Notes under the pieces: generated by a model
What the model saw: the letters and a program-made list of their open reading frames with translations, nothing else
Told to the model about the DNA's origin: nothing
Database searches by the model: none
In this document: positions 1 to 64,000 of the stretch, piece after piece
Numbering within the stretch: the stretch's first letter is position 1
How the letters are laid out: each line of letters starts with the position of its first letter
Program-made: the position numbers and the translations under genes
DNA from: Bacillota bacterium
GTDB lineage: Bacteria; Bacillota; Sulfobacillia; JAMDAP01
NCBI GenBank assembly: GCA_050260815.1
Contig: JBLNCQ010000070.1
Span: 10,518 to 74,517, forward strand
Direction of reading: 5' to 3'
Length of the DNA stretch: 64,000 bases

Positions 1-400
1 AGATCATCGTCGGGCGCAGGATAGTATAGGGGACACCCGACGCTCGGATCGCGTCCTCTGCCGCTAGGTACCCAGCAGCCGCAGAGCGGTATTTTGAGAA
101 GGCCCCGGTGGTGGTAACAAATACCGCCCTGGGGATCCGCTCAATAACGCACGCGGTGGCGACGTTTGGTGATGTCAGGGGATGCGCCATCGAGATCACG
201 ACGTCCGCGCCGCGCACCGCTCCACGGCAGAAATCAGCGTTGTAAACGTCACCCGCCAACGTCCCACAATCAGGGAATAGCGCCCGTTGTTCATTCCGGT
301 GGACGACGGCGCGCACCTCAAGACCCCTATTGATTAGGCGCCGCACCACGCGCTGCCCAGTAAACCCGGCAGCTCCAGTGATGGAGATCAAACCCGTCAC
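1..400 (-). CDS. NAD-dependent epimerase/dehydratase (SDR) family protein, start-proximal part only; the gene runs off the window start
   Basis: Not in the ORF track because it runs off the edge. The minus-strand frame from GTG at 400 (alternative TTG at 391) reads VTGLISITGAAGFTGQRVVRRLINRGLEVRAVVHRNE... This is a Rossmann GxxGxxG N-terminus typical of sugar-nucleotide epimerases/reductases. There is an in-frame stop just upstream at 452-454, and the frame is open to position 1. Confidence 0.5.
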   Translation of the reverse strand, partial: MTGLISITGAAGFTGQRVVRRLINRGLEVRAVVHRNEQRALFPDCGTLAGDVYNADFCRGAVRGADVVISMAHPLTSPNVATACVIERIPRAVFVTTTGAFSKYRSAAAGYLAAEDAIRASGVPYTILRPTMI

Positions 401-489
401 CCCCGGTCGGAGTATTTGGGCCGATCGGACAAGGGGCTGGAGAAGGTTGGCTTAGCGTTCGCCGCACCAACCCCCTGCAGAGGCTTTAT

Positions 490-1101
490 CTAGTACGCTC
501 CCCGTGCGGTCACTACAGCGACCAGTGTGTCTATGAGTAACCGGATGTACAGACCTGGGCCAAGCGATTCCGCCAGTTGGCGGTCAAAGGCAACTTTCTC
601 TTCAAGAGATAGGTCTTCGCGACCCCGGACTTGCGCAATGCCTGTGATCCCTGGGCGGATGCGATGGATCCCGAGATCCGTACGCATGGCAATGAGGTCG
701 TACTGGTTGTAGAGCGCTGGTCGAGGGCCTACTAAGCTCATATCACCCATGATGACGTTGATCAACTGAGGTAGTTCATCAATGCTGGTTTTACGCAAAA
801 ATGAGCCAACCACCGTCACGAACTCTCCTAGGTTCGTCAGCGACTCCTTCGCGACCTCCGGTGTTCCTACTCGCATCGTTCGCAGTTTATACAGTGTGAA
901 GAGCCGGTTGTGTTGGCCCACTCGCTTCTGCGTAAAGAGGACGGGGCCGGGCGACTCAATCTTGATGGCTACAGCTGCGGCCAACATAACCGGAGCCGTT
1001 AGGATGAGCATCACGACTGAGAAGACCACGTCCATGATCCGGATAAGGATGGTGCCGGGCCACGCAGATCTTTCATGTTGTTGGGTTACTAACCCCGCCA
1101 T
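490..1101 (-). CDS. polyprenyl-phosphate sugar phosphotransferase (bacterial sugar transferase, WbaP C-terminal domain / Cap5M-like initiating transferase)
   Basis: 203 aa. Motifs KRVGQHNRLFTLYKLRTM, DELPQLINVIMGDMSLVGPRP and RPGITG are characteristic of the small bacterial sugar transferase family. Confidence 0.85.
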   Translation of the reverse strand: MAGLVTQQHERSAWPGTILIRIMDVVFSVVMLILTAPVMLAAAVAIKIESPGPVLFTQKRVGQHNRLFTLYKLRTMRVGTPEVAKESLTNLGEFVTVVGSFLRKTSIDELPQLINVIMGDMSLVGPRPALYNQYDLIAMRTDLGIHRIRPGITGIAQVRGREDLSLEEKVAFDRQLAESLGPGLYIRLLIDTLVAVVTARGAY

Positions 1102-1121
1102 GGCACCGCACTCCTCGTTCG

Positions 1122-2363
1122 CTATCCGGCCGCTGCGGCCGACCCGTCTGAAGTTCCATGAGCCACTTCAACCAACCACCGCTCAAGGCGGGTAAGGAGC
1201 GTCTTCCGGTCGTAGTTTTCCCGGTAGAAGGCTCGTCCGCGGCTACCCATCGCAGCCCGCTTGCCGACAGGCATCTCATACATGGTCAACACTGATGCTG
1301 CTAGGCTGTCTGGATCGCCGGGCAAGCAGACAATGCCTGCACCAGCGCCCCGCACAAGTTCCGCGCCTTCTCCAGGCAGAGCCGCGACGATGGGTTTTCC
1401 ACTAGCGAGGTAAGTCCGCAGTTTTCCCGGGACCGTAAGTGCAAATGCGTCGTCATTTCTCAGCGTAACAAGCAAGACGTCCGCCTCGCTGAAGAAGCGC
1501 GGCATCATCTCCGCGGGAAACTGACCTAAGAGATGAACGGACTGCAATCGGCCCAACCGAATGCGCTCTTCGACCCAGGTTCTCTGGCTCCCGTCGCCAA
1601 CAATGAGCCAGTGAATGTCTTCATAGCTGCGCAGTCGTTCAGCTGCACTCAGGATGGTCCCGAAGTCCTGCGCCACGCCGATGTTGCCAGCAAACATTAC
1701 GCGAAAGCCCCTCGGCAGACTTGGAAATGGGGTATGCTCCTCGATGTATGCATCTGCGGGCCCGGCCCAATCGGGAAAGTAACGAACAGTTGGCGCACTA
1801 CCAGCTATTCGCCGAATCTGAGTCTCGAAGCCGCGTGATTTCACTAGGATGAGGTCACTGTGAAGGTAGATGAACCGAACTAGGCGCTCGACCCAGGACA
1901 AGATTGTTGGAGAACTAACAGCACCGGTTGCTGTCAGACTTTCAGGCCACAGGTCCTGCACCCAGAGTACAGACGGAACGTGCTTGAGGCATCGAAGCAC
2001 CAGGGCCGGAATAGCCGCCGTTACCGGTGATGCCTGATAGATCAGTACCACGTCCGGCCTTCCCAGTGCCAGGAACGGTAGGAGGAGCGATGCATTGAAT
2101 GCAAATGAGAAGTAATTCAACGCCAACCTGAGTCCGCTACGCCGTCCGCGGGGCAATATGGGCACTCGAAGGATCCGTATACCATTCCTGTTTTCGCGAA
2201 AAGGACCAAACAACCCGTAGCCGCTGAAGAAGTGCCCCTGTGGGTAGTTGGGGAGGCCGGTGAGCACAGTGACTTCGTGCCCCAAATCCATCAGGCCCTT
2301 AGTGACTTCGTTGATGTGAAAGGTTTCGGGCCAGTAATATTGGGTGATCACGAGGATCTTCAT
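1122..2363 (-). CDS. glycosyltransferase family 4 (WcaI/Cap5L-like)
   Basis: 413 aa. N-terminus MKILVITQYYWPE, with a C-terminal GT4 retaining-transferase core (E...E motif region). Confidence 0.8.
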   Translation of the reverse strand: MKILVITQYYWPETFHINEVTKGLMDLGHEVTVLTGLPNYPQGHFFSGYGLFGPFRENRNGIRILRVPILPRGRRSGLRLALNYFSFAFNASLLLPFLALGRPDVVLIYQASPVTAAIPALVLRCLKHVPSVLWVQDLWPESLTATGAVSSPTILSWVERLVRFIYLHSDLILVKSRGFETQIRRIAGSAPTVRYFPDWAGPADAYIEEHTPFPSLPRGFRVMFAGNIGVAQDFGTILSAAERLRSYEDIHWLIVGDGSQRTWVEERIRLGRLQSVHLLGQFPAEMMPRFFSEADVLLVTLRNDDAFALTVPGKLRTYLASGKPIVAALPGEGAELVRGAGAGIVCLPGDPDSLAASVLTMYEMPVGKRAAMGSRGRAFYRENYDRKTLLTRLERWLVEVAHGTSDGSAAAAG

Positions 2364-2403
2364 GGCGTCGTACCTTCTCCGGCCAAGATGTTAGGAAGTG
2401 GCG

Positions 2404-3513
2404 TCACTTCTGCCACACAACCCGGTTGACGTATCCCACGTAGCTCAGAATGATGCGAACGACCTTCTCAGAGACGTTGGGCGTGCTATAGTCGTCAACG
2501 CGACGTAGCGTTCTGACGGGTCCTCGTCCTTGCCGCTTCAGAACCGTTAGTCCGCGCAGAACATTATCAAGGTCAAGACCTGTCATGATGACAGCCCCCT
2601 CCTCCATCCCCTCCGGCCGCTCGTGGGCTTCCCGAATGTTTACGGCGGGGAAGTTGAGGATGGAGGATTCCTCCGTAATGGTGCCGCTGTCGGAAAGAAC
2701 CGCGGTCGCATGCGTCTCGAGATGCACGTAATCAAAGAAGCCGAGGGGCTTCAACAACTCTACCTCAAGGGGGAGAGTAACGCCCTCGCCCTCGAGCCGC
2801 TTTCGCGTTCGCGGGTGGGTTGAGACGATGACGCGCTTACCGAACGACTCGGCAAGCCCACGCAGCAAGGCGACGAGCTTTCTAAACTGCACGAGCGAGT
2901 CAATGTTTTCCTCGCGGTGGGCGCTGACCACAAAGTAGTCGTTCTCCGTGAGACCGAGCCGACTGAGGACATCGGAACGTTCGATGCGATCGGCGTAGTA
3001 GTTGAGGACTTCTAGCAAGGGACTGCCCGTTTTGATAACCCTGTCAGGGGGCAGACCTTCCCTGAGTAGGTACTCTCGGCTTATCGAACTGTATGGCATG
3101 TTAATGTCGCTGATATGGTCGACGATGCGTCTATTGATTTCCTCAGGGACGCGCTCATCAAAGCACCTATTGCCAGCTTCCATGTGAAACACCGGCACCT
3201 TGCGCCGTTTGGCGCTAATGGCGGCGAGGCAGCTGTTGGTATCACCGAGCACCAGCAGAGCATCGGGTGATTCTTGAGCGATAACCTCGTCGCTCGCAGC
3301 GATGACCTGACCAATGGTCTGCGCGGCGGTAGCTCCCGCCGCGTCAAGGAAGTAATCAGGGCGCTGAATGTCGAGATCGTCAAAGAAGATTTGGTTCAGT
3401 TCATAGTCATAGTTCTGGCCGGTGTGGACCAGGACGTGGTGAGTGGTCTCATTGAGCGCAGCGATTACGCGCGAAAGGCGAATGATTTCTGGTCTGGTCC
3501 CCACGACAGTCAT
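2404..3513 (-). CDS. fnlC: UDP-N-acetylglucosamine 2-epimerase, non-hydrolysing (CapG/FnlC/WbjD-like)
   Basis: The ORF 2404..3618 was trimmed to the internal start [13 protein letters not shown] to avoid overlapping the upstream gene. The product has the WecB/MnaA family fold and is adjacent to CapE/CapF homologues. Confidence 0.8.
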
Positions 3514-3523
3514 GACCTTAAGC

Positions 3524-4645
3524 TTATTCACGTTCCACCTCAAGCCGATAGGTGTCGGGCCTTTCCGGATCAAAGACTTCGTTGGCCCAAAACAGTACGA
3601 TGAGTTCCGAGTCACCAATGTTGGTGATGGAATGAGTGTACCCGGGGGGAATGTCCACTACACGGAGGTTCGCCCCCGATACGGAGTACCGCACGATCTC
3701 ATTCGATGACACGTGGCGGAAACGGACTTCCGCTTCTCCCCTTAAGACAATGAACTTTTCGGCCTTAGTGTCGTGAAAGTGGTTTCCCCTTGTTACGCCG
3801 GGCTTGGTGGTGGAGACAAAGACCTGGCCAAAGGGACTAGACTTCAGCAGTTCGGCCAGCGTCCCCCGGGAGTCCGTCTTGGTTTCAAGGCTATAGGCGA
3901 AGTCCTTTGTGTCCAGATTCGCCAGATATGTGGCATATAGCGCCTTGGTCAGCCCGTCCGAGAAGTCCGGAACCCAACCACTTCGCCGCGATTGATGAAA
4001 CCCGTGAATCCTTGAGGCTAGCTCGGCAACAGTGATGCGGTAACTCACGGGAACATCTGCGTACGAGAAGGGTGTTGATGCAGTACGCTCGATTTCCGCC
4101 ATAAAGGCTGCAACTACGTCGTCAATATAGACCAGCTCGAGAACCCTTGCCGGATCACTAATGGTAATGGGCAGCCCCCTCGCAACGTTATGGCAAAACG
4201 TCGCCACTACCGAGTTGTAGTTTGGTCGAGACCACTTGCCGAAGATGTTCTTGAGCCTATATGCGACAACTTGACAACCGGTGGCCTCGGCGAACTGACG
4301 TAGGTCTTCTTCCGCCTCTCGTTTGCTCCTTCCATAGAGGGAGTCGTTTTCGGCCTGGATCGAAGACGCAAAGATAAGCCGCGGCCGACGACCCAGTGCC
4401 GACAGGGCCCGGATTATAGCGCGGGTAAGGCCTACGTTTACGGCCTCGAAGGCAACGGGGTCAGTTGGACGGTTCTCGCCGGCGATGTGGAACACCACGT
4501 CTGCAAGCGCCAATCTCTCATTGAGCCGCTCTGCAGGCGAATTCCGGTCAAACTCCCAAACCACATACTGGCGGTTGCGCCTAAGGGCATGTACGAGGTT
4601 CTTCCCAATGAAGCCAGCTGAGCCGGTAACAAGAATGTTCAGCAT
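3524..4645 (-). CDS. fnlB: UDP-2-acetamido-2,6-dideoxy-L-talose 4-dehydrogenase/reductase, CapF/FnlB/WbjC-like (N-terminal SDR plus C-terminal cupin)
   Basis: 373 aa. N-terminus [17 protein letters not shown] (Rossmann fold), plus a C-terminal cupin-like domain (GNHFH...[12 protein letters not shown]). This two-domain layout is diagnostic of CapF. Confidence 0.8.
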
Positions 4646-4649
4646 CTGC

Positions 4650-5678
4650 TCACCCTGCTAGCTCGGATTGGATGTACTCCTGTGCTAGGAGCAAGTCTAC
4701 GATCGCCTCTACGCTCAATCGGCGCGTGTTGTGAGAGTTGTAGTCCTGCTGTTCCGATACTCTCGTCTCGCCAATGGCATAGTACTTGTCATAGTTGAGA
4801 TCACGCGTGTCAGCCGGAATCCTATAGTAGTGCCCGTTATCGCAGGCGCGGGCAAGCTCCTCGCGGGTCAGAAGGGTCTCGTAGAGCTTTTCGCCATGCC
4901 GCGTACCGATCACGCGTATCGGATTGTCAGCGTGGAACACTCGCTTCACCGCTTCCGCCAGGTCTTCGATCGTAGCAGCTGGGGCTTTCCGGACGAAAAT
5001 GTCGCCCGGTTCCGCATGGAGAAATGCGTGGAGGACAAGATCAATTGCATCATCAATGGACATCAAGAACCGTGTCATTTGGGGATCTGTAACTGTAAGG
5101 GGCACTCCATCCTTGATTTGCCTCACGAATAGCGGGATCACGGAACCGCGTGAGGCCATTACGTTCCCGTATCTAGTGCCGCACAATATACACCCTCGTT
5201 CAGCAGCGAGGCGTGCTTTGGCCACCATAATTCGCTCGGCCATAGCCTTTGATATGCCCATGGCGTTAATCGGATAGACGGCCTTATCGGTACTGAGTAG
5301 GACGACCTTCTTCACACCGTTGGCAATTGAAGCATTGATCACGTTTTCGGTTCCTAGAGCATTAGTCCTAAGCGCTTCGACTGGATAAAACTCACACGAC
5401 GGAACCTGCTTCAATGCGGCAGCATGAAAGACGTAATCGATGCCTGCAGTAGCCTCGGCCACGCTGCCGTAATCTCTCACGTCACCAATATAGAAAGTGA
5501 TCGTAGAGTCCTGGTACTGGCGCCGCATATCGTCCTGCTTTTTCTCGTCTCGGCTAAATACGCGGATCTCACGCAAACCGCTATCCAGCATCCTTCTAAC
5601 GACCGCATTGCCAAATGTGCCAGTGCCACCGGTGACAAGTAAGCGCCTGCCTTCAAACACAACCCCACGCTCCTGCAA
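4650..5678 (-). CDS. fnlA: UDP-GlcNAc 4,6-dehydratase/5-epimerase, CapE/FnlA/WbjB-like
   Basis: 342 aa. N-terminus LLVTGGTGTFGNAVVRR. The CapD-like short form sits in a triad with the CapF and CapG homologues. Confidence 0.8.
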   Translation of the reverse strand: MQERGVVFEGRRLLVTGGTGTFGNAVVRRMLDSGLREIRVFSRDEKKQDDMRRQYQDSTITFYIGDVRDYGSVAEATAGIDYVFHAAALKQVPSCEFYPVEALRTNALGTENVINASIANGVKKVVLLSTDKAVYPINAMGISKAMAERIMVAKARLAAERGCILCGTRYGNVMASRGSVIPLFVRQIKDGVPLTVTDPQMTRFLMSIDDAIDLVLHAFLHAEPGDIFVRKAPAATIEDLAEAVKRVFHADNPIRVIGTRHGEKLYETLLTREELARACDNGHYYRIPADTRDLNYDKYYAIGETRVSEQQDYNSHNTRRLSVEAIVDLLLAQEYIQSELAG

Positions 5679-5906
5679 GCCAAATGCTTGGATGACCTTA
5701 CGTCCCTCTTGGTTCCCTCTTTGGCACCCTGAAGAACACCGTTATGCCACCGGCCTGGTGTGCACTGTGTCCGAACTACCGAAGAGGGGCACATGGACCA
5801 CGTCGTTGGTTCTCCTCTCTCCCAACTTAGGTGTGGGCCATGCCGCATTGCCGTGATCAGTCGATCCGTAACCCCGATTTCCTGCAGCAGTAACCAGCGT
5901 CCCAAC

Positions 5907-7238
5907 CTAGTCTCCAACCGTTAACGTCTCGGGCGTGATACCACGCATGTTATACTGGCCAGAACCGACTGTGGCCACGCGGAAACCGGCAGCTGTCCAA
6001 CTTGCTGCATCGAGGTAACCTCGCGTATCCAGCAGGAGTCGTTGAGAAACCAATCCACTAACAACTCGGGGGTCGAGGGCAAGATAGTCAACGTGGTCCG
6101 TCAAAAGCAGCACTGCATCCGCCCCGGCTAGTACACGCTCGACCGGGTGTGCGTAGCGCCCAATATGCGGATCATGGATTGCAACGTTAATGCCCTCGGA
6201 CTCGAGAAGCCGGGCCACTTCGAGCGCAGGGCTTTCGCGCTCATCTCCAACGTTCGCTTTGTATGAAGCGCCAAGAATGGCAGCCTTTCGCACGACTGTC
6301 CCTTGGGCCAGTCGCCGGAAGAGATCCAACACATGAAGTGGCATTTGGCGGTTGACTCGGCGGGCGGCTTGGATAAGGGAGGTCAGCTCAGGCGCAGCCT
6401 CTATTACGAAATAGGGATCTACGGCAATGCAATGCCCACCCACCCCGGGACCAGGCCGCAGGTAGTTGACCCGAGGATGGAGGTTGGCGAGCCGGATAGC
6501 ATTCCAGATATCCACGCCTAGATGCTCGCCTACGAGGGCGAACTCGTTTGCCAATGCGATGTTCACGTCCCGATAAGTGTTTTCCATTAACTTAACAAGT
6601 TCGGCTGTTGTACAGTCGGTTTCCTCCACCTGAGCCTTGACGAAGGATCGGTAAAAGTCCGCTGCAGCCCGACTCGCCTGCGGTGTGAGGCCTCCCACCA
6701 GTCGATGATTGTAGACCAGTTCGCGCAGTATATTCCCCGGAAGCACCCGTTCGGGTGCATGAGCGAGAAGAACAGTTGACGTATCCACCCCTTCGCTCTG
6801 CAAGAGTGGGAGAACCGTGCGGTCTAGCGTGTGTGGGGGGACCGTTGATTCAAGAATCAGCAGATTACCCGCCCGCAAAAAGGGTGCAATTGCCTTCGTA
6901 GCGGCAACGACATACGATAGATCAGCTCTGTAACGGTACTCCAGGCGGGAGTGCTCAGGACTCGCCACTTCGCGATCATCCTGAACCGGTGTCGGGACGG
7001 CGATGATGAAGACGTCGGCTACTTCCGGTTCTGTACTGATCTTCAGTTTGCCCGATTGTAGAACCGAGTGTGCTAAGTCAGTCAATCCTGGCTCGTTCAC
7101 GATAGGGATATCTCCAAGAGACAGTCTGTCCACTAGCACAGGGTTCACGTCAACCCCAATGACGTCGTGCCCCGCTTGACCAAGAACGCACGCTGTTGGA
7201 AACCCGATATATCCCAGACCCATGATACATACTCGCAT
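5907..7238 (-). CDS. UDP-N-acetyl-D-mannosamine dehydrogenase (WecC/Cap5O-like nucleotide-sugar dehydrogenase)
   Basis: 443 aa. N-terminus MRVCIMGLGYIGFPTA, UDP-glucose/GDP-mannose dehydrogenase family. Substrate specificity is inferred from the cap5-like context. Confidence 0.75.
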   Translation of the reverse strand: MRVCIMGLGYIGFPTACVLGQAGHDVIGVDVNPVLVDRLSLGDIPIVNEPGLTDLAHSVLQSGKLKISTEPEVADVFIIAVPTPVQDDREVASPEHSRLEYRYRADLSYVVAATKAIAPFLRAGNLLILESTVPPHTLDRTVLPLLQSEGVDTSTVLLAHAPERVLPGNILRELVYNHRLVGGLTPQASRAAADFYRSFVKAQVEETDCTTAELVKLMENTYRDVNIALANEFALVGEHLGVDIWNAIRLANLHPRVNYLRPGPGVGGHCIAVDPYFVIEAAPELTSLIQAARRVNRQMPLHVLDLFRRLAQGTVVRKAAILGASYKANVGDERESPALEVARLLESEGINVAIHDPHIGRYAHPVERVLAGADAVLLLTDHVDYLALDPRVVSGLVSQRLLLDTRGYLDAASWTAAGFRVATVGSGQYNMRGITPETLTVGD

Positions 7239-7268
7239 ATAGAACCCCCCGGTTTGCGGAATTGGCGC

Positions 7269-8432
7269 TTAAAGGAGCGTTTCCTTGCGCCTGCTTTCCT
7301 GAGACGTAGAAACGCCCAATTCGGTGTACATGCGTATTAGCTTGGCCGCTTCGGTCTCCCAATTATAGAGCTCCAAAACCGCAGATCGTCCGTTCTCTCC
7401 TAGCTTCCTCCTACGTTCGAAATCCGTGGCCAGTCCATCTATTGCCGCAGCTATACTTCCGGGATCCGTGGAGTCCACGAGCAATCCGCAATCGGCTTCT
7501 TTCACGATTGTCGACACCTCTTCGGTAAAGCCTGGCACAATCACGGGCAGTCCCGCCAGCATGTAGTCGAAAAGCTTATGTGGCAGTGCCCAAACGTTAT
7601 TCTGAATTCCGGGCTGGAATAGCACCAAACCGACGTCACTGGCGATAAGATAACTGTAAGCCTCCTCAAAAGGCAACCATCTTTCTACGCGGATCCGATC
7701 CGTTAGTCCCAGGTGACGGGCTCGTTCATGAAACTCGGGTTCACTACCATCATCAAACGCACCTATAATATGAACCCGTACTGATTTGGATTTGGCGATC
7801 ACGAGAGCATCTAAGAGTTCTGGCCACCCGCGCTGTCGATCCATCAGCCCAAGATGAACCAGGGTAATAGCTGCAACATTTATGTGTTCACGCTTAGTAG
7901 TGCCAGCGCTCAGCCGCGCAAAGTTTTGAACCAGTACCAACCGCTGTTCGTAGCCGGTGAAGTCCAACGCCACCGATCGCTTAGCAAGGACGAGGCGATC
8001 CGTGATGGGAGCGAGCGAACGCAAAACCGCCCTTACGAGTCCAGCAACGGGAGAGCGCAACAGGAGTGGGAATCGGCCTTCGGCAAAAGTACTCGGGTAG
8101 TGCTCATGAACATCAAAGACCAGTATTTTCTGCCGGAACCGTTTTAGCATTACTCCTACAAACCAGGAGTCCACCTCATTGCAGTGGTAGCAGTCAGCCT
8201 CTATCTGGGCGGCCATAAGGTACAGGCGGGGGAGCTGCAATAGACGGCCGATTAGCCCGGCGGGTCTGGGGTACGTAACGATCTTTACCCCATCCTGCTC
8301 CCATCGGTGGTAACCATCACTGGGTGCCAAATGGGTGACGTCAAACCCTGCCTTAGCTAGGGAGACAGCCTCTTTCTGGAACACGCGCTTGTCCAGTGGT
8401 GGGTGCATCGAGGACAAGAAGCAAATCTTCAT
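7269..8432 (-). CDS. glycosyltransferase family 4
   Basis: Start taken at MKICFLSS (the track ORF extends to 8447). GT4 core. Confidence 0.75.
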   Translation of the reverse strand: MKICFLSSMHPPLDKRVFQKEAVSLAKAGFDVTHLAPSDGYHRWEQDGVKIVTYPRPAGLIGRLLQLPRLYLMAAQIEADCYHCNEVDSWFVGVMLKRFRQKILVFDVHEHYPSTFAEGRFPLLLRSPVAGLVRAVLRSLAPITDRLVLAKRSVALDFTGYEQRLVLVQNFARLSAGTTKREHINVAAITLVHLGLMDRQRGWPELLDALVIAKSKSVRVHIIGAFDDGSEPEFHERARHLGLTDRIRVERWLPFEEAYSYLIASDVGLVLFQPGIQNNVWALPHKLFDYMLAGLPVIVPGFTEEVSTIVKEADCGLLVDSTDPGSIAAAIDGLATDFERRRKLGENGRSAVLELYNWETEAAKLIRMYTELGVSTSQESRRKETLL

Positions 8433-8487
8433 AACCATCAACACCATTCCGTAGACGTCCTGATCGTCGTCTTTGGACGCGCCGCAA

Positions 8488-9759
8488 CTACGGGGAATTG
8501 ACTCTCTTCCGATGCGGATATTGCCGATAAAGGCGCGCAGACACGGAGACTACGTAGAGCAGAAAGATCCAGTTGATCGGTTGTTTCAGGTACGCGCTAT
8601 TCGCCCACGTCATTATCCCGTACCCCACTAGAGCCACTAAGCTAGCCACGACTAACGGTTCGGCGACAGAGCGCCGGCGATAGATAAGCAGGGCGCACCA
8701 AAGTAGGAAAGTGACAAAGGCTGTAAAGATGAACAAACCATACTGGGACAATATCTCGATCCAGAGACTATGGGGGTTCAGGATACCGCTAGTGTTATAT
8801 CGTCCTAAGCCTCGTTCCGTATAGACCTCGAAGCCACCCGCACCAGTCCCTAGCCCATATGATAGCCAGAGATAGTGTAGTCCGTCCTTTACCAAATTCA
8901 CGCGTTCGACTACAGAGGCATCATGCCCGCTTAAGGTAGACAAAGAGTCTATACCGCGAATAGCGATCATTGGGAACACTAGAATGAAAACGAGTAACGC
9001 CTGCCGCACTGCCGCCCTCCGAGTGCTCAGCAGAAGGTAGGCTACTGCCTCGAATGCCAGCGCAATGATGCCAAGTCGGCTCCGGGTTGCTACGAGGAGA
9101 ACGGGAATGCTGGTAGCTAGAGCAAGGTATACCACGCGCATAAGAGACCTCGCGCGGTGTACTGCTAGTGCCATTAGGGGCAGAACAATGGTAAGGAAGG
9201 CCGCGTAGTTGTTGGGATTGTCGAAGGTAGCTGCGACTACGCCGTCCTTGGCGTAGGCCGGAGCGTTTAGCGCCCAGTAACTTGACAAGTGGTGCGCCGT
9301 AATGAGCTCCCATGCCGCAACGGCTCCCGTTAGGATAAACGCCCACACCCAACCCCGCTCTAGATAGGCCAGGCCTTCCTCAGTTGAAGCACCAAAGTGG
9401 AGAAGCCCCCATGCTCCAACAATCCCAATAGCCAAATCGCCTATTTCGCGTAGGGCGGTCAGTCCATCCGGGGCCCAGTAGTATGAGGCGGTTCCCCCGA
9501 GAAGCCACAGGGAGGCTAAGGCTGAGAACATTACAGCGGGCAAGGCTGAATCTCGAGGCAATCGCCTCCGGACAAGGCCGAAGCCAACAACACTGACGAC
9601 CGTGGCAAGGACTATAAGACGAAACCCGTAGAGGGTGACTCCGAATAACTGAACAGGGAGGAGATGCTGACCTAAAGCAGCCACTGGGACTGCCAGACCG
9701 ATTAGGAATCGTTGAAGACGGCTGAGCCGGACTGGCGCCCCTGAACTAGTGGCGCTCAT
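8488..9759 (-). CDS. O-antigen polymerase/ligase family membrane protein (Wzy-like)
   Basis: 423 aa polytopic membrane protein. The Wzy_C-type loop motif NPHSLWIEILSQYG sits after about 8 TM segments. Confidence 0.7.
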   Translation of the reverse strand: MSATSSGAPVRLSRLQRFLIGLAVPVAALGQHLLPVQLFGVTLYGFRLIVLATVVSVVGFGLVRRRLPRDSALPAVMFSALASLWLLGGTASYYWAPDGLTALREIGDLAIGIVGAWGLLHFGASTEEGLAYLERGWVWAFILTGAVAAWELITAHHLSSYWALNAPAYAKDGVVAATFDNPNNYAAFLTIVLPLMALAVHRARSLMRVVYLALATSIPVLLVATRSRLGIIALAFEAVAYLLLSTRRAAVRQALLVFILVFPMIAIRGIDSLSTLSGHDASVVERVNLVKDGLHYLWLSYGLGTGAGGFEVYTERGLGRYNTSGILNPHSLWIEILSQYGLFIFTAFVTFLLWCALLIYRRRSVAEPLVVASLVALVGYGIMTWANSAYLKQPINWIFLLYVVSVSARLYRQYPHRKRVNSP

Positions 9760-9794
9760 CTATGCACCTCCCTTCGCATTCACTTCAATACCAG

Positions 9795-10727
9795 TCAGTC
9801 TCTAAGCAACGTACCGACTCGGCGCCCGACATGCTTCAACACATCTATTGCCAAAGAACCAAGAATAAGGGCGGGTTGAGGGCTTCGGAACAGCGTATGC
9901 TGCGCTTCGCCATAAAGTCGCAAGTGCAAGAAACGCTTCACAAGCTCCACTCGATGCTTGTACTCGGGGCCGGGAGCGGTTGTAAGCCGTCGATCTATAC
10001 GTGCTCGAGTTTCGTCGTCTAGGAACCGCGTAATGAGCAGCGCGTTCTCTTTGATGATGGCTCTTCTCACAGCAGGCTGCTGACTGAGTTGACGTTCATG
10101 AATCCTCCTCAATCCAACGACGTCATTCATGTAGACTGAAGAATAGCCGTGATAAGTCAGCAACAGCCACATTGCGTAGTCCTGGGAGTAGAGAATTCCG
10201 GTGTCGAACAGGCCTAGTTCGAGTGCCGTCTGGCGCTTGACTATCGTCGTTGCCCCATTAACGAAGCAACCAAACACCAAATCGACGAACCAGTCGTGTT
10301 CTATTAGGCCATCGACGTCCCAACCAAGAGCGAAACGAACTAGTGGAGGGAAGAACTCCTGGTGGTTATTGAACTGCCTATAGTCACCAAAATAGAAGTC
10401 AGCATCTGGGTATCGGTTCATATAGTGGCTGATGACCGCTCCAGCTTCAGGTGTGTAGAGGTCATCTGAAGATAGCCAAGCAACGTACTTGGTTTCTGCG
10501 GCAGCGATTCCCGTGTTCAGTGCTGAGGAAATACCTCGGTTGGATGCATGCCTAATGCATCGGACACCCGATTCTCTGGCCTCGTCGAATGTGCTATCAG
10601 TGGAGCCATCATCGACAACTATTATCCGCTCGCGCTGGGAACCGAGGGCCCGTTGAGCCGACTCAATTGACTCCCGCAGATAGGCAGCTGCGTTATAGGC
10701 AGGAATAATGACGGTGATGTCGTTCAC
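9795..10727 (-). CDS. glycosyltransferase family 2
   Basis: N-terminus ITVIIPAYNAAAYLRESIES...VVDDGSTD, with DxD-type motifs. Confidence 0.8.
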   Translation of the reverse strand: MNDITVIIPAYNAAAYLRESIESAQRALGSQRERIIVVDDGSTDSTFDEARESGVRCIRHASNRGISSALNTGIAAAETKYVAWLSSDDLYTPEAGAVISHYMNRYPDADFYFGDYRQFNNHQEFFPPLVRFALGWDVDGLIEHDWFVDLVFGCFVNGATTIVKRQTALELGLFDTGILYSQDYAMWLLLTYHGYSSVYMNDVVGLRRIHERQLSQQPAVRRAIIKENALLITRFLDDETRARIDRRLTTAPGPEYKHRVELVKRFLHLRLYGEAQHTLFRSPQPALILGSLAIDVLKHVGRRVGTLLRD

Positions 10728-10798
10728 GGTATCTTGGCAACCTCCTTGCCACCCGGATCATCTTGCACTTCATTGGGCGAGGCCGCTCTGAGGGTTGC

Positions 10799-12037
10799 TC
10801 ACATGACGCTACGTACAGGCTCTGGCGCAAATAGTTTACGAGCCCCGTTGCCTTGCCGTCCTACTAGTCCTTCGTAGATGCGTGCCATGGTAGCGGCATT
10901 GTGGTCCCAGGTGTACTCTTGACTTACCATTTGCTGGCCTCTTTCCCCCATCTCCTGGGCACGAGCAGGGTTACTGAGGAGGTCATCCATCGCGTCCACT
11001 AGTTCGTCTAGCGCCTGGCGAGCGACAAGACGTCCATGGACGCCGTCTACTACAAAGTCCGCTAATCCTTCTCCTTTGCAGCCGATTACCGGCTTGCCAC
11101 AAGCAAGGGCCTCAAGGTAAACGATACCAAATCCTTCCTGCCAGCTAGGCAGAGAGAATATACTGCAGGTCGCCATGGCGGCCATTACTTCATCGTGTGG
11201 GCGCCTGCCCAAGAACGTAACGTGCTCTTGGAGCCCCAGTTCTTGCGTCAACGCAACAAGGTTAGGGCGTTCAGGACCGTCTCCTATGATCAAATAGTGC
11301 AGGTCTGGGTACTTTGGTAGAATCTCCTTTACTGCCCGAAGGTTTAGGTCAATGCCTTTACTCCTAATAAGGTTTGATACGCTCAAGATCAGAGGCGGTG
11401 ACGCAGTCCGGAGACTCGGACGCCGCACCCTGGAGAGGGCGGTCGTCCCATTGGGTACCACTCTCCAATTGGAGCGATTACCGAAGAGAGAAACGGCTAA
11501 CCCATGAAGCTTTCTGCTAACAAAGACAACTTGTGTTGCCCCGATCAGCACCTCTCCTACTGCCGAGGCACATGCCGAATTTAGCTTTACCGTTGTCTGT
11601 AGGTCCTGACCGTGGACCGTCACCACTAGCGGCTTAGCGTAGGCCTCCGCTATCTTCATCGCGGCGTACCCCGCAGGAAGCGCGACGTGAGCATGAAGTA
11701 CGTCGAAAGGAAAGACACCGTATGTTAGGTCGACCAGTTGTGCTATTGAGTACAAGAGCCGCTTACCGGAAGACGCGTAGAACAACGATCTAGGGAACTG
11801 CAGAAAACGGGGATAGGAAATCTGAATCCCATCGAGCGCACCCTGCTGAGGAATGGCATGATACATCCTCCATTTGGGGTTGATCTGGGCCAGAAGGGCA
11901 GGTGCCCATGGCACAGGTGAAATGACGCGAACATCGATGCCCCTTCGCGCTAAAGCCTGAACCTGTTGATGGACGAACACACCGAAGACCGGGTTGGCTG
12001 GCGAGGGGTATAACGTAGAAAGAACCAGTACTCTCAT
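10799..12037 (-). CDS. glycosyltransferase family 4
   Basis: 412 aa. N-terminus MRVLVLSTLYPSP, with the GT4 core motif (EGFGIVYLEALACGKPVI). Confidence 0.8.
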   Translation of the reverse strand: MRVLVLSTLYPSPANPVFGVFVHQQVQALARRGIDVRVISPVPWAPALLAQINPKWRMYHAIPQQGALDGIQISYPRFLQFPRSLFYASSGKRLLYSIAQLVDLTYGVFPFDVLHAHVALPAGYAAMKIAEAYAKPLVVTVHGQDLQTTVKLNSACASAVGEVLIGATQVVFVSRKLHGLAVSLFGNRSNWRVVPNGTTALSRVRRPSLRTASPPLILSVSNLIRSKGIDLNLRAVKEILPKYPDLHYLIIGDGPERPNLVALTQELGLQEHVTFLGRRPHDEVMAAMATCSIFSLPSWQEGFGIVYLEALACGKPVIGCKGEGLADFVVDGVHGRLVARQALDELVDAMDDLLSNPARAQEMGERGQQMVSQEYTWDHNAATMARIYEGLVGRQGNGARKLFAPEPVRSVM

Positions 12038-12088
12038 GACATGACCCTCCTCTACGGGGACGGGACTTGGAAGTGGTGTTTCATCACA

Positions 12089-14083
12089 TCAGTCGGTTCT
12101 GCTATGGTGGGTAACTGGCATCCCTGGCGCGTCCAAACTTGCGGCTGTTTCCTCCCACGCCGGTGGTACATACGTAGGGATTACCTCCTGCAACTTGGCT
12201 ATGGTGTGAGGTGCAGGGGCCCCTAGGCTTATGACCTCTGCCAAAACCGCCAGCTGCCCCTCCAGCCAAGCGCGCTCAACGGAATGGGCCGCCCCGATGT
12301 AAATGCGTTTGTGGCGGGTTGAAACCGTATCCTCATCAGCTGTCATCAGCTCTTCATACAGTTTCTCCCCTCTGCGTGGGCCTGTGAAAACGATAGGAAT
12401 ATCCACTCCTGGTTCAAGCCCCGAGAGCCGAATGAGGTTCTCCGCCAGGTCCAGGATGCGTACGGGTTCACCCATGTCCAGGATGAAGATCTCACCGCCC
12501 TCACCCATGGCGCCGGCTTGGATGACAAGCTGAACGGCTTCGGGGATCGTCATGAAGTAGCGCCGCATGTCGGGATGCGTGACCGTCACCGGACCACCCC
12601 GAGCGATCTGTTCCTTGAAGACGGGCACGACGCTCCCCCTGCTGCCCAGCACGTTTCCAAAGCGCACGGCTACGAAGCGTGTACCAGAGGGGTCAAGCCT
12701 GCGGCGCTCGCCGTCCAGAGCCTGGACGACCATCTCCGCCACACGCTTGGTGGCGCCCATGACGCTGCTGGGGTTGACCGCCTTGTCGGTGGAGATCATC
12801 ACAAACCGCTTTGCCCTGACCTGAAAGGCGGCATCGGCAACGTTCTTGCTGCCGAAGACATTCGTCTTGATGGCCTCATCCGGCTGGGCTTCCATGAGCG
12901 GCACATGCTTATGGGCGGCGGCGTGGAAAACCACTTCGGGGCGGTAATGTTCGAAGACCTGCAAAATTTTGTCGCGATCCCGCACATCAGCGATAACCAC
13001 GGTGGCTTCCAGGTCCGGGAAGCTATGGCGCAGATGAAGGGATGTTTCAAATACCCCATTTTCGCCGTGATCTAAGAGGATGAGCTGTCGTGGGCGGAAA
13101 GAAGCCACCTGCCGGCAGAGTTCGGAGCCGATGGAGCCGCCGGCGCCAGTGACCAGAACGCGTTCCCCAGATAGGTAGCCCGCAATCTCCTCGAGGTTGA
13201 CAGCCACAGGTTCGCGGCCAAGCAAGTCCTCGATCTGAACCTCGCGAATCTGGCTGATGCTAACCGTCCCGTCCAGGAGTTCGTACATGCCGGGAAGCGT
13301 CTTCACCTTGACATGCAGGTCCCGGACGCTGGCGACCACTTCACGAACCACGCGTCCGGCCGCGGAAGGCATGGCAATGATCAGCTCGGCTACGTCCAGG
13401 TCCCGGACCAACCTGGGAAGGTCCTGCCGGGTGCCCAGTACGGGGAGACCATGAACCTTCATCCGCTGCTTGTAGGGATCGTCATCGACAAAGCCAAGCG
13501 GCTCATAGCCAAGCTCCTGGTGCTTGGCCAGCTCCCTGGCTACCAGAGCCCCCGCATCCCCAGCGCCCACGATCAGGGTGCGGTGCCCACGCCGCGCGCC
13601 TGCACCTCGGTCGCCCGTGCTGGACCAGGGGAACCTGCTTCGGGACGCCCAGGCGGTCCGGCGTGCATAGCGAATGGAGAACCTCAACCCGCCCACGAGT
13701 ATGGTGTTTAGCAGGAACGTAAGGATGATCACGCTTCGCGGAAAGCTCTTCACAAAGCCGGCGCTGGACCATCCCGCTTCGTGAGCCAGGGCCGGGAGGG
13801 CATAGATCAAGAGGAACAACGCCAGGGTGGACAGCATCGTTCCTCGGAGGATCGTGAACACATCGTCAACGCTGGCGTAGCGCCACAAGCTGGAGTAGAG
13901 CCCCGCCAGCAAGAAGACAACCAGTGTCATCAGGGTAAAGGCAACGGCGACTTTTCCATACTCCTGCAGGTAGCGGTGCGGCGGGTTGCCTTCAAAGCGG
14001 ATGAGCAGTGCGAAGAAGACCCCGGCATTGACCAGCAGGGCGTCGGACGCAAGTAGAATCAACCGTTGGCTGAGTGCTCGCAC
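12089..14083 (-). CDS. membrane-bound UDP-N-acetylglucosamine 4,6-dehydratase (CapD/PglF/WbpM family)
   Basis: 664 aa. An N-terminal 4-TM region is followed by two Rossmann segments (LIVGAGDAGALV and VLVTGAGGSIGSEL), the long CapD form. Confidence 0.85.
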   Translation of the reverse strand: MRALSQRLILLASDALLVNAGVFFALLIRFEGNPPHRYLQEYGKVAVAFTLMTLVVFLLAGLYSSLWRYASVDDVFTILRGTMLSTLALFLLIYALPALAHEAGWSSAGFVKSFPRSVIILTFLLNTILVGGLRFSIRYARRTAWASRSRFPWSSTGDRGAGARRGHRTLIVGAGDAGALVARELAKHQELGYEPLGFVDDDPYKQRMKVHGLPVLGTRQDLPRLVRDLDVAELIIAMPSAAGRVVREVVASVRDLHVKVKTLPGMYELLDGTVSISQIREVQIEDLLGREPVAVNLEEIAGYLSGERVLVTGAGGSIGSELCRQVASFRPRQLILLDHGENGVFETSLHLRHSFPDLEATVVIADVRDRDKILQVFEHYRPEVVFHAAAHKHVPLMEAQPDEAIKTNVFGSKNVADAAFQVRAKRFVMISTDKAVNPSSVMGATKRVAEMVVQALDGERRRLDPSGTRFVAVRFGNVLGSRGSVVPVFKEQIARGGPVTVTHPDMRRYFMTIPEAVQLVIQAGAMGEGGEIFILDMGEPVRILDLAENLIRLSGLEPGVDIPIVFTGPRRGEKLYEELMTADEDTVSTRHKRIYIGAAHSVERAWLEGQLAVLAEVISLGAPAPHTIAKLQEVIPTYVPPAWEETAASLDAPGMPVTHHSRTD

Positions 14084-14182
14084 CTTACTACCTCCAGATC
14101 CGCCCGGCGCTGCGCCACCCGGCAGAGATCCGCTTCATGGCAGGGTCTTGCTTGGGCCGTCACCCGATGCGCCGTTGCTGCT

Positions 14183-16918
14183 CTACGGTTTGGTGAGCAT
14201 CGCAGTGACGCTCGCGTATCGTGCTTTCAGATCGTGTCCGCCGGCATCAACCTTGGCCAGGTAGGGCGCAGCCTTCTTTGGCTCCTTCTGCACGGTGTAG
14301 AGAGCCGCCAGCCAGACATTGGCTTCCTGCGCTGTGTCCTTGTTCTGGACTGCAAAAGCCAGAGTAGACAAAGCTTCCTGATTCTCACCCAGGAGGGCCT
14401 GGGCCCTTCCCGCGGTCAGTGCCAGGACCGGCGCATTCTCAGTGAGCCGGTAGGCCTTGGGTACGCCGGCGGGAATCGCCGCTGCACGATCCTTTGCCTG
14501 CTGGCGGATGCCAAGGACTTCCTCCAGGAAGGCCCTGGCCTCGTCGGCCTTGCCCGCCTGATACAGGGACTCCCCGATGCGGTAGAAAGCCTCTGCAACT
14601 TGCTGGTAGCCTTGCTGCTGGTAGGGTTCAAGGCCGAGGGCTTGCTGCATGGCAGCAAGGCCATCTTTCACGTTCCCCTGCCGCAGGTAGAGAGCGCCCC
14701 GCACCATCCGGTACTGCGGATTGAGGGGGTCAAGTGCAATGCCGCGGTCTAGCTCGGCTGTGGACTCCGTGATTTGCCCCAAGTCCACACGATAAGAGGA
14801 AGTCCAGGGGTCATAGGAAATGGCCTTCTGGTACGTGGTCTTAGCTAACGCGACGTTCTGCAGCCGCATGAGCGTCGCGGCACGAGCGCCCGCTGTGTAC
14901 CCGAGCAACAGCCGGCTCGAGAAGACCGCCAGGGCAACCGCCAGAATGATCGGCACAGCCGTCGCCACGCTCGGCGTCGACCGGCCCTTAACCGGCAAAC
15001 CTTCGGTAAGGGGCCTCTCGGCTCCCACGATGCCCATAAGCGACCACAGATAGAGGCTGATGGCGGCTAGTGACAGGTTGAAATCAATGAACGAGTGGAC
15101 TCCAACGGCAGCGGCCCCGGTCAGCACGGCAGCCAGGGCCACCCGTGACGGATCGTGCAGGCTGCACAGCCTCGTCCAGCCCAGATACAGAAGAGCGCCC
15201 CACAACGCCAGCCAGGTGAGCAACCCCAGCGTACCGGTCTCCACCCATGTCTGCAGGAAGTGGTTGTGTGCCTCCCGCGAGACGTACCCATAGCTCTGGT
15301 ACTTCATGAAGGCGGACGCCCAGCCGCGGCCCCCCAGCCCCAGCACGGGGAAGTCCCGAATCATCTTCAGGCCGTCCTGGTAGAACACCAGGCGTGATTC
15401 AGAACTGGTAGTCTCCAGGCTAATGTCCGCGAGGCGGCGGTAGATGGCGTTGGGCAGCACCTTAGCCAGGGTGAAGGTCGGCCGGACCACCACTTTGCCG
15501 TTCGCAGTTTGTATCACTACGTCGCGGTACGTGACCTGCGTGCCGGCATAGTAGTTGCCCAGCTGGATCGTCAGGCGCGTAAGCTCTTCCGGCACGGTGA
15601 TCTTGGCCTGCTTCTGTTCCCAGTCCCCACTGGGCTTGCCCGTGAGGTTGGCCAGGTAGGTGGTGGCGCCGCTGTCCTCGTTGAAACCGTACACCACTGC
15701 TCTCCAGGCATACGGCTTCTTGGCGTCGCCGGAGGCCTTCACCTCCAGGGACAGGGTATACGCTTCGCCGGGGTTCAGGTTGGGCAGTCCCTGCTCGAAG
15801 GTCTTCCAGCTGTCCTTCTCCCCGGTGCTATGAGCCAGTGTCAGTGGCCGGGTCGTGGCCAGACCCACGGCAATGATGCCGGCTACCGCCAACAGGCCGG
15901 CAAGTCCGGCGGCCAGCCCAACCTTCCACCTCACCGACTGGCGGAGGTAGAGCTCACCCAAGTATCCGAACGCAACCCCCAGCGCCACAGCGATCAGCAC
16001 CGAGAGACCGACGTACCCGGCGTGCTGGGCACTGACACCCTTGGCCAGGAAAGGCGAGGCCGCGCCCGCCGCGAGCAGAGTCGCGACAAAGGAGGTTCCC
16101 GCCCTGAGCCGCCATCCCGCGGGGACGAGGCCCATAAAGAGGAGTAACGCCACCGGAAAGACCAGCCAGGCGCCGCGGGACAGAGTGAAGATGAAAGTCA
16201 GAAACACAAGGGACAGGGAGGCCGAAAACGCACCGGTCCGCACACGGGCCCAGGTCCGCGAGACTCGGCTCGTGATAGGCCTGAGGTCACGCGGCTCAAT
16301 GGAGGCCCACAATCCCAGTCCAACAAAGAACGCCGCCGTCAGATAGGAGGCCAGTGAGTTCGGATACTGGATGGTGGAGCTGATGCGCCCACTCTGTACG
16401 GCGCCGTTGTAGGTGATGATCCCAGCCGCCGCCCCCAGGCCCACCAGAGCTACCCCTGGAGCACTCAGGTATACGGCTCCAAGAATCAAGCGCACGCGGG
16501 CTTCACGCCCGGTGCGCAAGGTTCTGATCTGCTCGGCGACCAGCCAGTACGCAAGAAAGTAATTCAGGTTCTTGAGGGCTTCCTGAATGGCTCCCCTCGG
16601 GTTGACGGCCACAACGCTGGACAAGGTCCAGGCCAGGGCGGCGGCTAGGGCAAAGTAGTCCAGCACACTTCCGAAGAACCGAACGTCACCGCTCCGCCAC
16701 TTGTGCACCCACCAGAGCGTGAACAAAGCGAGAGTGTAGAGGAGGGTCACCAGTTGCTCTTGCGTGAAGTAGAGCCCCCTGAAGAACGGGGGGTATAGCA
16801 GCAGCACGATAAGACCCATGAGGACAACCGTTGAAAGTACGTCCCGCGAGGCCTGAGGGACGCGACGGCCCTCGCTTCGCCTGCTCCGCGCGCCCATCCT
16901 AGTCCAGACCCCCTGCAC
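14183..16918 (-). CDS. large membrane protein: O-antigen ligase (Wzy_C) domain with an inserted extracytoplasmic beta-rich domain and C-terminal TPR repeats
   Basis: 911 aa, multi-TM. The Wzy_C-like loop is REAHNHFLQTWVETG. There is a roughly 130 aa hydrophilic insert (EKDSWKTFEQG...TFTLAKVLP). The TPR-like C-terminus is AISYDPWTSSYRVDLGQ... The true start may be an internal Met. Confidence 0.7.
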   Translation of the reverse strand: MQGVWTRMGARSRRSEGRRVPQASRDVLSTVVLMGLIVLLLYPPFFRGLYFTQEQLVTLLYTLALFTLWWVHKWRSGDVRFFGSVLDYFALAAALAWTLSSVVAVNPRGAIQEALKNLNYFLAYWLVAEQIRTLRTGREARVRLILGAVYLSAPGVALVGLGAAAGIITYNGAVQSGRISSTIQYPNSLASYLTAAFFVGLGLWASIEPRDLRPITSRVSRTWARVRTGAFSASLSLVFLTFIFTLSRGAWLVFPVALLLFMGLVPAGWRLRAGTSFVATLLAAGAASPFLAKGVSAQHAGYVGLSVLIAVALGVAFGYLGELYLRQSVRWKVGLAAGLAGLLAVAGIIAVGLATTRPLTLAHSTGEKDSWKTFEQGLPNLNPGEAYTLSLEVKASGDAKKPYAWRAVVYGFNEDSGATTYLANLTGKPSGDWEQKQAKITVPEELTRLTIQLGNYYAGTQVTYRDVVIQTANGKVVVRPTFTLAKVLPNAIYRRLADISLETTSSESRLVFYQDGLKMIRDFPVLGLGGRGWASAFMKYQSYGYVSREAHNHFLQTWVETGTLGLLTWLALWGALLYLGWTRLCSLHDPSRVALAAVLTGAAAVGVHSFIDFNLSLAAISLYLWSLMGIVGAERPLTEGLPVKGRSTPSVATAVPIILAVALAVFSSRLLLGYTAGARAATLMRLQNVALAKTTYQKAISYDPWTSSYRVDLGQITESTAELDRGIALDPLNPQYRMVRGALYLRQGNVKDGLAAMQQALGLEPYQQQGYQQVAEAFYRIGESLYQAGKADEARAFLEEVLGIRQQAKDRAAAIPAGVPKAYRLTENAPVLALTAGRAQALLGENQEALSTLAFAVQNKDTAQEANVWLAALYTVQKEPKKAAPYLAKVDAGGHDLKARYASVTAMLTKP

Positions 16919-18200
16919 GGCTGACAGGGGCGCGGCCGGAGGTCGGCGCGCTCTTGCGCCAGAAGTCCATGAAGAAGGCCAGGAACACGCTGGCCATCAG
17001 GCCAAGCACGCCCGCCAGAGCAATGTTAAGCATCTTGTTGGGACCAGTGGGCTCATCAGGCACGAGGGCTTTGTTCGCAATGGAAAGGGTTACTTCGGCG
17101 TACTGGGACGCCGCGTTGATCCGCGTTTCCTCGTACTTCTGAGCAATGGCATCGTAGGCCTGCTTGAGGAAGTCTACCTTCTGCTGAAGCTTGTCCTGCG
17201 CAATCTGGCGCGTCACCTGCTCAGCGCGGAGGGACTCCAGGTCCTTCTCGGTCGCGGCAATGGCCCGCTCCAGGGCGTCGCGCTGCGCCAGGGCCTCTGC
17301 CAGCGTGACCTTCTTCTCTGCCAGAGCCACGGTCAGATCGGCGTGAGCAGTGTTGACCTCTTCGGACTGCACCTGCAGCCCGGCCAGGCGGGCAAGATCC
17401 TGCTGGCTGACAGAACCGGCCAGGTCCTTCATCAGGCTGTCGTCCAGAATCGACTTCTTAGTGATCGTCACCGTCGGCGCGTTGGCCAGTGCCTCCGCGG
17501 CAGTCTGGGCTCCGGCCTCAGCCTGTGCAATCGACACGCCCAGTTCAACCTGGGTTGTCTTGAGAGTCGCCAGGAGATCAGCTTTCGCATCAATCTCCTT
17601 CTGCAGGATTTCCGCGCTGGGAGACTGCTGCAGGTAGGTCTTGAGCTCATCCATGGCGGTGGATAGCTGTTTCTCCTGGTCCAGCATCTGCTCGTTCAAG
17701 AACTGTCCCGATTTCTGCATCTGCTCCCGGGTAAGGCCAGTGACGAACGTCTGGTATTCGTCGACAACGCGGTTGGCTATGCCGGCAGCGGTAACGGGGT
17801 CCCGGTCGGTAACCACGATCTGCAGAATGCCGGTGTCTTTGAAGGACTTCACCTGAATATGGGAGGCCAAGGCCGAGGGCGAAACGTGAAGCCTCAGCCC
17901 CTCGATAACCCGCGTGAGGACCGCCGGGTTGGTCACCTGCATCCGGTAGGTCTCCAGGGTCATCGTGGGCGTGCTGGAAAGTCGCGACAGAAGCTGGTCC
18001 AGGCCCGGTTCCGTAGCAGGTTTGGGAGTCGGGGTGGGATTGTTCACCAGGATGTTAGCCGTCGCCTCATAGGTGGGCGGCAGCATAAAACTGACCGCGC
18101 CGCTGATGACCATGGCCACAACGGTGACCCCAACGATCAGCCAGCGGGCGCGCAGCAGGACTTCGATCAGGTCTCGTAGGTTTACTTCTTCCACACCCAC
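16899..18200 (-). CDS. polysaccharide chain-length determinant (Wzz/PCP family, no kinase domain)
   Basis: 433 aa. N-terminal TM plus PTYEATANILV, the Wzz signature. A long coiled-coil middle region, then a C-terminal TM (LNIALAGVLGLMASVFLAFFM). Confidence 0.7.
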   Translation of the reverse strand: MGVEEVNLRDLIEVLLRARWLIVGVTVVAMVISGAVSFMLPPTYEATANILVNNPTPTPKPATEPGLDQLLSRLSSTPTMTLETYRMQVTNPAVLTRVIEGLRLHVSPSALASHIQVKSFKDTGILQIVVTDRDPVTAAGIANRVVDEYQTFVTGLTREQMQKSGQFLNEQMLDQEKQLSTAMDELKTYLQQSPSAEILQKEIDAKADLLATLKTTQVELGVSIAQAEAGAQTAAEALANAPTVTITKKSILDDSLMKDLAGSVSQQDLARLAGLQVQSEEVNTAHADLTVALAEKKVTLAEALAQRDALERAIAATEKDLESLRAEQVTRQIAQDKLQQKVDFLKQAYDAIAQKYEETRINAASQYAEVTLSIANKALVPDEPTGPNKMLNIALAGVLGLMASVFLAFFMDFWRKSAPTSGRAPVSRAGGLD

Positions 18201-18422
18201 TCTTCCTCTCCATGGGGCCTAGAACCGACGATTCTCTATAATTCACCACAGTCTCCCTCAGTCCTGCCAATTCTGCCGAGAAAGTCCATGTAACAAAGTG
18301 GAAGGGCTGCCCCAGTGACCATGCCCGCGGCAGTGCGGCTGTCGCGGTGCAGCAGGGCCCGGTGCGGGGTGACTCCAGTGGCAGCGCCGATTCTCCCCCA
18401 TGAGGAGGTTCCACGGACAAAA

Positions 18423-18450
18423 CCCCCGCCGTCAGTCTTGACGGTGGGGG
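18423..18450 (-). terminator. putative intrinsic terminator downstream of the SLH gene
   Basis: Hairpin cccccgccgtc/gacggtggggg (11 bp stem with one G-T mismatch, 6 nt loop). It is followed on the minus strand by TTTTGTCC, 37 nt after the stop at 18487. Confidence 0.45.
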
Positions 18451-18486
18451 TTCTTGCTTGCTCAGGAGCACCGGGGACCGCAGTGC

Positions 18487-20328
18487 TCAAGGTGCGTCCG
18501 TGAACGTCACCACAATGGTCTGCGCCGTGTAGGTCCCGGAGGAGATGCTCCCGGCCGCCATGACGCGGTCGCCCACTTCAAGGCTGCTGAACGAGACCTC
18601 GCCGCCGTGCTTGATCACGATAGCGCCGGTAGGCACCTTGATGACCTTGCGCGTTGCACCGCTGGGGGCGATCGGCTCATCCGTGATGGCAATGGTGATC
18701 TCACGCCGGGATGCGTTGACCGCCGTGATGACCCCGGCCAGTTCCTGCAGGTATTCCTTGTTGGCGATCGTCACCCGCGTGGCGCTGCTGCCGGAGGCCG
18801 TGATCTCCACGTAGGCCCCCAATCGTACATCGGAGATGGTGATGGCCCGGCTGTTCTCGTAGATGCTCACGTTGGAGGGAATCTGGTAGACCTGCTCCGG
18901 GTTGGTGCCCACCGTCACGCCAATGGCGGGAGCCGTAGTTGACACAACCACCGAGGTGACGAAGCCCCGCACCGTGCGGCTGACGCTGCTAGCGCTGATA
19001 GCCGTCACCCGGTCGTTGGCCAGGGTCAGGGTGACCCGATCACCGACCCAGATGTCGTCGGCCGAGGCCGACCGGCCATCCTTCTTGATGCTGATAGAGG
19101 TTGAGGACAAGGTGTACGACCTGTCCGTACCGCTGACCGTCAGGGTGATGGTGCGGGCCCCCACCGGGAAGGCGTCGGCCAGGGTGCCGGTTACGCTGGT
19201 GGTGTCGGTGGTGGCGTCGATCTCCGTGACCTTGTCGTCCACCAGGGTGAGCGTGAGCCGGTCGCCGACCATCAGGTCGTCATCGTTGGCCGCCACGTCG
19301 TCCCGGTGGATTACCGGCGACGTGGTGGCCACCGCGTAGGACGTGGTCGAACCACTCACCGTGACAACGATCCGCTTGGTCGCGGCATTGAAGTCGTCGG
19401 CCAGGATGCCGGTCACCGTGCGGTTCGACGTGCCCTCCGCCTCCAGGTAGCCGTAGCCGCCGAGGGGATCGCGCACTGCCGTCACCCTGTCGCCGACGCG
19501 GATAGAACTGAACGTGGTGGGGCTGCCGCCCCGCGCCACCCAGGCCCCCTGGTTGAGGTAGAGGGTGGTGCTGGTGCCGTTGGCCAGGGTCAGCTCCAGG
19601 TGGGGAGCCGTGCCCAGGATCACATCCGTGACCGTGCCCTCCATATCCGTGGTGTCCAGGTTGTTGTCCTGGAGCTTGTCAAGTCGGTCCAACAGGGCGG
19701 CCATCTCGCCGCGGGTCACCGTGTCCAGGGGCCGGAACTTGCCGGCAGCATCGCCCTTGAAGAGCCCCTTGGTGGTGGCGAGGGACACGTAGCCCCGGGC
19801 CCAGAGAGGAATCGAGTACGCGTCCGTGTAGTTGGGCAGCGTGGTGATGCGCTTGGCTTCAGCTTCCTGGCCCAAGGCGCGCACCATCATCACCGCCACC
19901 TGGTAGCGCAGGGCGTCGTCGTTGGGACGGAAGTTGGCGAGGTCCTCATCGTCCAGCAGGCCCAGCGCGATGGCGTAACTCATGTAGCCCCGCGACCAAC
20001 TGGGTAGGGACTGATAGCCCACCATCTGCACGGGCGCCGTGGTGGAGGACCTCGCCTCCTGGTCCAAGCCCTCGGCGCGGACCAACATCACCGCCAGTTC
20101 CAGTCGGCTCACGGCCCGGTTGGGCTCGAACTTGCCGGCGGCCGTGCCCTGCAGGACGCCTTTCAGGCTCATCTTGCGGATGGGCGACTCCGCCCAGTGG
20201 CCGGAGGCATCAGAGAAGTAGGTAGCGGCCTCCACCCTGGTTGTTGGCGCCACGGCAGCAACGGAAGCCAGAACCGCCCCCGCCAGGGTCAGGCTCAGGA
20301 AGCGCTGTATCATCTTCACGTACATCAC
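18487..20328 (-). CDS. SLH-domain surface protein with three tandem ~100-aa repeats
   Basis: 613 aa. Signal peptide, then three N-terminal SLH domains (FSDASGHWAESPI..., YQSLPSWSRGYMSYAIALGL..., YTDAYSIPLWARGYVSLATTKGL...). Three repeated modules follow, of the form TVTG.LAD.F......I.VTVSG...SY.....S..I...D. Confidence 0.8.
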   Translation of the reverse strand: MMYVKMIQRFLSLTLAGAVLASVAAVAPTTRVEAATYFSDASGHWAESPIRKMSLKGVLQGTAAGKFEPNRAVSRLELAVMLVRAEGLDQEARSSTTAPVQMVGYQSLPSWSRGYMSYAIALGLLDDEDLANFRPNDDALRYQVAVMMVRALGQEAEAKRITTLPNYTDAYSIPLWARGYVSLATTKGLFKGDAAGKFRPLDTVTRGEMAALLDRLDKLQDNNLDTTDMEGTVTDVILGTAPHLELTLANGTSTTLYLNQGAWVARGGSPTTFSSIRVGDRVTAVRDPLGGYGYLEAEGTSNRTVTGILADDFNAATKRIVVTVSGSTTSYAVATTSPVIHRDDVAANDDDLMVGDRLTLTLVDDKVTEIDATTDTTSVTGTLADAFPVGARTITLTVSGTDRSYTLSSTSISIKKDGRSASADDIWVGDRVTLTLANDRVTAISASSVSRTVRGFVTSVVVSTTAPAIGVTVGTNPEQVYQIPSNVSIYENSRAITISDVRLGAYVEITASGSSATRVTIANKEYLQELAGVITAVNASRREITIAITDEPIAPSGATRKVIKVPTGAIVIKHGGEVSFSSLEVGDRVMAAGSISSGTYTAQTIVVTFTDAP

Positions 20329-20443
20329 CCCTACAATACCTTCGGACGCTCCTGGTCACTTCTGGGTTATGGGCGGTGGGTCCTGCCCGAAAAGACGAAT
20401 GGGGTCGGATGATATCCCGGAGGGACGAAACGCCGGGAATGCC

Positions 20444-20471
20444 GGGGGAGAGGTCGCCCGACCTCTCCCCC
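20444..20471 (-). terminator. putative terminator after the toxin gene
   Basis: Perfect 13-bp inverted repeat gggggagaggtcg cc cgacctctccccc, 44 nt downstream of the toxin stop on the minus strand. Confidence 0.4.
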
Positions 20472-20514
20472 GTGCCTTCCGGCCTTCCTCAGCATGACGA
20501 CTTCGCTGTACACT

Positions 20515-20832
20515 CTAGGTTTCTTGCTCGTCGAAGCGTCCCTGAACAAGGCGGTAGATCTCGTCCTTGTCCCGCTTACCGACACCCAGGATGACCACCC
20601 TACCAGGCTGCACCTGCCAGACAATCCGAAGGCGCTTATCATTCACGTAGATCTTTCGGCAGCCTGCCAGGTCTCCTCGAAGGGGCTCACCCGTCAGGGG
20701 GTTGTCACGAATCTTGAGTAGCTGAGCGAGGACCTTCTTCTTCACGGACCCATCCAGATCGATAGCCTCCTGCCAGGCGGAGCGCTTGAAGGTCAGCTTC
20801 ATACTAGTCGGGGTCGACTCGTCGGAGCTCAT
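20515..20832 (-). CDS. type II toxin, RelE/ParE family
   Basis: 105 aa; KLTFKRSAWQE...RKIYVNDKRLRIVWQV...VVILGVGKRDKDEIY. A strong AAGGAGG RBS lies upstream of ATG at 20832 and overlaps the antitoxin 3' end, which indicates translational coupling. Confidence 0.7.
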   Translation of the reverse strand: MSSDESTPTSMKLTFKRSAWQEAIDLDGSVKKKVLAQLLKIRDNPLTGEPLRGDLAGCRKIYVNDKRLRIVWQVQPGRVVILGVGKRDKDEIYRLVQGRFDEQET

Positions 20833-21151
20833 CCTCCGTCACGCCCTCCTTACGGAGTAGGGCTTCCAGGTCACCAACCTCAGGCTCCCTGCGGCGGGCC
20901 TTAACCAATCCGTCGATCGCCAGGGTCTCCACCAGTTCCTCGAGCTCAAGCAGTCGCTCGTAGTCCTCGATGCCAACGAGGACCGCTTCGATCTCATTGT
21001 TGCGCGTCACGAAGAGGCGCTCTTGGCCTCGATGGCTGCGGTCAAGGTACTCGGCAAACCGACGGCCCATGTCCGTGCTGGAGATCATCTGGCTGCGGCT
21101 CAGTTTCAGAGTGGCCACGGCGAAGCCCCCCTCAGTTGCGGCACTCATCAT
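20804..21151 (-). CDS. type II antitoxin, Phd/YefM family
   Basis: About 115 aa. RFAEYLDRSHRGQERLFVTRNNEIEAVLVGIEDYERLLELEE is the Phd/YefM fold signature. Start taken at the internal Met, which has a GGTGGGG RBS. Confidence 0.65.
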   Translation of the reverse strand: MMSAATEGGFAVATLKLSRSQMISSTDMGRRFAEYLDRSHRGQERLFVTRNNEIEAVLVGIEDYERLLELEELVETLAIDGLVKARRREPEVGDLEALLRKEGVTEDELRRVDPD

Positions 21152-21189
21152 GGCATCCCCACCCATCTTTTCTCGATTCCCTGGCCATC

Positions 21190-21245
21190 ATGTTGGGATG
21201 CCTCTGGTGCGCGGCCTTGTTACGGATTATTATACGTAAAATTCG
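21190..21245 (-). promoter_or_regulatory. AT-rich promoter/operator candidate for the Phd-RelE operon
   Basis: The minus strand reads gattgtacggcgaattttacgtataataatccgtaa. It has a TATAAT -10 box embedded in the palindrome TTACG-N10-CGTAA/TACGTA, a typical autoregulated TA operator layout. Confidence 0.3.
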
Positions 21246-21336
21246 CCGTACAATCAAGCGCCGACTATCGGGGAGGCGCCGACCGCAAGCGCCCTCCTCT
21301 GCTGAATCCGAAGTCATTCTCACGAACACGTGAAAT

Positions 21337-21362
21337 GGGAGAGGGGCCTTTAGCCCCTCCCC
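21337..21362 (-). terminator. putative terminator of the sgc-like PTS operon
   Basis: Hairpin gaggggc cttta gcccctc, followed on the minus strand by TCCCATTTCACGTGTTCG. It lies about 75 nt after the EIIA stop. Confidence 0.35.
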
Positions 21363-21435
21363 CGTCTGTTCGGTGATGCCACAGGCCCCCTGTCCAGTGC
21401 TGCGCAGGCAGCCCCACAGCAACGTGCTGACGGCA

Positions 21436-21984
21436 CTACGGCGTTGGACCCGGGCCCAACCGATGCTGGATCAGCTGATATGCCTGGCCGCCCGATGATG
21501 CAGCCACCAGCCCCTCCAGGAATGCCACATCCTGCACCAACTCGACGACCTGACTCAGCATCTCGGCCTGCTTGTCCTGCTGCTGGATGGCTAGAAGGAA
21601 GATGACCTGTACGTCCACCGTGTTGGACGGATCGCCCATCACGTGGAAGGTGACGGGCCGATGCAGGATGCCCACCGCTACGGCCGACTCGTTCACCCAC
21701 TGGGCGTCGGTGTGGGGAAGGGCCACCTTGACGCCCGGCGTCGGCAGCCCGGTCGGAAACTCACGCTCCCGCTCCAGGACGCGGATGCCAAAGTCCGGGT
21801 GCACGGCGCCGTTCGCCAGAAGAGCATCCGCCAGCACTCGAACGGCGGACTCGCGGTCCGCTGCGGAATCCATGACCCGGAGGTACTCCGGCCGAATCAG
21901 GTCCGCCAGGCGTAGAGGCAGCGATGAAGCGCGCGGTTCCTGCCGCACCCCGCCCGATTCCCGCAGTTCAGTCACCCGCTCCAC
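21436..21984 (-). CDS. PTS EIIA component (PTS_EIIA_2 family, SgcA-like)
   Basis: LADLIRPEYLRVMDSAADRESAVRVLADAL...GVKVALPHTD is the mannitol/fructose-type EIIA fold. Confidence 0.75.
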   Translation of the reverse strand: MERVTELRESGGVRQEPRASSLPLRLADLIRPEYLRVMDSAADRESAVRVLADALLANGAVHPDFGIRVLEREREFPTGLPTPGVKVALPHTDAQWVNESAVAVGILHRPVTFHVMGDPSNTVDVQVIFLLAIQQQDKQAEMLSQVVELVQDVAFLEGLVAASSGGQAYQLIQHRLGPGPTP

Positions 21985-22624
21985 CCCCGCTCAGGTCCGC
22001 CACGGCAGATGCAAGGTCGGCGGCCCCGAACAAGGCCCGGCCCACCACCAGCAGCGAAACGCCGACGGCACGCAGTCGCGCGGCTTCCACCGGGCCAATC
22101 CCCCCGTCCACGCCAATGGCCGCGCCGGGGCCCAATAGCTCCCGCGCCTCTAGAACCCGGTCGTAGGTAATTGGCATGAACGCCTCACCCGCCCCGTCCG
22201 GCTCGGAACTGAGAAGCAGCACTCCGTCCAACAAGTCGCGGTATGGGGTCAGCACCGAGACGGGCGTGCGGGGGTTAAGGGCTATCCAGGCTCCGGCCCC
22301 CAGCCTGCGCATGCGGTGCAGGACGCGACGAGGGTAGGGGCACGCCTCCCAATGCACCGCCAGCGTGTCGGACAGGGCGGCAAAGGAGTCCAGATATGGC
22401 TCCGGGTCGGCCACCATCAGGTGGACGTCCACGGGCAGCGTGGTCAGGCGCCGCACCGCCCTCAGCACGGGGAAGCCAAAGGTGAAGTTCGGGACAAAAG
22501 TGCCGTCCTCCACATCAAAGTGGACTCTCGGTACGCCGGCCGCTTCCAGGCGTTTCAGTTCCTCGGCCAGCCGCCCAAGATCAGCCGAGACCAGCGAGGC
22601 CGAGAGGGCGCACGTCATGGTCAT
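21968..22624 (-). CDS. ribulose-phosphate 3-epimerase family protein (SgcE/AlsE-like)
   Basis: 218 aa; HFDVEDGTFVPNFTFG...VDVHLMV...WIALNP...GVDGGI is the Rpe TIM-barrel signature. Confidence 0.8.
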   Translation of the reverse strand: MTMTCALSASLVSADLGRLAEELKRLEAAGVPRVHFDVEDGTFVPNFTFGFPVLRAVRRLTTLPVDVHLMVADPEPYLDSFAALSDTLAVHWEACPYPRRVLHRMRRLGAGAWIALNPRTPVSVLTPYRDLLDGVLLLSSEPDGAGEAFMPITYDRVLEARELLGPGAAIGVDGGIGPVEAARLRAVGVSLLVVGRALFGAADLASAVADLSGGGAGD

Positions 22625-22717
22625 GCCTCCTTGTACACTGGCGGCAGACAGCCGCCAAACGGGGAGAGGCCCCGCCCCTGCGGGAAGGGGCGAGGCCTCG
22701 CCGCAAGGCCACCCGGC

Positions 22718-23968
22718 TTAGAACAGGCTGGAGATCTTGACCAGCAGCCAGGCGATGGGGTTGCCAAAGTTGGTGATGGTGGTGGCGCCTTCGGGGAAGG
22801 CGAAGCCGGCGCTGGCCGCGGCCTTGGTCACCAGCGGCGCCCAGTCGGAGCCCATGTAGGTGATGACGACCATGAGCAGAGTGCCGACGATGATGTTCTT
22901 GACCATATTGCCTTTGGTGAAGGGCGTGATCATGACGGCGAAGAACGTGGTGCCCGCCAGATCGCCGAAGGGCAGCAGCCGGTTGCCGGGCAGGATGACG
23001 GCCAGCAGCAGGGTGATGGGCACCAGCAGCAGGCCGGTGGCCAGAGTGGCGGGGTGGCCGATCAGCAGGGCGGAGTCCATGCCGATGTAGACCTCGCGGC
23101 CCTTGCTGTAGCGCTGCAGGAAGGTCTTGGCGTCTTCCGCCAGTGGGGCCAGGCCTTCCATCAAGATGCCGACCACGCGCGGCATCAGCAGGAAGACGGC
23201 GCCCATGGACACACCCAACTGAAGGATCTTCTGCAGGTTGAAGCCGGCGGCGATGCCGATGATGATGCCCAGCACCACGCCGATCACAGTGGGCTGGCCC
23301 AGAACGCCAAACCGCTTGGAGATCGACTCTGGATCGGCCTGTAGTTTGTTGATGCCGGGGATGCGGTCAACCAGCCAGACCAGGGGGTAAACAATCGGCA
23401 CGGAGGCCATGGCCCAGCCCTGGGAGATGGACAAGCCGGGGAAGCCAAAGGTCTCCTGAATCCGTGGCGCCGTCCAGTCCGCCATCTTCAGCGTGTAGCC
23501 GGCGTGCAGCACGGAGGCGATGACGCCAAACGTCAGACTGCCGGTGGCGAAGTAGACCAGTGAGCCGGACATGGCCCAGTGCCAGTAGTTCCAGATGTCG
23601 ATGTCCAGGGTGCGGGTGAAACGGAGCAGGAGGAGCACCAGGTTGGTGACAATCCCGATGATGAAGATCAGCGCGCCAATCTGTGTGCCAAAGGCAATGG
23701 CGGCTCCGGCGGGCCATCCCACGTCAAGGGCCGTCAGATTGAGGCCCAGGCGCTTGACCATGGCGTCGGCCGCGGGGGCCATGTACTGAAAGAAGAGGCC
23801 GATGACCAGGTTGATACCCACAAAGCCGAAGCCGACCGTCAGACCGGATTTGAGCGCCTTGCCGAAGGACTGCCTGAAGACCAAACCCAGGATGGTGATG
23901 ATGACCGGCATCATAACGGTTGGGCCCATGTCCACCAGGAACTGGATTCCCTTACTTATTGCCTGCAC
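22718..23968 (-). CDS. PTS EIIC, galactitol family (GatC/SgcC-like)
   Basis: 416 aa. FLVDMGPTVMMPVIITILG...GLTVGFGFVGINLVIGL...LDVGWPAGAAIAFGTQI...DIDIWNYWHW closely matches the GatC family. Confidence 0.85.
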   Translation of the reverse strand: MQAISKGIQFLVDMGPTVMMPVIITILGLVFRQSFGKALKSGLTVGFGFVGINLVIGLFFQYMAPAADAMVKRLGLNLTALDVGWPAGAAIAFGTQIGALIFIIGIVTNLVLLLLRFTRTLDIDIWNYWHWAMSGSLVYFATGSLTFGVIASVLHAGYTLKMADWTAPRIQETFGFPGLSISQGWAMASVPIVYPLVWLVDRIPGINKLQADPESISKRFGVLGQPTVIGVVLGIIIGIAAGFNLQKILQLGVSMGAVFLLMPRVVGILMEGLAPLAEDAKTFLQRYSKGREVYIGMDSALLIGHPATLATGLLLVPITLLLAVILPGNRLLPFGDLAGTTFFAVMITPFTKGNMVKNIIVGTLLMVVITYMGSDWAPLVTKAAASAGFAFPEGATTITNFGNPIAWLLVKISSLF

Positions 23969-24013
23969 GTGATACCCTCCTCTGTAGGGTCATGCGGGCC
24001 GCCGGCCGCTCCG

Positions 24014-24301
24014 TCAGGAGGTTGATTGCAGCTTGGCCAGGATCTCCGCGTCCAGTCGGTCTGCCCCCACACCTGTGATGTAGGGGAGGGCGGAAACAAC
24101 CGGTACGCTCAGATCCCGCGGAGTGGCCGTGGTTGAAACAACAAGGTCAATCCCGGCGATCCTGCTGCGCAGCTCGGCGGCGCTGATCTGAGCGATCTCG
24201 TGCTCAATGCCGTGCTTGCTCAGCAGGTCCCGCACCTTTCCGGCCACCACGGTCGAGGTGGCAATGCCGCTGCCGCAGACAATCAGAATCCGCTTCTTCA
24301 C
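24014..24301 (-). CDS. PTS EIIB, galactitol family (GatB/SgcB-like)
   Basis: 95 aa; MKKRILIVCGSGIATSTVVAGKV. The cysteine at the start of the first strand is the EIIB phospho-cysteine site. Confidence 0.8.
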   Translation of the reverse strand: MKKRILIVCGSGIATSTVVAGKVRDLLSKHGIEHEIAQISAAELRSRIAGIDLVVSTTATPRDLSVPVVSALPYITGVGADRLDAEILAKLQSTS

Positions 24302-24368
24302 GCTCCGTCCCCTGCCTTTCTTCCTATACTCATCCCCCCGTCCCGCAGGTCCCGCCCCTCACCTCCGG

Positions 24369-25490
24369 CTAGCCGCGTGAGAAGTCGGGCACCTGCTCTA
24401 GCCCCAGAAGATACTCGGCCACCAGGGTGGCCGCCGCCTCGGCGTCCGCGATGGCCGCCGTCTCCACGGGCGTGTGTGTGTACCGGCAGGGGAATCCCAC
24501 GTCGACCGCGGGGATGCCCCGACGTACCAACTGCATGAAAGACGAGTCGCCCAGGCCGCCAAAGAAGACGTTGCGCTGGACCGGCATGACCAGCCGGCGA
24601 GCCGTGTCCTCGATGCCCTGCCGCAGCTTGGGGTTGGGAATCAGGCCGCCCAGGGTGCCGCGGCCATGAAAGCTGTAGTAGCCGATAACCGGGCCCCTGC
24701 CCAAAGCCAGGTCCGCCCGCGCCGCCAGGTCCGGAGTGTCGTGCGCCACCGCCACGTCCAGGCAGATACCCAGTGTGGGCTCCAGCGCGTACGCCGCCGG
24801 CAGCACTCCGCGGATGTTGAACTCTTCCTGTACGGTGGCCACCAGGGCGACGTCCAGGGCAGGACGATCGGCGTGCAGCCGCTCCGCCAGGGCCAGAAGA
24901 GCGGCACATCCCAGCCGGTCGTCCAGGGCCTTGCCTGTCACAAGTCCGCCTGGCATCGTGCGAAGAGCGATGTCATAGGTGATGGGCGTGCCCACATGGA
25001 CGCCGAGCGCCTCCACCTCGTCGACGCTGCCGGCACCGATGTCGATGTAGCAGTCATCCACCGGGACCACCTTGTATTTCTCGTCCGCCGTGGTGACGTG
25101 ATGTGACTTCACCCCAATGACGCCGTACACCAGGCCGGCGTCGCCGGTAAGCACCACACGCTGGCCCTGCAGCACGCGCTCCGGGATTCCGCCCACGCGA
25201 ACCACACGCAGGTACCCGGTAGCCTCCACCTTGCGGACGATCAGGCCCAACTCGTCCATATGGGCAAAGACCATGGCCGGCCCGCTGGTTACGCCGCCGG
25301 CGCTCACACCGCCGCTTCCGCCGCTGCCACTGCGGCCGCGGATCCGACAGATGACGTTGCCCAGCGCGTCAACCTCCATGTCGTCCACAAAGGGGGCAAA
25401 GTGCTCCTTCATGTAGGCGATCATGGGCTCTTCGTGGCCCGACAGCGCCGTGATGGCGCTCAACTCACCCAGGGTTTCCAGCCAGTTCAT
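24369..25490 (-). CDS. M42 family metallo-aminopeptidase (FrvX/SgcX/CelM-like)
   Basis: 373 aa; ALSGHEEPMIAYMKEHF...VFAHMDELGLIV...VKSHHV; peptidase M42 family. Confidence 0.8.
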   Translation of the reverse strand: MNWLETLGELSAITALSGHEEPMIAYMKEHFAPFVDDMEVDALGNVICRIRGRSGSGGSGGVSAGGVTSGPAMVFAHMDELGLIVRKVEATGYLRVVRVGGIPERVLQGQRVVLTGDAGLVYGVIGVKSHHVTTADEKYKVVPVDDCYIDIGAGSVDEVEALGVHVGTPITYDIALRTMPGGLVTGKALDDRLGCAALLALAERLHADRPALDVALVATVQEEFNIRGVLPAAYALEPTLGICLDVAVAHDTPDLAARADLALGRGPVIGYYSFHGRGTLGGLIPNPKLRQGIEDTARRLVMPVQRNVFFGGLGDSSFMQLVRRGIPAVDVGFPCRYTHTPVETAAIADAEAAATLVAEYLLGLEQVPDFSRG

Positions 25491-26302
25491 GCCGCGTCCC
25501 CCCTGACGGACCTGACGGCCGCCATGAAGCGCTTCACGCGCTCCGGATCGACACGGTTCCAGGTGATCCCACCCTCCTTGAGGTGGGTGCCCACAATGGC
25601 CCCGTCCGCGTACCGGAGCTTCTCCTGCACGTTGTCCGCCGTAACGCCGGTGTTGGCAAACACCGGAACGTCCTTGACCGACCGCTTGGCCGCCATGATG
25701 CTCTCCGTGTCCACTTCCGAACCGGTCATCATGCCGGACACACAGAGTCCGTCCGCCAGCGAGCTGAACACCGCCGTCTGCGCCACCTGCTGCAGGCTCC
25801 GGGCCGCCAGCGGCGCCGCAAACTCGGCGTTGATGTTGTAAAGCAGCTTGACGTTTTCGGCCCCTATCTGGCGGCGGAAGCGCAGGGCTTCACCCGCGTT
25901 GGTGTTCCAGATGCCAATGTCGCCCGCATAGGCGCCCGTGAAGACCTCACGGACAAACACGCCGCCGGTGGCATGGGCAATGGCGATGGCGGCCACGGGG
26001 TCCCACAGGACATCTACGCCGAAGGGCACGCTTAATTCCGGCCGGACCTCGGTGATGACGCGAGTCATGGTGGCCGCGGTCTCCGGCCCCACTTTCAACG
26101 AATACGGCCGGTCGTTCTCGTTGCAGAACATGATGGCGTCAATGCCGCCGGACTGCAGGGCCGCCACGTCATCCCGGATGCGCTGAATGATCCCCTGAAC
26201 GCCCCGCGCCTCGTCATACAGCGGCGTCCCGGGAAGCGGCGGCAGATGAGCCATGCCGATGACCACTTTGTCCTTGCCGAAGACGTCCCTCAGCCAGGTC
26301 AA
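25487..26302 (-). CDS. BtpA/SgcQ family TIM-barrel protein
   Basis: 271 aa; KVVIGMAHLPPLPGTPLYD...GIDAIMFCNENDRPY is the BtpA family. It overlaps the downstream gene by 4 nt (coupled). Confidence 0.8.
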   Translation of the reverse strand: MTWLRDVFGKDKVVIGMAHLPPLPGTPLYDEARGVQGIIQRIRDDVAALQSGGIDAIMFCNENDRPYSLKVGPETAATMTRVITEVRPELSVPFGVDVLWDPVAAIAIAHATGGVFVREVFTGAYAGDIGIWNTNAGEALRFRRQIGAENVKLLYNINAEFAAPLAARSLQQVAQTAVFSSLADGLCVSGMMTGSEVDTESIMAAKRSVKDVPVFANTGVTADNVQEKLRYADGAIVGTHLKEGGITWNRVDPERVKRFMAAVRSVRGDAA

Positions 26303-26394
26303 TGGAAAAGCCCCCTTCTTGGTGTGCTCTCCGGGGCGGCGCCGCGGGCTTCTCGTCCCTCCGCCACCGCCATCAACGCTTGATCAGAATTGCC

Positions 26395-27156
26395 TTATGC
26401 CAGAATGAGCTTCACGCCCCGCTCCTCGATGCGGGCCGCCAGGTCTGCGGGCAAGCCGGTATCCGTCACGATGACGTCCACTTTCTCCAGAGGGCAGACC
26501 GTGGCGAAAACCCGCTGCTGGAACTTGTGGCTGGCCGCCACCAGGACCACCTGGGAGGCGGCCTCAATCATGGCCTGCTTGACGGCGACCTCGTGCAGCG
26601 TGCGGTTGGTGACGCCGTCCTCAAGGGAGATCGCATCGGCCCCCAGGAAAACGCGGTGCACGTGCACGGAGCGAAGCATTGCCTCCGTCCGCGGTCCGAC
26701 CAGCGTGTACACCGACTCCAGCAGCATGCCGCCGGTGTCAATGACGGTCATGCCCCCGCGCCGGGCCAACTCACCCAGGACCTCCAGGTCATTGCTGACC
26801 ACGGTCAGCCGCGTGTTTTCCTTAAGGTGGCGCGCGACCTCCAGGGTGGTCGAGCCGGCGTCCAGAATCAGGGTCTCACCCACCCCCACCAGCTCGGCCG
26901 CCTTCCTGCCGATGCGCCGCTTCTCTTCCAGGTGCTCCGCCCGCTTGCGGCGGTAGGGGATCTCCGTGGCTCCGTTGATTTCGGGCGAATACGCCCCGCC
27001 GTGGACCCGCACCAGCATGCCGTCCCGCTCCAGGGCCGCCAGGTCCCTGCGGACGGTCATGGGCGAGACCTCCATCTTCTCGCTGAGTTCCTTAACGGTG
27101 ACGACTCCGGACCGGATAAGCTCTAGAATATGGCGTTGACGCTCCTGAGCCAGCAA
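26395..27156 (-). CDS. DeoR family transcriptional regulator (SgcR-like), likely operon repressor
   Basis: 253 aa; N-terminal HTH ERQRHILELIRSGVVTVKELSEKMEVSPMTVRRDLAALE, plus a C-terminal sugar-phosphate-binding DeoR_C domain. Confidence 0.85.
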   Translation of the reverse strand: MLAQERQRHILELIRSGVVTVKELSEKMEVSPMTVRRDLAALERDGMLVRVHGGAYSPEINGATEIPYRRKRAEHLEEKRRIGRKAAELVGVGETLILDAGSTTLEVARHLKENTRLTVVSNDLEVLGELARRGGMTVIDTGGMLLESVYTLVGPRTEAMLRSVHVHRVFLGADAISLEDGVTNRTLHEVAVKQAMIEAASQVVLVAASHKFQQRVFATVCPLEKVDVIVTDTGLPADLAARIEERGVKLILA

Positions 27157-27197
27157 TAGCCTTCCTCCCGATAGGAGTTCAATAGCTTCAGTGGTGT

Positions 27198-27277
27198 GAT
27201 TGTATGTTCGTTCTTGATTGTACGTGTTCGACTCTGTTCTTAGAACTCCTTCTGAGCGGCCAGAGTTTTCTTAGAAC
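27198..27277. promoter_or_regulatory. candidate DeoR operator region: two copies of the 11-bp palindrome (G)TTCTTAGAAC, plus a direct repeat GATTGTAYGT(G)TTCG
   Basis: The palindromes are at 27236-27246 (GTTCTTAGAAC) and 27267-27277 (tTTCTTAGAAC), 31 bp apart and just upstream of the regulator start at 27156. Direct repeats are at 27198-27210 and 27216-27230. Confidence 0.35.
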
Positions 27278-27369
27278 CTTCCGTACGCCAACCTGCTGGC
27301 CGGGGCCCCGCCGTCGCTCGGGCTTCCGGCATTCCTCCGCTGTGCGGCCGCCCCGGTGACACGAGCCGG

Positions 27370-27404
27370 CCTTGAAAACACGAGACCCCGCCGTTTGGCG
27401 GGGT
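27370..27404 (-). terminator. intrinsic terminator after the small gene pair
   Basis: Stem ACCCCGCC/GGCGGGGT with loop GTTT, followed on the minus strand by CUCGUGUUUUCAAGG. It lies 75 nt after the stop at 27479. Confidence 0.5.
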
Positions 27405-27478
27405 TGTTGCCACGTGAGGTCCCGATGACAGCCGTTTCTACCCTCCAGCCGGTGCCTCTGGCACGCGGAAACGGCCCT

Positions 27479-27739
27479 TCATCGACTGCTCAGGAGTCTC
27501 TCGAACCACTCAATTACTGACGCTGCATAGGCCCTGCGCAGCCGCGCAGGCTCCTGCCGCGCCTGACGTACGGCCGCCTTTGTGAGTACGTCGGGGTGGA
27601 GGTCCTTGCCGCCAAATGTCTGAGCGGGGGCGCCCCATGCGGAACGAAGACCAGAGGGGCTTGCGATCTCCCTCTGGTCTTCGGCCTCCTCAGCCATTTC
27701 ACTAAAGTGCCGGTCCACAATCACGAAGTGGACCGCCAA
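27479..27739 (-). CDS. hypothetical small protein (86 aa)
   Basis: An ORF only; moderate GC. It lies 35 nt downstream of the previous small ORF in a different frame, so it could be the distal half of a frameshifted gene. Confidence 0.3.
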   Translation of the reverse strand: MAVHFVIVDRHFSEMAEEAEDQREIASPSGLRSAWGAPAQTFGGKDLHPDVLTKAAVRQARQEPARLRRAYAASVIEWFERLLSSR

Positions 27740-27774
27740 GATATCCTCGACGCTCAGGTAACGAACGCGGTTGG

Positions 27775-28059
27775 CTATCGCTTCGACAGCTCCTTCAGCA
27801 CGATCCTGTACTTCTCGGCCGTCCTGACAACACGTTCAACGAACTGGGGGGCAACCTTCTTGTTCCAGTCCTTGTCAAGTCCAAGCTCCTTGAGCTGGTG
27901 AGGCGGGAGGTTGACTCCCCGCAACTTCTGGATCATCTCGGTCACGAGGTTCTCCTCCTTCCCGGTCGCTCGTCCGGATGGTGACGGCTTGTGTCCCCAC
28001 TTGTCCCCATCCTTGTCCACAGTATAGCCCCCTTTTGCTACCGTTGCCAATACCAACAT
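27775..28059 (-). CDS. hypothetical small protein (94 aa) with a KGG-type motif near the N-terminus
   Basis: The N-terminus VAKGGYTVDKDGDKWGHK carries a KGG-type motif, as in KGG-repeat stress proteins. A helical C-terminal part (MIQKLRGVNLPPHQLKELGLDKDWNKKVAPQFVERVVRTAEKYRIVLKELSKR) looks protein-like. There is a terminator downstream. Confidence 0.45.
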   Translation of the reverse strand: MLVLATVAKGGYTVDKDGDKWGHKPSPSGRATGKEENLVTEMIQKLRGVNLPPHQLKELGLDKDWNKKVAPQFVERVVRTAEKYRIVLKELSKR

Positions 28060-28567
28060 ATGTAGCTGGGTCGCTACCAGCGTCTATATCTTGTGGTCTA
28101 CGGGGCCACGGCATGGCAGGCCAGTATGGGGTCCTACACGTGCCGCCAGCAATCCCTATGATTCCCATGACGGCCTCATTCCAGGCAGCAAAGAGCGGCC
28201 TACCGAAGACATCGGCAGGCCGCTGAACGCATGAAGCACAACGAGGCCGAGTGGCCTCCCCGTTCCATCTGGCGCTACTTGTCATGCAGGACGCCGCGCG
28301 AACTGCGGCGATGGCCCAGGCCGTTTGAGTCAAACGGCCTGGGCCTCTGGCATGTCTTTCACCCTTCCTCAATGCGACGAACCCCTCACGTTTGGACCCC
28401 CTGGGGCACGGGCATTTCCGTCCAGGGCGGTGGGAGCCTCGGCGACCTCCAAGCTGCGCCGCGCCTGCATCTCAACGAGAATGCGAGGTACACCCCGTAC
28501 CGTCGAGGGGCTGAGGGGCTGCCGCCCTGGCCCGGCCGCCGCTCCCGCGCCGCAGGCGCCCAGACGC

Positions 28568-29299
28568 CTACCCCATCCGGCTGAGCCCAATCGCCACCAT
28601 GCCCATGGTGATGCCGTACTTCACCAGCCACACGGGCACGTTGATCCAGGCGGACTTCTTCACGGAATACTGCATGATCAGGGCGTAGCCAAGGATCAGC
28701 AGCACCAGCGACCAGATGCTGAACGGGTCAAAAGCGGAGAGCACGTACCAGAGCCCGCTGCCCACCGACTCACTGGGGAGAAACGCAGCCAGACTGGTGC
28801 TGATGCGCCCAACATTGGCCGCCGGCGTGAGCATCGTCATGGCCGCGTTGATGAGCGTGGCAAAGATGGACGAGGGTACGGAGGAATAAAGCGTGACGGA
28901 CCAGATCTGCATAAACGAGCCCTCGCCGCCGAACATGGTGCCGATGAGCGCCAGCACCCCCGCCAGAATCAGGGTGCCGACGGCGATGGTCAGCAAGGAG
29001 CTGAAGGGTACCGACACGTAGGCAATGGTGGTAACGGTCCGTCGCATGGCCTCAATGTCGACCCCGGGAGACTGGGCCTGGGCCGCAGCCAGGCCGGCCT
29101 CGATGCCCTTGGGCACGGCCGCCAGACCGACGATGGTGGTCAGCAGCCAGAAGGCCAGCAGTGGCTGCCACCACAGCGGCTTGGCTCGCAGGGCCTCAAA
29201 TGTGGCTCGCGGCTCCGTCATGACCGACAGGAGCATGGCCCAGGGGCTGCGACGCGGACCGGGAGCGGGACCGGTGGCTACGGGAGTGGCGCTGGACAC
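28568..29299 (-). CDS. Yip1-domain membrane protein
   Basis: 243 aa, 5 TM, with the Yip1-like topology and composition. A second copy is at 50767..51519. Confidence 0.65.
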   Translation of the reverse strand: MSSATPVATGPAPGPRRSPWAMLLSVMTEPRATFEALRAKPLWWQPLLAFWLLTTIVGLAAVPKGIEAGLAAAQAQSPGVDIEAMRRTVTTIAYVSVPFSSLLTIAVGTLILAGVLALIGTMFGGEGSFMQIWSVTLYSSVPSSIFATLINAAMTMLTPAANVGRISTSLAAFLPSESVGSGLWYVLSAFDPFSIWSLVLLILGYALIMQYSVKKSAWINVPVWLVKYGITMGMVAIGLSRMG

Positions 29300-29432
29300 G
29301 GTGCATTCTCCTCTCTGCCAGTAGACAGGCAGGTATCAGGCCAACCGCCGGCAGGCCGGTGGCAAACCGACGGCGGGTATGGCCAGTCTGAGGCGCGCGG
29401 GGCGGGTGAAAACCCGGGGGCCCCAACGCCCA

Positions 29433-30635
29433 TCACTCGTAACGCAAAGCCTCAATGGGATCCAGGCGCGAGGCCTTGTTCGCCGGGTAGACGCCAAACA
29501 CCACGCCTACAATCAGCGAGAAGAAGAACGCCAGGGCGACGGACCAGACCGACACCAACCCCGGCAGTCCGGCCAGCTTGCTGATCAGGAAAACCAGCAG
29601 GCCGCCGAACAAGATGCCAATGATGCCGCCCACCACCGAGACCACCACGGCCTCAATCAGGAACTGCCAGAGCAGGTCCTGGCGGGTGGCACCAATGGCC
29701 TTGCGCAGGCCGATCTCGCGGGTGCGCTCGGTCACGGACACCAGCATGATGTTCATGATGCCGATGCCGCCCACCAGCAGGGCAATGGCGGCCACGCCGG
29801 CCACCACGGAGGTCAGGATGTTGGTCACGGACTTCACCGACTGGACGATGGTGTCCATGCTCATGACCTCAAACTTGTCCTTGCCGCGCTGCTTGTCGAT
29901 GGCGGCCTTCAGGTCCTCGACCACCTTGTCGGTCTGGCGGGTGTCGGCCGGCTGGACGTAGACCACCATGATGTCCTCGGTGCCCACAATGCGGCGCGCC
30001 GTGGTGTAGGGGATGTAGACCGTGTACTGGCCGTTGGCGGAGTCGCCGGTCATGGCCATCATGCCCGTGTCCTTCTTGAGCACACCCACCACCGTGTAGG
30101 GAATGCCGTTCAGGTGCACCGTCTGGCCCACGCCCTTGCCGGCGCCGTAGAACTTCTCCGATACGCCGGAGCCAATCACGGCCACTTTGGCGGACCCGTC
30201 CACGTCCAGCTTGCTCAGGAAGCGGCCGGACTCCACCTTGACGTTGCGGACCTCGCCGTAGCCTGCGGCCACGCCCATGACGCCGGCGTCCATGGATTCA
30301 CTGCCGTGCTTGGCGGTGACGTTGACGCGGATCTCCGGCGAGTAGTCCTTGACGCCGGGCACCGAGGCAATGACCGGAAGGTCCTCCGGCTTGAGCATCT
30401 CCATCTTGGTGAAGTCCACGGTCTTGGTGGGGTCGAACTTGGGCTGGACCCAGACCATGCCGGCGCCCACGCCCTCGATCTCCTTGATGACCATGGCCTG
30501 GCCGCCCTGGCCGATGGCCACGACGGCAATGACTGCGCCCACGCCAATGATGATCCCCAGCATGGTGAGGAAGGAGCGCATCTTGTTGGCGCGCAGGGCG
30601 TCGAAGGCGATGGCAAAGCTCTCGAGGAAACTCAT
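29433..30635 (-). CDS. ABC transporter permease, MacB/FtsX family
   Basis: 400 aa. N-terminal TM ([23 protein letters not shown]), a large extracytoplasmic domain, then 3 C-terminal TM. Typical MacB/FtsX. Confidence 0.85.
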
Positions 30636-31471
30636 ACTCCCTCCACCCCCTGTTCGCGCGCAGCGGCCGTTTCGGCCTTGGCGGCTCCGTTCCCGTTGAC
30701 TCCGTTCTGCGGCCCCAGCAGGTCGGCCGCGGCGGGCATGGTCTTGAGCAGGGCGGCGGCATCCAGGGGTTCATCCACCGGCTCGTCGCCCACCACGCGG
30801 GCGTCGCGGACGTAGATGACCCGCTTGGCGTGCCTGGCGATGTCCGGCTCGTGGGTGACCACCAGCAGGGTCACGCCCTCCCGGTTGAGCCGCTGAAAGA
30901 TGGCCATGATCTCCTCGCCGGAGCGGCTGTCCAGGTTGCCGGTGGGCTCGTCGGCCAGGAGGATGTCCGGCTCGTTGACCAGGGCGCGGGCGATGGCCAC
31001 GCGCTGCTTCTGGCCGCCGGACAGCTCGTTGGGCTTGTGGTGCACGCGCTCCGCCAGGCCCACGCGCTCCAGGGCCTCCATGGCCCGGCGGCGGCGCTCC
31101 GCGGCACCCACCCGAGCGTAGATGAGGGGCTGCTCCACGTTGCGCAGGGCGCTCATGCGGGGCAGCAGGTTGAACGTCTGAAAGACGAACCCGATCTTGC
31201 GGTTGCGGACGGCGGCCAGCTCCTGCTCCGACTTCTGCGAGACCAGCTCCCCGCCCAGGAAGTACCGGCCGGAGGTGGGCCGGTCCAGGCAGCCCAGGAT
31301 GTTCATCAGGGTGGACTTGCCTGACCCGGACGGGCCCATTATGGCAACGAACTCGCCCCGCGTCACCGTGAGGCTCACGTCCGCCAGGCCCACCACCTGG
31401 ATGGCGCCGGTGTCATACACCTTACCCAGGCGGTCCAGGCGGATCATCACGTCGTTTGCCGGAGAGGTCAT
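30632..31471 (-). CDS. ABC transporter ATP-binding protein (MacB/LolD-type)
   Basis: Walker [10 protein letters not shown], signature [15 protein letters not shown], Walker [13 protein letters not shown]. It overlaps both neighbours by 4 nt. Confidence 0.9.
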
Positions 31472-33045
31472 TTCTGCACCTTCACCCTGTCGCCGTCCTT
31501 AAGTTTGGCCAGCACGTCGGAGGGGCCGGTGACAACCTGCTCGCCTTCCTTGATACCTTCGGTGATCTCCACGTGCGTCTGGGTCATGATGCCGGTGGTG
31601 ACCTTGCGCTGGTGGACAACAGAGCCGTCCAGGACGAAGACGACCTTCTCGCCGCCGCGGTCCAGCACCGCCTCCAGGGGCAGGGCCAGCGCCGCGTCCT
31701 TCTGGTTGGAGCTAATCTCCACGTCCACATTCATGCCGGGCTTCAGCAGGTCGTCCGGATTCTTCACGGTGATCTCAGCGATGAAGACCGAGATGTTGCC
31801 GTCCCGGACCGCGCGGGGGGCAAGCTTGGTTACCGTTCCCTCGAAGACCTGGCCCAGGTACGCCGCGGACGTGATCTTCGCCTTCTGGCCAACGGCCACC
31901 TTGCCGATGTCCACCTCGTCAACCTTGGCCTTGACCACCAGGTCATGGGTGGCGCCGATGGTGAACAGCGGCGTGCCCGGGGCGACGATGTCGCCCTCCT
32001 TTACATAGACAGCCAGGACCTTGCCGTCGATGGGCGAGAGGATGTCGGGCGTCTTGTAGTCCTCCAGGGCCTGCTGGTAGGCGGCCTCAGCGGAGCGGGC
32101 CGCGGCCTGGGCGGCGGCCACGTCGTCGTCCGTGGTCTGCGTAAGCTGATGCTGCAGCTTGACCTGGTCGAGGGCGGCCTGCGCGTCATCCAACTGGGCT
32201 TGCGCCAGGGCAATCTGCCGCTCGGCACCACCGTTCTTCAACTGGTCAAGCTGATCCCTGGCGGTGTCTACCCGGTTCTGGGCCTGCAGCAACTGGTCGG
32301 CGATGGTCTTGTCCTGATTCGCCAGCGCGTCCTGGATCTTCTCCACATTGTCCCGCGCCTGCACCAGCGACTGGTAGGCCGCCAGGTAGGCTGAGCTGCC
32401 GTAGACCTCGCCGCCCTTGTTCTGGTTGAAGGCCATCTGCGCGTTGTCCAGGACCTTCTGGGCTTCCGCTAGGTCCTCCGCCGTCACGCGGCCCTGCTCC
32501 AGCTCCTGCTTCAGCAGATCGAAGGCGGCCTCGGCATCCTTGAGAGCCCGGTCAGCCTGTGCCGACTGCGCGGAGGTGTCCTGCGTCGCCTGCTCAAAGG
32601 AGAGGCGCGCAGACGCCAGGTGCCGCTCAGCGGCGGCCAAGTCCTGGGCGTATTGCTGGGGGTCCAGTTCACGCTTGCGAGCGACCTGCGTCGCCTGGGC
32701 GCGGGCCTGAGCCGCCGCGGACTCCGCTTTGGCGAGCTGGGCCGTGACTTCACCGGCCGCATACGAGCCGAGGACATCGCCCGCCTCGACCTCGTCGCCT
32801 TCCTTTGCGGTCTGGTGGGCAAACGTCGCGGCAAGCTTGGCCTTGACGTCGACCTGGTCCAGGCCTTCGGTGTAGCCCGTAGCTGTAACCGTCGTGGTGA
32901 GGGCGGTTGTGATCACCCCCTGCGTCTGAACGGCCATACCGGCCTGAGCACTCCGGCTGCGGAGTGCCGCGAGTCCCACGAATGCGCCCGCCAGAAGAAT
33001 AAGGGCGGTCGGCACAATTATTTTGGGGTTGCGCACCAGGTTCAT
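31468..33045 (-). CDS. efflux membrane-fusion protein (HlyD/MacA family periplasmic adaptor)
   Basis: 525 aa. N-terminal TM, a long coiled-coil, and a C-terminal beta-barrel/lipoyl-like region. An AGGAGG RBS is present. Confidence 0.8.
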
Positions 33046-33174
33046 AACTGCCTCCTACAGATGTAGCCTTGGAGTGAGTTACACGTACGAGTATACGGCT
33101 GTCGGCGTCAAAAAGTCTGCCAAAAACCCGCTTTCCCAAGGCTTCACTCTTTACGGGCGTGACGCGCCTGTCGC

Positions 33175-33204
33175 TTGACCCGTCCTATGCCGGTCCGCTA
33201 TCCT
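33175..33204 (+). promoter_or_regulatory. sigma-A-type promoter candidate for 33242 gene
   Basis: TTGACC - 18 nt - TATCCT. Confidence 0.4.
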
Positions 33205-33241
33205 CGAGGCGGACACATTCCGATATCGTAAGGAGGCACTT

Positions 33242-33616
33242 GTGTATTCCATCATCTCTGGCATCTATCTCGTGCTCGCGTTGGTGCAGGTTTTCGTCTA
33301 TCTCTGGGCTGCATCTACCTACAAGAAGGGGTGGGTCTGGGCCGCGGCGTTATTAGCCTTGCTACACGTGGTGCTGCTCATGACACCGGACATGGATCTG
33401 GTCAAGTTCATCGTTGGCCTGAACCTGCCGGGGGACCTGCCTCTCTACCTGTCTTCGGCCCTTTACGTGCCTTCCCGGTGGGGTGTAGCGACCTACGGTG
33501 TGCTGACGGTACTGCCCTTCGTGTTGGCCCGGCCTTGGGCGTGGGGAGCCCCTCGCGGGGGCAGCGCCCACGTGCGAGGAGTCGCAAGTAGCGATAACCA
33601 CGCCAGCAACAGATAA
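33242..33616 (+). CDS. small hydrophobic membrane protein, unknown function
   Basis: 124 aa. GTG start preceded by a strong RBS (AAGGAGG, 6 nt spacing). 3-4 TM. Confidence 0.6.
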   Translation: MYSIISGIYLVLALVQVFVYLWAASTYKKGWVWAAALLALLHVVLLMTPDMDLVKFIVGLNLPGDLPLYLSSALYVPSRWGVATYGVLTVLPFVLARPWAWGAPRGGSAHVRGVASSDNHASNR

Positions 33617-33797
33617 GGAGGTCCTCGTTCCGCTGCGGCCTGTCTGTTCTTCATTCTTGGGGTGGTAGCTTCGAAGCGAACCGTAATAGCCAGCTGACCG
33701 GAGGCCATAAGGTCCACGGCCTCCCTTGTCAAAGGCTGCCAACGAAATGCAAAACTGGGGAGCACCAGAGGTGCTCCCCAGTCTCGTGTTAGGCCTG

Positions 33798-36221
33798 CTA
33801 CTCGACGATCACGATCGCCACGACGATACCATCGCCGTCCACGTACACCTTGACCGAGTTATCAGTCGAGATGTTAGCGAACTCGGTGGCACCCGGCGTG
33901 GAGCCCGTGTAATCGAACACCTGAGTGTCCTCAGTCGCAGTCACAGGATCGCCGGTAGTCGGGTAGACGACCAGGTTGGTGGCGTCCACAGAATCGACAG
34001 TGATCGGGGCAGGATCAGCAAACTCACTGAGGTTCGAGATCTCAGTGCCGTCTGCAAAGAAGCTGATTACATCGCCCACTGCCAAATCGTCATAATCGCC
34101 GCTGGCAACCTCGTAATCCTTCGAGGCGCCCTCAGAGATAACGGAGACAAAGTAGCCATCGGCGGTCCGGTAACGACCGGAGACGATGCCGACCTTGTCG
34201 GTGGCGGCGGCGATGTCACCCTTGACCACGATGGTGCCGACAACGATGCTGTCGGTCTTCAAGGTGATCGCGGCGCTGACAGTCGAACCATCCTTCGCAG
34301 CTTCGAGTTCCGCCCGGGTCAGGACAGCGAAACTCGTGCCGTCAGCGGACTCCTGGAAAATCGGAGTGCTGCTGCCAAGTGCGTAAACCGCATTAGTGAC
34401 AGTATCCTGCAGAGTGTGGTTGTCCTTCTTAACGTTGTACGTGGTGGGGCTGTCCACATCAGCATACAGGCTGATCTCATCAATTGCACCGTCGGAGTCG
34501 ACGGTGTAGCCAATAACGGTACCAGCCTTGTTCGTCAGGGCAGCCTGAGCAGATGCAAAGCCAGCGTCGTAGTCGACCGTGTTGCCATCAACATCAGCCT
34601 TGTTGGCGATCTTCAGCGTCGCCTTGGTACCATCGGACTTCAGCACCTTGACGTACATGACCTGGCCGTCCGTGGTGGTAACCACGAGCGGAGCCTCAGC
34701 CGTCAGGAGCGCATAGGCCTTAGTCGGGGCAGCCGCGGCATCAACTGCAACGACCTTGCCATCCTTGTTCAGGTAGACCGTGGTGGTCTCACCAAGCGAG
34801 GAATCAAAATCGTTGGGATCAAGCTTGGCACCATCAGCCTCAGCCGACTGGTCAGCAGCCTTATAGGCAGTCCCGTCGATATAGAAGGAAGAGGACGTGA
34901 TCTTCGTCAGCTCGCCCTTCTTGGCATTACGGGTAACTACCACGAGGTAGCTGTTGTCAGTGGCGCTGATCTTCGCGTATTGGACAACGTCGCCAGCCTT
35001 GATGTCCTCGAACTTGGTGGCAGCGCCAGAGTAGGTGACGCTTTCACCGTCTAGAGTGATGGACTTGCCATTCTCGAAGTACACACGGGTGTAGGTCGAG
35101 CTCGTCTTGTCAACAAGACCAGTCTCGTAGCCGATGCCAACAACATAAGACACGCTACGACCGTCGTAGATCACAGCGATCTCGTCGCCAGCCTCGAAGG
35201 CACTGACGCCGCCCTCAGTCGCGAAGTTGCGGACGTACGTGGTTTCCGCGGGCAGAGTGACCTTGACGTTATCATCCGTGACGGAGATGCCGTCGGTGAT
35301 TCCATCGGCGGGGCTAGTATCAACTACGGTACCGGTCTTGATGCTGGTGGACGGAGTCTTGTCCTCGACAAAGAAGACGCTACCGTCCTTGCCAGTCCAA
35401 GCCTTCACCTTGTGGCCAAGGAGGCGAGCAACATCGACGCTGCCAAGGTCCAGAACCTCGTCACCATCAGCGGTGGCGACGGTAATGGTGGCATCAAGAG
35501 AGCCGTCAAGGCCCGGGACGGACGTCAGCGTGCCTTCGTAAGCGGTGGCGCCCAGGGCAGTGTTCAGCAGGTTCTTGCCCTCGGCGATCTTGTAGGTGAT
35601 CTGGCCGTTCGTAACGCCATCCTCAACCATCAGGTCGATGGTCAGGGAATTGTCGACGAACAGGGCCACGTCACCACGGGTCGCCGGAGCAGAGCCGCCG
35701 CCGGAGATGGCGACGCCGCTGCTAACGCCAATCTGAGCAGCCTTGGCGAGATAGTTTGCGGGCCAGATTCCCCGGCCTTCGGTCACCGGAGCATAACCCA
35801 GCATGCGAACGATGATCGTCAGAGCCTGAGCATAGGTGACCGGATCTTCCGGACCGAACTTACCGTCCGGATAACCGGCAATCAGACCCTGCTGGCTGGC
35901 CACGTTGATGTAGCCAGAAGCCCAGTAATCGGCAGCCACGTCAGAGAACTTGGTAGCGCCCTTGGCGAAGTTCGCCGCGGACTCGAGGCCAAGCGCACGG
36001 ACGGCGATAGCCGCAAACTGAGCGCGGGTAACGCTGTCCTTAACGCCGAAGTTGCCATCCGGATAACCGGTGACAATTCCGAGGGCGTTCAGGCGGGTAG
36101 CGGCAGCGGCGGTCTTGCTGTCAGTGATGTCCGGGAAGGACGTGGCAGCAAACGCAGTGCCGACCATGCCGAAGAGCATCGCGACCACGGTGATGGCCAC
36201 GAGCGCCTTCTTCAAAGTCAT
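33798..36221 (-). CDS. S-layer (SLH-domain) protein, probable major surface-layer protein
   Basis: 807 aa. Signal peptide MTLKKALVAITVVAMLFGMVGTAFA, then three SLH domains (FPDITDSKTAAAATRLNALGIVTGYPDGNFG..., FSDVAADYWASGYINVASQQGLIAGYPDGKFGP..., then IWPANYLAKAAQIGV). A long Thr/Val/Asp-rich beta region follows. RBS AAGGGGGA; about 800 bp of upstream leader. Confidence 0.85.
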   Translation of the reverse strand: MTLKKALVAITVVAMLFGMVGTAFAATSFPDITDSKTAAAATRLNALGIVTGYPDGNFGVKDSVTRAQFAAIAVRALGLESAANFAKGATKFSDVAADYWASGYINVASQQGLIAGYPDGKFGPEDPVTYAQALTIIVRMLGYAPVTEGRGIWPANYLAKAAQIGVSSGVAISGGGSAPATRGDVALFVDNSLTIDLMVEDGVTNGQITYKIAEGKNLLNTALGATAYEGTLTSVPGLDGSLDATITVATADGDEVLDLGSVDVARLLGHKVKAWTGKDGSVFFVEDKTPSTSIKTGTVVDTSPADGITDGISVTDDNVKVTLPAETTYVRNFATEGGVSAFEAGDEIAVIYDGRSVSYVVGIGYETGLVDKTSSTYTRVYFENGKSITLDGESVTYSGAATKFEDIKAGDVVQYAKISATDNSYLVVVTRNAKKGELTKITSSSFYIDGTAYKAADQSAEADGAKLDPNDFDSSLGETTTVYLNKDGKVVAVDAAAAPTKAYALLTAEAPLVVTTTDGQVMYVKVLKSDGTKATLKIANKADVDGNTVDYDAGFASAQAALTNKAGTVIGYTVDSDGAIDEISLYADVDSPTTYNVKKDNHTLQDTVTNAVYALGSSTPIFQESADGTSFAVLTRAELEAAKDGSTVSAAITLKTDSIVVGTIVVKGDIAAATDKVGIVSGRYRTADGYFVSVISEGASKDYEVASGDYDDLAVGDVISFFADGTEISNLSEFADPAPITVDSVDATNLVVYPTTGDPVTATEDTQVFDYTGSTPGATEFANISTDNSVKVYVDGDGIVVAIVIVE

Positions 36222-37035
36222 GTCTTCAAATCCCCCTTGTGATTTGGTCTTTCCTCGGTTCCCCGAGAAAAACGAAGCCTGTTGGACACTCCTACGCTAG
36301 TTGGGAGCATCACTCCTTTCACAGGAAAGCCTGTGAAACTTTATCATTCATACCTGCCAAAGGCATGTGCAGCGCACGCGTTGCAGATTCCTCTGAGAGG
36401 TTTGAAGGATTCATGACCTTGTGTTGCCTATTCAGCTTTCAAGGTGCGGGCCCTTGCGGGCCGGGGTCCGCCGTCCAGCGGCGGGTCTTGCGCCCTACTG
36501 AATGAGGGCTATGAGATCACGGGCTGGTTCACCGCCCTTGCAGGGGTGGCCCGGACCTGACGGGGTAACATAGTTCGGTGCCTGACAACCCTCTCCTGCT
36601 TTGGAGCCCCTAGAAAGTTTCGGAGCTTGTTGGCAAGATTTGTGGGCCATCCTGGGTCCTCTGCCTGTTCCTTTATAAACTGGCGTCCTTGCCCAAGCTG
36701 GAGGGCACCGTGGAGCCCCTGGCCGATCGGGACAGGGCCGTGGTCCTGGTTCCTTTCGACCAGCTTTTCCACAAATCCTCCCGGTTCTTGGGGCTTCGCC
36801 TTGTCGTCCGCCCCCGGGAGGCTATTCCTGGCCGACGGTAGATGGACGTTCGGTTCCCCCGATTTGTTCCCAACCGGCGAAGATTTTTCTTGGGTTTTTA
36901 AGGACAGCCTGTATTGGCAAGCCTTGGACCCCTTTGGTAGAACCGGTAATCAGACGAAGCCCCGGCAAAGTTCCGGGGAGCGCCGACGTAGGTTGTTGCC
37001 AGCTCAGATTTGGCCAGCGGACGCCAAAAGGCGCT

Positions 37036-38348
37036 TCAGGATGACCACGGCCTCCGCTCGGGTGGCGTGCTCGGCCAGGGCAAACCGCCCCCGTCTCGCC
37101 CGCGCATCCAGCCGTTGGCCAGGGCGAGGGCAGCCGCCTCACGTGCCCAGGCGGACACGGCGGGCCCGTCGGCCATGCTGTGGAGCCTCGCCAGCGCCTG
37201 ATCCGGGTCCGTGGGGGGCATTCCGTACTTCGCCGCAGTCCGCTTGATCATCACCGCCATTTCCTGCCGGGTGATCGGTGCGTCCGGGCGGAACTGCCCG
37301 TCGGAGCCAAGGATCAGGCCTTCATGGGCTGCCGTGGAGACTGATCGGGCGTACCAGGCTGACGGCGCCACGTCGGCGAAGGGGCTCGGCCCCTGCGATT
37401 CCGCTAGCCCCAGGGCTCGCACCAGCAGGGCGGCAAACTGCGCGCGCGTGATGACCCCAGCGGGGTCGAACCGGCTGCCGTCGCCCCCACCGCGGGCGAT
37501 CTGGCGGGCGGCCATCATTTCCACGTCATCTTTGGCCCAATGGGCGGCCAAGTCGGCAAAAGACCGGGCGTACTCCAGCACGGCGTACTCGCTGAACGAC
37601 GGCGCGGTGAAGGTGATGGTTCGCGCCTGCGTATCCGCCCTCCCGCCGCGGTAGTCCCAGGCACCGGCCTCCTCGTTATAGCGGTACACGCCCAGTCTGG
37701 CGGGGTTGGAGCCGGGCGAGTAGGGGAGGGTGACCTGCAGGGGATGCCGGGGCAGCGAGACCAGGGACGCCGTCACTGCCGCTGGTCTCCAGCACCAGCA
37801 GGTACGCACCGCCCGCCGACGTGAGCCCTCCCCTGCGCGCCTCTTCCAGGCGGTCGGAGAGGGTTTCGGGGGCCTTGCCGATCACGACGTGGGGGCGGCG
37901 TCTGGACGTCGGCCATGGCCTCCTTGGGCAGGGCGAGCCTGGCGCCCAGCGCGGTCACAGTGACGGCCGCGCCCCTCTCCGCCAGTGCCTGCACCACCTC
38001 AGGCGGCAGGTCCACCGTGACGGTGTGGACCGCAGCGCGACCCGCAGGCGGGTCGGCGGGGATAGTCAGCATGCCGCCCGTTGCGCGGTCGGCTGCAAAC
38101 GACGCCAACGTTAAGGTGCCTTCCCTGCCCGTGTCGTCGAACGTCCAGGTTCCCAGAGGGGGCGGCTCGAAGGATCGGGACGGGCCGGCGGACGGCGAAG
38201 GCGTGGTGGATTGGGCGGTGGCGGTGAGCAAGCCCTGGTAGTCGCCGGTGTTGATGATGGCGGTCAGGGTGTACGGCTCCTCAAACGTGCCCGACGGGAT
38301 GGCCACCGTGCTGCTGCCCAGTTGGAGCAGCGTGCCGTTGAACATCAC
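37036..38348 (-). pseudogene. decayed SLH-domain protein gene (5'-truncated and frameshifted)
   Basis: Two overlapping ORFs in different frames, 37773..38348 (N-terminal part) and 37036..37809 (C-terminal part with SLH domains RFDPAGVITRAQFAALLVRALGL and FADVAPSAWYARSVSTAAHEGLILGSDGQFRPDAPITRQEMAV). No signal peptide. The protein-like in-frame sequence continues upstream of the first Met until a stop at about 38425, where the AT-rich insert begins. Confidence 0.5.
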
Positions 38349-38481
38349 GGCGCCGTTCTTGTCCTGGATCTGCAGCGTGGGCAGGACGGCGTTGTAGGAG
38401 GCGTCCAGCAGTGCAAGGTCGAAACTCTTGTTCGCTTTTCTCGTCTAAACTCTCGCGATAATTTCGTGGAGGTGCTTCAAA

Positions 38482-38679
38482 ATGCTTCGGCTGCTGGTGA
38501 GAGTCAGGGACAGCCAAACAATTGAAAAGCTTAAGGCCCTGGCAAAGATCACCTACATCTCGCAGTTGACCAACACGGTCGGGATTGAGGTGGCTTCTGA
38601 GGCGGCTGCAGCTAAGATAGCTAGGATCCAGGGTGTTCTGACGGTCGACGAAGATACTGAAGTGAGCATCTTAAAGTAG
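38482..38679 (+). CDS. small protein (65 aa), possible peptidase-inhibitor-I9/propeptide-like fold; unknown function
   Basis: RBS GGAGGTG 9 nt upstream of ATG. It has its own terminator and is embedded in an AT-rich segment (38400-38480) unlike the flanking DNA. IEKLKALAKITYISQLTNTVGIEVASEAAAAKIARIQGVLTVDEDTEV resembles the C-terminal half of subtilisin propeptide (I9) domains. Confidence 0.45.
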   Translation: MLRLLVRVRDSQTIEKLKALAKITYISQLTNTVGIEVASEAAAAKIARIQGVLTVDEDTEVSILK

Positions 38680-38702
38680 GTCGCCAAAGTCTTTGTTTGG
38701 CG

Positions 38703-38733
38703 GAGCCCAGGGTTGCCCTGGGCTCATTGTTTT
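38703..38733 (+). terminator. intrinsic terminator of the small gene
   Basis: GAGCCCAGGG ttg CCCTGGGCTC (10-bp stem) followed by ATTGTTTT. Confidence 0.55.
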
Positions 38734-38852
38734 CCCAGAGTCCTTACGGGGCGATCTGATGCAAATCCCGGGAGATCGCCACGGCCTCTGCCCGGCTGGC
38801 CGGTCCCCGGAGAGCGATGCGCCCGCCGTCCCGGCCCTTCATTGCGACTAGA

Positions 38853-38875
38853 AAGGGCGCCCGCTGGGGGCGCCC
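38853..38875 (-). terminator. GC-rich palindromic hairpin after the SLH gene (terminator or REP-like element)
   Basis: agggcgccc gctgg gggcgccct, 19 nt after the stop at 38894. It shares an identical 13-mer ggcgcccgctggg with the hairpin at 48082-48106. Confidence 0.35.
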
Positions 38876-38893
38876 TCTTGACCAGGGTCTGCG

Positions 38894-40111
38894 TTACGGT
38901 GTAGCAGTGGTCTCCACGGTGGTCGTGCCCGTCGCCGGCTGGACCGGGTTCACCGTCTCCTTTAGCTGCAGGAACCGCTCAATCAGGGCCGCGGCCTGGG
39001 CCCTGTCCGCCGGCAGGTTGGGCTGGAACGTGCCGTCGTCCATGCCCTTGATCAGGCCCAGCCTGGCCGCCAGCTCCACCGAGCCGCGGGCCCACTCGGG
39101 AACGCTGCTCGCATCCGTGAACTGGGTGGCGCCGCCCTGCTTCGCCAGGGCCTCGGCCTGGTCCTCCAGGCCCAGGGCCCGGATCAGCAGGACGGCCATC
39201 TGGGCGCGGGTGAGGGGCTGAGTGGGATCAAAGGCCTCGTCGTTATCGCCCTTGACGATGCCGTGGGACTCCGCCGCTCCAATGTATTGCGATGCCCAGA
39301 AGCCGTCGGGAAGGTCCTGAAAGCCCTTCATCGCCTGGTTGTCGGTGTTCAGGTTGGCCGCCAGCGACAGCATCTTGATGAACTGGGCGCCCTCCACCTT
39401 CTCCTGGGGCTGGAAGGTCCCGTCCGCCGTGCCGTTCACGATCCCCATGGCCACCAGCTTGGCGATGACGTCCTCGGCCCAGTTGCCCTTGACGTCGGTG
39501 AGCTTGGCCATGGCCGCGCCGGGCTTGACGATGCGCTTCTCGACCTCGCCCACCTTCTTGCCGCTGGCGTCGTAGACCGAGAGCTTGATGCTGTTCTTGC
39601 CCGGTTCCAGGGGCAGATCGGCCAGATTGAAGGTGCCGTCTGCGTTAACCGGCACGGTGAGGACCTGCTCGCCGCCCGCGTTCTCCACCTTGACCTTCAC
39701 GGTGTAGCCGTCCTTGACCAGACCGCTGATGTCGATGGCGGCGTCGCTAGTCACGGAGCCGTCCTGGGGAAGGGTGATGACAACGCCGTCCTCCATCTCC
39801 TCTTCCACTTCATCCAGAGCCTCGGCCTGGGCCTCGAGAGCGGCCTCCAGGGCATCGTCCTCTTCGTCGCTGCCCTGGTCGTCCGCCTCGTCCTCCGGCT
39901 CATCCTCGTCCTCCGCGTCCTGGTGGTCGTCTTCTTCGTCCAGGGTCGATGAAGAGGAGTCACCTTGCAGGGCCGGATCAGAGGGACCGGAACTGGTTGG
40001 GGTCACCGGGCTGGTGGCATCCGTCCCCGAGGCGCCGGCATAGGCCACGCTGGCATTCACCAGCAGCACCGCCAGGGCCACGGCGAGGAGCCGCATGATC
40101 CGCTTGCTCAT
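38894..40111 (-). CDS. SLH-domain surface protein with acidic N-terminal region and Ig-like domain
   Basis: 405 aa. Signal peptide, a D/E-rich low-complexity stretch, a beta-domain (TVKVKVENAGGEQVLTVPVNADGTFN), then three C-terminal SLH domains (LTDVKGNWAEDVIAKLVAMGIVNG..., FQDLPDGFWASQYIGAAESHGIVKG..., FTDASSVPEWARGSVELAARLGLIKG). Confidence 0.8.
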   Translation of the reverse strand: MSKRIMRLLAVALAVLLVNASVAYAGASGTDATSPVTPTSSGPSDPALQGDSSSSTLDEEDDHQDAEDEDEPEDEADDQGSDEEDDALEAALEAQAEALDEVEEEMEDGVVITLPQDGSVTSDAAIDISGLVKDGYTVKVKVENAGGEQVLTVPVNADGTFNLADLPLEPGKNSIKLSVYDASGKKVGEVEKRIVKPGAAMAKLTDVKGNWAEDVIAKLVAMGIVNGTADGTFQPQEKVEGAQFIKMLSLAANLNTDNQAMKGFQDLPDGFWASQYIGAAESHGIVKGDNDEAFDPTQPLTRAQMAVLLIRALGLEDQAEALAKQGGATQFTDASSVPEWARGSVELAARLGLIKGMDDGTFQPNLPADRAQAAALIERFLQLKETVNPVQPATGTTTVETTATP

Positions 40112-40227
40112 GTATCGTTCCTCCCTTTACCCTCCCATACGGGTGGGTGGCCGGGGTTTCGGGGGGTACCCCTGGGGTCGGTCCCCGCCTCCCGAGGGCC
40201 GAGCCTGCTCCCCCGACGCCGGCACAG

Positions 40228-41517
40228 CTAGTGGTCCGGGGTTTCAGGGGCGTCCGCTTCGGCGGATTCCTCCTCCGGGCCCTCCCTTGCGTCGTCCGGG
40301 GCGTCAATCGACGGGGTATCCGCCGGCTCCGCTTCCTCTAGACCCAAGTCTGTCTGCTCGTCGCGGTCTTCGGTCTCCGCTGCCGGGCCATCAGGCTCGG
40401 CGCGTTCCGGTTCGGACGGCGCCTGCTGGGCGCCCTCCAAGTGGGCGGGGGCTGACGAGGCATCGTCCTGCTCGTCGCCTTCCTCGCGGGCGGCGGGCAC
40501 CGTCTCGTTTCGCTGCTCAGCCGCGCTGCCGGATTCCCCATCCGCGGTACCGTCGGCGGATCGGTCCTCCGGGTCGTCACGCCCGCTGTCGCCGTCGTTG
40601 GGGCCTTCCGCCTGGGCACTCTGATCAACCCGCTGGCCCGCAGGGTAGAGGTCGCTGGGGTCCATCCCCGCCCCGCGGAAGAAGTCGGCCAGGCTCTGGC
40701 CGCGCAAGGCCTCCTCGGAGTAGAGCACGCCCCTGCCCGTCAGCTCCCGTTTCACGGCTTCCCGGTTGACGGAGAGGCGGTCGAGCTGGGCGTCCTTGCG
40801 AAGGCTGGCGGTGGTCTGCGAAACGGCCACAAAACCGCTCAGGCCCTTGTCCTTCAGGCGGGTGGCGATGTCGCGCTGCACGGCGGCCGGATCCGGCCCC
40901 TCCCCACCTGTGAGGGAGACGACCGCCGCCACTACCACGTTGTCACGGTCGGGCCCCAGATAGCCAAAAGCCGCTGCCTGGTCGATCACGCGGTTGACAG
41001 CTTCATCTAGAGTCAGTCCCTTTACCGGCTGGGCCTCCAGAACGCGTTGGGCATCATGGTTGAGGGCGGTGCTCTGCAGCACCTCCCCCTGCCGATCCAC
41101 CTCCAGCTCCAGGCTGGGGTTGATGTCGATGGCTACTACGGCCACGGGCCGGGGCAGCAGAACCCGCGGCAGAACGGTGAAGGCCAGGACGGCCGCCGTC
41201 GCCAGCGCGAACCCTGCCCGCGCCCACGTGGCCGGGCCAACGCGGGCGTGCAGCCACGATTCCGCCCAGCTCCGGGCCGGTCGGTCTGCCGGGGCGTCCT
41301 CGGCGGCTCCTCCCTGCTGCGCCACGGCTGCCTCCGGAGGAGGCCAGGGGAGTTCAAGTTCCCTGCCCCGCCAGGCCCGCAGGACCTCGACAGGCAGTTC
41401 CGACTCGGCGGCGGGCAGGTGGCCCCGCAGGAACTTCAGGGAGACGGTGCGAAACTCGCCCTCCCGGGTCATGAGGACGGCCTGGTCGTCCAACACCTGC
41501 GCCAACAGGCATTTCAT
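40228..41517 (-). CDS. rsgI: anti-sigma-I factor RsgI-like. It has an N-terminal RsgI_N domain, one TM, a juxtamembrane folded segment and a long acidic disordered C-terminus.
   Basis: N-terminus MKCLLAQVLDDQAVLMTREGEFRTVSL matches the RsgI_N pattern G.V.EV.D.YAVVLT.DGEF. TM is GFALATAAVLAFTVL. The last 130 aa are very D/E/A/P-rich. It overlaps sigI by 4 nt. Confidence 0.7.
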   Translation of the reverse strand: MKCLLAQVLDDQAVLMTREGEFRTVSLKFLRGHLPAAESELPVEVLRAWRGRELELPWPPPEAAVAQQGGAAEDAPADRPARSWAESWLHARVGPATWARAGFALATAAVLAFTVLPRVLLPRPVAVVAIDINPSLELEVDRQGEVLQSTALNHDAQRVLEAQPVKGLTLDEAVNRVIDQAAAFGYLGPDRDNVVVAAVVSLTGGEGPDPAAVQRDIATRLKDKGLSGFVAVSQTTASLRKDAQLDRLSVNREAVKRELTGRGVLYSEEALRGQSLADFFRGAGMDPSDLYPAGQRVDQSAQAEGPNDGDSGRDDPEDRSADGTADGESGSAAEQRNETVPAAREEGDEQDDASSAPAHLEGAQQAPSEPERAEPDGPAAETEDRDEQTDLGLEEAEPADTPSIDAPDDAREGPEEESAEADAPETPDH

Positions 41518-42299
41518 AGGGCCCGTCCCCCCTCTTCCCCGGTTTGACCTGGCGAGGCCTCGCCGTTCGATGCCACCGTGCCGGTCGGCTCCAGCTTAAT
41601 GAAGCCCTTCAAATGGGTGTAGTCGTCGGTCCCCAGGATCAGGGCTACGGCGATGATGTACTTGCGCCCGGTCTCCAGCACCTTGCGGCTGAGGCCGGTG
41701 ACCCCCTGCAACTGCTTGATGGGCAGTTGGCCCTTACGCGTGAGGCTGCGCATGAGGGCCGCGTCCGAGGCCAGCCGTGCGGCGGCGCGCTGCAGGGAGA
41801 GGCGCGTATCCCGGTGGCGGGGACAGATTACGCCCAGCTCCGCCAGGGACGTGCCGTATCGTCTCAGGGCCAGATCGTAGCGCGCCAGGTCATCGGCCCG
41901 GTCCGCCATGTCCTCCTGCTCCCGATAAGCCGACGCGGCTGGCCCTGCCTCCAGGGGCGCGATCGCCCCGTCGTCGCCCTCCTCATCGGGGACGGCGCCG
42001 TCCAGCAACAGGGGCGCCTGTGCCGGCTGGCGGCGGAACCAGTCGACCAGCCGGTGGTGAATGACCATACTCGCGTGCCCAAGGAAAGACCTACCCGCCT
42101 CCGGGTTGAAGGTGTCGATAGCCTCGTTGAAGGCCAGCAGGCTCACGCTCAGTTCGTCGTCGTTGTGCCAGTCCAGGGGGCGGCGGCAGACCCTGGACGC
42201 GGCCTGCCTGATAAACGCCCGATGCCGGCTGATCAGCTCTTCCCGGGCCTGCTCGTCGCCGTCCTGCGAGTGGCGCAGCAGGTCCATCAGGACCGTGTC
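41514..42299 (-). CDS. sigI: RNA polymerase sigma factor SigI
   Basis: MDTVLMDLLRHSQDGDEQAREELISRHRAFIRQAAS...DDELSVSLLAFNEAIDTFNPEAGRSFLGHASMVIHHRLVDWFRR is highly typical of SigI region 2. Start taken at the internal Met with RBS AAAGGTGGGGAG; the track ORF's 96-aa N-extension was rejected. Confidence 0.75.
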   Translation of the reverse strand, partial: DTVLMDLLRHSQDGDEQAREELISRHRAFIRQAASRVCRRPLDWHNDDELSVSLLAFNEAIDTFNPEAGRSFLGHASMVIHHRLVDWFRRQPAQAPLLLDGAVPDEEGDDGAIAPLEAGPAASAYREQEDMADRADDLARYDLALRRYGTSLAELGVICPRHRDTRLSLQRAAARLASDAALMRSLTRKGQLPIKQLQGVTGLSRKVLETGRKYIIAVALILGTDDYTHLKGFIKLEPTGTVASNGEASPGQTGEEGGRAL

Positions 42300-42732
42300 C
42301 ATAGCTCTCCCCACCTTTCCATCCGACGAGCCGCCCTCCGTTTCGGGGGGCACCCGGCCGCGGCTCTCTCCACTAGCCGGCCGTCTTGGACCCGCTCCGT
42401 CACCCGGTCGCGCGAACGCAAAAACCGGCAAGCATGCCGAAGGCCTGGTTGCCGGTCGAATGGCGGGTCGGGAATCCGCCCCTTGCGGGCGGCGCCGAAT
42501 AACGCCTTGGCTGCGGCAACCGGCTGTCCTGGCCTCCCCGTCCGCCCCGACTCCCCTTGGGAGCCGGCTGGCGCGCTTTACCCGCATCCAGCAGGCAATG
42601 AGGCTGTAGACCCATGGCTTTGCGCCCCCGAGCTTTCACCCGGGGTGGCCCTTTTCGGTTTTCCGGCTATACGCATTCGACGGAAAGGGGTAAATTCCTT
42701 CCGTTTGAGGCAGAAAGTTCCTGCTAGTGTCG

Positions 42733-43005
42733 CTATGCGTCGTCGTCTCGCTCTACCTCGACGGCCTCCGCGAAGTACTTGTCATGGTTCTCCGCCAGGT
42801 CCGGCGGGCCCTGGGCCACTCCGATCAAGGATTGGAGGTCGTCGGGGCGCAGCGGCCGAAGGACGGGTTGGGGTTCGTCCTTCCTCAGGTGAATCTCGTC
42901 CCCCACCAATTTCACGGTCAGCCTGTCGCCCGGGTGCCACCCCAGGACACGGCAGGCCTCGACCGGCAGCGTGATCCGCCGCTTCCCGGTAATCTTGACC
43001 ATGAC
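42733..43005 (-). CDS. SpoVT/AbrB-domain protein (MazE/AbrB-like), orphan
   Basis: MVKITGKRRITLPVEACRVLGWHPGDRLTVKLVGDEIHLR is a swapped-hairpin AbrB fold. There is a strong RBS AAGGGAGG. No cognate toxin ORF lies next to it. Confidence 0.6.
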   Translation of the reverse strand, partial: VMVKITGKRRITLPVEACRVLGWHPGDRLTVKLVGDEIHLRKDEPQPVLRPLRPDDLQSLIGVAQGPPDLAENHDKYFAEAVEVERDDDA

Positions 43006-43200
43006 GCGGCCTCCCTTGAGCCTGTTGAGACCAGAGTACCCCCGAGGGAGCCACGTGGCAACCAGTCCTGAGCGCGGTGGTTGCATCCATTCTGGGTACC
43101 GGAGAACGAGTACCCCAGCAGACTACGAAGGGGTTGGTCGGGTGGCGTCGAATAATGGTAGTTGCTCCCATTTTCGCTCAAAGCCCGGGAGAGTGGTTGA

Positions 43201-43722
43201 GTGAACTACGCCAGATACCGACTCGCAGTGCTGGTGGCTCTATGCGATCGTAACCTACTCAATGATTATGCCGAGCCTTTGCCCGAGGCCCTCTTTGAGC
43301 AGAGTGAAACGGAATGGACGTACGTGGGCCCCGATGTCCTAAAGCTTGAGGGTGCAGACCTTGAGGTGAACGAAAGCGGGACTTTAGTTCGTCATCAGTC
43401 ACGTCACGTGGAAGCATCGGAGATGATATGGCAGAGGTTCCGCTTTCACTTCCAACCCCGTGATGCCACTTCTCATCGGGCGTGGAGAGTCGAGCTCAAC
43501 CGCACGCGCGACAGTCTCCATGCCAACACCGACCACCCCCCTCGCCACCCACGTCACCGGCTGGAACCAACCCAACTGACCCTGCGGATTGACGACTTCA
43601 ATGTGCTGTTGGCCCTTGAGGTGGCGGAGCGCTACCTGGCTACTCGTGAGTATCCAGTAGACCAGAGGTATGGTGGCAAGTATAACGCCGCCCTGGAGAC
43701 GGTGAGGAGGCAGAACTCTTGA
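43201..43722 (+). CDS. hypothetical protein (173 aa), first gene of low-GC island
   Basis: GTG start with RBS GGGAGAG. Coding-like composition, local GC clearly lower than the surroundings. No recognisable motif. Confidence 0.5.
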   Translation: MNYARYRLAVLVALCDRNLLNDYAEPLPEALFEQSETEWTYVGPDVLKLEGADLEVNESGTLVRHQSRHVEASEMIWQRFRFHFQPRDATSHRAWRVELNRTRDSLHANTDHPPRHPRHRLEPTQLTLRIDDFNVLLALEVAERYLATREYPVDQRYGGKYNAALETVRRQNS

Positions 43723-44354
43723 AACAGGGAATCAGCGTGACCACGTTCTACTTCGAAGATGAGGGACGCCACCACATGAAAAAGGCCGCCCAGTTGGCGG
43801 CTAAACGGGGCAAGGATCTCGCCATTAAGCACTTTGTAGTCTTCACGCGTGACGGTGAAGGCGCCGTACTCCTGAAGGATCTCCTTCAGCCATCGGACGC
43901 ATCAGTCGTGGCTGTGACTTTCCCGTACAAGCACCCTCTGTTTGTCCCTGATGAATCAGGAGAGTATCGGGACTTGATTCCTGAAACGTCAGTTCCAAAG
44001 ACCGTCAAGTACCTGACGGACCGAGGAATTGAGTTGGTCCGCGGAACAGCGCCGTTTACAGAGGGTTTCTTCATCCCGGGAGTCCGGGATCCCAAACTTG
44101 AAGGCATACGGTACGCCCTGCAACTGTTCTCAAGCGGTCTCCATCTATGCGTCCAGGCGGTAGCTATGGCGACAGACGCCGGGGCTATTGAGCCAGGTGA
44201 TGAAGTAATCGCCATGTCGGCCGACACCGCAATCGTGGCGCGAGCATCCTCTAGCCGTTACGTGTTTCACCCGACGGAGGGGATGGAGATTCGCGAGATA
44301 ATCTGCAAGCCTAGGCAGCTAACTCTCAGGGACGGAGAGAGGCGGGGGCGCTAG
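43719..44354 (+). CDS. hypothetical alpha/beta protein (211 aa), translationally coupled to the upstream gene
   Basis: The TTG start overlaps the upstream stop (cTTGA). Alternating hydrophobic beta-strand/helix pattern (HFVVFTRDGEGAVLL, VVAVTFPYKH, GDEVIAMSADTAIVARAS). Faint resemblance to pyruvate-kinase C-terminal-like alpha/beta domains, unverified. Confidence 0.5.
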   Translation: MKQGISVTTFYFEDEGRHHMKKAAQLAAKRGKDLAIKHFVVFTRDGEGAVLLKDLLQPSDASVVAVTFPYKHPLFVPDESGEYRDLIPETSVPKTVKYLTDRGIELVRGTAPFTEGFFIPGVRDPKLEGIRYALQLFSSGLHLCVQAVAMATDAGAIEPGDEVIAMSADTAIVARASSSRYVFHPTEGMEIREIICKPRQLTLRDGERRGR

Positions 44355-44718
44355 CCCCCGCCTCGTGTTTATCATTGTTGCTGGCTTGTCCCCGCGACGG
44401 GGACCCCGCTGTGCCCGCCGGTGGCAGCGTAAAAGGGTCGCCGCCAGCGTCCAAAAACCTCTCGTAACGGTGAACCCACTCAAGAGCGTCGAACTTCGGC
44501 ACCTGGGCGCTGTAATCAAAGTAGTTCTCGCGAAAGCTGCGGTAGAATTCGAGCGTTTCAATGTGGTACTTCCGCTCAAATTCAATCAACCGATTCCGCT
44601 GGAAAGTGAGGTCGTCAACAACACGAACTACCCCCAACCGGATCAGGTCCGCCTCAGAAATCTCAACGCCCGAATCAAGCAACTTTCTCAGCTCTTCAAC
44701 GCTTGTCATGGAGATCAC
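44326..44718 (-). CDS. hypothetical protein (about 127-130 aa), convergent with and tail-overlapping the previous gene
   Basis: Low-GC, protein-like N-terminal 95 aa (MTSVEELRKLLDSGVEISEADLIRLGVVRVVDDLTFQRNRLIEFERKYHIETLEFYRSFRENYFDY...). The C-terminal 30 aa is low-complexity and runs through the terminator hairpin and into the neighbour, so the 3' end is uncertain. Confidence 0.4.
   Translation of the reverse strand: MISMTSVEELRKLLDSGVEISEADLIRLGVVRVVDDLTFQRNRLIEFERKYHIETLEFYRSFRENYFDYSAQVPKFDALEWVHRYERFLDAGGDPFTLPPAGTAGSPSRGQASNNDKHEAGASAPASLRP
44355..44394 (+). terminator. intrinsic terminator of the two-gene unit
   Basis: GGCGGGGGC gcta GCCCCCGCC (9-bp stem; the stop codon sits in the loop), followed by TCGTGTTTATCATTGTTG. 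Confidence 0.55.
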
Positions 44719-44866
44719 CTCACTCCACTAAGGGAAAGGGCACTTCGTCAAGTCTCAGCCAGAATCCTGCTACTGTCCCCTGAAATCTACGATTAGCCTC
44801 TCCAGAAGTAGAACTGGCATTCACTCTATCGCCAAGTGCCAAGATGGTCAAGTAATAAATTGCCTA

Positions 44867-47797
44867 TTAGTACCTCAGCATCCTCGCCACCAGGGCCGCG
44901 CCCTGGGCTCGCGTCAGGCTGCCGCTGGGGTTATAGATCATCCGCCCGCCTTCCACGTAGCCCGTGACCAGCCCCTTCTCCTCCAGCGCCTGCACGGCGG
45001 ACCGGCCCGCGTACGAGCCCAGGTCCGTCAGGTTGCTGTGGAATCCGGCGCTGGGGGCACTGAGCCGCAGGGCCGCGGCGATGAGCTGCGCCGCCTCACC
45101 CCGGGTGATGGGATCCTGGGGGTGGAAGGGCGACACCAGGATCTGCCCCGCCCCGGGCTGGCCCGCCTGGTCGGGCGGCAGGGAGGTCGGATCGATGTTC
45201 ACCAGCTGCCCCTCCGCCTCGTCCACGAGTCCGGCCAGCAGGCCCTTTTCCTCTAACGCCTCCACGTAGGGCTTGGACCAGTGGCCGTTCAGGTCGCTGA
45301 TGCGGCTGCTGAAGTTGACCGAGGGCTGGGTCAGGGCCAGGTAGCGGGCCACCATGGCGGCCAGCTCCCCTTTCAGCAGGGGCAGGTCCACGCCGAAGCG
45401 ACCGTCCGGCAGGCCGTTGACCATGTTGGCGGCGGCGATGGCCTGGATGTCGGTCCGGGCCCAGTTGGTGGCCGTGTCGCTGAAGGACGGCTGCGGCAGG
45501 GCCGGCGACGGCCTGGCCGCCACGGCGTAGAGGTAGCCGTCCATGGATCCCACGTAGGCGGTGTAAGTGCCTGCGAAGCCGCTGCCGGCTGTCGACGGGG
45601 TCGGCGCCGCGGTAGGCGTCCCAAAAATGAAGTTGTCACCCAGGGCGTAGGTCCAGAGGACCTGGCCGGTGGTGGGGTTCTCGCTCACCAGGCGGCCGCT
45701 CAGGCTGCCCACGACCACGTCGCCGCCCTGCCCAAAGTCGACCGGGCTGGAGTCATACGTGGACCAGCCCGACGAGGCCTTCCCCTGAATCTGTCCGGTG
45801 AGGGGGTCCAGGGTGAGGGCGCTGCCGTCCGAGGTGCCCACCAGCAGGCTGCCCGCGCGAAGCTGCGGGCTGGAGAAGCTGGTGCCCAGGCTGGATGTCC
45901 AGAGGGCGGTGCCATCGTCCGGGTTGAGCGCCCGCAGCCCGATGGACCCGGTCTTGGCGTCCTGCGGCGTGGTCACGAACAGGCGGCCGAAGCCGTAAAT
46001 GGGCGAGCCGTTCGATGGCGAGTAGTAGATGTCACGGCCCAGGGCCTGGGTCCAGCGGACCCGGCCGGTCACTGCATCCAGGGCGTACAGGTTCCGGTCC
46101 CACGCGCCCACGTAGACCAGGCCGCGGCCGTAGGCCGGCTTGACGCGTATGGCGTCACCGGCGGTGAAGTGCCAGCGCTCGCTGCCGTCCGACGCCTTGA
46201 GAGCGTAGAGATTGTGGTCGGTGGAGCCGATGTAGACGGTGTCACCCACTACCAGCGGCGCGCCCACCACGGAGCCCTGGGTGGCGCGCGACCAGACCAG
46301 GCGGCCATTGGCGGCATCAAGGGCGTAGACGCGCCCGTTCGCCGAGCCGAAGTAGAGGCGGCCGTTGGCCAGGGTGGGGCCGGAGATAATCGCCCCGCCG
46401 GTCGAGAAGACCCAGGCCTGCGTGCCCTTGTCGGCGCGAACGGCGTAGAGACGGCCGTCCGACGAGCCAACGTACACCAGCGACCCGTCCGTCGCGGGCT
46501 GGCCCTGGATGCCGCCGCCGGTGGCGAAGCGCCAGCGCAGGGTCGGCACGCTGTCGAAGAGCGGCCCGTCGGAGACGGCGCCGTTTGTGCCGCCGGCCGC
46601 CCCGTCGCTCCCGGCCGGCCGCAGGTAGCCGTCCAGCCGGATCTCGACGTGGTCGACGTAGCGCTTGCCCGCCGGGTCATAGGCCTGGACGTAGAGATCG
46701 TGGATGCCCGGCGGCAGGCCCTTCAGGTCGATGGAGCCCGTGCCGTTGTACGTACCCTCCGCCCCGTAGGCTACGGGGACGTCAAGATTCTGCCACGAGC
46801 CCGCGTCCAGGCGGTACTGCGCCTTGTCAGGCGCCTGCTCAACGAAGCCCGTGAGCTGATACTTGAAGCTCAGCGTCTGCGTGGCCGGGCCCTTGACGGT
46901 CGTCCCCGTGACCGGCGAGGTGATGCGCAGCAGTTGCCGCTGGGTGGGCCTGGTCAGCGGGATCGTGGCGGCCAGCTCAGGCTGGGCGCCCGCCACCTGG
47001 TTGTAGATCCTGGCCTCACCGCCCTCCACCTGGATGACCTTGAAGCCGGCGTCCATGACGGCGGCGGTCATGAAGGCGGGGATGCCGTTCACGCTCCACT
47101 GCAGGTTCGTGTGGCCGTGGCCGGAGAACAGGGCCACCACGTTATACGGTTGCACGATGTCCAGGAAGTCCTGGTCGTTGTCCAGGAAGCGGCTGGGCGT
47201 GTACCCGATGGGATGATGGCTGAAGACCATCACCGGCGTCGAGGTGCCCACCTTCTTCAGGTCGGCGGCCAGCCAGTCCAGCATGGCCTTCTCCAGGTGG
47301 CCGTGGGTCTCGGCGCTGATGGACGTGTCCAGCAGCACGAAGTGGATGCCGCCCTGATCGAAGGACGAGTAGGGCTGGCCGAAGCGGGCGGTGAAGCCCA
47401 TCTTGCCGGCGTCCGACCAGCGGGCATCGTGGTTGCCGGGGACGTGGTAGACGGGAATGTTGGCGTCCCGCCAGGGCTTGATCATCTGCTGGTAGAGGTC
47501 ATAGTGGTGGGGCAGGCCGAACTCGGTCACGTCCCCGCCGTTGATAATAAAGGCGGGCCGCGGGTTGTTGGCCAGCACCTGGTCCACAACCTTGGGCATG
47601 TTGGTGTTGCCGGCGCTGGACCCGGCGTGCGGGTCGGTGATGGTGACGAAGGTGAAGTCGTCCGCCGCCAGGGCGGTGCGGGGCCGGAACAAGCCGGGGC
47701 CCGGCGCCAGGATGGAGCCGAAACCCATGACGAACAACAAGGCCAGGGCCGTACCCGCCGCCAGCAGCCGGGCCGGCCTGCGGAGCCGTTGAAGCAT
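44867..47797 (-). CDS. S-layer-anchored multidomain protein: calcineurin-like metallophosphoesterase, PQQ-repeat beta-propeller and three C-terminal SLH domains
   Basis: 976 aa. Signal peptide. Phosphoesterase motifs ITDPHAG, GGDVTEFG, GNHDARW and SGHGHTN. There are many copies of the PQQ-like repeat (G.LYA.DA.TG...W). SLH domains begin FSDTATNWARTDIQAIAAANMVNG..., ISDLNGHWSKPYVEALEEKGLLAG... and LTDLGSYAGRSAVQALEEKGLVTG... Confidence 0.85.
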   Translation of the reverse strand: MLQRLRRPARLLAAGTALALLFVMGFGSILAPGPGLFRPRTALAADDFTFVTITDPHAGSSAGNTNMPKVVDQVLANNPRPAFIINGGDVTEFGLPHHYDLYQQMIKPWRDANIPVYHVPGNHDARWSDAGKMGFTARFGQPYSSFDQGGIHFVLLDTSISAETHGHLEKAMLDWLAADLKKVGTSTPVMVFSHHPIGYTPSRFLDNDQDFLDIVQPYNVVALFSGHGHTNLQWSVNGIPAFMTAAVMDAGFKVIQVEGGEARIYNQVAGAQPELAATIPLTRPTQRQLLRITSPVTGTTVKGPATQTLSFKYQLTGFVEQAPDKAQYRLDAGSWQNLDVPVAYGAEGTYNGTGSIDLKGLPPGIHDLYVQAYDPAGKRYVDHVEIRLDGYLRPAGSDGAAGGTNGAVSDGPLFDSVPTLRWRFATGGGIQGQPATDGSLVYVGSSDGRLYAVRADKGTQAWVFSTGGAIISGPTLANGRLYFGSANGRVYALDAANGRLVWSRATQGSVVGAPLVVGDTVYIGSTDHNLYALKASDGSERWHFTAGDAIRVKPAYGRGLVYVGAWDRNLYALDAVTGRVRWTQALGRDIYYSPSNGSPIYGFGRLFVTTPQDAKTGSIGLRALNPDDGTALWTSSLGTSFSSPQLRAGSLLVGTSDGSALTLDPLTGQIQGKASSGWSTYDSSPVDFGQGGDVVVGSLSGRLVSENPTTGQVLWTYALGDNFIFGTPTAAPTPSTAGSGFAGTYTAYVGSMDGYLYAVAARPSPALPQPSFSDTATNWARTDIQAIAAANMVNGLPDGRFGVDLPLLKGELAAMVARYLALTQPSVNFSSRISDLNGHWSKPYVEALEEKGLLAGLVDEAEGQLVNIDPTSLPPDQAGQPGAGQILVSPFHPQDPITRGEAAQLIAAALRLSAPSAGFHSNLTDLGSYAGRSAVQALEEKGLVTGYVEGGRMIYNPSGSLTRAQGAALVARMLRY

Positions 47798-48043
47798 GTT
47801 ACGCGTTGTAGAACCCTCCCCCGATATGGAAAGGCCAGACCCGCGGTTCAGGGCCGCGGGTCCAGGCTGTCCTTGCTAGTTGTAGAGACGGGCGGAATGC
47901 TCAAAGGTTCCGCCTGCTCCCGCTTTTACCAGTCATTTCGTGCTCTTCCAGATGGGTGTGTCCGTTGCATTGGCCGGGTCGACGCGAGACGTACGCAGTG
48001 GCCCCCCTGTTGTCCCCATTCGTCCTCTTTTGTCCCCGTTCGG

Positions 48044-48073
48044 TTGCATTTGTCCCGGGCGGTCGGCTATACT
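48044..48073 (+). promoter_or_regulatory. sigma-A-type promoter candidate preceded by three 20-bp direct repeats (48006-48062)
   Basis: TTGCAT - 18 nt - TATACT. The upstream units are CCTGTTGTCCCCATTCG, TCCTCTTTTGTCCCCGTTCG and GTTGCATTTGTCCCGGGCGG, all sharing TTTGTCCC. Confidence 0.35.
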
Positions 48074-48079
48074 CAAGGC

Positions 48080-48196
48080 GAAAGGCGCCCGCTGGGCGGG
48101 CGCCTTCCCCGAGGCAGGCAACGCAGCCTGTAGGTGAACCTACTGTGGATGGTTACCGGGTTCTAGGCGCCTTCACGGGGCGCCTAGAACGTTTTT
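48080..48196 (+). ncRNA. candidate small RNA (about 117 nt) bounded by the predicted promoter and an intrinsic terminator
   Basis: 5' hairpin aaggcgcccg ctggg cgggcgcctt (48082-48106). 3' terminator CTAGGCGCC ttcacgg GGCGCCTAG AACGTTTTT (48163-48196). No credible ORF. Speculative. Confidence 0.3.
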
Positions 48197-48456
48197 CGCC
48201 CTGGTGAGGGCGCCGATTCTTGAGCCAGGCAACCACAATCATAGCGGTCCCTTTCAGAACCTCCACGATGATGGCCGTCAGGTCAAAGCCCAACCGTTCC
48301 CACCTCCCTCCGCAGAACCCGTGGTGGACACGTTGTTAGCCAACGGTCCACCCACAGGTGCGCGCACCGCCCCGCGCGCGGAGAGAGGAGGCTGGGAGGG
48401 TTTGTCCCCTCGCCTCACTTTGATGCTAACATGTGAACGTCCGTTCGGAAAGGCGA

Positions 48457-48483
48457 ACAGAGGCCGCTTGGCCTCTGTTTTTT
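48457..48483 (+). terminator. second plus-strand intrinsic terminator in the non-coding region
   Basis: ACAGAGGCC gctt GGCCTCTGT followed by TTTTT, a textbook rho-independent terminator with no plus-strand gene upstream. Confidence 0.5.
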
Positions 48484-48540
48484 CATGCGTATGGGAGGCC
48501 CGGGGTGCTCTGTAACATTGGGGCTCGCCATAAACAGCAT

Positions 48541-48569
48541 GACCCCGCACGACCCACCCGTGCGGGGTC
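48541..48569 (-). terminator. hairpin downstream of the HD-GYP gene
   Basis: GACCCCGCAC gacccaccc GTGCGGGGTC (10-bp stem), 16 nt after the stop at 48585. The downstream tract is only moderately U-rich. Confidence 0.35.
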
Positions 48570-48584
48570 ACAGCACCTCAAACC

Positions 48585-49649
48585 CTACAGCTCCGCCGGC
48601 CCGATGATGGACAGGTCCGACCCGGCCAGGTCCACGACAATCGGCGTCTGGCTAAGGCGGCGACCGGCGGGATCGCGCATCAGGCGCACCTGCGGGCGGT
48701 AAAAGTCGGCGACGTTCACGGACACCACCAAGGCCACGGAATGGTCGCTCAAACGCACCACGGTAGCTGGTGGATAGGGCACCACAAAGCTGGTCAGCCG
48801 GCGGATGAAGATCTCGTCCAGCTTGGTCCCGGCCTGCTCGTGCAGGATGCGCAGCCCGGCCTCAGGGCTGAGCCGGCTGCGGTAAATGCGGTCGCTGGTG
48901 ACGGCGTCGTACACGTCGGCCACGGCCACCAGCTTGGCATATTCGATGATGTCCTGGCCCTTCAGGCCGCGCGGGTAGCCGGTGCCATCGAGCCGCTCGT
49001 GGTGCTGGAAGGCCACATGGGCCACCATCAGCCCCACGTCAAATTGGCTGCGAAGGGTGTTGAACCCCAGTTCCGCGTGCTTCTTGACCTGCTCGAACTC
49101 CGGCGCGGTCAGCTCACCCTGCTTCTGCAGGATCTCCTGCGGAACCAGGCACTTGCCGATGTCGTGCAGGAGGGCCCCGGTCCCCATCTCCAGAAGCTGG
49201 CCCCGGCTGTATCCCAGGGTGCGGCCCACCATCAGGGACAGGATGGCCACATTCACCGAGTGGGCGAAAGTATACCCGTCGAGCGACTTCAAGTCGATCA
49301 TGCCGACGACCAGGTCCTTGGCCGCCATGATCTCGTCCACCAGGTTCTCCACGGCGCGACACACCGATGTCAGGTCCGGCAGCCTCTCCTGGGGAATCTG
49401 CGACATGACCTTGTGGATGACCTGCACGGCCTCCATACGCGTCTCCTGCTGCACCACCGTGGGAAGGTCAATGTCGTCGGCCACGCCGTCGCTGACAAAG
49501 ACCGCCGTGTGGCCGAACTCCTGCAGTTTCTTGATGTACGAGCCCTGCAGGGTGACGCCGGCGGACAGCAGAACACGACCGTCCGGTGAATAGACGGTCT
49601 TGGCCAGGCGCATTCCGGATTCGATATGCGGCAAGTCTACGACTCTCAT
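48585..49649 (-). CDS. HD-GYP domain c-di-GMP phosphodiesterase-type protein with N-terminal sensory domain
   Basis: 354 aa; HD motif ALLHDIGK, HHERLDGTGYP (the GYP motif), metal-binding histidines. N-terminal roughly 120-aa uncharacterised domain. Confidence 0.85.
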   Translation of the reverse strand: MRVVDLPHIESGMRLAKTVYSPDGRVLLSAGVTLQGSYIKKLQEFGHTAVFVSDGVADDIDLPTVVQQETRMEAVQVIHKVMSQIPQERLPDLTSVCRAVENLVDEIMAAKDLVVGMIDLKSLDGYTFAHSVNVAILSLMVGRTLGYSRGQLLEMGTGALLHDIGKCLVPQEILQKQGELTAPEFEQVKKHAELGFNTLRSQFDVGLMVAHVAFQHHERLDGTGYPRGLKGQDIIEYAKLVAVADVYDAVTSDRIYRSRLSPEAGLRILHEQAGTKLDEIFIRRLTSFVVPYPPATVVRLSDHSVALVVSVNVADFYRPQVRLMRDPAGRRLSQTPIVVDLAGSDLSIIGPAEL

Positions 49650-49723
49650 AACGAAATCAGGGATTCGCCGCTATTCGACAAATCCCTCTTGAACAAATGA
49701 GTTTTGTTATTGCGAACCCAGAG

Positions 49724-50749
49724 CTAGAGGTTCATGACCCCACGGAAGACGGTCACAGCCTGCCCCCCGACCCGCACTCCGGAGATCGCCGCGGCCGGTG
49801 TCCAGCGCCCACCGAAGTCCTCCAGGCGGTCCTGGTCCACCTCCACCTGAATCTGGCTGGGGCGACCCAGGGTGTGGCCCTGCTCCATGAGCATCCGCAC
49901 GGTCCCGGCGCCGGCAGACGGGGTCTCAGCCGGCGACGCGAACGGGGCGGGCGACGTCATCGGGGCCATCGGGGCCGGGGCCAGCCGGTTAAGCACCAGG
50001 TAGGCGCCCAGGGCGCCGTTGGCCGTCCCGGTGGCGGATTCCTCCGGGATGCCCACCGTGGGGGCGAAATCGCGGGCCTGGGCCGTGGCCTGGGGGGACT
50101 CCGTCTCCAGGGTGAAGGGGTGGACGCTCACCAGGTCGTTGGCGGCCATGAACTCCCGCAGGTGCGCCATGTCGGGCCGGCAGCGCCGCAGGGCGTCAAG
50201 GCCGTTCAGGGGCACCAGCAGGTCGGGTACACCCGTGGAGATGACCTGGGCGGGGGCGTGGGCCTCGCGGATGTCGGAAGGGCTCAGGCCCAGAACTTCG
50301 GCCACCACGTCGGGGTCCACCTCGGTGGCGATGACCCGCGGCAACTGCTGCGACATCATCACCCGCTGCACACGGCCCTCCCGACAGTGGATGCGCACGG
50401 CCAGAACGCCGGCGCGGGTCTGCTGGTGGAGGAGCGTCTCACCGTCCGGGTTGAGCGACTTCCCGGTGATGGCCGGGATCAGCCCCTCCTGGGCCAAATA
50501 GAAGAAGGTGCCGATGGTGGCGTGGCCGCACAGGTCGATTTCCTGGGTGGGCGTGAAGAAGCGCACCCGCAGGTCGGCCCCGGGCTGCGTGGGTGCGCAG
50601 ACGAAGGCCGTCTCCGACAGGGCCATCTCGCGGGCGATGCGCTGCATGAGGTCGTCCGTCAGCGCGTCGGCCCGGGGCACCACCCCGGCGGGGTTTCCTC
50701 CAAAGGGGACCGACGTAAAGGCGTCCACCTGAGCAATGTCCAGAAGCAC
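49724..50749 (-). CDS. PhzF family isomerase/epimerase-like protein
   Basis: Start set to GTG at 50749, with AAGGAGG 7 nt upstream, instead of the 80-aa-longer track ORF that overlaps the neighbour. N-terminus LLDIAQVDAFTSVPFGGNPAGVV is the PhzF signature. Confidence 0.8.
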   Translation of the reverse strand: MLLDIAQVDAFTSVPFGGNPAGVVPRADALTDDLMQRIAREMALSETAFVCAPTQPGADLRVRFFTPTQEIDLCGHATIGTFFYLAQEGLIPAITGKSLNPDGETLLHQQTRAGVLAVRIHCREGRVQRVMMSQQLPRVIATEVDPDVVAEVLGLSPSDIREAHAPAQVISTGVPDLLVPLNGLDALRRCRPDMAHLREFMAANDLVSVHPFTLETESPQATAQARDFAPTVGIPEESATGTANGALGAYLVLNRLAPAPMAPMTSPAPFASPAETPSAGAGTVRMLMEQGHTLGRPSQIQVEVDQDRLEDFGGRWTPAAAISGVRVGGQAVTVFRGVMNL

Positions 50750-50766
50750 GAGGCGGGGCCTCCTTG

Positions 50767-51519
50767 CTAAACTCCGTTGAGCCCCCGGGGCAGGAACGGC
50801 ACCGCCAGCAGCACCATCGAGATGACCAGGGCCACCACCACGGCCACGGTGAAGAACAGCGGCAGGACCAGCACCAGGATGGCGCGGCCGGTGCCGAAGC
50901 GGTAGTTGGCGCGCAGGGCGATCACCTGCAGCACTAGCACCCACAGCTCAATGGCCAGGCTGATGGGCGTGGCCAGTCCGCGCCAGACGAGGGCGGTCAG
51001 CAGCGTGAGCGGCGCCAGGAACAGCTCAGGGATGCGGTAGAACGCGCCCAGGGTAAAAAGGTCGGCGGCGCGTCCCTGGCCGCCCAGCCACTCGGCGAGC
51101 AGGTGCAGCACCGCCGCCCCCACGATCCACAGAAGGACGGTCACCACCAGGTAGATGGGCGTGAGAAAGCCGGCAATGGAGCCCATCATGGAGCCCAGGC
51201 CGGCATCGGTGAGGCTTTTCTCCAGGGCCGGCAGGCTGGCCAGGCCGCCCACCGCCAGGATAAGGGCATAGAGAACCAGGGCCATCCCGGCCGGCGGCCG
51301 CGCCGCCAGGTCCTCAAAGGTGGCCCGGGGCGAGAACAGAACCCCGTAGATGTCGTCCAGGAACCGCGCCATGGCGGAGTCCTTGGGGGCGTCGCCCCAT
51401 AGGTGAGCCCGCGGCGAATCCGGCGCGGTTGGCCTCTCCGCCGCGCTCTGCGCACCCGTCACACTCGTCGCATCCGACACCTGGGCCCGGGCCGCCACTT
51501 CCTTCTCTTCGTCCGTCAT
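50767..51519 (-). CDS. Yip1-domain membrane protein (second copy)
   Basis: 250 aa. A hydrophilic N-terminal 50 aa, then 5 TM, with the Yip1-like LFSPRATFEDLAARPP entry motif. It resembles 28568..29299, which has MTEPRATFEALRAKP. Confidence 0.65.
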   Translation of the reverse strand: MTDEEKEVAARAQVSDATSVTGAQSAAERPTAPDSPRAHLWGDAPKDSAMARFLDDIYGVLFSPRATFEDLAARPPAGMALVLYALILAVGGLASLPALEKSLTDAGLGSMMGSIAGFLTPIYLVVTVLLWIVGAAVLHLLAEWLGGQGRAADLFTLGAFYRIPELFLAPLTLLTALVWRGLATPISLAIELWVLVLQVIALRANYRFGTGRAILVLVLPLFFTVAVVVALVISMVLLAVPFLPRGLNGV

Positions 51520-52562
51520 TTGCCGGCCGCCCCCCCTTCCAGCAGGTTTTGCAGCAGCACGGTGTCCAGGCCGAAGGGCGTGTTCCGAAGCCGGGCCACG
51601 CCGCCCAGCAGGCTGGGCAGGCCGTCCCTCAGCCCCAGCCCCTGCAGCAGCTGCTCCAGGGGGGAGATCGGCTGCATGTCCACGGTGCTGTAGTCGTGCT
51701 CAATGCCCGCCAGTTCGGCGGCCTTCTTCACGGCGTCCTCAAAGTTGCCCAGGCCGTCCACCAATCCCAGGTCCTTGGCCTGTCGGCCGGTGAACACGCG
51801 GCCGTCGGCCAGTTGGCGGACCTGATCTTCGGGGAGGTGGCGGCCCTGGGCCACCACCTGGACGAACTGGTTGAAGATGTCGTCCACCATCGCCTGAAGA
51901 ATGGTCTCCTCCTCCGGCGTCATGGGGCGCGTGGGCGAGCCGATGTCCTTGTGGGCGGCGCTCTTGATGGTCACGGAGCGCAGCCCCAGCTTCTTATACA
52001 GCTCTTCGTAGTTCAGGAGGTCCATGATCACGCCAATGCTGCCCGTTTCCGTGGCGGCGTTGGCCATGATGTAGTCGGACTGCGCGGCGACCCAGTAGGC
52101 TCCGGAGGCGGCCACATCCGCCATGGAGACGACGACCTTCTTGCCTTCCTGTCGCAGCTTCTGAATCTCGCCGGCGATCTCCTGGCTGGCGGCGGCGGAG
52201 CCGCCCGGGCTATTGACCCGCAGGACGACCGCCTTGATGGCCGGGTCATCCTTGGCGTCGCGAAGCTGGGCCATCAAATCATCACTGCCGGCAATGGCGC
52301 CGCCGAACACGTCGCCACCGCTGCCACCGGCAGAGATCACGCCGGTGATGTAGACAATGCCGATCTGATTGCCGCCGGCTGCGCCCCCGGCGCCCAGGAA
52401 GCCTGAGCCGCCCCGGCCGCCGCGGCCCAGCAGGGCCACCGAGCCGATGGCCGAACCGATCACCAGCACCAGAACCAGCACCACAATCCAGACCCGATTG
52501 TTCAAGGGTTCGCCCTCCTGACGGGATCCGCGGGGCCGGGGTCCGTGGGGCGGACCGCCCAC
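51516..52562 (-). CDS. sppA: signal peptide peptidase SppA (36K type, S49 family)
   Basis: N-terminal TM, then IGIVYITGVISAG...AVVLRVNSPGGSAAASQEI...VVSMADVAASGAYWVA; the catalytic Ser/Lys are in context. The exact start is uncertain. Confidence 0.8.
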   Translation of the reverse strand: MGGPPHGPRPRGSRQEGEPLNNRVWIVVLVLVLVIGSAIGSVALLGRGGRGGSGFLGAGGAAGGNQIGIVYITGVISAGGSGGDVFGGAIAGSDDLMAQLRDAKDDPAIKAVVLRVNSPGGSAAASQEIAGEIQKLRQEGKKVVVSMADVAASGAYWVAAQSDYIMANAATETGSIGVIMDLLNYEELYKKLGLRSVTIKSAAHKDIGSPTRPMTPEEETILQAMVDDIFNQFVQVVAQGRHLPEDQVRQLADGRVFTGRQAKDLGLVDGLGNFEDAVKKAAELAGIEHDYSTVDMQPISPLEQLLQGLGLRDGLPSLLGGVARLRNTPFGLDTVLLQNLLEGGAAGK

Positions 52563-52571
52563 GCCGCGGCG

Positions 52572-54263
<1,692 letters not shown>

Positions 54264-54264
54264 T

Positions 54265-54342
54265 TACAAACACAAAGACCGGGGGCCGTCGAAAGGGCGG
54301 CCCCCGCACTTCATTTTAGCCTGAGATTTTGGAGTGAGTCAA
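54265..54342 (-). promoter_or_regulatory. pyrG promoter plus leader terminator (candidate CTP-sensing reiterative-transcription attenuator)
   Basis: On the minus strand: TTGACT (54337-54342) - 18 nt - TAAAAT (54313-54318). About 7 nt later the G-run CGGGGGCCG begins the hairpin CGGGGGCCG cccuuucga CGGCCCCCG (54280-54306), followed by GUCUUUGUGUUUG. The loop contains CCCUUUC. Confidence 0.45.
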
Positions 54343-54366
54343 GAAGACCGGGCAACCTTGCCCCGG

Positions 54367-54831
54367 CTACTCCCACTCGTCTCCGTCCAGGTCGTGAGCG
54401 GGGTCCGGCTCTTGGGCCAGGCTGTCATCTTCTTCGTCTCGATATTCCTCATGCTCTTCCTCATCGCGCTCGCGGAAGTCGTCCTCGGTCTCTTCGTAGT
54501 CAAGGAAGAGGCGGGGCGACTTGGGGACGCTGGCGCCGGCCTTGCCGGAGCGAGGCTTCACCGGGCGGGGCGCCGGTTTGGGCGCCCAGTCCCTGAGCCC
54601 CCATTCACCGTGGCCCTTGTGGAAGAAGCGGGAGTCCAGGTTGATCTCCGTGTGAATCTGGGCGATGACGCGCCCCTGATTTTCGACGGCAATCGACTTG
54701 GCCTGGAGGATGGAGTCGATCAAATCCTTATAGTACATGGCTTGGCCCCGATTTTTCAGGATGCTGTAGGCCATGTCCGTGACCGACATCTCGCGGCTCG
54801 GTGCCGTAGGTGTCTGGGAACCGCGGCTCAT
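54367..54831 (-). CDS. rpoE: DNA-directed RNA polymerase delta subunit
   Basis: N-terminal HARE-HTH-like domain (MSVTDMAYSILKNRGQAMYYKDLIDSIL...) and a long acidic D/E C-terminal tail. Classic rpoE-pyrG synteny of Firmicutes. Start chosen at ATG 54831, with AAAGGAGG upstream. Confidence 0.8.
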   Translation of the reverse strand: MSRGSQTPTAPSREMSVTDMAYSILKNRGQAMYYKDLIDSILQAKSIAVENQGRVIAQIHTEINLDSRFFHKGHGEWGLRDWAPKPAPRPVKPRSGKAGASVPKSPRLFLDYEETEDDFRERDEEEHEEYRDEEDDSLAQEPDPAHDLDGDEWE

Positions 54832-55210
54832 GCTGGGCACACGCCTCCTTTTTGGACGGTAAACCATTCTATTCCCGCCCTGGTTTTCCTGCTGCACCGC
54901 TGTTGTTCCACAAGCGAATTTTTTCAGGCTCGCGAATGGCTCCCGAGGTCGGATTCTGGCGGCCTCTGGCTCCTTTGTGGAGAATCGTGGTATCTGTCTC
55001 TGAGAGCCAGCAAATTGGATGATGTCTGTGGAGTTGTCGGGTGGCTGTCCACCCGGCAGGGTCAGGACGAATCATGGGCGCTCGTGCCGTTCTCTGCCGG
55101 ATGATGACATAATCACCTGTATGGTAAAGTTGTCACGTGAACGCTGTTTGTCCGGATTGCCGGCCGACATCCCCGGACGGACGGTCAACCTCAACGAAAG
55201 GTGGGTTCTC

Positions 55211-55969
55211 ATGCACCACTACAAGAAGACCATCAGTGCCTTCCTTGCAGCGCTGTTCGCCGTTGCCGCAGTGTCCGGTTCGGCGCTGGCCGCTCCGGCT
55301 GTTGCCGCTGCTGCCGCCGTTCCGGCCGCCGCCGCCACGGAGGCCACCGCCCCTGCTCTCGATGCCGATCTGTTGGACGAGATCCCCTCTCTCACCGACC
55401 TCTCCTCCGCTATCTATGACTCCCGGCTTGAACTGAACATGCTGGCGGCCGATGCCGACCAGTTCGGCCCGGCTGACCCGGATCAGGCCGCGATTGCACC
55501 GGCTGACGACACCGCCCTGCCTCCCGTGACCCCGACCAACGACGCGATCCAGCCCGCTGACGGCACCCAGGCCGCGCCCGAGCTCATGTACTCCTCGACC
55601 CGTGCACAGCGCGTCATCGCACACGCCCGCACCCACATGGGCGACCCCTACAAGTTCGGCGCTGAGGGCCCCCGGTACTGGGACTGCTCCTCCTTTGTGC
55701 AGCACGTGTACAGGCAGGCGGTCGGCATTTCGCTGCCCCGTACCTCGCTGTACCAGTCCCGCCGCGGCACCTTCGTGTCCAAGGCGAACCTCCGCCCCGG
55801 CGACCTGGTCTTCTTCAAGAACACCTGGAGGGCCGGCGTGTCCCACGTGGGCATCTACATCGGCAACCAGAAGATGATCCACGCCTGGCCCGGTGCCGGC
55901 GTGACCATCGGCGACATGAGCCGTCCCTACTTCGTCAGCCACTACTGGGGCGCCCGCCGCGTCCTGTAG
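55211..55969 (+). CDS. NlpC/P60 (C40) family cell-wall peptidase, secreted
   Basis: Signal peptide, an Ala/Pro-rich linker, and a C-terminal C40 domain with catalytic YWDCSSFVQHVY...HVGIYIGNQKMIHA. RBS GAAAGGTGGG. Confidence 0.85.
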   Translation: MHHYKKTISAFLAALFAVAAVSGSALAAPAVAAAAAVPAAAATEATAPALDADLLDEIPSLTDLSSAIYDSRLELNMLAADADQFGPADPDQAAIAPADDTALPPVTPTNDAIQPADGTQAAPELMYSSTRAQRVIAHARTHMGDPYKFGAEGPRYWDCSSFVQHVYRQAVGISLPRTSLYQSRRGTFVSKANLRPGDLVFFKNTWRAGVSHVGIYIGNQKMIHAWPGAGVTIGDMSRPYFVSHYWGARRVL

Positions 55970-55983
55970 TTCTCTGATCGTGC

Positions 55984-56014
55984 GCAGGCCCGCACTCGTT
56001 GAGTGCGGGCCTGC
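55984..56014. terminator. bidirectional terminator hairpin between convergent genes
   Basis: Perfect 13-bp stem gcaggcccgcact cgttg agtgcgggcctgc, lying between stop 55969 (+) and stop 56020 (-). Confidence 0.5.
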
Positions 56015-56019
56015 CGGCT

Positions 56020-56805
56020 CTAGCCGAGGCCGGCTGGGGCGGCACCGGGGGCGGGGGCAGCGTCGCCAGCACGACCGCTGTCCTGCCGCCGGATCAGCTC
56101 TTGCACCAGGAAGGATCCCACCTCAGAGGCAACGGTGCCGGGGCCGAACCCGGCGTCGTAGCCCAGCTCCACCGCCAGCTCGTGGCTGATGCGCGGCCCG
56201 CCGCAGATCAGGACCAGGCGGTCGCGAAGGCCCTCGGCCTCCAGAAGGTCGACCAGCTCGGTCAGGTCGGTGACGTGGATGTTCTTCTGGGTGACCACCT
56301 TACTGACCAGGATGGCGTCGGCGCCGACTTCCACGGCCCTGGCGACCAGGGCCTCGTTGGGCACCTGGGAGCCCAGGTTGTGCGTGATGAAGGCGGGGCT
56401 GGACTCCAGGCCGTAGTGGCCGTGGAAACCCTTGCGGTTCATGATGGCGTCGAGGCCCACGGTGTGGGTGTCGGAACCGGTGCAGGCCCCGACCACCACC
56501 AGGGGGCGGCCGAGCTTCTCCTGGGCCAGGGCGGTGACCTCGTCCATGGTCAGGTGATGGTAATCGGCCTGGGCGGCCTGGAGGTCGTCCGTGTCCACCT
56601 CGTGTCGGCAGGAGCCGTAAAGGATGAAGAAGGTGTAGCCGACGCCCATGTCCTGGTGATGGACCACCAGCGGGTTGTCCAGGCCCATGGCCAGGGCGAG
56701 GCGCCGCGCGGCTTCAACCGCCTGCGGGCCGTCGGACAGGGGCAGGGTGAAGCTGACCTGGACCTTGCCGTCACCGGTGGTATCGCCGTAGGGCTTGATC
56801 TTCAC
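56020..56805 (-). CDS. kamE: L-beta-lysine 5,6-aminomutase beta subunit (B12-binding)
   Basis: 261 aa; MKIKPYGDTTGDGKVQVSFTLPL N-terminus, then a B12-binding Rossmann domain (VVGACTGSDTHTVGLD). 4-nt overlap with kamD. Confidence 0.8.
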   Translation of the reverse strand: MKIKPYGDTTGDGKVQVSFTLPLSDGPQAVEAARRLALAMGLDNPLVVHHQDMGVGYTFFILYGSCRHEVDTDDLQAAQADYHHLTMDEVTALAQEKLGRPLVVVGACTGSDTHTVGLDAIMNRKGFHGHYGLESSPAFITHNLGSQVPNEALVARAVEVGADAILVSKVVTQKNIHVTDLTELVDLLEAEGLRDRLVLICGGPRISHELAVELGYDAGFGPGTVASEVGSFLVQELIRRQDSGRAGDAAPAPGAAPAGLG

Positions 56806-58526
56806 TGGGCGGCCCCCCTTTCGGCGAGGTCGGCGGTGGCGCCGGCGGAGGCAGGGACGGGGCCGGATCCGCCCCGGACCCGGATGGCCGCCTCGGCGTC
56901 GGCGTGCGCCTGGCGCAGGGGCTCGGGCAGCATCAGGTAGGGGAACGGCCCGAGGTAATCGGGGCCCTTGGCGACAACGCCGTCCAGGCCCTTGCCGCCG
57001 TCGACCGAACGCTTCATGCCGGCGAACAGGCCCTGTTCGATGGCCTGCATCAGGCCAACGCGCTCGATCTCCTCCAGCAGGTCGGTGGCGCGGTTCAGCA
57101 CCAGTTGGGCCCGCTGCTGCACGCGGCCGCCGGGCTTGAAGGTGATCTCCTCACCCAGGTGGCGGGCGTTGTTGACGATGTAGCGGAAGTTCTCGATGGA
57201 AAGGTAGCGGTCCTGGAGGAACGGGGTGTGGATGGCCTCGGTCAGCATGCCGACCAGGTGGACGTGCTGGTCGGTCATGACGGAGACCAGGTTGTGCATG
57301 GCGTCCAGCAGGTGGCCCTGAAAGATGTTGCCGGTCATGTGGCGGGTGGGCGGCATGTACTTGAGCGGTGCGCCGGGGAAGATCTCGCGGGCCATCTGGG
57401 CCTGGGCCAACTCGTGAAGGAAGCCGTCCTCGATGGTCGGGTCCATCTGGAAGGCGTGGCCAAGGCCCATCTGCTCGACGGGCAGGCCGGAGCGCAGGGC
57501 GAACTGCTCGTTGATGAACTGGCTGGCCAGCACGGTGTGGGCGGCCTCGTAGGACTCGGTGGTGGTGAGATAGTTGTCCTCGCCGGTGTTGATGATGATG
57601 CCGGCGTAGGCGTTGAGCATGCGGGAGAAGTGCTGGTCAATGAAGGTCCGCCTCATGTTGATGTCGCGGAAGAGGATGCCGTAGAGGGAGTCGTTCAGCA
57701 TCATGTCCAGGCGCTCCAGGGCGCCCATGGCGGCGATCTCGGGCATGCACAGGCCGGAGGCGTAGTTGGTCAGTCGGACGTAGCGGCCGACCTCCTCGGA
57801 GGCCTCGTCCAGGGCCTGCCGCATGATGCGGAAGTTGGCCTGGGTGGCGTAGGTGCCGGCGAAGCCCTCGGTGGTGGGGCCGTAGGGCACGTAGTCCAGC
57901 AGGCTCTGGGCAGTGGAGCGGATGACGGCGATGACGTCGGCGCCCTGCTTGACGGCGGCCCGGGCCTGCACCACGTCCTCGTAGATGTTGCCGGTGGCCA
58001 CGATGATGTAGAGCCAGGGGGTGGCGGGGTCGCCCAGGCGGCGGATGCGCTCATCGCGTTCCTGCCGGTTGCTGCGGATCTTGACGGCGGCGGTCTCGGC
58101 CAGGGAGTAGGCCAGGTCGTGGATGGCGCCGTCGTCGACGGGCTTGACCTGGATGAGGTTCAGCGCGCCGCGGCCGACGGCCTCAGCCACTTCCTGCGCC
58201 GATAGCTCCAGCCGCAGCATGGCGTTGCACAGCCAGTAGGCGGCGCCGCGGGACAGGGCACTGTGGGGGCCGCCGGCTCCGCCCGCGATGGTGACGGGAC
58301 CGGACGGGGAACTGACCTGGCCGGCCATGATGTTGTCGACCACGCAGTTGGGCAGCGGCACGCCGTCTGCGTCCACGCCGTTGACGTCCAGCAGCCGCAG
58401 GATGGCACGCTCCGTGGAGGTGGTGGTGTGCTGGTCAATATAGGCCTGAACCTGGCCGGTGATGCGGCGTGCTGCGTCCCGGGCACGGCGGATCTGGCCG
58501 GGGTCGAGGCCGAGCTGGCTCTGCAT
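56802..58526 (-). CDS. kamD: L-beta-lysine 5,6-aminomutase alpha subunit (PLP-binding TIM barrel)
   Basis: 574 aa; ...TERAILRLLDVNGVDADGVPLPNCVVDNI... and the overall KamD/OraE-like architecture. Confidence 0.8.
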   Translation of the reverse strand: MQSQLGLDPGQIRRARDAARRITGQVQAYIDQHTTTSTERAILRLLDVNGVDADGVPLPNCVVDNIMAGQVSSPSGPVTIAGGAGGPHSALSRGAAYWLCNAMLRLELSAQEVAEAVGRGALNLIQVKPVDDGAIHDLAYSLAETAAVKIRSNRQERDERIRRLGDPATPWLYIIVATGNIYEDVVQARAAVKQGADVIAVIRSTAQSLLDYVPYGPTTEGFAGTYATQANFRIMRQALDEASEEVGRYVRLTNYASGLCMPEIAAMGALERLDMMLNDSLYGILFRDINMRRTFIDQHFSRMLNAYAGIIINTGEDNYLTTTESYEAAHTVLASQFINEQFALRSGLPVEQMGLGHAFQMDPTIEDGFLHELAQAQMAREIFPGAPLKYMPPTRHMTGNIFQGHLLDAMHNLVSVMTDQHVHLVGMLTEAIHTPFLQDRYLSIENFRYIVNNARHLGEEITFKPGGRVQQRAQLVLNRATDLLEEIERVGLMQAIEQGLFAGMKRSVDGGKGLDGVVAKGPDYLGPFPYLMLPEPLRQAHADAEAAIRVRGGSGPVPASAGATADLAERGAAQ

Positions 58527-58589
58527 GGGTGATTCCTCCTCGTCGGAGTGTCGGGGTGTGGGTCTCAGCGGTTGCCCGGGGTGCGGGTT

Positions 58590-59657
58590 TCAGCGGTTGC
58601 CCAGACCCGCCACCAGGTCGAAGGCGGGGGCCGGCGCGGCCACACGGGCTACCTCGCGCCACAGCTCGGACGCGGGCAGGGACGGCCCGGTGGGTGACCA
58701 GGGATTGCAGGTGACGGCCTGCACCCGCAGCGGGTGCAGCACCTCCACCGTGCCGCCCTGGCGGCGGAAGCGGCGCCAGTCCAGGGGCTCGGGGAAGACG
58801 CGGGTGGCGTCGCGGACGACGAAGCGCAGACGCGAGGCCAGCCCCGGTTCGTTGGCCGCGGCGCGCAGCAGTCCAACGGGCAGGGCGCCGCCCAGGACTA
58901 CGGCGTGCGTGGCGGGCCGGAGCTCGGCCAGGATGTCGGCAAAGGCTCCGGCGGCAGTGGCCAGCCCAAGGCGGCGCGGGACCAGGCCGTCGCCCTCCAG
59001 AAGGGTCACGGCGGCGCCGTGGTCCAGGGCCTCTGAGGTCCTGTCGCGAAGCGTCCCCGGCGGGAGGCCGGGGAGGCGCAGGACGTCCAGGGACAGGTCG
59101 GTCTGGCGGGCCACGTCCAGCGGCGTCGGGCCAAGGGCGGCGCCGGTTGACACCACGGCGGCCTCGGTCACGCCGGGGGCGGCGGCGGCCAGTCGGTCCA
59201 GCGACCCGTCCACCAGACACAGGCAGGCCCCGCGGCTTTCCATGACCTCCAGGGCCAGGCGCAGCCGCGAGGCACTGCCCGGACCAATCAGCAGCACGGT
59301 TCCGGCCCGCGTGACGCGCCCCACCAGCACCTGCCCGAAGGGCGTGGCAAAGGGCAGCCGCTCCAGCGTTTCGATGGTGGCGGCGCCTTCGCCCAGGGCG
59401 TCCTCGGTGGTGGTCACCAGCGCCCCCTGCGGGGCCTGAATGGCGGGCTTGGGAAGCTCGGTGACGGCGTCCTGCCGCTCGCCGTCCCGGCCCGTGGAGC
59501 AGAGCCCCAGGGTCAGGCCGCGGGCCGCGGCTTCGGTCGCCAGGGTGCCCAGCGTTACCGTCTTGCCGACATTCTTGGCCAGGCCGATGACGGCCAGGCG
59601 GCGGACGCCGGGGGCCACCGTGGCGTCAAACAGGGCGGCCGAGACGTCAGTCGGCAT
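58590..59657 (-). CDS. P-loop NTPase-like protein conserved between kamA and kamD; function unknown (possible aminomutase accessory/reactivation factor)
   Basis: 355 aa; Walker-A-like GLAKNVGKT near the N-terminus; Ala/Leu/Gly-rich. Assigned only by position within the lysine-fermentation cluster. Confidence 0.4.
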   Translation of the reverse strand: MPTDVSAALFDATVAPGVRRLAVIGLAKNVGKTVTLGTLATEAAARGLTLGLCSTGRDGERQDAVTELPKPAIQAPQGALVTTTEDALGEGAATIETLERLPFATPFGQVLVGRVTRAGTVLLIGPGSASRLRLALEVMESRGACLCLVDGSLDRLAAAAPGVTEAAVVSTGAALGPTPLDVARQTDLSLDVLRLPGLPPGTLRDRTSEALDHGAAVTLLEGDGLVPRRLGLATAAGAFADILAELRPATHAVVLGGALPVGLLRAAANEPGLASRLRFVVRDATRVFPEPLDWRRFRRQGGTVEVLHPLRVQAVTCNPWSPTGPSLPASELWREVARVAAPAPAFDLVAGLGNR

Positions 59658-61008
59658 CGACGAGTTCCAGGGGAGCGCCGGGCGCCGGACCAGCGCTGCC
59701 CGCGGATCCCCCCGCCTCCTCCTGCCGGCGGCGCGCCGGGCCGCGGTAGGGCACCGCCTGTCTGGGCGACAGCACCCGCTGGTGACCGCTCTCCAGGGAG
59801 GCGACGCCGTAGTCGATGGCCTCGTGCCGGGTCTTGCAGATGGGGCAGATGCCGCCGTTCTGCTCCTGCTTCACCGCGGTCTCGTAGGCCTCGGTGGGCT
59901 CGTTGTACACCGTGATGACGCCTTCAAAGTTGCGCAGCACCGTCTTGCCGGGGGCCTGGGAGAGAACGTAGTTGGGCATCACCGGGATCTTGCCGCCGCC
60001 GCCGGGGGCGTCCACCACAAAGGTGGGCACGGCGTAGCCGGAGGTGTGGCCGCGCAGGGCCTCAATGATCTCGAGGCCGCGGCTGACCGGCGTGCGGAAG
60101 TGGGAGAGCCCCTCGGAGAGGTCGCACTGGTAGAGGTAGTAGGGCCGCACCCGGAACTTGACCAGGCCGTGCACCAGCTTCTTCATCGTCACCGGGCAGT
60201 CGTTGATGCCCTTCAGCAGCACGCTCTGGTTGCCCAGGGGGATGCCGGCGTCGGCCATCAGGTCCAGGGCCCGCTTGGACTCCGGCGTCAGCTCGTTGGG
60301 GTGGTTGAAGTGGGTGTTGACCCAGATGGGGTGGTACTTCTTCAGCATGTTGACCAGCTCAGGCGTGACGCGCTGCGGCATGACCACCGGCATGCGCGTG
60401 CCGAAGCGGATGATCTCCACGTGCTCAATCTCGCGGAGCTTCTTGACCACGTACTCAATGTTCTTGTCCGCCACCATCCAGGCGTCGCCGCCGGAGATGA
60501 GCACGTCGCGGATCTCGGGGTGGCTGCGGATGTACTCGATGCCCGCGTCCACCCGCGGGAAGTTGAACGGCACCTCGGCGTGGGAGACCAGGCGCCGGCG
60601 CGTGCAGTGGCGGCAGTACATGGGGCAGACGTCGGTAATGAGGAAGAGCACGCGGTCCGGGTAGCGATGCGTCAGGCCCGGCACCGGCATGTCCTCGTCT
60701 TCGGCCAGGGGGTCCTCCAGCTCAAAGCGGGAGACGTTCAGCTCCACCTGCCGCGGCACGGACTGGAGGCGAACCGGGTCGTTCGGGTCGCTGGGGTCAA
60801 TGAGGGAGGCGTAGTAGGGCGGAATGGCCATCTTGAAATGGTCCAGGCCGGTGCGCAGCACCGCCTCCTCCTCCGGCAGCAGGTCGATTACCTGGCGGAG
60901 TTCATCGGCGGTCTGAATGCGGTTTGCAGCCTGCCACTTCCAGTTGTTCCACTGCTCGTCGGTCACGTTCTTCCACAGCGGGATGTCCCGAAAATGCCGT
61001 GCGGCCAT
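59647..61008 (-). CDS. kamA: L-lysine 2,3-aminomutase (radical SAM)
   Basis: Start at MAARHFRDIPLWKNVTDEQWNNWKWQ (internal Met of the track ORF). CPMYCRHCTRRR is the radical-SAM CxxxCxxC motif. The C-terminal zinc-site CPICK is present. Confidence 0.85.
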   Translation of the reverse strand: MAARHFRDIPLWKNVTDEQWNNWKWQAANRIQTADELRQVIDLLPEEEAVLRTGLDHFKMAIPPYYASLIDPSDPNDPVRLQSVPRQVELNVSRFELEDPLAEDEDMPVPGLTHRYPDRVLFLITDVCPMYCRHCTRRRLVSHAEVPFNFPRVDAGIEYIRSHPEIRDVLISGGDAWMVADKNIEYVVKKLREIEHVEIIRFGTRMPVVMPQRVTPELVNMLKKYHPIWVNTHFNHPNELTPESKRALDLMADAGIPLGNQSVLLKGINDCPVTMKKLVHGLVKFRVRPYYLYQCDLSEGLSHFRTPVSRGLEIIEALRGHTSGYAVPTFVVDAPGGGGKIPVMPNYVLSQAPGKTVLRNFEGVITVYNEPTEAYETAVKQEQNGGICPICKTRHEAIDYGVASLESGHQRVLSPRQAVPYRGPARRRQEEAGGSAGSAGPAPGAPLELVDAD

Positions 61009-61070
61009 GGGCTCTTCCTCCTTGATGGGATCGAGGCTGCACAGGGTGGCGGCGCGGAGCGCCGGCGGTT

Positions 61071-62135
61071 TCAGGTGTACAGGGTCTCGAACATGCGGCG
61101 CAGGGTCTCGCTCTCCCGCAGGCACTGCAGGGCCAGGTCCGCGTGGCCGCGGGTATAGCCGTTGCCGATGACCATGTTCACGTCCAGTCCCACGCCCTCC
61201 GCGCCCAGCGCGGCGGCGGTAAAGCTGGTGGCCATGCTGAAGAAGTACACCGTGCCGCCGTCGCGGGTGGCCAGGATGGAGGCCATCTCCGTGCCGGGCA
61301 CGTTGACGCAGTTGATAGTCACGTCGGCCATGGCGCCGCCCGTGGCCTCCGCCACGGCGGTCATGGCGTCCAACGACCGGGTGGCGTCGACCTGGATGAC
61401 CTGGTCGGCAAACCCGGCCTGCCGCGCCCGCTCCAGGCTGGCAGGGCCGTAGTCGAGCACGATGACCTGCCCCTGGGGCCCCGCCTGCTTCTTGGCCTGG
61501 TAGGTCACCGGGAGGCCGGACTTGCCGCCACCGCCCAGCACCACCACGCGGTGGCCGGACTTGACCAGCCGCGCCGTCTGCGCCGGGGCGCCGGCCACGT
61601 CCAGGACCGCAAGGGCCAGGTTCTCCGGCAGGTCATCCGGCAGCTTGGCGTAGAGGCCGCTGGCGAACAGCACGGCCTTGCCCTGAACGTCCACCTGATC
61701 GGTGTCCAGGTGGACCTTCTCGATCCGGTTGATCGAAAGCGGCGTCAGCGACAGCGAGACCAGGGTGGCGACGCGGTCGCCTGGCTGCAGATCGACCCGG
61801 CCCTGCAGTTCGCGGCCCACTTCGGCCACGGTGCCGTTCAGCATGCCGCCCGAGCCGGTGACCGGATTGTGCATCTTGCCGCGGCGCTCCACGATGTCCA
61901 GGATGGCGGCGGCGACCGCCTCCTCCAGCCCGGGACCGTCCAGGCCCGGGCGCGCCTCCCTCGCCGCCCGCACCAGTTGGGTGAAGCTGGCGGCGTCAAT
62001 GTTGAGGCGGCGGACGTCGATGAGGATCTCGTCCGGGCCGCACACGGGCCGGTCGTCGATGCGCCAGGCGGGCTGGGGCAAGGAGCCTGCGGGCTCCAGT
62101 GAGCGGTGAATGCCGAGGCGTCGGGCCAGGTCCAC
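61071..62135 (-). CDS. kdd: L-erythro-3,5-diaminohexanoate dehydrogenase
   Basis: Start set to GTG 62135 with GGGAGGAGG RBS; the track ORF is 53 aa longer. SLPQPAWRID...ILIDVRRLNIDAASFTQ is the Kdd N-terminus. NAD(P)-binding VVVLGGGGKSG. Confidence 0.75.
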   Translation of the reverse strand: MDLARRLGIHRSLEPAGSLPQPAWRIDDRPVCGPDEILIDVRRLNIDAASFTQLVRAAREARPGLDGPGLEEAVAAAILDIVERRGKMHNPVTGSGGMLNGTVAEVGRELQGRVDLQPGDRVATLVSLSLTPLSINRIEKVHLDTDQVDVQGKAVLFASGLYAKLPDDLPENLALAVLDVAGAPAQTARLVKSGHRVVVLGGGGKSGLPVTYQAKKQAGPQGQVIVLDYGPASLERARQAGFADQVIQVDATRSLDAMTAVAEATGGAMADVTINCVNVPGTEMASILATRDGGTVYFFSMATSFTAAALGAEGVGLDVNMVIGNGYTRGHADLALQCLRESETLRRMFETLYT

Positions 62136-62379
62136 GGTGGTTCCTCCTCCCGGGGCCGCGCGGCCATCCGGCCTGCGGCCCTGTTGCGCCGGCCTCCGCG
62201 CGACCGCGGGGGACAGACGCCGGTAACTCCTCTCGATGCAAGAACCGTGCCAGTGGCGGCGCGCGGTCGGTGTAGGGCCCGAAGCCCGCGCCACCTGGCG
62301 GTTTTTGCCCGTTGCGAAAGGCGCTCGGGCGAAGGGGCGTGACGACCCGGGTGCTGAATCTTCGGCACCGCGCCGGGCG

Positions 62380-62420
62380 CCGAGAAAGGATTTGGAAATC
62401 CCTGTGTGCTATAATGGTGG
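62380..62420 (+). promoter_or_regulatory. promoter with extended -10 (TGcTATAAT) and a GGATTT-gg-AAATCC inverted repeat
   Basis: ggatttggaaatccctgtgtgctataatgg; TATAAT at 62410-62415, about 38 nt upstream of ATG 62454. Confidence 0.35.
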
Positions 62421-62453
62421 CAAGCTGTAGCCGCAGTGGCAGACTGTGAGCGG

Positions 62454-64000
62454 ATGGAGGTGTGGGCTTTGGATCGGCAGGACATCCTCAACGTTATCGA
62501 GGCGATCAGATCCGGTAGCGCCGCCGGTGACCTAGAGTCGGATGTCCTGGATATCAAGGACTTTCCGCTGGTCATTCAGGGAAGCGTTACACGGCCGAAT
62601 CACCAGCGCTTGGCGGACATGGTTCGTGAGTACGCCGTGTGCTTCGCTAATGCGCAGGGTGGCACGATCCTGTTGGGCATTCGGGACAGGGTCAAGGGCC
62701 CTCGTGCCATAACGGGATGCTTCGGCTACGATATTGACGATATAAAGCGAGCCGTTTACGACGGTACGGTACCTCCTCTGACCGTCGACGTGGTGGAAAT
62801 CACTGTAGAAGAAGGCACTCTCCTCGCAGTGCGCGTTCCAAAAAGCCCCCGTATCCACTCCTTGCAGGATGGTCGGCGTCTTCGCCGTGTGGGGCGAGAA
62901 TGCAGAGCTGTGTTGCCCGGTGACGACGTCGCCCTTGAGGTGGAAAAGGGCGGCGACTTCACGGCCAAATTGCTTTATGGAGTTGGCATGGAGGCGGTCG
63001 ACCCACTGGAGGTTCACCGCCTGCGCCGTTGGATCAGCCGCTACCGGCCAGGAGCCGAGATTTTGGATCTTGAGGACCTGGATCTCCTGAAGGGTCTGCA
63101 CCTGGTGGTGGACGGCCCTCGGGGACCGGCGCCCACTATTGCATGTGTTTTGCTTGTCGGCAGCGAGACCAGTCTGGCTGATCGGCTTCCGCAGAATGAA
63201 ATCCGCTACGCGGTATTTGAGCATGACGAGACGCAACCCGTTCAAGACGTGTCACTTCGGCTGCCGCTTCTCGCCACCATCGACCGCCTGCTGGAACTCA
63301 TCCAACCCTATAATCGAGTGACCACGATCCGCGATGGTCTTCTGGAACTGCCCATCCCCAGCTTCCCGGAGGAGGTTGTCAGGGAAGGACTTCTCAATGC
63401 CGTTATCCATCGGTCCTACGTTGAGCCCGAAGGGATTAATGTACGCCTTTACGAGGAGCGCCTTGAGATCGGCAATCCTGGCGGCTTTATTGGTGGGATC
63501 ACGCCGAGTAACATCCTTACCCATGAGCCACGCAGACGAAACCCGCTTCTAGCCGAAACGCTCCAGCATGTGGGAGCCGTCAATAGGCTGGGGCTGGGCG
63601 TTGACCGCATGTACAAGTTGCTGCTGTCATATGGCAAGGCCCCCCCCGAATACATCCCCCAGGAATCAGCCGTAACGCTGGTCATTCGAGATGGATCCGT
63701 GGATGAGCCGCTGGCCCGATATGTGGGTAAGCAGTCGTTGGAAGGGCACTCCTGGTCGGTTGAGGAGCTCATCGTACTCAGATACCTCCGGGTGCATGAT
63801 TCCATTCAGTCAGCACAGGCCGCGGAGCTTTGCCAGAGACCGCAATCTCACGCCTCCACCCTCCTTGCTCGCATGGAGGGCAGACTCCTTGAACGATTTG
63901 GCACAGGCCGAGGAACGTATTACCGCTTGTCCCGCAATGTATACGAAGCACTAGGGGCAGTCGAACGATTTGCCCGTGATCGGGGAATTGACGAAACTCG
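62454..64000 (+). CDS. Schlafen/AlbA_2 ('divergent AAA') domain plus HATPase_c_4 (RecG-C-terminal-like) protein, 3'-truncated at window end
   Basis: Not in the track because the frame is open to the window end, giving at least 515 codons. N-terminus MEVWALDRQDILNVIEAIRSG...DVLDIKDF...FANAQGGTILLGIRDR is AlbA_2-like. The middle EEVVREGLLNAVIHRSYVEPEGINVRLYEERLEIGNPGGF...HEPRRRNPLLAETL is HATPase_c_4-like. A C-terminal wHTH-like segment follows. GC is lower than in the neighbouring lysine cluster. Confidence 0.65.
   Translation, partial: MEVWALDRQDILNVIEAIRSGSAAGDLESDVLDIKDFPLVIQGSVTRPNHQRLADMVREYAVCFANAQGGTILLGIRDRVKGPRAITGCFGYDIDDIKRAVYDGTVPPLTVDVVEITVEEGTLLAVRVPKSPRIHSLQDGRRLRRVGRECRAVLPGDDVALEVEKGGDFTAKLLYGVGMEAVDPLEVHRLRRWISRYRPGAEILDLEDLDLLKGLHLVVDGPRGPAPTIACVLLVGSETSLADRLPQNEIRYAVFEHDETQPVQDVSLRLPLLATIDRLLELIQPYNRVTTIRDGLLELPIPSFPEEVVREGLLNAVIHRSYVEPEGINVRLYEERLEIGNPGGFIGGITPSNILTHEPRRRNPLLAETLQHVGAVNRLGLGVDRMYKLLLSYGKAPPEYIPQESAVTLVIRDGSVDEPLARYVGKQSLEGHSWSVEELIVLRYLRVHDSIQSAQAAELCQRPQSHASTLLARMEGRLLERFGTGRGTYYRLSRNVYEALGAVERFARDRGIDET

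What the first reader, a model, noticed from the sequence alone, without database searches (positions are those of the whole stretch)
47798..48584. 0.8-kb gene-free region with three 20-bp direct repeats, a good promoter, two plus-strand intrinsic terminators with no gene, and a candidate sRNA
There is no credible ORF between the PQQ-SLH gene and the HD-GYP gene, and both flanking genes are minus-strand. On the plus strand I see three tandem 20-bp units built around TTTGTCCC (48006-48062), spaced at two helical turns. They run into TTGCAT-18-TATACT, so a predicted transcript would start near 48080. The predicted RNA begins with a perfect GC hairpin and ends at a hairpin+U-tract at 48163-48196. 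A second, textbook terminator sits at 48457-48483, and another hairpin at 47838-47862. Phased direct repeats directly upstream of a -35 suggest a response-regulator-controlled small RNA or leader. The minus-strand ORF 47933-48121 encodes a peptide loosely similar to the N-terminus of the 27775-28059 protein and shares the GGGGACAA repeat with it, so a small paralogous peptide is an alternative reading.
Basis: seen in the sequence. Interest (0 to 1): 0.55.

Follow-up and report, generated by a model that had tools for sequence, protein, structure and literature searches.

The report
Candidate type I toxin–antitoxin cassette
The "gene-free" spacer holds a conserved 440-bp cassette: a 46-residue membrane-type peptide gene on the minus strand and a convergent ~117-nt antisense RNA over its 3' end, laid out like Bacillus type I toxin–antitoxin pairs but unrelated in sequence to any described family.

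Summary
The claim of "no credible ORF" is wrong.

Window 48030-48470 is a cassette found in four distinct lineages. Close relatives lack it: HD-GYP and PQQ/SLH are 96 bp apart in a Symbiobacteriia MAG.

Minus strand:
- An extended -10 promoter.
- A ~345-nt, very structured mRNA (z = -8.4) whose Shine-Dalgarno is locked in a conserved anti-SD helix.
- A TTG-initiated 46-aa ORF (48293..48153) with a hydrophobic helix and a +9 basic tail.
- Codons 2-31 give dN/dS 0.15-0.57, with no indels.

Plus strand:
- TTGCAW-18-TATACT is the only promoter-like site conserved on either strand.
- It would drive a ~117-nt four-hairpin RNA (48080-48196). Its terminator lies inside the last 14 codons of the ORF and is kept by compensatory changes.

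This matches the txpA/RatA and bsrG/SR4 layout. Neither the peptide nor the RNA matches any Pfam, NCBIfam, PADLOC, PHROG or Rfam family. Toxicity and transcription are untested.

Other points:
- The 20-bp repeats are weak and are not conserved across the family.
- The 62-aa ORF is truncated in all relatives.
- The 48456-48485 hairpin is a conserved insulator next to HD-GYP.
- The 47838-47862 hairpin belongs to the PQQ/SLH leader.

The parts
48030..48470 (-). Conserved cassette as a whole: small ORF, its mRNA signals and the convergent antisense RNA gene
   Evidence: It aligns at about 77-84% identity with L053, L050 and L051/L052/L057, and similarity stops at both ends. It is absent from the same intergenic site in L054/L055, where the spacer is 96 bp.
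48423..48431 (-). Predicted promoter of the peptide mRNA: an extended -10, TGTTAGCAT, with no clear -35. The start site is inferred near 48416.
   Evidence: TGnTAnnAT is kept in all lineages: TGTTAGCAT, TGTTAGCAT, TGATACCAT and TGATAAGAT. It is inferred from sequence only.
48072..48416 (-). Predicted peptide (toxin-like) mRNA, about 345 nt
   Evidence: MFE is -199 kcal/mol with z = -8.4 against shuffles. In the consensus structure 95.5% of cells are paired. Ten pairs show changes on both sides, against 3.7 in shuffles (0 of 500 reach it) and at most 5 in slid controls.
48378..48391 (-). Anti-Shine-Dalgarno segment CCTCCTCTCTCCGC in the 5' UTR
   Evidence: It pairs with 48300-48313 (I8). Helices 3 and 4 of the consensus (14 bp) are 100% paired in all four lineages, with UA/UG/CG transitions that preserve pairing.
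48300..48313 (-). Shine-Dalgarno region (GCGGAGGGAGGTGG; the GGAGGTG core lies 7 nt before the TTG start), sequestered in the fold
48153..48293 (-). 46-aa ORF with a TTG start: MGFDLTAIIVEVLKGTAMIVVAWLKNRRPHQGEKRSRRPVKAPRTR. It has a hydrophobic helix followed by a basic tail.
   Evidence: Homologues are 60-80% identical in L053, L050 (P0001) and L051 (P0002). Codons 2-31 give dN/dS 0.15-0.57, with substitutions in the order position 3 > 1 > 2. There are no indels inside the ORF, while both UTRs carry 1-4-nt indels. The best 19-aa Kyte-Doolittle window scores 1.78-2.36 and the tail has net charge +9 to +11.
48082..48106 (.). GC hairpin. On the minus strand it is followed by TTTCGCCTT and is the likely terminator of the peptide mRNA. 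On the plus strand it is the 5' stem-loop (SL1) of the antisense RNA.
   Evidence: Two pairs show compensatory changes. In L050 three pairs are G-U in the minus-strand reading but A-C in the plus-strand reading, so the hairpin fits the minus-strand RNA better.
48044..48073 (+). Promoter of the antisense RNA: TTGCAT, 18 nt, TATACT
   Evidence: Both hexamers and the 18-nt spacing are kept in all lineages while the spacer sequence differs. It is the only such site conserved on either strand.
48080..48196 (+). Predicted antisense small RNA (antitoxin-like), about 117 nt with four stem-loops, fully complementary to the 3' end of the peptide mRNA
   Evidence: MFE is -64.4 kcal/mol, z = -4.3. The consensus fold has 4 compensatory pairs, and the closing pair of SL3 appears as G-C, C-G and U-A. 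There is no Rfam match.
48111..48133 (.). Most conserved 23-mer (plus strand GAGGCAGGCAACGCAGCCTGTAG). It contains SL2 with its loop. On the mRNA it contains GCCUC, which is predicted to pair with the mRNA 5' end GAGGC (48416..48412).
   Evidence: It is identical in the window, L050 and L051/L052 and matches 22 of 23 positions in L053. Helix 1 of the consensus fold is 100% paired. A role in loop-loop recognition is inferred.
48160..48196 (+). Intrinsic terminator of the antisense RNA (12-14 bp stem and a T5 tract), lying inside the last 14 codons of the ORF
   Evidence: The C-G to U-A double change in L051 costs two amino-acid changes (S to F, R to K), and the T5 tract is invariant. dS collapses to 0.04-0.20 in codons 32-46.
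48456..48485 (+). Hairpin with a T6 tract at the cassette boundary next to HD-GYP: a likely two-way insulator/terminator
   Evidence: It is kept with a different stem sequence in L051 (CAGGGGTCGC/GCGGCCCCTG), and also in L053, always with the T tract on the window-plus strand. It is absent from L050, which sits in another context.
48004..48062 (.). TTGTCCC(C)/TCGTCCTC units at 10/20-bp spacing, upstream of and inside the antisense-RNA promoter. Function unknown.
   Evidence: A rearranged array is present in L053, it is partial in L050, and it is absent in L051/L052.
47838..47862 (-). Hairpin in the leader of the PQQ/SLH gene. It is not part of the cassette.
   Evidence: It is conserved, with a changed loop and flanking stem bases, in the cassette-free relatives L054/L055.
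48538..48572 (-). Terminator-like hairpin directly after the HD-GYP stop codon. It is specific to the window and not part of the cassette.
   Evidence: It is absent from L053 and L051.

Best explanation
The region carries a self-contained type I toxin-antitoxin-like cassette at about 48030-48470. It was inserted between the HD-GYP and PQQ/SLH genes in a narrow clade of Symbiobacteriia-like Bacillota.

Minus strand: an extended -10 promoter would produce a ~345-nt mRNA. Its 5' UTR folds back so that an anti-SD segment sequesters a strong Shine-Dalgarno. A rare TTG start opens a 46-aa peptide with one hydrophobic helix and a highly basic tail. This is the toxin-like component, presumably acting on the membrane.

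Plus strand: a convergent promoter (TTGCAT-18-TATACT) would produce a ~117-nt, four-hairpin RNA ending at the 48160-48196 terminator. This RNA is perfectly complementary to the last ~117 nt of the mRNA, including the last 14 codons. It would act as the antitoxin.

Proposed mechanism: the RNA pairs with the mRNA, probably starting at complementary hairpin loops in the near-invariant 23-mer. The resulting duplex marks the mRNA for cleavage (RNase III type), alters the 5' fold, or both, keeping translation off.

Shown here: the anatomy, its conservation, the coding signature, the RNA covariation, and the presence/absence pattern among relatives.

Inferred only: that either RNA is transcribed, that the peptide is toxic, and how the antisense RNA acts.
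For: 1. The ORF is real.
- Homologous peptides occur in three other lineages.
- Codons 2-31 give dN/dS 0.15-0.57 with third-position bias, and replacements are conservative (V/I/L/M in the helix; K/R/H/N/Q in the tail).
- The ORF has no indels, while both UTRs have several.
- A GGAGGTG core lies 7 nt before the TTG start.
- All four peptides have a 19-aa window above the Kyte-Doolittle 1.6 threshold and a tail of net charge +9 to +11.

2. The mRNA has the hallmarks of type I toxin mRNAs as listed in PMC8594479 and PMC6562991.
- Its length is about 345 nt.
- It has a 5' stem-loop, an SD/anti-SD helix, a predicted 5'-3' pairing, and a terminator stem-loop.
- All are kept in four lineages: 95.5% of cells paired, and 10 double-change pairs against 3.7 in shuffles.

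3. The antisense RNA gene is real.
- It has the only conserved promoter-like site on either strand.
- Compensatory changes occur in SL1, SL3 and the terminator, and the T5 tract is invariant.
- Synonymous change is suppressed exactly where the RNA's terminator overlaps the ORF (dS 0.04-0.20, against 0.37-1.31 upstream), and L051 pays two amino-acid changes to keep one base pair.

4. The layout matches the Gram-positive families txpA/RatA, bsrG/SR4, bsrE/SR5 and yonT/SR6, where the asRNA lies on the 3' side and overlaps both mRNA and ORF (PMC8594479; PMC3834814).

5. The cassette behaves as an accessory element.
- It is absent from the same site in L054/L055.
- L050 has a different downstream neighbourhood.
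Against: - There are no expression data for either strand.
- There is no toxicity test.
- Only four independent sequences exist, so covariation statistics are weak. The structure was derived from the same sequences it was tested on.
- The hydrophobic segment carries a Glu and a Lys in three of the four lineages.
- In L051 the homologous start codon is lost. An in-frame GTG only 3 nt after GGAGG, or a far-upstream GTG, must be used instead.
- The peptide tail may be shaped mainly by the terminator on the other strand.
- The peptide matches no known toxin family, and the RNA matches no Rfam antitoxin family.
- Only one copy was seen per locus, none elsewhere in the 64-kb window, and none in plasmid, phage or viral collections.
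- The plus-strand promoter is weak by consensus.
Confidence: 0.62

Rival explanations
1. The anatomy is the same, but the peptide is not a toxin. It would be an ordinary small membrane protein, for example a regulator or subunit of a membrane complex, whose synthesis is tuned by a cis-antisense RNA and a structured leader.
For: - All the sequence evidence for the ORF and the antisense RNA fits this reading equally well.
- The cassette is single-copy and sits in the chromosome.
- Glu and Lys lie inside the hydrophobic helix.
- There is no similarity to any described toxin.
Against: - The combination seen here is characteristic of type I toxin genes (PMC8594479, PMC6562991): a 14-bp SD-sequestering helix, a TTG start, a fully complementary convergent RNA, terminators on both flanks, and patchy presence/absence among close relatives.
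- That combination would be unusually elaborate for a benign 46-aa protein.
Confidence: 0.22
2. One reading: a stand-alone plus-strand small RNA or leader in a gene-free region. It would be switched on by a response regulator binding the phased TTGTCCC repeats just upstream of the -35.
For: - The promoter and terminator of the plus-strand RNA are conserved.
- TTGTCCC cores sit exactly 20 bp apart, with intervening TCGTCCTC-like units at 10 bp.
- A similar but rearranged array is present in L053.
Against: - The region is not gene-free.
- The repeats are missing in L051/L052, although promoter, RNA and ORF are all retained there. They are only partial in L050.
- The array lies in the fastest-diverging stretch between the window and L053.
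- The motif is not enriched in the window.
- No regulator gene is linked to the cassette.
Confidence: 0.08
3. The minus-strand RNA is itself non-coding and the ORF is incidental. The locus would be a pair of convergent structured RNAs, or a decaying remnant of an inserted element.
For: - In about 63% G+C DNA, stop-free stretches of 45-107 codons occur in several frames of the cassette.
- The C-terminal third of the ORF evolves as RNA rather than as protein (dN/dS of 1 or more in most comparisons).
- The start codon is not conserved in L051.
Against: - Codons 2-31 show purifying selection and codon-position bias.
- There are no indels between codons 2 and 46, while the UTRs have many.
- The SD sits at ideal spacing and a dedicated anti-SD helix is conserved.
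- The hydrophobic-helix-plus-basic-tail pattern is kept in all four lineages through 20-40% amino-acid change.
Confidence: 0.06
4. The 62-aa minus-strand ORF (47933..48121) encodes a small paralogue of the 27775-28059 protein.
For: - The ORF exists in the window.
- It shares GGGGACAA-encoded Gly-Asp-Lys with the N-terminus of the other protein.
Against: - The frame ends after 17-20 codons in L053, L050 and L051.
- It spans the antisense-RNA promoter and the repeat array.
- It has no hydrophobic core and no family match.
- The shared octamer occurs at chance frequency.
Confidence: 0.01

Closest known systems
bsrG/SR4 (also bsrE/SR5 and yonT/SR6) type I toxin-antitoxin systems of Bacillus subtilis
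   Same: - A small hydrophobic peptide is encoded on a short, structured mRNA whose SD is sequestered in a GC helix.
- The antitoxin is a convergent RNA of about 100-180 nt, complementary to the 3' end of the mRNA and to the end of the ORF.
- The antitoxin has several stem-loops, and recognition starts at hairpin loops (PMC3834814, PMC6562991, PMC5848175).
- Here the overlap is about 117 nt, the RNA has four stem-loops, and the SD helix is 14 bp.
   Different: - There is no sequence similarity in peptide or RNA.
- The host is a high-G+C Symbiobacteriia-like organism, and no prophage context was seen.
- The SD helix is much longer than the 4-5 bp described for bsrG, bsrE and txpA.
- The peptide has a 22-aa tail of net charge +9 rather than a short lysine stretch.
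- A 5'-3' pairing is predicted.
- Toxicity, RNase III cleavage and translational control are untested here.
txpA/RatA (B. subtilis skin element)
   Same: [quoted passage not shown] The overlap includes the end of the ORF, and the proposed outcome is degradation of the duplex (PMC6562991, PMC3531473).
   Different: - Rfam families gave no match to the plus-strand RNA even at E-values up to 10.
- The peptide is unrelated.
- The cassette lies in a chromosomal intergenic site rather than in a prophage-like element.
hok/Sok and aapA/IsoA (Gram-negative type I systems)
   Same: The toxin mRNA is predicted to be locked by a 5'-3' long-distance pairing plus SD sequestration (PMC8594479). Here GAGGC at the 5' end pairs with GCCUC near the 3' end in all four lineages.
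   Different: - In those families the antisense RNA targets the 5' part of the mRNA.
- Activation there requires 3' processing.
- Here the antisense RNA covers the 3' end, including the 3' partner of the long-distance pairing.
- No evidence on processing is available.
par (fst/RNA II) of Enterococcus faecalis pAD1
   Same: The RNAs are convergent and share a terminator region, the toxin is a small hydrophobic peptide, and direct repeats lie in the locus (PMC6562991, PMC8594479).
   Different: - In par the direct repeats are transcribed into both RNAs and mediate pairing at the 5' end of the toxin mRNA.
- Here the TTGTCCC repeats lie upstream of the predicted start of the antisense RNA and are not conserved.
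- The Fst tail is acidic, whereas this tail is strongly basic.

Membership tests
Type I toxin-antitoxin systems (general class) | A small (under about 60 aa) hydrophobic peptide gene | tested here: met
   The ORF encodes 46 aa. Its best 19-aa Kyte-Doolittle window scores 1.85, and 1.78-2.36 across the homologues.
Type I toxin-antitoxin systems (general class) | An antisense RNA gene whose product is complementary to the toxin mRNA | tested here: inconclusive
   A conserved convergent promoter and terminator delimit a ~117-nt RNA that is fully complementary to the mRNA 3' end. Transcription itself could not be tested.
Type I toxin-antitoxin systems (general class) | A short structured toxin mRNA (150-400 nt) with SD/anti-SD sequestration and 5' and terminator stem-loops (PMC8594479) | tested here: met
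   The predicted mRNA is about 345 nt with z = -8.4. The SD helix is 100% paired in four lineages, and the 5' hairpin and terminator hairpin are conserved.
Type I toxin-antitoxin systems (general class) | The peptide is toxic when overproduced, and the RNA neutralises it | not testable with these tools
   This needs induced expression with and without the antisense RNA.
Gram-positive 3'-overlap families (TxpA/RatA, BsrE-G-H, YonT, SprG/SprF) | [quoted passage not shown] | tested here: met
   The predicted RNA at 48080-48196 overlaps the mRNA 3' end and ORF codons 33-46 plus the stop codon.
Gram-positive 3'-overlap families (TxpA/RatA, BsrE-G-H, YonT, SprG/SprF) | Sequence homology of the peptide or the antitoxin RNA to a described family | tested here: not met
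   - No Pfam hit reaches threshold; the best is DUF6405 at 14 bits against a cutoff of 25.
- NCBIfam, PADLOC and PHROGs gave no significant hit: PADLOC nothing, the others only sub-threshold matches with E-values of 0.09 and 0.2.
- No Rfam antitoxin family matches at E-values up to 10.
- An exhaustive phmmer search of 1.84 billion representatives found only two unnamed homologues.
   The promoter is kept in all lineages. The repeats are absent in L051/L052, partial in L050 and rearranged in L053.

The most novel reading that the evidence does not exclude
This is the founding member of an undescribed type I toxin-antitoxin family, and the first one proposed for the Symbiobacteriia lineage. In it, the toxin's basic C-terminal tail and the antitoxin RNA's terminator are written on opposite strands of the same 40 nt. 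The invariant 'GEK' of the peptide is the complement of the RNA's U tract, and base-pair covariation in the terminator forces amino-acid changes. The antisense RNA also carries a copy (GAGGC) of the mRNA's own 5' end. Binding would therefore displace the mRNA's 5'-3' lock, linking 3'-end recognition to the SD-sequestering fold.
Probability: 0.35. Interest if true: 0.6.

Novelty: new member of a known kind. Interest (0 to 1): 0.5.

Why it matters
Type I toxin-antitoxin loci are almost never annotated. Their peptides are tiny and their antitoxins are family-specific RNAs, and known families come from a few well-studied groups.

This would be a sequence-unrelated family in a poorly studied, high-G+C branch of the Bacillota. 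Its boundaries are well defined, and cassette-free relatives provide a natural empty site for comparison.

It is also a compact example of one DNA stretch under dual constraint, coding a peptide tail on one strand and a terminator hairpin on the other. That makes it useful for studying overlapping coding and RNA selection.

For annotation of this genome, it replaces an "empty" 0.8-kb spacer with:
- a small protein gene,
- an sRNA gene,
- two insulating terminators,
- the leader of the PQQ/SLH gene.

Tried and rejected
- **Rfam.** Gathering-threshold scan of the whole window, and a permissive scan (E-values up to 10) of 47700-48700. Nothing credible appeared in the region. The best hit was Scr5676 at 28 bits against a gathering score of 56.
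- **tRNA/tmRNA.** None found.
- **Other cassette copies in the window.** blastn found none. nhmmer over all 61 held sequences found only the known copies.
- **Exact look-up of the HD-GYP protein.** It is not on record.
- **Genome scan with HD-GYP.** The only close relative, L001 (93% identity), has a contig that ends inside the gene, so it was uninformative.
- **Metagenome scan with the conserved 20-mer.** It gave 0 hits. L053 differs from it at one base.
- **Plasmid, phage and viral collections.** Nothing found by DNA or peptide searches.
- **Profile search with the three-peptide alignment.** No new members.
- **More distant HD-GYP homologues (49-59% identity).** They are not syntenic and carry no cassette.
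- **A second plus-strand promoter feeding the 48456-48485 terminator.** Only a TTGTCC-19-TAACAT match was found, confined to the window and L053 and not conserved elsewhere. It was not adopted.
- **Flanking direct repeats as insertion scars.** CCGTTCGG occurs at 48036 and 48441, but L053 does not keep it, so it was rejected as chance.
- **GGGGACAA as a genome-wide operator.** It is not enriched. The copies at 27990-28025 are a coding repeat, and the copy at 44386 is part of a hairpin.
- **The plus-strand 103-aa and 83-aa ORFs.** They have no family hits, and 1-, 2- and 4-nt indels fall within them in relatives.
Full report
**What is in the sequence**

The region lies between two minus-strand genes:
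- a metallophosphatase-PQQ propeller-SLH gene at 44867..47797;
- an HD-GYP gene at 48585..49649.

- TTGCAT-18-TATACT at 48044-48073.
- A perfect 11-bp GC hairpin at 48082-48106.
- A 12-14-bp hairpin at 48160-48190 followed by GTTTTT.
- A 10-bp hairpin at 48456-48479 followed by T6.
- A hairpin near 47838-47862.

Taken alone, these features are not statistically striking.
- The promoter scan reports no site. TTGCAT matches TTGACA at only 3 of 6 positions.
- Terminator-like sites are at shuffle level: 2 found, 1.1 ± 1.0 expected.
- Only two of the three 20-bp repeats are alike (80%). The third shares just TTGTCCC in register.
- TTGTCCCC is not enriched in the window.
- Rfam gives nothing in the region.

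**The missed ORF**

The ORF list contains a minus-strand ORF at 48293..48153. It has a TTG start and encodes 46 aa: MGFDLTAIIVEVLKGTAMIVVAWLKNRRPHQGEKRSRRPVKAPRTR.
- It has a hydrophobic helix followed by a very basic tail.
- A GGAGGTG core lies 7 nt upstream of the start.
- A 14-nt segment further upstream (48378-48391) is complementary to the SD region at 48300-48313 (I8).
- The plus-strand hairpin-plus-T-tract at 48160-48196 lies inside the last 14 codons of this ORF.
- The GC hairpin at 48082-48106, read on the minus strand, is followed by TTTCGCCTT.

This suggested a convergent mRNA/antisense-RNA pair. I then tested that idea with relatives.

**Relatives**

A word-indexed search and an exhaustive phmmer search of 1.84 billion representatives found only two unnamed homologues, P0001 and P0002. 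A back-translated metagenome scan added a third locus. The loci are:

| Locus | Source | Peptide identity | Context |
|---|---|---|---|
| L053 | JGI, 17-kb contig | 80% | Syntenic: HD-GYP, cassette, PQQ/SLH |
| L050 | Logan | 70% | Different downstream neighbourhood |
| L051 = L052 = L057 | ENA/Logan | about 60% | HD-GYP upstream |

DNA similarity runs from about 48470 to about 48030 and stops at both ends.

Orthologous HD-GYP genes place the organism near uncultured Symbiobacteriia. In the 74%-identical relative L054/L055, the HD-GYP stop and the PQQ/SLH start are only 96 bp apart and the cassette is absent. More distant homologues are not syntenic. No copy was found in plasmid, phage or viral collections. 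The cassette is therefore an accessory insertion with a very narrow known distribution.

**Is the ORF coding?**

Evidence for coding:
- Across the four lineages, codons 2-31 show substitutions in the order position 3 > 1 > 2, and dN/dS is 0.15-0.57.
- Replacements are conservative: V/I/L/M in the helix, and K/R/H/N/Q in the tail.
- There is no indel between codons 2 and 46, while both UTRs contain 1-4-nt indels.
- All four peptides keep a 19-aa Kyte-Doolittle window of 1.78-2.36 and a tail of net charge +9 to +11.

Caveats:
- Stop-free stretches are common in this G+C-rich DNA.
- L051 has lost the homologous TTG. It must use an in-frame GTG 3 nt after GGAGG, or a distant GTG.
- In codons 32-46 the pattern reverses: dS falls to 0.04-0.20 and dN/dS is about 1 or more.

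That last stretch is exactly where the plus-strand terminator lies. In L051 a C-G pair of the stem has become U-A, at the cost of S-to-F and R-to-K changes. The invariant peptide motif 'GEK' is the complement of the T5 tract. The tail is therefore under dual constraint, and RNA dominates.

**The two RNAs**

The predicted plus-strand RNA (48080-48197 as folded; predicted 3' end about 48196):
- It folds into four stem-loops (MFE -64.4 kcal/mol, z = -4.3).
- The consensus fold has compensatory changes in SL1 (two pairs), SL3 (G-C, C-G and U-A at one pair) and the terminator.
- Its promoter hexamers and the 18-nt spacing are kept in all lineages although the spacer sequence changes. A scan of the whole alignment on both strands finds no other conserved TTGNNN-16..19-TANNNT.

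The predicted minus-strand mRNA (48416..48072):
- It is extremely structured (-199 kcal/mol, z = -8.4).
- In the four-lineage consensus, 95.5% of cells are paired.
- Ten pairs carry changes on both sides, against 3.7 in column shuffles (0 of 500 reach it) and at most 5 in slid controls.
- The 14-bp helix that buries the SD is paired in every lineage, with U-A/U-G/C-G transitions.
- The 5' end GAGGC pairs with GCCUC at 48115..48111.
- In L050 three pairs of the 48082-48106 hairpin are G-U on the minus-strand RNA but A-C on the plus-strand RNA. That hairpin therefore serves the mRNA, as its terminator, at least as much as it serves the sRNA.
- The mRNA promoter appears to be an extended -10, TGnTAnnAT, conserved in all lineages.

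The most conserved stretch of the whole cassette is the 23-mer at 48111-48133. It includes SL2 with its loop and the 3' partner of the 5'-3' pairing. The two RNAs are exact complements here and each forms the hairpin. Loop-loop contact at this point is therefore the natural way for pairing to begin. That step is inferred, by analogy with SR4/bsrG (PMC3834814).

With only four sequences, and a structure derived from those same sequences, these statistics are supportive rather than conclusive.

**The other features**

- **Hairpin 48456-48485.** It sits at the HD-GYP-side boundary of the cassette. L053 keeps it, and L051 has a different stem sequence. An A-run always precedes it on the minus strand, which gives a T tract on the plus strand. 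L050 lacks it. I read it as an insulator. It would stop plus-strand antisense read-through from entering HD-GYP, and less efficiently stop HD-GYP read-through from entering the peptide gene. Its function is inferred.
- **Hairpin 48572..48538.** This is a window-specific terminator-like hairpin right after the HD-GYP stop codon.
- **Hairpin 47838-47862.** It lies on the minus strand in the PQQ/SLH leader. The cassette-free relatives conserve it, so it predates the cassette and is not part of it.
- **The repeats.** They form a 10/20-bp-phased set of T(T/C)GTCC(C/T)C units overlapping the sRNA promoter spacer and the roughly 40 bp upstream of it.
  - L053 has a longer, rearranged array, L050 has remnants, and L051/L052 has none, although promoter, RNA and ORF are intact there.
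  - The array lies in the fastest-diverging part of the window/L053 comparison.
  - Its function, if any, is unknown. It might modulate the sRNA promoter or the downstream PQQ/SLH promoter, or it might be a product of replication slippage.
- **The 62-aa ORF.** It is cut to 17-20 codons in every relative. Its GGGGACAA link to 27775-28059 reflects a coding DKDGDKWG repeat there.

**Comparison with known systems**

The layout matches what T1TAdb and the B. subtilis literature describe for Gram-positive type I toxin-antitoxin families, namely TxpA/RatA, BsrE/G/H, YonT and SprG/SprF (PMC8594479, PMC6562991, PMC3834814, PMC5848175):
- a 150-400-nt toxin mRNA with a 5' stem-loop, SD/anti-SD sequestration and a terminator stem-loop;
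- an antisense RNA on the 3' side that overlaps both the mRNA and the ORF;
- recognition that starts at loops;
- duplex cleavage by RNase III, and in the SR4 case remodelling of the SD helix.

Membership of the class is met for every feature that sequence alone can test. It is untestable for the defining biological feature, which is toxicity neutralised by the RNA.

Membership of any described family fails. No Pfam, NCBIfam, PADLOC, PHROG or Rfam family gives a significant match, and a full-text search found no paper linking type I toxins to Symbiobacterium.

Differences from the Bacillus systems:
- a much longer SD helix;
- a long, strongly basic tail;
- a predicted 5'-3' lock whose 3' partner is covered by the antisense RNA;
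- a high-G+C host.

**Verdict**

The finding is real and is better than "gene-free spacer with orphan terminators".
- The best-supported reading is a new family of type I toxin-antitoxin-like cassette (confidence about 0.6).
- The main rival is the same anatomy encoding a non-toxic small membrane protein (about 0.2).
- It is a new member of a known kind, and I rate its interest as moderate.

Noticed in passing
window 42556-42660 (-): A c-di-GMP-I riboswitch aptamer (RF01051, 38.8 bits against a gathering score of 35). It lies just upstream of, and overlaps the annotated start of, the minus-strand ORF 41514..42587. The conserved part of that ORF (from MDTVLMDLLRHSQDGDEQAREELISRH...) looked to me like a sigma-70/SigI-type factor, but I ran no family search on it. 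An HD-GYP c-di-GMP phosphodiesterase lies 6 kb away.
   Followed up: no
window 44200-44860; L056 5129-5205: A low-G+C patch immediately downstream of the PQQ/SLH gene carries a minus-strand ORF (44326..44718, MTSVEELRKLLDSGVEISEADLIRLG...). In relative L056 a gene with a similar N-terminus (MDTVRRLRELLESGTLTRQDLIDLG) directly follows HD-GYP in place of the cassette. It may be a small mobile or addiction-type gene.
   Followed up: no
window 27775-28059 (-), repeats at 27990-28025: A 94-aa ORF in a lower-G+C stretch contains a 10-bp-phased TGTGTCCCCA/CTTGTCCCCA/TCCTTGTCCA repeat that encodes DKDGDKWGH. The resemblance to the TTGTCCCC units at 48010-48056 seems coincidental.
   Followed up: partly
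window 47798-47900 (-); L054 5066-5161: The PQQ/SLH leader holds a conserved GC hairpin (window 47838-47862). In the cassette-free relative it is followed by TTTGCATTTT just before the SD. It could be the ancestral HD-GYP terminator, or an attenuator in front of the PQQ/SLH gene.
   Followed up: partly
L050 812-967 (-): About 420 bp downstream of the L050 copy of the cassette lies the 3' end of a small gene (…VYLITERRFIVVYRYRNNVCEVLDVVDATFMASHEIRE). To my eye it resembles RelE/ParE-type toxins, but I ran no family search. If so, this copy sits next to another addiction-type gene.
   Followed up: no
window 48402-48432 (+): TTGTCC-19-TAACAT lies on the plus strand, overlapping the complement of the peptide-mRNA -10. 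It is shared only with L053. If active it would give a ~45-nt RNA ending at the 48456-48485 terminator. It is probably fortuitous.
   Followed up: partly
L053 3495-3530 vs window 47797: In L053 the PQQ/SLH ORF appears to start about 40 nt further downstream than in the window, after an inserted stretch. The annotated start of this gene, which has a poor SD (17-nt spacing) in the window, may need checking.
   Followed up: no
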